A stretch of 24,000 nt of DNA from the NCBI RefSeq assembly GCF_047467925.1, contig NZ_JASJUI010000011.1:96281-120280 (forward strand). The letters are read 5' to 3'. This document shows, one piece after another, positions 1-24,000 of this stretch (position 1 is its first letter; the number at the start of each line of letters is the position of its first letter). The notes beneath the pieces are model-generated. The model was not told the DNA's origin, made no database searches, and was given only the letters and a program-made list of their open reading frames with translations. This DNA is from Citrobacter sp. ANG330. GTDB taxonomy: Bacteria; Pseudomonadota; Gammaproteobacteria; Enterobacterales; Enterobacteriaceae. A program made the translations under genes and the position numbers.

Positions 1-396
1 AATATGTTCGATCGATCCCGGCGGATGCGGCTGAGAAATGCGATCTGCGCCGGGCTGGGTTAAAAGCAGATAGATATCGCGCCGCGCACCCGGTGGGCAG
101 GCGGCCAGCAAAATCGCCTGATAGTGCGCCTGCTCAGCCACCACTTTTGTGCCCTCACCGCAGCGGATCACCTGCGTTTTTTGCATCTGTGGCTCCAGCA
201 ACTGCGCAAAGGGAATATCCAGCGCCACACAGAGCGACCAGAGGGTTTCCAGACTAGGATTACCCTTGCCCGCTTCCAGTTGAGAGAGCGTCGACTTGGC
301 GATCCCCGCCCGCCTGGCGATTTCTGCCAGAGATAGCCCCGTCCGCTGACGTTCACGAACCAGACTTTTAGCAATCACGCTGATGGGTTGTGTCAT
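1..396 (-). CDS. XRE-family HTH transcriptional regulator with probable C-terminal cupin-like region (start in window, 3' end runs off the window)
   Basis: Absent from the ORF track because no stop lies in the window. The reverse complement from ATG 396..394 reads MTQPISVIAKSLVRERQRTGLSLAEIARRAGIAKSTLSQLEAGKGNPSLETLWSLCVALDIPFAQLL..., a canonical Cro/XRE helix-turn-helix. The frame stays open to position 1 (132 codons). It is divergent from azlCD. Confidence 0.8.
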   Translation of the reverse strand, partial: MTQPISVIAKSLVRERQRTGLSLAEIARRAGIAKSTLSQLEAGKGNPSLETLWSLCVALDIPFAQLLEPQMQKTQVIRCGEGTKVVAEQAHYQAILLAACPPGARRDIYLLLTQPGADRISQPHPPGSIEHI

Positions 397-412
397 ACAC
401 CACTCCATTTTT

Positions 413-482
413 ATATCGAACGAATCGTTCGTCTTGTAAAACATCTTTGTTGCGTTCATTATAATGGAAATTCGTTCGATAT
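413..482. promoter_or_regulatory. Candidate operator/promoter region for the divergent XRE regulator and azlCD: three copies of a TTCGTTCGA-type half-site plus a TATAAT box
   Basis: ATATCGAACGAA (413-424) and TTCGTTCGATAT (471-482) form a perfect 12-bp inverted repeat. CGAACGAATCGTTCG (417-431) is a 15-bp palindrome. A perfect TATAAT lies at 460-465, 27 nt before the azlC ATG. Confidence 0.5.
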
Positions 483-491
483 GGCTAAATC

Positions 492-1151
492 ATGAAGCAC
501 ATCTTCTCCTGCCTGAAGGCAGATACGATCAAAGCAATTTTCCTGGTCTGCCTGGCAGTGGGCGTGGTGGGGATGTCCTACGGCTCACTGGCGATGGCTT
601 ACGGCTTCCCGGTCTGGGTGCCGTTTGTCCTCTCTATTTTTGTGCTGGCGGGCGCATCCGAATTCATGTTTATCGGCATTGTCGCCAGTGGCGGTAATCC
701 GTTAGCCGCCGCTGCCGCAGGCTTGCTGGTAAACGCCCGACATATCCCGTTTGGCGTGACGGTACGCGACCTGGTCGGCACCCGTGCGGCGAGTTTTTTC
801 GGCTGCCATATTATGAACGACGAAAGCGTGGTATTCGGCCTGTCGCAGAAAACCCCGGAGCAGCGCAAAGCAGCCTACTGGCTGTGCGGCCTCGGCGTCG
901 CTATTCTGTGGCCGCTGGGAACGTTACTGGGTACGGTCGTGGGTCAGATGCTGCCTGCTCCGGAAACCATCGGGCTGGACGCCGTGTTCCCGGCAATCCT
1001 GCTGGCACTCGTCGTCCCGGCGTTTAAAAACCGCACCACCCTGGTTCGTGGCCTGAGCGGCGCCGTCGTGTCGCTCGCCGCCGTGCCCTTTGCGCCGGTC
1101 GGACTGCCGGTTCTGCTCTCCCTGCTGGGCTTACTGACGAGGAAAAAATAA
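492..1151 (+). CDS. azlC: AzlC-family branched-chain amino acid exporter, large subunit (YgaZ-like)
   Basis: 219-aa polytopic membrane ORF. It overlaps by 1 nt a small hydrophobic AzlD-like ORF, the typical azlCD pairing. Confidence 0.75.
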   Translation: MKHIFSCLKADTIKAIFLVCLAVGVVGMSYGSLAMAYGFPVWVPFVLSIFVLAGASEFMFIGIVASGGNPLAAAAAGLLVNARHIPFGVTVRDLVGTRAASFFGCHIMNDESVVFGLSQKTPEQRKAAYWLCGLGVAILWPLGTLLGTVVGQMLPAPETIGLDAVFPAILLALVVPAFKNRTTLVRGLSGAVVSLAAVPFAPVGLPVLLSLLGLLTRKK

Positions 1152-1474
1152 TGGGCAACATGACGCTTTTCATTATCGGTATTGCCATTTTATCGGCGGG
1201 GACCTATTTGATGCGCCTCGGCGGCGCCAGACTCGGCAGCCGCCTGGCGCTTTCGGAGCGCTCTCAGGCGCTGTTATCCGATGCCGCCACGGTTCTGCTG
1301 TTTTCCGTCGCCCTGGCCACGACCTTCTACGAAGGAGAACATTTTGCCGGTATGGCACGCGTCCTCGGCGTCGCATTCGCGGTTTTCCTCGCCTGGCGCA
1401 AGATGCCGCTGATTGTGGTGATCGTCGCCGCCGCCGTGGTAACCGCGCTGCTGCGAATAACAGGGATACAGTAA
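1151..1474 (+). CDS. azlD: AzlD-family branched-chain amino acid exporter, small subunit (YgaH-like)
   Basis: 107-aa protein with about 4 TM segments, translationally coupled to azlC (TAATG overlap at 1151). Confidence 0.7.
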   Translation: MGNMTLFIIGIAILSAGTYLMRLGGARLGSRLALSERSQALLSDAATVLLFSVALATTFYEGEHFAGMARVLGVAFAVFLAWRKMPLIVVIVAAAVVTALLRITGIQ

Positions 1475-1499
1475 AAAAGCGCCCGTGGGCGCTTTGTTA
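1473..1499. terminator. Bidirectional rho-independent terminator between convergent azlD and the P-loop kinase gene
   Basis: AAAAAAGCGCC-CGTG-GGCGCTTTGTT: a GC stem (1479-1483 / 1488-1492) flanked by an A-run and a T-run. On the minus strand it reads with a T6 tail. Confidence 0.7.
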
Positions 1500-1506
1500 G
1501 GGTCGT

Positions 1507-2067
1507 TCAGGTTTTCTCTATCTGTTCGCCTATCCAGGCGATAACGGCGTCCATATCCGGCGTTTGCTGTTGGTCAACCGTGAATACCGGCCCGAGCCGC
1601 ATTGGCTCAGCGTGTTCTGCCAGTTGCGCCAGTTCGGGTAAATACTCCTCACCGGGATGACCTGGTTTACGATCCTGTAAGCGAGTCGCATAACGCGTCA
1701 CCGCCAGCTCAGGCGTGATCTGGTTCCACACCTCCACCACCTTCTCAACGCCCGCCTGCTGCAACAACTGCTGTAATGTCTCCCGAGGCTGGAAGCCAAA
1801 CCAGGCGTCAACCAGCCAGACAACGCTTGCCGGAGAGTGGCCAATGATCGACCAGATCACCTCATAGGCCGCACAGCCCAACTGCCGGTTGAAAGGCCGG
1901 TCGATATCCGTAAAGCGTGCCATAAACGGCTCTTTGATCCCATCAATCGTCAGCAGCGGCAGACTGAATGTCCCGGAGAGCTGACGGGTAATCGTGCTTT
2001 TGCCTGACGCGGGGACCCCGTTGATTAAAATGACTGTTTTACAGTCTGGCGAGAGGTGTCTTTTCAT
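1507..2067 (-). CDS. P-loop NTPase / small-molecule kinase-like protein (AAA_33 / chloramphenicol-phosphotransferase-like fold by motif)
   Basis: 186 aa with Walker A GVPASGKST near the N-terminus. The start overlaps the upstream EIIA stop by 4 nt, so it is the last gene of the PTS operon. Confidence 0.6.
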   Translation of the reverse strand: MKRHLSPDCKTVILINGVPASGKSTITRQLSGTFSLPLLTIDGIKEPFMARFTDIDRPFNRQLGCAAYEVIWSIIGHSPASVVWLVDAWFGFQPRETLQQLLQQAGVEKVVEVWNQITPELAVTRYATRLQDRKPGHPGEEYLPELAQLAEHAEPMRLGPVFTVDQQQTPDMDAVIAWIGEQIEKT

Positions 2068-2501
2068 AGCAGCGCGACCACCTCTTCCCGGGAATTTGCC
2101 GCCCGCAGCTTCGCCATGCGTTCATCGTTATCCAGTAACGCGACAATAGCGCGTATGCCCTCTTCGATATGCGCATTACTGTCCTGTGCGCCAAACATAA
2201 TGACAATGTCGGCGGCTTCACTGTCAGCAAACTGAATCGGCGTATTGAGTAATACCATGCTAAAACAGTTACGCTTCACACCACACTCAGGCCGCGCATG
2301 GGGGATCGCAACGCCCTCATCAAACACATAATACGCTCCGTGACTGAGGGTATTATCGATCACCGCCTGTCCGTATTCCGCTGAAATATACCCTTTTGCG
2401 ACCAATGGACGGGCCGCCAGTTGAATCACCTTCTGCCAGTCAGTTTCCGCTACGCCAACCTGAATCGCATCGGCCTCGATAAGTAATTCTTTTATCGTCA
2501 T
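2064..2501 (-). CDS. PTS EIIA component (EIIA-2 fold, mannitol/fructose/ascorbate type)
   Basis: 145 aa. The motif GVAIPHARPE carries the phosphorylatable His typical of EIIA-2 proteins. The size matches SgcA/UlaC-type EIIA. Confidence 0.8.
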   Translation of the reverse strand: MTIKELLIEADAIQVGVAETDWQKVIQLAARPLVAKGYISAEYGQAVIDNTLSHGAYYVFDEGVAIPHARPECGVKRNCFSMVLLNTPIQFADSEAADIVIMFGAQDSNAHIEEGIRAIVALLDNDERMAKLRAANSREEVVALL

Positions 2502-2533
2502 GAAGACTCCCTAAGAGCTTAACGAATCCGGCT

Positions 2534-2803
2534 CTAAATATTTCGGCGAATAACATTACGTAGCTCATCTATACGCACAAAAAGCGTATCAATTTCCTGT
2601 CGGTGCGTTTGGCTTTTGGCATAAACTGACAACGCCCGATTATAGATAAGCATTAATGACTTCTGTATTTCGCCATTACCCGGATTGCCCTGCAGTTCAC
2701 CTTCCAGCCTGGCGATTTCTCCCGCCAGAACACGAGATTGTTCATCATAATCTTCCGGCGGGCGTGTTTCTTTTTTCCATAGCGACTTCAAAGATTCAAA
2801 CAT
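2534..2803 (-). CDS. Small hypothetical helical protein (89 aa) inside the PTS operon
   Basis: The track ORF is 2534..2851. I prefer the ATG at 2803 (MFESLKSLWKK...), which is preceded by GGGGGAT 4 nt upstream. I recognise no family motif. The sequence looks all-helical and charged. Confidence 0.45.
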   Translation of the reverse strand: MFESLKSLWKKETRPPEDYDEQSRVLAGEIARLEGELQGNPGNGEIQKSLMLIYNRALSVYAKSQTHRQEIDTLFVRIDELRNVIRRNI

Positions 2804-2862
2804 AGCGATCCCCCGCCCTGATGGACAACAGGGCAACAAAATATCATTCATTAATAACGGAG

Positions 2863-3705
2863 TTATTTAAATAACGCGATCTTTTCCATTAATACCTGGG
2901 TGACGGCATTATTTGCCGGAATTAAAAACTTACGTACGCTGTCATTCACTTTGCCTTTCTCAAAGGTATTTTTACACTGGTCGACCCACTGTACGTTCAT
3001 TTCCGTGCCGACATTCACTTTATTAATGCCTTCAGTGACGGCCAGGCGCATATCGTCGTCACTCACCCCTGTCCCCCCGTGTAATACCAGCGGAACACCG
3101 GTCGCGGCGCTGATCTCTTTCAGCCGCTGATGTTGAATTTGTGCCTTGCCGGTATACAGGCCGTGTACCGTACCCACCGACACCGCCAGCATGTCGACTC
3201 GTGTTTCATCAACGAAGCGTCTGGCATCTTCCACCGTCGTAAAGCAGATATCTTCTGCCGCCACCGCTTTACCATCCTCTGAGCCGCCGATGGCCCCGAG
3301 CTCGCCTTCTACCGTAATATTTCGCGGTCGCGCCATCTCCACTACGATGCGGGTATTACCGATATTTTCATCCAGCTCAAGATGCGAGCCGTCATACATG
3401 ACCGAAGAGAACCCGGCATTCATCGCCGTCTCAATGGCGCTGATATCAGAGCAGTGATCCAGATGCAGGCAGGTCGGGACATTCTCGCTCTCCGCCAGCG
3501 AACGCACCGCATCCACCAACAGGCGATAGCCCAGATATTCAGCCGTCCCGGTCGAGATCTGAATCATTAACGGGCTGTTCGTTTTTTGCGCCGCTTTAAA
3601 AAACGCGGGCAGCATTTCAATACAGTGCAGATTAAAGGATCCAATCGCTTTGAAATTTCTTTCCTGGCCGATTTTTAGGATCTCGTTGAAGTTATAAAGA
3701 CTCAT
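2863..3705 (-). CDS. Class II (metal-dependent) ketose-bisphosphate aldolase, GatY/KbaY/FbaA-like
   Basis: The track ORF 2863..3945 is over-extended. The homologous part starts at MSLYNFNEILKIGQERNFKAIGSFNLHCIEM... (ATG 3705, or 3711), giving about 280 aa as in tagatose/fructose-bisphosphate aldolases. Metal-ligand motifs HLDH and LVLHGGTG are present. Confidence 0.8.
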   Translation of the reverse strand: MSLYNFNEILKIGQERNFKAIGSFNLHCIEMLPAFFKAAQKTNSPLMIQISTGTAEYLGYRLLVDAVRSLAESENVPTCLHLDHCSDISAIETAMNAGFSSVMYDGSHLELDENIGNTRIVVEMARPRNITVEGELGAIGGSEDGKAVAAEDICFTTVEDARRFVDETRVDMLAVSVGTVHGLYTGKAQIQHQRLKEISAATGVPLVLHGGTGVSDDDMRLAVTEGINKVNVGTEMNVQWVDQCKNTFEKGKVNDSVRKFLIPANNAVTQVLMEKIALFK

Positions 3706-5059
3706 GAACATTTTCCCCTTTTGGCTTAGCGGATTTACCGTTGACGAACCACGCCAGTGCGGCAACAAAAACAATGAACAAGGCAACAAACAGCCAGTTA
3801 TTCTGGAAGGCGTGGCCCAGGACGAGGCCAGAGCTGATAACGTCTGAATCGCTGAACGTGACGCCGGTAAAACCGTAAGTTTCCAGCATCGGCACCAGAA
3901 TCGCTGGCAGGAAGGTGATGAACAAACCGTGAACCACACCCCCAATCATCGCGCCGCGACGACCGCCCAGCGCATTGCCAAAGACGCCCGCCGTCCCCCC
4001 GGCGAAGAAGTTGGTTAGCAGACCCGGTAGAATCATCGCCAGACCAAACATCGGGAAGACCAGCATGCCGATGATGGAACCGACGGTTGTCGCCAGGAAT
4101 CCGACAATCACTGCGTTGGGTGCATAAGGGAACAGAACCGGACAATCCAGCGCAGGCTTAGCGTCCGGGACGATACGCATGGCGATACCGCGAAACGCCG
4201 GAACCAGTTCGTTGAGCAATAAGCGTACGCCGCTGTAGAGCACGAAGACGCCAGCTACAAACTGAATGGACTGCATGAAGGCAAACATCAGGTAGTTAAC
4301 ACCGCCGGAAAACTGAGCGATATATTCCGGACCCGCCGCCAGCGCCGGAATGAGGTACATCGGCACCATCACGACCGCCATGGCGAGATAAGTATCCTGT
4401 AAGAACTTGAAGTTATCAGGTAACTCAAGATCTTCCGTGGAGCGAGACCCTTTGCCTACCACTTTAGCCACTGCGGCCTGGACCAGATAACCAATGGTGC
4501 AGAAATGTCCCAGCGCCACATCATCCGAGCCGGTAATGCGTCTGACCACCGGTTGCGCCAGCGCAGGCATCAATACCGCCATCACGCCGCCAAAAATCCC
4601 ACCGGTTAAAATCAGCGGCAGTCCGGTGAGGCCTGATTTATAGCCAATAACCGCGCCAATGGTCGCCATCCACAATAACGCCTGTCCGGTCAGGAAGATG
4701 TATTTCAGCGGTGTCAGGCGCGCAATAATGATATTGACGGCAAAAATCACCATGAGCGTTAACGCCACTTCCGAACCCAGTTCACGGTTCGCTAACCCGG
4801 CAATGGCGGCCACATCGGTAATATAGCCCTTCATGCCAAATCCCTGAGTAAAAATATCGTTCAGGAAGGTCAGCGTGGCGACAATAATATTAATGCCAGC
4901 CATCATGATTAAAAAACCAAGCAGCGTTTTAAACGTGCCTTCTGCGGTTTTCCCCGGCGATTTCTTTTGCAGGATCAGACCGAGCATCGCGATAAAAGCA
5001 ATTAATATCGATGCCTGCCCGAGCAAATCTTTAACGATGAATTCAACGATACTATTCAT
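3692..5059 (-). CDS. PTS EIIC permease, L-ascorbate (SgaT/UlaA, EIIC-GAT) family
   Basis: 455-aa polytopic membrane protein. Size and glycine-rich hydrophobic segments match UlaA/SgaT-type EIIC. It overlaps the EIIB stop and the aldolase start. Confidence 0.75.
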   Translation of the reverse strand: MNSIVEFIVKDLLGQASILIAFIAMLGLILQKKSPGKTAEGTFKTLLGFLIMMAGINIIVATLTFLNDIFTQGFGMKGYITDVAAIAGLANRELGSEVALTLMVIFAVNIIIARLTPLKYIFLTGQALLWMATIGAVIGYKSGLTGLPLILTGGIFGGVMAVLMPALAQPVVRRITGSDDVALGHFCTIGYLVQAAVAKVVGKGSRSTEDLELPDNFKFLQDTYLAMAVVMVPMYLIPALAAGPEYIAQFSGGVNYLMFAFMQSIQFVAGVFVLYSGVRLLLNELVPAFRGIAMRIVPDAKPALDCPVLFPYAPNAVIVGFLATTVGSIIGMLVFPMFGLAMILPGLLTNFFAGGTAGVFGNALGGRRGAMIGGVVHGLFITFLPAILVPMLETYGFTGVTFSDSDVISSGLVLGHAFQNNWLFVALFIVFVAALAWFVNGKSAKPKGENVHESL

Positions 5060-5366
5060 AATCGGCTACCTTCAGATTCCGCTCTTTTAAAAACGCGACG
5101 ATCTTAGCTTCAATTTCGTCTTTGTCCGTGAGCTTATTCAGTACCACAACCCGTTTAATTTCTTCTTCACTGGCATCCGCCGTTAAGATGTCAGCAAAGG
5201 TTTTTTGCGTCAGGATCATGTCAGATTTAAACGCGCCTGCTTCGGATACTGTGGTATGTTCGATATGCGCAGGAATTTCCAGTTTCTTTAAAACCGCTTT
5301 CGCCGTCATTTCAATAGCAAAACTTGAACCGAGGCCGCAGCCACATACGCAAAGAATTTTCAGCAT
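5052..5366 (-). CDS. PTS EIIB component (ascorbate/galactitol-type, Cys-phosphorylated)
   Basis: MLKILCVCGCGLGSS... has the N-terminal active-site Cys loop of UlaB/SgcB-like EIIB. I prefer ATG 5366, with GAGGAG 7 nt upstream, over the track start at 5381. Confidence 0.75.
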   Translation of the reverse strand: MLKILCVCGCGLGSSFAIEMTAKAVLKKLEIPAHIEHTTVSEAGAFKSDMILTQKTFADILTADASEEEIKRVVVLNKLTDKDEIEAKIVAFLKERNLKVADYE

Positions 5367-5377
5367 GTAAGGTCTCC

Positions 5378-6358
5378 TCAAATAATATTGAGTTGTTTGG
5401 CAAGTTTGTAATGATGTCCTTCTGTATCGACCAGACGTTTTTTCATACTTACGAGATCAATCGGAATAGGTTTATTGCTTTGATTAATAATAATTGCTTT
5501 ATTTTTCATCCCTGACTGAATGCACCGAACCACTTCGCTCGCCATAATGGTGCCCTGATAAATTTCTTCACAGGTCGGATCGCCATTACGTAAACCGTAA
5601 CCGACAATGGTTTTCCGAATTCGCTCGCCGATACGCGGTTCGAGTTGTTTAATCATGGTATCAATCGCCCCCTGAAAACCGGGGGAATATTCTCTGGTGT
5701 AGCCTTCTGAGCACAGAATTATCACGCTGTTCTGGGTGGCCAGTTTTTGCTTTACCCGTTCTGCTAAAGCTTCAAGCGACATCTGGGACTCTGGAATCAG
5801 GGCGATATCCGCATTGCATTTAATCGCAGATTGCAGGGTTAATTCGCCACAATAGCCACCCAATAACTCCACCATAAACACGCGACCGGGTAGGGCTCTG
5901 CCCGTATTTCGTAAACGAGAAACCTCCTTAATAATCTGTTCGCAGGCAGTCGAAAAACCAATCGTATAATGACTACCGTAAACATCATTATCGATGGTCA
6001 TGCCCACACCAAAACAATTAATATCAAATTCGCTCAGGGTATTGAGAAACTGTAAACTGCCGTCGCCGCCAGCCATAATCAGTACATCAATGTGCAGCGA
6101 CTTGAGTTTTCTGGCGATCGTTTCATATTCGCTACGCTGCAATTTACGGGTTGTTCTTCCCGAGGTAATAATGGGTATCGCTGCAATGGAAAAATCGACC
6201 AAATCACGCCACGCCACGTCATGGTGATTTTTCTCCAGCAAACCGGGGATCCCACCATTGAATAAGGTAATTTTTGCATCCGCGAGTCTGGCGATCTGGA
6301 ATATAAAGTTATTAATTCCAGAAACATCGCCACCACTAATGACAATACCAATTTTCAT
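5378..6358 (-). CDS. PfkA-family (ATP-dependent 6-phosphofructokinase-like) sugar-phosphate kinase, divergent
   Basis: From ATG 6358 (GGAGGA 6 nt upstream) it reads MKIGIVISGGDVSGIN... with GGDGS, TIDND and GGYCGEL motifs aligned to PfkA. It is 326 aa against 320 aa for PfkA. The track start at 6430 adds 24 unsupported residues. Confidence 0.75.
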   Translation of the reverse strand: MKIGIVISGGDVSGINNFIFQIARLADAKITLFNGGIPGLLEKNHHDVAWRDLVDFSIAAIPIITSGRTTRKLQRSEYETIARKLKSLHIDVLIMAGGDGSLQFLNTLSEFDINCFGVGMTIDNDVYGSHYTIGFSTACEQIIKEVSRLRNTGRALPGRVFMVELLGGYCGELTLQSAIKCNADIALIPESQMSLEALAERVKQKLATQNSVIILCSEGYTREYSPGFQGAIDTMIKQLEPRIGERIRKTIVGYGLRNGDPTCEEIYQGTIMASEVVRCIQSGMKNKAIIINQSNKPIPIDLVSMKKRLVDTEGHHYKLAKQLNII

Positions 6359-6486
6359 TGCGTTTCCTCCGAAGCACCCGTGGAAACATTTTTCCCTGAC
6401 TTCAAGCCTGTTATTTGCAATGAAGATCACATTATGATGATAAATTCCGTAGCGCGGAATATTGACAGGATGATTACATGGTTGTT

Positions 6487-6508
6487 TTTTGTGACTAACA
6501 TCTCATTT
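6487..6508. promoter_or_regulatory. Candidate CRP-binding site (TGTGA-N6-TCTCA)
   Basis: TTTTGTGACTAACATCTCATTT compared with the consensus AAATGTGATCTAGATCACATTT. The left half is perfect and the right half matches 4/5. It lies in the divergent control region. Confidence 0.4.
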
Positions 6509-6634
6509 TAAGAGGGTGCATCCGCGAGGCATCCATTTTTAATTTCGTTAATTATCATTGCGTTAATTGACACAGAAATCTTTTCTTTTAAGCGGTTGTC
6601 TTCCGCTTCCTGCATCGATGTTATGAAAAGAGAG

Positions 6635-6656
6635 AAATGTGAGAAATATCGCATTT
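6635..6656. promoter_or_regulatory. Candidate CRP-binding site (TGTGA-N6-TCGCA)
   Basis: AAATGTGAGAAATATCGCATTT matches the 22-bp CRP consensus at all flanking AAA/TTT positions and at 9 of the 10 core half-site bases. Confidence 0.5.
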
Positions 6657-6841
6657 TTTTGCGACCGGGAGGTTTATTTACGCCTTATTTCGTTCTGCCT
6701 CACTTTGCAAACTGTGGGCTTGCGCACAAAGCCTGTTGATGCTTAGCCCACATTATGTCACTCCGCTCAGACATATTGCCGCTCATCACAACACGGTCTC
6801 CTCGTTAAAATCTTCATAACGCGTTTTAACGGAGTTCCTTT

Positions 6842-7288
6842 ATGTCCATGCTCACAACACGTTGCCTTGATCTGAATATTCAGGGCAACAGTCCTTATTC
6901 CATTCTTAAACAACTTGCGGAAATGGCCTTTCGCAATGGCGCCATCACCGACCGACAGGTGTTTCTACAGACGCTTTTGATGCGGGAAAAACTCCACTCC
7001 ACCGGATTTAGCTCAGGCGTCGCCGTGCCGCATGGCAAAAGCGACTGTGTAAAACATCCCTTTGTTCTGTTCGCCCGTCACGCTCAGGGCGTTGACTGGC
7101 GCGCCAGCGATGGCGAAGTCGTCAATTGTTGGATCTGCCTCGGCGTACCGCAATCCGGTGAAGACGCTCAGGTTCAAATCATCGGCACCCTGTGTCGCAA
7201 AATCATCCATCAGGATTTCATCAATCAACTGAAACAAGGCGATGCCACTCAGGTGCTGACCTTGTTAAATCAGACCCTAACCTCATAA
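6842..7288 (+). CDS. frvA: PTS fructose-like EIIA component FrvA
   Basis: 148 aa with a GVAVPHGKS His motif and GGAG 7 nt upstream. It is followed by the frvB/frvX/frvR order seen in E. coli K-12. Confidence 0.85.
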   Translation: MSMLTTRCLDLNIQGNSPYSILKQLAEMAFRNGAITDRQVFLQTLLMREKLHSTGFSSGVAVPHGKSDCVKHPFVLFARHAQGVDWRASDGEVVNCWICLGVPQSGEDAQVQIIGTLCRKIIHQDFINQLKQGDATQVLTLLNQTLTS

Positions 7289-7298
7289 GGAAGCGGCT

Positions 7299-8744
7299 AT
7301 GGAGTCATCCTTACGTTTAGTGGCGATCACCAACTGCCCTGCCGGTATCGCTCATACTTACATGGTGGCGGAAGCGCTGGAGCAAAAAGCGCGCTCGCTC
7401 GGATATACGATAAAAGTCGAAACCCAGGGTTCAAGCGGTGTCGAAAACCGACTGACTCAGGATGAAATTGCCGCGGCCGATTACGTGATTTTAGCCACCG
7501 GTCGGGGATTAAGCGGTGAAGATCGGGCGCGATTTGCCGGGAAAAAAGTCTATGAGATAGCCATTGCGCAGGCGCTGAAAAATATCGACCTCATTTTCAC
7601 GCAATTACCGTCACACTCTCAGCTTTTTGCCACCGACAACGGCGTAAAACTCGGTAAGCAGGATGTCCCGCAAGGCAGCGTCATGAGCCATTTGATGGCG
7701 GGGGTTTCCGCCGCGCTGCCGTTTGTGATCGGTGGCGGTATTCTGGTTGCCATCGCCAATATGCTGGTGCAGTTCGGCTTACCGTATACCGATATGTCGA
7801 AAGGTGCGCCGTCATTTTCCTGGATTGTCGAATCCATCGGTTATCTGGGCTTCACCTTTATGATCCCGATTATGGGGGCTTACATCGCAGGGTCGATTGC
7901 TGACAAACCCGCATTCGCCCCGGCATTCCTGGTCTGTTATCTGGCTAACGATAAAGGATTGCTCGGCACCCAGTCTGGCGCCGGTTTTCTCGGCGCGGTA
8001 GTACTTGGCCTGGCAATCGGTTATTTCGTGCTGTGGTTTCGCAAAGTGCGTCTCGGCAAAGCGCTTCAACCGCTGCTGGGATCAATGCTAATTCCGTTTG
8101 TCACACTGCTGGTATTTGGCGTACTGACCTATTACGCCATCGGCCCGGTCATGTCAGACATCATGAGTGGCCTGTTGCATTTTCTGAATACGATCCCACC
8201 CTCCATGAAAATGGGCGCAGCCTTTCTCGTTGGCGCGATGCTGGCATTTGATATGGGTGGACCTATCAACAAAACCGCCTGGTTCTTCTGTTTCTCACTG
8301 CTGGAAAAACATATTTACGACTGGTACGCCATTGTCGGCGTCGTCGCGCTGATGCCGCCCGTCGCGGCAGGCATTGCCACGTATCTGACGCCAAAACTGT
8401 TTACCCAACAGGAAAAGGCTGCTGCCAGCAGCGCCATTGTCGTCGGTGCCACCGTCGCCACCGAACCCGCGATTCCCTATGCGCTGGCCGCACCGCTGCC
8501 GATGATCACCGCCAATACGCTCGCCGGTGGAATTACCGGCATGCTGGTGATCGCCTTCGGAATCAAACGTCTCGCGCCGGGATTGGGTATCTTCGACCCG
8601 CTGATCGGCCTGATGTCTCCGGTCGGTTCCTTTTATCTGGTGTTGGCTATCGGTCTGGCACTGAATATTGCGTTGATTATCATCCTGAAAGGGCTATGGC
8701 TGAAGCGGAAGGCCGCACAACAGGAGCGTGCAAATGAACAGTGA
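7299..8744 (+). CDS. frvB: PTS fructose-like EIIBC component FrvB
   Basis: 481 aa. The N-terminal EIIB motif VAITNCPAGIAHTYM (Cys) is followed by a polytopic EIIC domain. Size and position match K-12 FrvB. Confidence 0.85.
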   Translation: MESSLRLVAITNCPAGIAHTYMVAEALEQKARSLGYTIKVETQGSSGVENRLTQDEIAAADYVILATGRGLSGEDRARFAGKKVYEIAIAQALKNIDLIFTQLPSHSQLFATDNGVKLGKQDVPQGSVMSHLMAGVSAALPFVIGGGILVAIANMLVQFGLPYTDMSKGAPSFSWIVESIGYLGFTFMIPIMGAYIAGSIADKPAFAPAFLVCYLANDKGLLGTQSGAGFLGAVVLGLAIGYFVLWFRKVRLGKALQPLLGSMLIPFVTLLVFGVLTYYAIGPVMSDIMSGLLHFLNTIPPSMKMGAAFLVGAMLAFDMGGPINKTAWFFCFSLLEKHIYDWYAIVGVVALMPPVAAGIATYLTPKLFTQQEKAAASSAIVVGATVATEPAIPYALAAPLPMITANTLAGGITGMLVIAFGIKRLAPGLGIFDPLIGLMSPVGSFYLVLAIGLALNIALIIILKGLWLKRKAAQQERANEQ

Positions 8745-9804
8745 ATTACTTCAACAGCTTTGCGAAGCCAGCGCCGTCAGCGGTGATGAGCAGGACGTTC
8801 GCACGATCCTCATCAAGACGCTGGAACCCTGTGTGGATGACATCACCTTTGACGGCCTCGGCAGCGTTATCGCCCGCAAAGGTCATCGTGGGCCTAAGGT
8901 TGCGGTCGTCGGCCATATGGATGAAGTTGGCTTTATGGTCACCCATATCGACGACTGCGGTTTTCTGCGCTTCACAACGATTGGCGGTTGGTGGAATCAG
9001 TCGATGCTGAACCATCGGGTCACTGTCCGCACTCGTAAAGGCAGTAAAATCCCGGGCGTTATCGGCTCCGTTGCGCCACATGCCCTGACCGAAAAGCAAA
9101 AACAACAGCCGCTGACCTTTGACGAAATGTTCATTGATATTGGCGCAAACAGCCGCGAAGAAGTGGAAACTCGCGGCATTGCAATCGGTGATTTCATTAG
9201 CCCGGAAGCAAACTTTGCCCGTTGGGGCGAAGATAAAATTGTGGGCAAAGCGCTGGATAACCGTGTTGGTTGCGCCCTGATGGTAGAACTTTTGCAGTCC
9301 GTCGATAATCCAAATATCACCCTATACGGCGTGGGTAGCGTGGAGGAAGAAGTGGGGCTGCGCGGCGCGCAAACCTCTGCAGAACATATCAAACCCGATG
9401 TGGTTATCGTCCTGGATACCGCCGTGGCGGGCGATGTGCCCGGTATCGACAGTATTAAGTATCCCCTGAAACTGGGCGACGGTCCTGGGCTTATGCTGTT
9501 TGATAAGCGTTATTTCCCTAATCAAAAACTGGTCGCCGCATTAAAAGCCAGCGCGGCAAGCAGCGATTCTCCTTTGCAGTTTTGCACCATGAAAACCGGA
9601 GCGACGGACGGCGGGCGTTATAATGTGATGGGCGGCGGGCGTCCCGTTGCGGCGCTCTGTTTACCTACGCGTTATCTGCATGCCAACAGCGGCATGATTT
9701 CCGCAAAGGATTATGACGCGTTGTTTACCTTAGTGCGCGAACTGCTCATGTCATTTACTGCCGAAAACATCAGCACGTTAACTGATTTTCGCCAGGTGAT
9801 CTGA
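8734..9804 (+). CDS. frvX: M42-family metallopeptidase / aminopeptidase-like protein FrvX
   Basis: MNSELLQQLCEASAVSGDEQDVR... plus the HMDEVGF metal motif. ATG 8734 (CAGGAG 7 nt upstream) gives 356 aa as in E. coli FrvX. The track start at 8728 is a GTG two codons upstream. Confidence 0.85.
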   Translation: MNSELLQQLCEASAVSGDEQDVRTILIKTLEPCVDDITFDGLGSVIARKGHRGPKVAVVGHMDEVGFMVTHIDDCGFLRFTTIGGWWNQSMLNHRVTVRTRKGSKIPGVIGSVAPHALTEKQKQQPLTFDEMFIDIGANSREEVETRGIAIGDFISPEANFARWGEDKIVGKALDNRVGCALMVELLQSVDNPNITLYGVGSVEEEVGLRGAQTSAEHIKPDVVIVLDTAVAGDVPGIDSIKYPLKLGDGPGLMLFDKRYFPNQKLVAALKASAASSDSPLQFCTMKTGATDGGRYNVMGGGRPVAALCLPTRYLHANSGMISAKDYDALFTLVRELLMSFTAENISTLTDFRQVI

Positions 9805-11552
9805 TGCTCAATGAACGCCAGTTAATGCTCGTCGATCTGCTTGAACAACAGCCCTGTTCGCTGAACGAGCTGGCGAGGCAAACTGGCGTGTCGGGTAGAA
9901 CGATCCTGCGTGATATTGATTATCTTAACTTTACGCTCAGCGGTAAGGCCCGCATCCAGCCTGGTGGCAGTGCGGGTTATCAACTGGACATTATTGACCG
10001 GCGTAGCTTTTTCCAGCTTCTGCAACGCCATGATAACGACGATCGCTTGCTGGCGTTCTTGCTGTTGAATACGTTTACTCCCCGCGTCCAGTTGGCCGCT
10101 TCGCTTAACCTGCCCGAAACCTGGGTTGCCGATCGCCTGTCCCGACTGAAGCAACGCTACGAACGGGCATTTTGTCTTTCCAGTCGCCCGGGCGTAGGCC
10201 ATTTCATTGATGAGCCTGAGGAAAAACGCATTATTCTGCTGGCGAATCTGCTCAAAAAAGACCCGTTGTTAATTCCGCTACCCGGCGTGACGCGAGACAC
10301 TGTCGAACGACTTAACAGCGCATGCGAACCTCTTCTTGCTGAGTTCCCACTGACGTCGGGAGAATACCTCGCAAGTCTGGTGCTGGCGGTCTACGCACTG
10401 CGTAATCAACTCTCGGGCACATGGCCGGAATGTCGACAGACATCGCTAAAAAATGCCGTAGAACAGGGCGGGATCTATCTTGGCGAGAACGCGTTCAAAA
10501 CGCTACACGGGCTACTGGATAAACAGCAACAACAGGCTATGACCCTGTCTGCTGAAACCGTGATTGCGTTGCTACAACGCGTTCCTGGTGTGGCCACCTT
10601 GAACATTATCGATACGCAACTGGTTGAAAATATCACGGGTCATCTGCTGAGATGCGTTTCAGCCCCCGTTTGGGTACCGGATCATCGCCAGAGCAGCATG
10701 AACAACCTGAAAGCCGCCTGGCCGACGGCGTTCGATATGAGCCTGCGATTCATTGCTCTTTTGCGTGAACAACTTACGATTCCATTGTTCGACAGCGATC
10801 TGATCGGACTTTACTTTGCCTGCGCGCTGGAACGGCATCAAAATGAGCGTCACCCCATCATTTTGTTATCCGATCAGAATGCGATTGCCACCATTAACCA
10901 GCAGGCCATCGAGCGTGACGTATTGAGTTGTCGGGTGATGATCGCGCGGACTCCCGGTGAGGTGCATGCAATAAGTCAGGAGGTCGAGCCGCTATTGATC
11001 GTCAATAACAGCCATTATTTACTGGACGACTCATTAAAAAATGTCCTGACAATTAAAAATATCATTTCTGCCGCCGGCACCGAGCAAATCAAAAGCTTCC
11101 TTGCGACCGCGTTTATTCGCCAACAACCGGAGCGCTTCTTTTCAGAACCGGGAAGTTTTCACTACCTGAATACTCCTGACGAAACCTGGCATAGCATTAC
11201 CCGTCAGATTTGCGCCCAACTCGTGGCGCAGCAACATATCACCCGCGATGAGGCACAGCGTATCTGCGCCCGTGAAGACGAAGGTGAAAACCTGATTGTG
11301 AATCATCTGGCGATCCCCCACTGCTGGGGCGAGCAGGCGCGTCGCTTTCGCGGATTTTTCATCACTCTGGCCTCTCCCGTTCAGGTGAATAACGAACCGG
11401 TCAGCCATGTGTTAATTGCCTGCGCCGCCGCGGACGCACACCATGAATTAAAAATTTTCAGCTATCTGGCAAGCGTATTATGCAGCCATCCGGCAGAAAC
11501 CATTTGTGGGTTAACTGGCTATGACGCGTTTATCGCGCTACTAAAGCAGTAA
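9804..11552 (+). CDS. frvR: frv operon regulator FrvR (N-terminal HTH, C-terminal PTS EIIA-like regulatory domain)
   Basis: 582 aa. The N-terminal winged HTH reads LNELARQTGVSGRTILRDIDYL, and an EIIA-type His motif LAIPHCWG lies near the C-terminus. A TGATG overlap links it to frvX. Confidence 0.85.
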   Translation: MLNERQLMLVDLLEQQPCSLNELARQTGVSGRTILRDIDYLNFTLSGKARIQPGGSAGYQLDIIDRRSFFQLLQRHDNDDRLLAFLLLNTFTPRVQLAASLNLPETWVADRLSRLKQRYERAFCLSSRPGVGHFIDEPEEKRIILLANLLKKDPLLIPLPGVTRDTVERLNSACEPLLAEFPLTSGEYLASLVLAVYALRNQLSGTWPECRQTSLKNAVEQGGIYLGENAFKTLHGLLDKQQQQAMTLSAETVIALLQRVPGVATLNIIDTQLVENITGHLLRCVSAPVWVPDHRQSSMNNLKAAWPTAFDMSLRFIALLREQLTIPLFDSDLIGLYFACALERHQNERHPIILLSDQNAIATINQQAIERDVLSCRVMIARTPGEVHAISQEVEPLLIVNNSHYLLDDSLKNVLTIKNIISAAGTEQIKSFLATAFIRQQPERFFSEPGSFHYLNTPDETWHSITRQICAQLVAQQHITRDEAQRICAREDEGENLIVNHLAIPHCWGEQARRFRGFFITLASPVQVNNEPVSHVLIACAAADAHHELKIFSYLASVLCSHPAETICGLTGYDAFIALLKQ

Positions 11553-11561
11553 CGACAGAAA

Positions 11562-11590
11562 CAAAAAAAGCGCCTCAAGGGCGCTCTTTC
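11562..11590. terminator. Bidirectional rho-independent terminator (frvR / DUF1471 gene)
   Basis: AAAAAAAGCGCC-TCAAG-GGCGCTCTTT. The minus-strand reading has a T7 tail, so it is strongest for the minus-strand gene. Confidence 0.75.
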
Positions 11591-11606
11591 GACAATGGAG
11601 ATGAAC

Positions 11607-11819
11607 TTATTTCAGCAGTTCCGCCGTCATGTGCACGCGGTTGCCGGTGTAAGCCTGGGTGATTTTGTAAGAGCTTGCGCCAGCCTGTTCCGCCTGTGCG
11701 GCGATTTTCGCTTCAGTGCTTTCCAGGGTCGACCCGGTTGCCGTTACGGACTGGGCAGCGAAAGAACCGAAAGAGGTAGCGAGAGCGATAACTGCGACAA
11801 AAGTTTTGATGCTTTTCAT
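11607..11819 (-). CDS. Small secreted YdgH/BhsA/McbA-family (DUF1471) stress protein
   Basis: 70 aa. The signal peptide is MKSIKTFVAVIALATSFGSFA|AQ. The mature part ends in ...YKITQAYTGNRVHMTAELLK, typical of the DUF1471 family. Confidence 0.75.
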   Translation of the reverse strand: MKSIKTFVAVIALATSFGSFAAQSVTATGSTLESTEAKIAAQAEQAGASSYKITQAYTGNRVHMTAELLK

Positions 11820-11947
11820 GATGTAAACCCTTTAACTTAGTTGTTTGAGTAAGGCACCGTGCCTTGATGTGATAAATCATAGGCCGTTACTCAGACAACT
11901 AAAAGCGGAAGGATTTGCCCATCTTATTCAAATAAACTGAACTTAAA

Positions 11948-12784
11948 TCACTCAGCGATTAAACGCTGCGGATGAGTATAAATGGTCGCCCTGCCCGGTT
12001 TGCAGAAACCCACCAGCGTCAGGTTACAGCGCTCAGCGACTTCCACCGCCAGCGTGGTGGCCGCAGAAACGGCAAACAGGATCTCGATACCGCACATTGC
12101 GGACTTTTGTACCATCTCATAACTCGCACGACTGGATACCAGCGCCGCCCCCGCCATCCAGCTTTCGCCTTCTGCGGCGCGACGCCCCAGCAGTTTGTCC
12201 AGCGCGACGTGACGCCCAACGTCTTCATGTCCGCCCGCCAGTTCGCCCGATGGCAGCACCCATGCCGCAGCGTGCGTACACCCGGTAAGTTGCCCCACCG
12301 GCTGGTAATCCTTCAGATGCCGTAGCGCGTGGTCGAGATTTGCGAGGTTAAAGGTCTGGGTGAACGGCAGCGGCTGCACCGGTTTACCGATATCATTGAG
12401 CTGCTCAACGCCACACACGCCACAGCCGGTGCGTCCGGCCAGCGCGCGACGACGTTCTTTCAGCCCCATAAAACGGCGACTGGAAAGTTCGATCTGGACT
12501 TCAAGGCCGTTACAGGAGGGGACAACATCCATACCATAGATCTCGCGCGGGCTGTCAATAATGCCCTCGGAGAGGGAGAAACCGACCGCAAAGTGGTGCA
12601 GATCCTTCGGCGAGGCCATCATCACAACATGGGAAATGCCATTGTAGACCAGCGCAACGGGCACCTCTTCAGCCACCTCATCCGGCTGAGGATGTTGCAA
12701 GTCCTCACGCTTCCACAGGTTAACCTGGCGAGAGCTTGTGACATTTATCACATTTCCGACTTCTTCTGGATGTATCTTATTCAC
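11948..12784 (-). CDS. fdhD: Formate dehydrogenase sulfurtransferase/accessory protein FdhD
   Basis: 278 aa. ...[28 protein letters not shown]... agrees with E. coli FdhD as I recall it. The gene is divergent from fdoG. Confidence 0.9.
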
Positions 12785-12973
12785 TTTCTTTTAACCGTAT
12801 AAGAACACACGTACCAACATTGTGGTATTCTGTCACAACCCCAGGCAGGACGCCGGGAAATTGACCCAATTCTGGACCTTTGCGGTCCTGTCCGCAAAGA
12901 AAAATAACAACCACTTTCTGAACATTCGGCACGAATGTGAAAGAGAAGTGACAATGTCGAAAAGGAGCAAACC

Positions 12974-15900
12974 ATGCAGGTCAGCAGAAGGCAGTTCTTT
13001 AAGATCTGCGCTGGCGGTATGGCAGGCACCACGGCGGCGGCACTGGGCTTCGCGCCCGGCGTAGCGCTAGCGGAAACACGGCAATATAAACTGCTGCGCA
13101 CCCGCGAAACCCGTAATACCTGCACTTACTGTTCCGTTGGTTGTGGGCTGTTGATGTACAGCCTCGGCGACGGTGCTAAAAACGCCAAAGCGTCTATCTT
13201 CCATATCGAAGGTGATCCGGACCATCCGGTCAACCGTGGTGCGCTCTGCCCGAAAGGGGCCGGTCTGGTGGACTTCATCCACTCCGAAAGCCGCCTGAAA
13301 TTCCCGGAATACCGCGCGCCAGGCTCGGATAAATGGCAGAAAATCAGTTGGGATGAGGCATTTGACCGCATCGCGAAACTGATGAAAGAAGACCGCGATG
13401 CCAACTACATTGCGCAAAACGCCGATGGCGTTACCGTTAACCGCTGGCTGTCTACCGGGATGCTGTGTGCTTCCGCGTCCAGTAACGAAACCGGCTTTTT
13501 AACGCAAAAATTCACCCGCGCGCTCGGTATGCTCGCGGTCGACAACCAGGCGCGTGTCTGACACGGACCAACGGTAGCAAGTCTTGCTCCAACATTTGGT
13601 CGCGGTGCGATGACCAACCACTGGGTCGACATCAAAAACGCCAACCTCGTCGTGGTGATGGGCGGCAACGCCGCTGAAGCGCACCCGGTCGGGTTCCGCT
13701 GGGCGATGGAAGCGAAAATTCACAACGGCGCGAAGCTGATTGTGATCGATCCGCGTTTCACGCGTACGGCGTCGGTGGCCGATTTCTATGCCCCAATCCG
13801 TTCGGGTACTGACATTGCCTTCCTGTCAGGCGTCATGCTGTACCTGCTGACTAACGAAAAATATAACCGCGAATACACCGAGGCCTACACCAACGCCAGT
13901 CTGATCGTGCGTGAAGATTTTGGCTTCGAGGACGGCCTGTTTACCGGCTATGACGCGGATAAACGCAAGTACGACAAGACCAGCTGGAACTATGAGCTGG
14001 ACGAAGAGGGCTTTGCCAAACGCGATACCACACTGCAACACCCGCGCTGCGTCTGGAACCTGCTGAAACAGCACGTCTCCCGCTACACGCCGGACGTGGT
14101 GGAAAACATCTGCGGTACGCCAAAAGCCGACTTCCTGAAAGTCTGTGAGTACATCGCAGAAACCAGCGCGAAAGACAAAACCGCGTCGTTCCTGTATGCC
14201 CTCGGCTGGACACAGCACTCCATCGGTTCGCAGAACATCCGCACGATGGCGATGATCCAGTTGCTGCTCGGCAACATGGGGATGGCGGGCGGTGGCGTTA
14301 ACGCCCTGCGCGGTCACTCCAACATTCAGGGGCTGACTGACCTGGGCCTGCTGTCACAAAGCCTGCCGGGCTACCTGACGCTGCCCAATGAAAAACAGCC
14401 TGACCTGCAAACATACCTGGCCGCCAACACGCCGAAACCGCTGTTGAAAGATCAGGTCAACTACTGGGGCAACTACCCGAAATTCTTCGTCTCGTTGATG
14501 AAGGCCTTCTACGGCGATAAAGCGACAGCGGAAAACAGCTGGGGCTTTGACTTCCTGCCGAAGTGGGACAAAGGGTACGACGTGCTGCAGTACTTCGAGA
14601 TGATGAAAGAGGGTAAGGTCAATGGCTATATCTGCCAGGGCTTCAACCCGGTCGCGTCATTCCCTAACAAAAACAAGACGATTGCATCTCTGTCCAAACT
14701 GAAGTTCCTGGTGACGATCGACCCGCTCAACACGGAGACCTCCACCTTCTGGCAAAATCACGGTGAGTCGAACGATGTGGATCCGTCGAAAATCCAGACT
14801 GAAGTGTTCCGTCTGCCCTCCACCTGCTTTGCCGAAGAGAACGGTTCGATCGTGAACTCCGGCCGCTGGCTGCAGTGGCACTGGAAAGGTGCGGACGCCC
14901 CGGGGATCGCGGTCACCGATGGCGAAATCCTGGCCGGTATCTTCCTGCGCCTGCGCAAAATGTATGCTGAGCAGAGCGGCGCCAACCCGGAACAGGTGCT
15001 GAGCATGACCTGGAACTACTCCACCCCACATGAACCGGCATCGGAAGAAGTGGCGATGGAGAGTAACGGGAAAGCACTGGCCGATCTCATCGACCCGGCT
15101 ACGGGCGCGGTGATCGTGAAGAAAGGCCAACAGCTCAGCTCGTTTGCTCAGTTGCGTGACGACGGCACCACCTCCAGCGGTTGCTGGATTTTCGCCGGTA
15201 GCTGGACGCCGGAAGGCAACCAGATGGCGCGTCGCGATAACGCCGATCCGTCTGGTCTGGGCAATACGCTGGGCTGGGCATGGGCGTGGCCGCTGAACCG
15301 CCGTATCCTGTACAACCGTGCTTCCGCTGACCCACAGGGCAACCCGTGGGATCCGAAGCGCCAAATCCTGAAATGGGACGGCGCAAAATGGAGCGGGATG
15401 GACATTCCGGACTACAGCGCCGCCGCACCCGGCAGCGACGTCGGGCCGTTCATCATGCAGCCGGAAGGGATGGGACGTCTGTTCGCTCTCGACAAGATGG
15501 CGGAAGGGCCGTTCCCGGAACACTACGAACCGTTTGAGACGCCGCTGGGTACCAACCCGCTGCACCCGAACGTGATCTCCAACCCTGCCGCCCGTATCTT
15601 CAAGGGCGACGCCGAAGCGTTGGGTAAAGCCGATAAGTTCCCGTACGTCGGAACCACTTACCGTCTGACCGAGCATTTCCACTACTGGACCAAGCATGCG
15701 CTGCTTAACGCTATCGCGCAGCCGGAACAGTTTGTGGAGATCGGCGAGACGCTGGCGAACAAGCTCGGCATCGCTCATGGCGACACCGTTAAAGTCTCCT
15801 CTAATCGCGGCTATATCAAAGCCAAAGCCGTGGTGACTAAGCGTATTCGCACGCTGAAAGCAGACGGCAAGGATATCGATACTATCGGTATTCCGATTCA

Positions 15901-16024
15901 CTGGGGCTATGAAGGTGTGGCGAAGAAAGGGTTTATAGCGAACACCCTGACGCCGTCGGTGGGTGATGCCAACTCACAAACGCCGGAATTTAAGTCCTTC
16001 CTGGTGAACGTGGAAAAGGTGTAA
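12974..16024 (+). CDS. fdoG: Formate dehydrogenase-O major (catalytic, Mo-bisPGD, selenocysteine) subunit FdoG; in-frame UGA at 13559-13561 decoded as Sec
   Basis: Track ORFs 12974..13561 and 13610..16024 are in the same frame and join through the TGA: ...DNQARV-U-HGPTVASLAPTFGRGAMTNHW. That gives 1016 codons plus stop, as in E. coli FdoG. The Tat signal is MQVSRRQFFKICAGG, and AAGGAG lies upstream. Confidence 0.92.
13562..13596 (+). other. SECIS-like stem-loop directing selenocysteine insertion at the fdoG UGA
   Basis: Starting 11 nt after the UGA, GGUAGCAAGUCUUGCUCC (13573-13590) can fold with a bulged U and a GUC-containing apical loop. The architecture and spacing match the E. coli fdhF SECIS GGUUGCAGGUCUGCACC. 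Confidence 0.7.
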
Positions 16025-16036
16025 CGGAGACGACTT

Positions 16037-16942
16037 ATGGCTTATCAATCGCAAGACATTATCCGTCGTTCCGCGACTAACGGTCTCACCCCCGCGCCTC
16101 AGGCGCGGGACTTCCAGGAAGAAGTGGCGAAGCTCATTGACGTCACCACCTGCATCGGCTGTAAAGCCTGTCAGGTGGCCTGTTCCGAGTGGAACGACAT
16201 CCGTGATGAAATCGGCAGCAACGTCGGGGTCTATGATAACCCGGCGGATTTAACCGCCAAATCCTGGACGGTGATGCGCTTCTCGGAAGTGGAGCAGAAC
16301 GACAAACTGGAATGGCTGATCCGCAAGGATGGCTGTATGCACTGCGCCGATCCGGGCTGCCTGAAGGCGTGTCCGGCAGAAGGGGCTATCATTCAGTATG
16401 CCAACGGGATTGTCGACTTCCAGTCTGAGCAGTGCATCGGCTGTGGCTACTGCATCGCCGGTTGCCCGTTTGACGTGCCGCGCCTGAACCCGGAAGACAA
16501 CCGGGTTTATAAATGCACGCTGTGCGTTGACCGCGTGACCGTCGGCCAGGAACCGGCCTGCGTGAAAACCTGCCCGACGGGTGCTATCCACTTTGGTTCG
16601 AAAGAGGATATGAAAACGTTGGCCGGCGAGCGCGTAGCGGAGCTGAAAACCCGTGGTTACGACAATGCGGGCCTGTACGATCCGGCAGGCGTAGGCGGGA
16701 CGCACGTGATGTACGTGCTGCATCATGCCGACAAGCCGAATCTGTATCACGGTCTGCCGGAGAACCCGGAAATCAGCGCCACCGTAAAATTCTGGAAAGG
16801 GATCTGGAAGCCTCTTGCAGCGGTCGGCTTTGCCGCGACCTTTGCGGCCAGCATCTTCCACTACGTCGGTGTCGGCCCGAACCGTGCGGATGAGGAAGAG
16901 AACAACCTGCATGAAGAGAAAGACGATGAGGTGCGCAAATGA
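16037..16942 (+). CDS. fdoH: Formate dehydrogenase-O iron-sulfur subunit FdoH
   Basis: 301 aa. It has multiple CxxCxxCxxxCP ferredoxin motifs ([39 protein letters not shown]) and a C-terminal TM helix. Confidence 0.92.
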
Positions 16943-17574
16943 AAAGACGTGACACCATCGTGCGCTACACCGCGCCGGAACGCATCAACCACTGGGTCAC
17001 CGCCTTCTGCTTCGTGCTGGCGGCGGTGAGCGGACTGGGCTTTTTCTTCCCGTCCTTCAACTGGCTGATGCAAATCATGGGGACACCGCAACTGGCGCGT
17101 ATTCTGCACCCGTTTGTAGGCGTCATCATGTTTGCCTCGTTCATCATCATGTTCTTCCGGTACTGGCACCACAACCTGATCAATCGGGATGACATCTTCT
17201 GGGCGAAGAACATCCGTAAGATTGTCGTCAACGAAGAAGTGGGCGACACCGGGCGGTATAACTTCGGTCAGAAATGCGTGTTCTGGGCGGCAATTATCTT
17301 CCTGGTGCTGCTGCTGGTGAGCGGTGTGATCATCTGGCGTCCATACTTTGCGCCAGCGTTCTCCATTCCGGTGATCCGCTTTGCGTTAATGCTGCACTCT
17401 TTTGCCGCCGTTGCGCTGATTGTGGTTATCATGGTGCATATTTACGCCGCGCTGTGGGTGAAAGGCACGATTACCGCGATGGTAGAAGGCTGGGTGACTC
17501 GCTCCTGGGCGAAGAAACATCACCCGCGCTGGTATCGTGAAGTGCGTGAAAAGCAGGATAAGACCCAGTCGTAA
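16939..17574 (+). CDS. fdoI: Formate dehydrogenase-O cytochrome b556 subunit FdoI
   Basis: 211 aa, 4-TM di-haem cytochrome b, with an ATGA overlap onto fdoH. Confidence 0.9.
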
Positions 17575-17602
17575 GCAAAGACTGTTCGTGAACCGATAAG
17601 TT

Positions 17603-17634
17603 AACGCCGGAGACTGAGTTTCCGGCGTTTTTTT
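17603..17634 (+). terminator. Rho-independent terminator after fdoI
   Basis: AACGCCGGA (17603-17611) pairs with TCCGGCGTT (17621-17629) across a 9-nt loop. A T7 run follows. Confidence 0.85.
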
Positions 17635-17647
17635 AGAATGGCTTTTA

Positions 17648-17680
17648 GTTTTGACAAGTTTTTGACAACTTTATACAGAT
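17648..17680 (+). promoter_or_regulatory. Putative promoter with tandem 11-bp-spaced direct repeats (GTTTTGACAA / GTTTTTGACAA) upstream of the vWA-HK-RR operon
   Basis: TTGACA occurs at 17651-17656 and again at 17662-17667, exactly 11 bp apart. TATACA/TACAGAT -10-like sequence lies at about 17672-17680. The region sits between the fdoI terminator and the vWA gene start. Confidence 0.45.
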
Positions 17681-17745
17681 AACAGACCAACCGACGTTGC
17701 GGTCGCATAAGAATGGAGTCGATTCTTAAGACAAGGAGACGTACC

Positions 17746-19083
17746 GTGAATCTCAAACACCTCTTCGCAGCCCTGGCAATGGGACTGCTTGCGACAACAA
17801 CGGCGGCACAACCGTCCGCGCCGAAAGTGACGATCAAATCCGAACTGGCTTCCCCTCTGGTGCTGGAAAACAGCCAGGACAAAAACTACCTCAAAGTGTC
17901 ACTGACGGGTTTCCCGCTACATGCAACTAAACGCAGCCCGATCAACCTCGCACTGGTGATTGACCGCTCCGGCTCTATGGGCGGCGAGCGTATCGAACAA
18001 GCAACAGAAGCCGCCGTAATGGCGGTGAACACCTTAAGCGCCCAGGACACGCTCTCGGTGGTGATTTACGACGACGTCGTGGATGTCATCGTACCGGCGG
18101 CCAAAGTCGGCAATAAAGCGAAACTTATCAGCCAAATCCGTGAACAGCTGACCGCACGCGGCGGTACCGCACTGTTTGCCGGGGTCAGCCGCGGTATCAA
18201 AGAAACCAGTAAATTCCTTGATAAGGCCCATGTTAACCGCATCATCCTGCTGTCTGATGGCCAGGCGAACGTCGGTCCTTCCTCCACCAGCGAACTGGCG
18301 GAGCTGGGTAAGATCGCCGCCCGCAAAGGGATTGCCATCACGACGATGGGTATTGGCGAAGGCTACAATGAAGATCTGATGGCGGCGATTGCCCAGTACA
18401 GCGATGGCAACCACGTGTTTGTACAAAATACCGATGCACTGGAGAAGGCATTTGCCCATGAATTTGGCGATGTCATGTCCGTCGTCGCTCAGGATGTAGT
18501 GGTGCAAATTCATGTCGCTGACAACGTTAAGCCACTACGCCTGCTGGGGCGTGAAGGTGAAATCCGCGACAACACGGTGACCGTAAAACTGAACCAGCTT
18601 TATGCCAATCAGGAGAAATATGTCATGCTGGAAGTGCTGCCGGCGAAAGGCCAGGCCGCACAAAGCAAGCCGCTCGCTGAGATCAACGTCAGCTATAACA
18701 ACCTCGCCACCGGGCAGAAAGAGCGCTGGGATGACAAGATGGCCATCAGCTATACCGCCTCTGCCAACGAAGTTCAGAAAGCGCAGGTGGAGGATGTGAT
18801 CGTCGATTCCGCCATTCAGAAATCCGCCATTCAGAATGAGCAGGCGTTACAGCTCATCGATGAAGGCAAAATGGACGAGGCGAAAGCGATCCTGCGCGAA
18901 AACTCTAGTACACTCAGCGCGTTACCGCTTAGCGCACCCGCTGCCAGAATGAAGGCACAGGAGAGCGCAGAGGAAAACCTTAAGTTGCTGGACAGGATGG
19001 AAAGCGAAAGCAAAGAAGCATCGCGCAAGTCGCTGAAAGAACAGAGCTATAAAACCAAAAACCAGAGTTCGAAATCGAACTGA
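17746..19083 (+). CDS. Secreted von Willebrand factor type A (vWA) domain protein with complete MIDAS motif and a charged helical C-terminal tail
   Basis: I prefer GTG 17746 (AAGGAG 7 nt upstream), giving the signal peptide VNLKHLFAALAMGLLATTTAAQP. The track ATG at 17713 has no SD. MIDAS elements are VIDRSGSMGG (DxSxS), GGTALFAG (T) and LLSDGQAN (D). The C-terminal 100 aa are Lys/Glu/Ser-rich. Confidence 0.8.
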   Translation: MNLKHLFAALAMGLLATTTAAQPSAPKVTIKSELASPLVLENSQDKNYLKVSLTGFPLHATKRSPINLALVIDRSGSMGGERIEQATEAAVMAVNTLSAQDTLSVVIYDDVVDVIVPAAKVGNKAKLISQIREQLTARGGTALFAGVSRGIKETSKFLDKAHVNRIILLSDGQANVGPSSTSELAELGKIAARKGIAITTMGIGEGYNEDLMAAIAQYSDGNHVFVQNTDALEKAFAHEFGDVMSVVAQDVVVQIHVADNVKPLRLLGREGEIRDNTVTVKLNQLYANQEKYVMLEVLPAKGQAAQSKPLAEINVSYNNLATGQKERWDDKMAISYTASANEVQKAQVEDVIVDSAIQKSAIQNEQALQLIDEGKMDEAKAILRENSSTLSALPLSAPAARMKAQESAEENLKLLDRMESESKEASRKSLKEQSYKTKNQSSKSN

Positions 19084-19100
19084 TCCACAAGGAGTGCTGG

Positions 19101-20597
19101 ATGCTCAGACGCAAGCCGATTTATCTCGTCATTACACTGATGTTTTTTATCCTGCTTGCTTACCTGGGCGTTCGCACTCTGGAACATGAAGTCTTGTTGC
19201 GTCAGTACCAGACTCAGACCCTGGCGAAATCGCAAACCGCCAGCGTCGCCAGGGGGATCGAAAATATTTTGCAGCAAAAAGCCTCCCGCCTGCATGCGAT
19301 TGGCGATTTTATCGACCCCGCAGAGGTCACCACCCTCAGTGCACTGAAAGAGAATGACAGCGACATTGCCGACGTCTTTATTCTGCGGAAAAATCATCTC
19401 CTCTACCCCGATGAGCGTCAGCCGTTAAGCAACGAGGATAAAGAGTGGGTGCGCCAGCTCAGCCCGCTGGTCAACGATCCCAGCCAACTTGCCAGTCATA
19501 TGACGCAAAGCGAGCAGGACACGCCGCAGGCCGGCTGGTTTATTAGTTTTGAGACGCAGGAACCGCTGTTGATCTACTGGCGCCAGAAAGACGGGGCGAT
19601 CATCGGTTTTCGCCTCTCCTGGGTACAACTGATGATGGATATGGCGAACGGCATTCAGATTAACCCGGAGGATCCGCAGCAGATTGTCAGGGTGACAGAA
19701 AACGGCCGTCAGCTTTATCAGAACGCGCAGGCGGATCTGCGACGGCTCACCTTACTGGACTCCCGCACGCTGGAGTATCCACTCACAACGTGGCAGGTCA
19801 GCGCTTACGGCGTCAACGCACCGCTCTGGCATATCTGGCTGTGGGGCGGCGCGTTAATCGTCCTGCTGCTTCTCGCCGTCGCACTGTTGGGCGTCTCGCT
19901 GTGGCGGGAATATACCCGCGCGGCGCGTCAGGCACGCCAACAGGTCGATTTTGTCAGCCAGGTGTCACACGAACTGAAAACACCGCTGACCAACATCACG
20001 CTCTATGCCGAACTGTTGCGCGAAGGGCTGGATGATGAACAAACGCAGGAACGACGCTATGTGGATGTGATCACTCAGGAAGGCCAGCGGTTATCGCGGC
20101 TTATCCAGAATATCCTGACCTTTACACGCGCACCGAAACTGCATCTTCAGCCAGTCAATCTCCGCCGTTTGATGACAGAAATTACGCAGATCTTTACGCC
20201 TGCGTTGCAGGCAAAAGGCATGACGATTCACATGTCTTGCCCTGAGAATCTGACATTGCACAGCGATCGTGACGTGATCACACAAATTGTCAGCAATTTT
20301 CTCAGTAATGCCGAAAAATACGCTTCGCAGGGTCAGCGCGTGGATCTGATCGTGGAACACGTTGCGGAAAACGTGGAGATCGCCGTTCGCGACTACGGTC
20401 CCGGCATTGCGGAAAATGAGATGTCCTTGATCTTCCGCCCGTTTTATCGGGTCAAATCTTCCATTACCGAGGGTGTTTCAGGTACCGGTATTGGACTCAC
20501 CATCGCTTGCCAACTGGCGCAACGCCTGCACGGCAAGATTCAGGTAACGGCGCAAGAGCCTGGCGTCCGCTTTACCCTTACGCTGCCGCAGGGATGA
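19101..20597 (+). CDS. Sensor histidine kinase (2 TM, ~215-aa periplasmic domain, HisKA + HATPase_c, no HAMP)
   Basis: 498 aa with TM1 IYLVITLMFFILLAYLGV and TM2 LWGGALIVLLLLAVALLGVSLW. The H-box VSHELKTPL comes only ~22 residues after TM2. N, G1, F and G2 boxes are SNAEKY, DYGPGI, FRPFYR and GTGIGL. AAGGAG lies upstream. Confidence 0.88.
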   Translation: MLRRKPIYLVITLMFFILLAYLGVRTLEHEVLLRQYQTQTLAKSQTASVARGIENILQQKASRLHAIGDFIDPAEVTTLSALKENDSDIADVFILRKNHLLYPDERQPLSNEDKEWVRQLSPLVNDPSQLASHMTQSEQDTPQAGWFISFETQEPLLIYWRQKDGAIIGFRLSWVQLMMDMANGIQINPEDPQQIVRVTENGRQLYQNAQADLRRLTLLDSRTLEYPLTTWQVSAYGVNAPLWHIWLWGGALIVLLLLAVALLGVSLWREYTRAARQARQQVDFVSQVSHELKTPLTNITLYAELLREGLDDEQTQERRYVDVITQEGQRLSRLIQNILTFTRAPKLHLQPVNLRRLMTEITQIFTPALQAKGMTIHMSCPENLTLHSDRDVITQIVSNFLSNAEKYASQGQRVDLIVEHVAENVEIAVRDYGPGIAENEMSLIFRPFYRVKSSITEGVSGTGIGLTIACQLAQRLHGKIQVTAQEPGVRFTLTLPQG

Positions 20598-20601
20598 GAA
20601 T

Positions 20602-21288
20602 ATGAAGATACTGATTGCCGAAGATGATGCGAACATCCGCCAGGGCCTGGTGGATGCACTGTCGCGCGAGGGTTATTCGCTCATTGCCGCACCGGACGGG
20701 CGCGCGGCGCTGGAGAGTTACCACCGCGACAAACCGGATTTCGTACTGTTAGACATCATGATGCCCGAAATGGATGGCTACACGGTCTGCCGGGAAATTC
20801 GCCGCCAGAACGAACACATTCCCATTGTGTTTCTCTCCGCCAAAGATGAGGAGATCGACCGTGTCGTGGGACTCGAACTGGGTGCAGATGACTACATCAG
20901 CAAACCGTTTGGTATTCATGAACTGCGGGCGCGGATAAAAACTATCGCCCGCCGCTGCCTGAACCATAGCGCCACGCAGCCTAACCTCAGCTTTGTTTTT
21001 GGCGACCTGACGGTGTTCCCGAATGAACTGTGCGCCTGGCGTGGCGAGCAAAAGCTGGAACTGACGCTGCGGGAAGTTCGCATTTTAAGCTGCCTGGAGC
21101 GTCATCAAAATCAGGTGGTTACACGCGATATGTTGTTCGATGCGGCGTGGGGATACGACTATTTACCCAATAGCCGTACGCTGGATCAGCATATTTCCCG
21201 GCTCCGCAAAGTCATCGAACAGGATGCCAATCAGCCGCAGCTAATCCGAACGGTGCATGGTCTGGGGTATCGATATCAGGTATCGTAG
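20602..21288 (+). CDS. OmpR/PhoB-family response regulator (receiver + winged-helix DNA-binding domain)
   Basis: 228 aa: MKILIAEDD..., then FVLLDIMMPEMDG (phospho-Asp), ..SAK.., and a C-terminal ...RTVHGLGYRY wing. It starts 4 nt after the HK stop. Confidence 0.9.
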   Translation: MKILIAEDDANIRQGLVDALSREGYSLIAAPDGRAALESYHRDKPDFVLLDIMMPEMDGYTVCREIRRQNEHIPIVFLSAKDEEIDRVVGLELGADDYISKPFGIHELRARIKTIARRCLNHSATQPNLSFVFGDLTVFPNELCAWRGEQKLELTLREVRILSCLERHQNQVVTRDMLFDAAWGYDYLPNSRTLDQHISRLRKVIEQDANQPQLIRTVHGLGYRYQVS

Positions 21289-21431
21289 CGCACACATTGC
21301 GATGTCGCAGGTGTATCCCGCAGGCCGATTGCGGTTATCATTAATGACATTCACCAGAGCGGGCGCGAGATGCCCGCCAAATTACCGAGCAGATTACTCT
21401 GGCTAAATCTGCCCAACCAGGAAGTGACTGA

Positions 21432-22361
21432 ATGAGCATTCGTATCATCCCGCAAGATGAGCTGGAAAAGAGCGAGAAACGTGCGTCGGATATGATTCCC
21501 CCGTTATTATTCCCTCGGCTCAAAAACCTGTATAACCGTCGCGCCGAGCGTCTGCGCGAACTGGCTGAGAACAACCCGCTGGGAGATTACCTGCGCTTTG
21601 CTGCGCTGATCGCCCATGCCCAGGAAGTGGTGCTGTACGACCATCCATTGCAGATGGATCTGACCGCACGCATCAGAGAAGCCAACGATCAGGGCAAACC
21701 GCCGCTGGATATCCACGTTCTGCCGCGCGATAAGCACTGGCAGAAACTGCTGCACTCGCTGATCGCCGAACTGAAACCCGAGATGAGCGGCCCGGCGCTG
21801 GCGGTGATCGAGAATCTGGAAAAAGCCTCCGAGCAGGAGCTGGAACAGATGGCCAGCGCCCTGTTTGCCTCAGATTTCGCCGCGGTCAGCAGTGATAAAG
21901 CCCCGTTTATCTGGGCCGCGTTGTCGCTGTACTGGGCGCAAATGGCCAGTCTTATCCCGGGTAAAGCCCGCGCGGAATATGGCGAACAACGTCAATTCTG
22001 CCCGGTGTGCGGCTCGATGCCGGTTTCCAGCATGGTGCAAATTGGCACCACCCAGGGACTGCGCTATCTGCACTGCAACCTCTGCGAAACCGAGTGGCAC
22101 GTAGTGCGCGTGAAATGCAGCAACTGCGAGCAAAGCCGCGATCTGCACTACTGGTCGCTGGATAATGAGCAGGCGGCGATCAAAGCCGAAAGCTGCGGTG
22201 ACTGCGGGACCTACCTGAAAATTCTGTATCAGGAAAAAGATCCTAAAGTGGAAGCTGTCGCCGACGATCTCGCGTCGTTGGTGCTGGACGCGCGCATGGA
22301 GCAAGAAGGCTTCGCCCGCAGTTCCATCAACCCGTTCCTGTTTCCGGGAGAAGGGGAGTAA
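21432..22361 (+). CDS. fdhE: Formate dehydrogenase formation/maturation protein FdhE
   Basis: 309 aa, starting [18 protein letters not shown].... Four CxxC pairs are present ([29 protein letters not shown]), matching E. coli FdhE in length. Confidence 0.92.
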
Positions 22362-22379
22362 ACGCCTTCAACAGGTAAT

Positions 22380-22403
22380 GCCGGACGGCGCTTATCGTCC
22401 GGC
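22380..22403. repeat. REP/BIME-like GC-rich hairpin between convergent fdhE and vapC
   Basis: GCCGGACG-gcgcttat-CGTCCGGC is a perfect 8-bp stem. The sequence resembles enterobacterial REP units (..GCCGGA..TTATC.GGCCTGC). It overlaps the last 4 codons of vapC. Confidence 0.55.
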
Positions 22404-22784
22404 CTGCAACTGATAAGGTGTGATGACGCCAGGGATCCCGGCGAAATCTCTGGTGTTGCGCGTCACAAGCGCAAACCGATGAATCTTCGCGGTAGCCAGA
22501 ATGATCGCGTCCGGAAGTTTCATCCCATATTCCTGCCTGAGATTCACGCTTCGCTCAGCAATTTCCTGTGAAACGCCGATGATGTTGAACGCACTCAACG
22601 CCACACGTGTACGATATTCCTGATGGTATTTTTTTGCCCCCACCATCACTTCCATCCAGGTAATCAGGCTGATGGCATTCTGCGGCGGATACGCTTCCAG
22701 TACTTGCTGTGCTTCCTGGTGCCCGCTGAATAAATCAATCAGGATATTGGTATCGAACAGCACGGGTCCCTTTTGCATTACCAT
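22392..22784 (-). CDS. vapC: Type II toxin VapC (PIN-domain ribonuclease)
   Basis: 130 aa. The PIN acidic residues appear in the expected contexts: [25 protein letters not shown] and TRNTRDF. The start overlaps the vapB stop (ATGGTAATG). Confidence 0.85.
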
Positions 22785-23020
22785 TCCTCGCGCAGCGTCC
22801 TCTGATACTCAACGCCGTCTTCCTCACAGCCCTGCCAGAGCCCCAGCGCATTGGAAATCGTGGTTTCGGCTTGCCTTTCAAGGTACTGTTCAACGGCTTC
22901 GCGGAGCAACTCGGCTCGTGGAAGATTGCGCTGTTGCTTGAGATCATCCAGGCGCTTGATCACCTCATCGGATAAGTCGAGTAATATTCTGCCCATGTCC
23001 ATTCCAGCCATTATGCTCAC
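22778..23020 (-). CDS. vapB: Type II antitoxin VapB (ribbon-helix-helix, CopG/Arc/MetJ-type)
   Basis: 80 aa from GTG 23020 (GGAGGT 4 nt upstream). The RHH signature is [41 protein letters not shown]. It lies immediately upstream of, and coupled to, the PIN gene. Confidence 0.8.
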
Positions 23021-23037
23021 ATATACCTCCAGTATAT
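23021..23037 (-). promoter_or_regulatory. Palindrome overlapping the vapB RBS/-10 region, candidate VapBC autorepression operator
   Basis: ATATAC-CTCCA-GTATAT is a perfect 6-bp inverted repeat. On the coding strand it reads TATACTGGAGGTATAT and spans a TATACT -10-like hexamer and the SD. Confidence 0.45.
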
Positions 23038-23185
23038 CAGCGGCGAGTAAATTTCAAACAACATACACCGTCAGCAAGCAGGAAAAAAGCGATCTCCGTA
23101 GTGACTTTTCCTTTTGCGAGGCACTTTCCAGAATTTCACCCTGCCCCAAATCCACCATTCTCTTTCATAAAAAACCAGGTTATAA

Positions 23186-23205
23186 CACTGTATATTCATA
23201 CAGAC
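23186..23205. promoter_or_regulatory. LexA (SOS) box
   Basis: CACTGTATATTCATACAGAC contains CTGTATATTCATACAG, which fits CTG-N10-CAG. It resembles the consensus TACTGTATATATATACAGTA and shares the CATACAG half with the recA and sulA boxes. It ends 17 nt before the probable esterase ATG. Confidence 0.7.
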
Positions 23206-23221
23206 TCAAGGGATGAAGAAA

Positions 23222-24000
23222 ATGAGGCTTGAAAACGGTATCGCACAACAGGTCGAGGAATTTATCGCGGCGGGGCGCCCTTCTGCTCGTCGGCAGAGTA
23301 TTGATGATCGCAGGGCGGGCTACGTCGCCAGTACCGCGCTGGCCGGAGAGACTGAAACGCGCGTAGAGGTCCGTGATGTTGAGCTGGAGGGAATAACGCT
23401 GCGCGTCGTATCGCCGCGCCACGCTTCGGGTGCTCTGCCCTGCGTTATTTACTACCACGGCGGCTGTTTCGTGAGCGGCGGATTTGCCACACACGATAAT
23501 CAGTTACGACAACTGGCATATTTCAGCGGCTGCCGGGTGATTGCTGTGCAATATCGTCTCGCGCCTGAACATACGTTTCCTGCGGCGCATGACGATGCCG
23601 AAAAAGGGGCCAGTCTTATCTGGCAACATGCGGAGCAGCTTGGAGTTGAACGCCAGCGCATCACGCTTGCCGGAGACAGTGCAGGCGGACACCTGGCACT
23701 GGTAACGGCATTGCGCCTGAAGGCAGCAAAGCAATGGCTACCCGCGCAACTGGTGCTGATTTACCCGATGCTTGATGCGACCGCAAAATGTGAGAGCTAT
23801 ACCCGCAATGGTCTGGACTACCTCATTACCCGCGACACGTTGCTAACAGGGTATGAGATGTATTTTCCCCATACCGATCGCCAGCATCCTGAAGCCAGCC
23901 CGCTCTGGCGTGACGATCTCAGTGGATTACCGCCCACGCACATCATCACTGCTGAATTTGATCCGCTGCGCGACGAAGGCGAACTTTTGTATGACCGACT
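23222..24000 (+). CDS. Alpha/beta-hydrolase fold-3 esterase/lipase (Aes/HSL-like), 3' end beyond window
   Basis: Absent from the ORF track (no stop in window). It reads MRLENGIAQQVEEF...VIYYHGGCFVSGG (HGG oxyanion motif)...LAGDSAGGHLA (GDSAG nucleophile elbow)...FDPLRDEGE. ATG 23222 has AAGGGA 9 nt upstream. An in-frame ATG at 23213 is the alternative start. Confidence 0.8.
   Translation, partial: MRLENGIAQQVEEFIAAGRPSARRQSIDDRRAGYVASTALAGETETRVEVRDVELEGITLRVVSPRHASGALPCVIYYHGGCFVSGGFATHDNQLRQLAYFSGCRVIAVQYRLAPEHTFPAAHDDAEKGASLIWQHAEQLGVERQRITLAGDSAGGHLALVTALRLKAAKQWLPAQLVLIYPMLDATAKCESYTRNGLDYLITRDTLLTGYEMYFPHTDRQHPEASPLWRDDLSGLPPTHIITAEFDPLRDEGELLYDR

Follow-up and report, generated by a model that had tools for sequence, protein, structure and literature searches.

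In Escherichia coli, the tagatose-6-phosphate kinase is PfkA itself (PMC9720028), contrary to the claim of an earlier note on the locus analyzed here that tagatose-type routes are limited to PfkB-type kinases. A further precedent is the sulfo-EMP2 pathway, in which a kinase of the PF00365 family, SqiK, is already known to be paired with a PF01116 aldolase, SqiA (PMC10665668). SqiA, which acts on sulfofructose phosphate, carries alanine where Arg280 of the Helicobacter pylori fructose-bisphosphate aldolase (FBA) binds the distal 6-phosphate (PMC10665668), and 11 ascorbate-contacting residues have been described in the transporter UlaA (PMC6048161). In keeping with the note, the locus reported here is no ortholog of ula, gat, or aga, and our literature search found neither a published description of it nor a characterized counterpart. 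From sequence comparison, we consider it probable that it constitutes a CRP-dependent operon for a self-contained route of PTS uptake, second phosphorylation, and aldol cleavage of a peripheral sugar.

In the window, a 24,000-nucleotide stretch from Citrobacter sp. ANG330, the ORF list combined with Pfam and NCBIfam scans resolved seven minus-strand genes (1507-6358), bearing out the previously claimed order of PTS components, PfkA-like kinase, and class II aldolase. The first gene (5378-6358) encodes a 326-aa PfkA-family sugar-phosphate kinase (PF00365, 2.9e-61), followed by a 104-aa PTS EIIB (5052-5366; PF02302, 7e-09), a 455-aa EIIC of the ascorbate/galactitol superfamily (3692-5059; PF03611, EIIC-GAT, 4e-121), a 280-aa class II (zinc) ketose-bisphosphate aldolase (2863-3705; PF01116, F_bP_aldolase, 8e-89), an 89-aa small helical accessory protein without a family match (2534-2803), a 145-aa EIIA of the mannitol-fructose-ascorbate type (EIIA_2; 2064-2501; PF00359, 2.4e-28), and finally a 186-aa P-loop kinase of the NMP-kinase fold with weak AAA_33 similarity (1507-2067). 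The four tight or overlapping junctions recognized earlier measure as an 11-nt gap between kinase and IIB (5378/5366) and overlaps of 8 nt between IIB and IIC (5059/5052), 14 nt between IIC and aldolase (3705/3692), and 4 nt between the EIIA stop and the P-loop gene start (2067/2064). An intrinsic-terminator-like hairpin on the minus strand (1476-1495), with the T-run TTTAC behind its 8-pair stem AAAGCGCCCACGGGCGCTTT, separates the P-loop stop (1507) from the end of a convergent azlD-like gene (1474). The ORF list also offers longer starts for the kinase (GTG 6430), IIB (TTG 5381), aldolase (TTG 3945), and small protein (ATG 2851, giving 105 aa); the shorter starts, those of the earlier note, are the ones used by homologs and by gene calls in other genomes, including 326-aa kinase homologs with 77-98% identity in many Enterobacterales, 104-aa EIIB calls in Serratia, Pantoea, and Klebsiella, and an 89-aa length for the small protein.

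Upstream of the kinase gene lie three phased CRP-like boxes: a proximal one, TGTGATCTTCATTGCA (6416-6431), with two mismatches to TGTGA-N6-TCACA, and a middle one, TGAGATGTTAGTCACA (6490-6505), and a distal one, TGCGATATTTCTCACA (6638-6653), with one mismatch each. The proximal-middle spacing is 74 bp and the middle-distal spacing 148 bp. Of 47 loci selected by a kinase identity of at least 62%, and with positions counted from the kinase ATG, 33 have the proximal box between -68 and -78, 44 have the middle box, often a perfect TGTGA-N6-TCACA, between -142 and -153, and all 47 have the distal box between -266 and -298. Such boxes occur at fixed positions and at 2.9 per 420 nt upstream, as against 0.12 in control windows, and the TGCAAAT at the proximal box is invariant in a 14-genus alignment. 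The proximal box would lie about 42 bp 5' of the predicted transcription start, with AAAAAT (6388-6393) as the candidate -10 element, a class II geometry. The ORF list and family scans found no DNA-binding regulator gene within the seven-gene block, in agreement with the earlier note, and the enterobacterial cassettes have no substrate-specific regulator gene; an operon dedicated to catabolism would usually have one, and its absence counts against the pathway reading.

A gene-neighborhood comparison, which the earlier note had proposed, recovered all seven genes in collinear order in each of the 47 loci, which represent at least 12 genera. This shared gene set and order places the arrangement beyond chance, and the block is confirmed as a real operon. 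Carriers include Citrobacter, Klebsiella, Raoultella, Kluyvera, Buttiauxella, Serratia, Pantoea, and three Vibrio; the flanking genes vary between genera, and the operon was not found in 5,426 E. coli genomes. Carriers are numerous among enteric and plant-associated bacteria, Klebsiella pneumoniae being one. A core module that links the kinase, IIB, and IIC with a small TPR-like protein and the aldolase recurs in Firmicutes (Pelosinus, Marinococcus, Metabacillus, Amphibacillus) and in an AT-rich metagenomic lineage, and in each case a PRD/EIIA-type PTS regulator precedes it. The operon is therefore not the one-off enterobacterial "hybrid design" once proposed. All five of the kinase's closest full-length outgroups that were checked (33-47% identity) sit in this core module, and the components resemble their Firmicute module counterparts more closely than known homologs: 61-65% versus 29% to UlaA for EIIC, 38-53% versus 29% to UlaB for EIIB, and 45-55% versus 33% to GatY for the aldolase. 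EIIA is 36% identical to UlaC.

On the basis of homology and gene linkage, the following pathway can be proposed. EI and HPr, the general PTS proteins encoded elsewhere, would relay phosphate by way of the operon's own EIIA and EIIB to the Asc/Gat-type EIIC, which would import a sugar other than L-ascorbate and phosphorylate its primary hydroxyl. The diverged PfkA-family kinase would then place a second phosphate beside the keto group, and the zinc class II aldolase would split the resulting ketose bisphosphate into dihydroxyacetone phosphate and an aldehyde phosphate. The latter would be glyceraldehyde 3-phosphate were the substrate a hexulose, giving the cleavage of a ketose to triose phosphates that was envisaged earlier. 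In Sodalis praecaptivus, a class I aldolase of the LacD/YihT family replaces the class II enzyme in an otherwise intact cassette, a swap indicating that the cleavage step is what selection keeps.

The kinase retains the PfkA features GGDGS, TIDND, R72, R162, E222, R243, and R252, and in the kinase alignment catalytic T125/D127, GGDGS, and the 6-phosphate ligands R162, R243, and R252 are invariant, which points to a substrate already bearing a distal phosphate. Retained fructose 6-phosphate ligands would also suit a redundant fructose route, in which the PTS supplies fructose or another source of fructose 6-phosphate to a non-allosteric 6-phosphofructokinase and an ordinary FBP aldolase, forming a private glycolytic on-ramp expressed at high cAMP. 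PF00365 and PF01116 are indeed glycolytic families, the top NCBIfam labels read 6-phosphofructokinase and class II FBP aldolase, the solved aldolase structures nearest to this one are of the Bacillus FBP type (7ncc, 3q94, and 4to8), and the phenylalanine aligned with R21 of the PfkA effector site would fit a loss of allosteric control. Nevertheless, we regard such a route as improbable, given that the equivalog scores all fall short of their cut-offs: the kinase, 27-28% identical to E. coli PfkA, scores 163 against 371 for TIGR02482 and 206 against 253 for NF002872, and the aldolase, at 283 against 343, lies below the NCBIfam cut-offs for both FBP aldolase and GatY/KbaY, which supports the reading of the earlier note. 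The aldolase does pass the broader TIGR00167, "ketose-bisphosphate aldolase" (259, cut-off 215.6), and its three zinc histidines, catalytic Asp, and loop Glu are invariant. The kinase is further set apart from plain PfkA by a clade-wide signature of G124M, M169L/F, R171G/A, and H249Y/F plus an insertion (in the window, G124M, M169L, R171G, H249Y, and EYSPGFQG), so that the substrate-proximal M169, R171, and H249 are altered across phyla. Moreover, the carriers are Enterobacterales, which normally possess housekeeping pfkA and fbaA, and for kinase and aldolase to be inherited so strictly together with a single EIIC subfamily would be needless if they yielded no more than a central metabolite. 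PfkA R171 contributes to catalysis; its loss throughout the clade, together with GGNGS in two Firmicute kinases and TIDNN in that of Pelosinus, means that activity or phosphoryl donor could differ from PfkA, a point against the pathway proposed above.

The transporter passes NCBIfam NF009551, "PTS sugar transporter subunit IIC" (828 bits, cut-off 657), and also the "ascorbate IIC" model NF006919 (478, cut-off 380), and the best-known member of its family carries the ascorbate anion. An anionic sugar (keto-uronate, keto-aldonate, lactone, or sulfosugar) might accordingly be handled as in YdjH/YdjI or in sulfo-EMP2 by SqiK/SqiA, with a carboxylate or sulfonate as the distal anion instead of a PTS-derived phosphate; SqiK is itself a PF00365 kinase, SqiA, solved as 8q57 and 8q58, ranks among the aldolase structures nearest to this one (~1e-53), and YdjI equals GatY in closeness to the aldolase (33%). 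This we hold to be highly improbable. The EIIC keeps only H194, D314, and F362 of the 11 UlaA ascorbate contacts, the other eight being replaced, several by hydrophobics (Q139W, Q195F, T86V, Y87A). The aldolase retains R258, which aligns with H. pylori Arg280, whereas SqiA has Ala and YdjI Phe at this position. Because import by a PTS always attaches a phosphate, the second kinase would find nothing to act on in a sugar that bears a carboxylate or sulfonate and a single primary hydroxyl, and the loci examined have no linked sulfoquinovose isomerase, mutarotase, sulfolactaldehyde reductase, lactonase, or decarboxylase.

Returning to the phosphorylated-ketose pathway, the substrate class is most likely a 2-ketose other than fructose, with a heptulose as a possible alternative. 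The leading single guess, a tagatose-like hexulose, is unlikely in itself and draws on weak hints from one aldolase position, which is a small residue, Gly, in the module aldolase, Ala in GatY and AgaY, and Asn in Bacillus FBAs, and which we take to bear on stereochemistry. On this point the class I enzyme of Sodalis, which is no closer to LacD than to YihT, is uninformative.

Two accessory proteins had been predicted, and both are present; the 89-aa "orphan", though, is a conserved core component, and the P-loop kinase is a later, gammaproteobacterial, lineage-specific addition to the module. Neither has a place in the three-step scheme, which counts against the pathway reading. Without a match in Pfam or NCBIfam, the 89-aa protein is nonetheless kept in every cassette, and small TPR-like proteins recur in the Firmicute core modules, marking it as a core part. 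It is similar to a 98-aa protein at the equivalent position of the AT-rich variant (BLASTP 3e-07) and to same-position Firmicute proteins of 127-132 aa (hhalign E 2e-4, probability 45%), some of which have weak TPR matches. Its AF2 model (pLDDT 81) comprises a short low-confidence N-terminal helix and three long helices, and a comparison with PDB folds gave no match with E <1. As an obligatory module partner, it may serve the kinase or the PTS components as an adaptor or in their assembly. That the two proteins form a hitch-hiking, non-metabolic zeta/epsilon-like toxin-antitoxin or regulatory pair has a very small chance of being right, for although the P-loop region marginally matches the Zeta_1 toxin 6eph (E 0.04) and epsilon antitoxins, about 90 aa long, fold as helical bundles, the EIIA gene separates the two genes, the Firmicute modules examined all carry the small protein without the P-loop gene, the small protein has no antitoxin-like fold match, and the best structural relative of the P-loop kinase, 2rhm, is a small-molecule-kinase-like protein. 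The P-loop kinase may instead salvage free sugar or a dephosphorylated intermediate. It has a Walker A motif, GVPASGKST, and invariant motifs including DAWFGFQ and R..R...R..GHPG, and its AF2 model reaches a pLDDT of 91.5; among solved structures it is closest to 2rhm, a "putative kinase" from Chloroflexus (hmmsearch 3.5e-14; Foldseek 1e-10, TM 0.76), followed by adenylate, gluconate, PSTK, and polynucleotide kinases. Among the 120 matches listed for it, all named homologs belong to Enterobacterales.

The seven-gene cassette belongs to a widely distributed, uncharacterised PTS–kinase–aldolase module with two unexplained accessory proteins. Its composition on the minus strand (1507–6358), as described in the earlier note, was confirmed by the ORF list and family matches: a PfkA-family kinase of 326 aa (5378–6358; PFK PF00365, 2.9e-61), an EIIB of 104 aa (5052–5366; PTS_IIB), an EIIC of 455 aa (3692–5059; EIIC-GAT, 4e-121), a class II aldolase of 280 aa (2863–3705; F_bP_aldolase PF01116, 7.7e-89), a small protein of 89 aa with no family match in Pfam or NCBIfam (2534–2803), an EIIA of 145 aa (2064–2501; PTS_EIIA_2), and a P-loop protein of 186 aa with only weak AAA_33 similarity (1507–2067). 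The four tight junctions given there also hold, comprising an 11-nt gap and then overlaps of 8, 14, and 4 nt, and the gaps either side of the 89-aa gene measure 59 and 32 nt. A mechanical ORF list offered longer alternative starts for four genes; the short starts, including the one giving 89 aa for the small protein, are those used by homologues and by gene calls elsewhere. A sequence scan placed a hairpin with a T-run (1495–1476, minus strand) 3′ of the P-loop gene, the last of the series. The kinase, IIB, and small-protein genes have a G+C content of 44%, against 54% for the window, which suggests a foreign origin for the cassette.

Kinase homologues of 326 aa with 77–98% identity occur in many Enterobacterales. 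A locus scan with one genome per species and a kinase identity of at least 62% yielded 44 loci, the best kinase match being that of Citrobacter amalonaticus (98%), and three non-redundant loci from earlier look-ups brought the set to 47. The gene-neighbourhood comparison that the earlier note had called for recovered the same seven genes in identical order in 47 of 47 loci, which marks the block as a conserved cassette rather than a chance grouping. Carrier genera include Citrobacter, Klebsiella (among them the K. pneumoniae type strain ATCC 13883), Raoultella, Kluyvera, Buttiauxella, Cedecea, Scandinavium, Mangrovibacter, Serratia, many Pantoea, and three Vibrio. Across the 47 loci, EIIC is the most conserved product, followed by the kinase, IIB, and aldolase together, then IIA, the P-loop protein, and finally the 89-aa protein, and the flanks of the cassette vary from genus to genus. 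The cassette was absent from 5426 complete E. coli genomes searched with megablast and also at blastn sensitivity. Because plasmid matches were confined to a mislabelled Klebsiella chromosome and the Sodalis pHS1 megaplasmid, it is essentially chromosomal. Two lineage-specific details emerged from the same survey. At the Vibrio mytili locus (L048, 10334–11706), the EIIC gene is split into overlapping ORFs of 136 and 340 aa, likely a frameshift that reflects either a pseudogene or an assembly error; a composite transposon there was ruled out, as the 404-aa ORFs on its two sides show no repeat relationship. Each Serratia locus sampled has an adenosine-deaminase-family gene 3′ of the cassette on the same strand (14068–15066 in Serratia locus L001), and other genera are without it.

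Beyond this group, a HMMER search of 1.84 billion representatives resolved the kinase into a compact clade forming a single 50%-identity cluster, with one relative at 47% and the next at 33–36%. All five outlying relatives that we looked up (5/5) sit in the same gene arrangement: a PRD/Mga/EIIA_2-type regulator, sometimes an EIIA, the PFK-family kinase, IIB, EIIC-GAT, a small protein of 98–132 aa, and an F_bP_aldolase. They come from an AT-rich metagenomic lineage, Pelosinus fermentans, Marinococcus sp., Metabacillus arenae, and Amphibacillus jilinensis. Identities to the Firmicute module stand well above those to the E. coli counterparts, at 61–65% for EIIC against 29% for UlaA, 45–55% for the aldolase against 33% for GatY, and 34–47% for the kinase against 27% for PfkA. 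Judged from these comparisons, the core module spans phyla and is the older unit. The P-loop gene is missing from all the Firmicute and AT-rich variants looked up and is therefore a gammaproteobacterial addition. On Sodalis praecaptivus pHS1 (L095, 10942–12619), the class II aldolase has gone from the cassette, and a class I DeoC/LacD-family aldolase and a HAD phosphatase lie downstream of the P-loop gene, a non-orthologous replacement preserving the cleavage step. The incoming aldolase is uninformative as a pointer to tagatose, its identity to YihT being about 24% and LacD lying equally far away; the accompanying phosphatase resembles 6-phosphogluconate phosphatase.

PF00365 covers the kinase over its full length (2.9e-61; residues 26–304 of the long ORF, profile 1–277 of 277), and its scores lie below the NCBIfam PfkA cut-offs, both for the equivalog TIGR02482 (162.9 vs 371.35) and for the subfamily NF002872 (205.8 vs 253). 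In E. coli PfkA numbering, R72, T125, D127, R162, E222, R243, and R252 are kept in all module kinases. GGDGS, TIDND, and R72 are invariant in the enterobacterial, Vibrio, and Sodalis enzymes, and the Firmicute kinases show GGNGS in two cases and TIDNN in one. The fructose-6-P site of PfkA (R162, M169, R171, E222, R243, H249, and R252) is incomplete: R162, E222, R243, and R252 are kept, and every module kinase carries M169L/F, R171G/A, and H249Y/F. Since R162, R243, and R252, the 6-phosphate ligands of PfkA, persist, the substrate should already bear a distal phosphate. A clade signature extending from Enterobacterales to Firmicutes combines the changes at 169, 171, and 249 with G124M and an insertion after E222 (EYSPGFQG in the window). 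Encoded within the operon, the kinase is a dedicated, diverged PfkA paralogue. A second PFK-family paralogue of 303–305 aa, about 29% identical to the cassette kinase and annotated 'hypothetical protein', occurs in Klebsiella variicola (P0358) and Raoultella planticola (P0500).

The aldolase retains the zinc histidines, catalytic Asp, and loop Glu (H81/D83/H84, H181, H209, and E143), which are invariant in an alignment with GatY and YdjI. It scores above only the generic 'ketose-bisphosphate aldolase' model TIGR00167 (259 vs 215.6) and falls below the FBP aldolase equivalog TIGR01859 (283/343) and the GatY/KbaY models NF009374, NF009375, and TIGR01858 (254/383, 178/542, and 221/444). Within the KxNx[G/A/N]TE motif, the variable residue is Gly in the module enzyme, Ala in GatY and AgaY, and Asn in Bacillus FBAs, and this position may bear on FBP versus TBP stereoselectivity; enzymes of the F_bP_aldolase family yield 3S ketoses. 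A redundant fructose route, in which the two enzymes would be a plain fructose-6-P kinase and a plain FBP aldolase—an outcome the earlier note had set against its own proposal—could draw on the full-length PFK match and the retained phosphate ligands. The altered fructose-6-P site, together with scores short of the PfkA and TIGR01859 cut-offs, speaks against both identities, and we regard such a route as unlikely.

Aldolase R258 aligns with residue 280 of the H. pylori FBA 3c4u, a match read from the equal lengths of the aligned segments (query 19–89 to chain 230–300), implying no net gap, the alignment itself not being displayed. In H. pylori FBA, Arg280 binds the 6-phosphate from the partner protomer, and its equivalent is Ala in class II sulfofructose-phosphate aldolases (PMC10665668). 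YdjI has Phe at this distal-Arg position in the alignment. These residues bear on a second alternative, a YdjI/SqiA-like route for an acidic sugar or sulfo-sugar. YdjH/YdjI likewise combines a kinase with a PF01116 aldolase, its substrate being an unusual 2-keto sugar. In favour of the alternative, the cassette aldolase shares 33% identity with YdjI and counts the SqiA structures 8q57 and 8q58 among its nearest solved relatives. YdjH, however, is annotated as a sugar-acid kinase and is a member of the PfkB and not the PFK family; uptake for YdjH/YdjI is not by a PTS, and YdjI lacks the distal Arg. Sulfo-EMP2 resembles the cassette at family level in pairing a PF00365 kinase, SqiK, with a PF01116 aldolase, SqiA (PMC10665668), and our literature search found no second peripheral pathway described with such a pairing of PFK-family kinase and class II F_bP_aldolase-family enzyme. 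Unlike the cassette, sulfo-EMP2 involves no PTS, and the cassette aldolase keeps the distal-phosphate Arg that SqiA has lost. No sulfoquinovose isomerase, mutarotase, or sulfolactaldehyde enzymes were found in the window block or related loci. We consider this alternative less likely still than the fructose route.

The three-protein EIIA/EIIB/EIIC architecture matches that of UlaABC, with the same Pfam families, and EIIA is 36% identical to UlaC. Against the UlaA equivalog NF009549, EIIC scores 401.6 vs 890. UlaA contacts ascorbate through 11 residues (PMC6048161), of which EIIC keeps three (H194, D314, and F362 in UlaA numbering), the remainder being changed (T86V, Y87A, H135Q, I136A, Q139W, Q195F, I358L, and M410V). 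With eight of 11 contacts replaced and the main changes common to the Firmicute IICs, L-ascorbate is an unlikely substrate, and the module as a whole probably shares one substrate class. The gene context differs as well: E. coli ulaABC is flanked by ulaG, D, E, and F, whereas the cassette PTS is coupled to a kinase and an aldolase, and no lactonase, 3-keto-L-gulonate-6-P decarboxylase, or epimerases were found in the window or the 47 related loci.

The 89-aa protein had earlier been labelled an orphan, a description that does not survive the cross-phylum comparison. It matches the small protein of the AT-rich variant (BLASTP, 3e-07), and the Firmicute small proteins, which show weak TPR matches, align to the enterobacterial family (hhalign E 2e-4, probability 45%). 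Because these related proteins occupy the equivalent place in the module, the 89-aa protein is a core part of it. Its AF2 model (pLDDT 81) consists of a short N-terminal helix of low confidence followed by three long ones, and no PDB fold match had E < 1. An identity as HPr or an epsilon antitoxin was rejected, the protein being all-helical, without a PDB match below E = 1, and present where the P-loop gene is not; a toxin–antitoxin-like pairing of the two accessory genes, one of which encodes a P-loop protein, merits almost no credence. In the P-loop protein, the Walker A motif GxPASGKST and the lid arginines R125/R129/R133 are invariant. Pfam AAA_33 remains below its cut-off (21.3 vs 27), and the AF2 model (pLDDT 91.5) displays the NMP-kinase fold, with Walker A, a central parallel sheet, and a lid with arginines. 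The only close solved relative is the 'putative kinase' 2rhm (Foldseek TM 0.76), followed by adenylate, gluconate, and polynucleotide kinases, with TM values of 0.57–0.67 to gluconate and adenylate kinases. We read the P-loop protein as a predicted small-molecule kinase.

The earlier note had held that comparable routes employ only PfkB-type kinases. This premise is incorrect, as PfkA is the physiological Tag-6-P kinase in E. coli (PMC9720028) and the SqiK/SqiA pair of sulfo-EMP2 joins PF00365 to PF01116 (PMC10665668). Like the gat and EcN tag routes, the cassette would run from a ketose-6-P through a PfkA-family kinase to a ketose-1,6-bisphosphate, cleaved by a class II PF01116 aldolase to DHAP and G3P, and GatC, the gat uptake EIIC, falls in the same Asc/Gat superfamily as the cassette EIIC. 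Unlike in the tagatose route, the kinase is encoded in the operon and is 27% identical to PfkA. The aldolase, at 33% identity to GatY, is closer to Bacillus-type FBAs, and in place of a GatZ/KbaZ partner, GatD dehydrogenase, and GatR-type repressor, the cassette has the TPR-like small protein and the P-loop kinase. With the E. coli gat operon as comparison, neither GatZ/KbaZ nor galactitol-1-P dehydrogenase was found in the window block or related loci. No characterised counterpart of the cassette was found, and the tested scores and residues place its products outside the PfkA, FBP-aldolase, GatY, UlaA, and SqiA equivalogs. A literature search covering PTS, SgaT/ascorbate, phosphofructokinase, aldolase, and ketose topics found no publication on the cassette; the D-tagatose papers concern other systems, namely the EcN ABC cluster and evolved FruBKA.

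On the reading we prefer, EI and HPr would pass phosphate to EIIA and thence to EIIB, EIIC would import and phosphorylate a neutral sugar, probably a ketose, the PFK-clade kinase would form a bisphosphate, and the aldolase would cleave it to DHAP and an aldehyde phosphate. We judge this sequence of PTS uptake, second phosphorylation, and aldol cleavage, taken as a whole, to be reasonably probable. The leading single guess for the substrate, although a doubtful one, is a tagatose-like hexulose, on the strength of the Tag-6-P kinase role of PfkA, the 3S ketoses of the aldolase family, and the Gly position in the aldolase.

The absence of a regulator inside the cassette, remarked on earlier, holds for the enterobacterial copies. 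A divergent upstream DeoR-type gene in Serratia (7860–8615 in locus L001) was considered as the missing regulator and rejected, as only three of the five sampled Serratia genomes have it and other genera lack it. Three boxes resembling TGTGA-N6-TCACA lie in the 420 nt preceding the kinase gene, starting near −295 (6638–6653), −147 (6490–6505), and −73 (6416–6431) from the ATG and present in 47, 44, and 33 of the 47 loci, respectively, those of Vibrio included. Loci average 2.9 such boxes against 0.12 in 1927 control windows, none of which had three. Spacings of 148 and 74 bp place all three boxes on one face of the helix. We infer that AAAAAT at 6388–6393, if used as a −10 element, would centre the proximal box near −42, a class II CRP geometry. 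A simple scan of the minus strand ahead of the kinase gene found no sigma-70 consensus promoter, which fits an activator-dependent promoter. Other upstream elements are also conserved: CTGTCAAT (6461–6468, minus strand), inside which TGTCAA is invariant across 14 genera, and a stretch at about 6540–6555 with the consensus TAAC..ATGAT, whose AA...TG is invariant across the same number of genera. An unlinked specific regulator could act at these non-CRP motifs; control in Enterobacterales by CRP only, which would be unusual, is putative.

The carriers include clinically and agriculturally important organisms (the Klebsiella pneumoniae type strain, the K. oxytoca complex, Citrobacter, Serratia, and many Pantoea), and given its absence from E. 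coli, the cassette is a candidate carbon-source trait tied to particular niches (gut, plants, or rhizosphere). Current names such as "6-phosphofructokinase" hide a distinct clade, and such generic names could mislead metabolic models into counting the kinase and aldolase as glycolytic isozymes. Assigning the substrate would give function to five linked protein families at once, including the diverged PFK clade, the family-less small TPR-like protein, and the P-loop kinase related to 2rhm; the conserved active-site signature and cross-phylum module make this a clean, directly testable system. A broader proposal, which we advance tentatively, is that the module constitutes a new cross-phylum pathway for a natural sugar without a known PTS route, such as a plant heptulose or rare hexulose. 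If this is true in full, the PfkA family would gain a new specificity class in the PFK-clade enzyme, the small TPR-like protein would be a subunit or adaptor of a new kind, indispensable to a PTS-coupled kinase/aldolase complex, and the 2rhm-like P-loop protein would represent a new family of sugar or sugar-phosphate kinases, with the Enterobacterales unit switched on by cAMP–CRP alone via three phased sites and no substrate-specific regulator.

The surroundings of the cassette in the window offer some minor observations. Downstream, it adjoins azlC/azlD-like genes; upstream, on the opposite strand, lie frvA, frvB, frvX, and frvR, then fdhD and fdoG. In Klebsiella, fdhD and azlD are the immediate neighbours of the cassette, whereas in the window a complete frvA-frvB-frvX-frvR-like operon (6842–11552, plus strand) is interposed between cassette and fdhD, its products (fructose-like PTS IIA and IIBC, M42 aminopeptidase, and regulator) all exceeding NCBIfam equivalog cut-offs. 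In Klebsiella quasivariicola, the cassette directly adjoins fdhD with no frv between; the frv genes were either inserted in the window lineage or lost in K. quasivariicola. Just one perfect TGTGA-N6-TCACA occurs in the 24-kb window: TGTGACATTTATCACA (12737–12752), which lies upstream of the fdoG-like gene, among the opening codons of the fdhD-like ORF if its listed GTG start at 12784 is taken. The gene for the formate dehydrogenase alpha subunit (12974–16024, plus strand) appears as two ORFs of 195 and 804 aa, the latter covering profile positions 212–1009 of TIGR01553, which is the pattern expected from an in-frame TGA selenocysteine codon.
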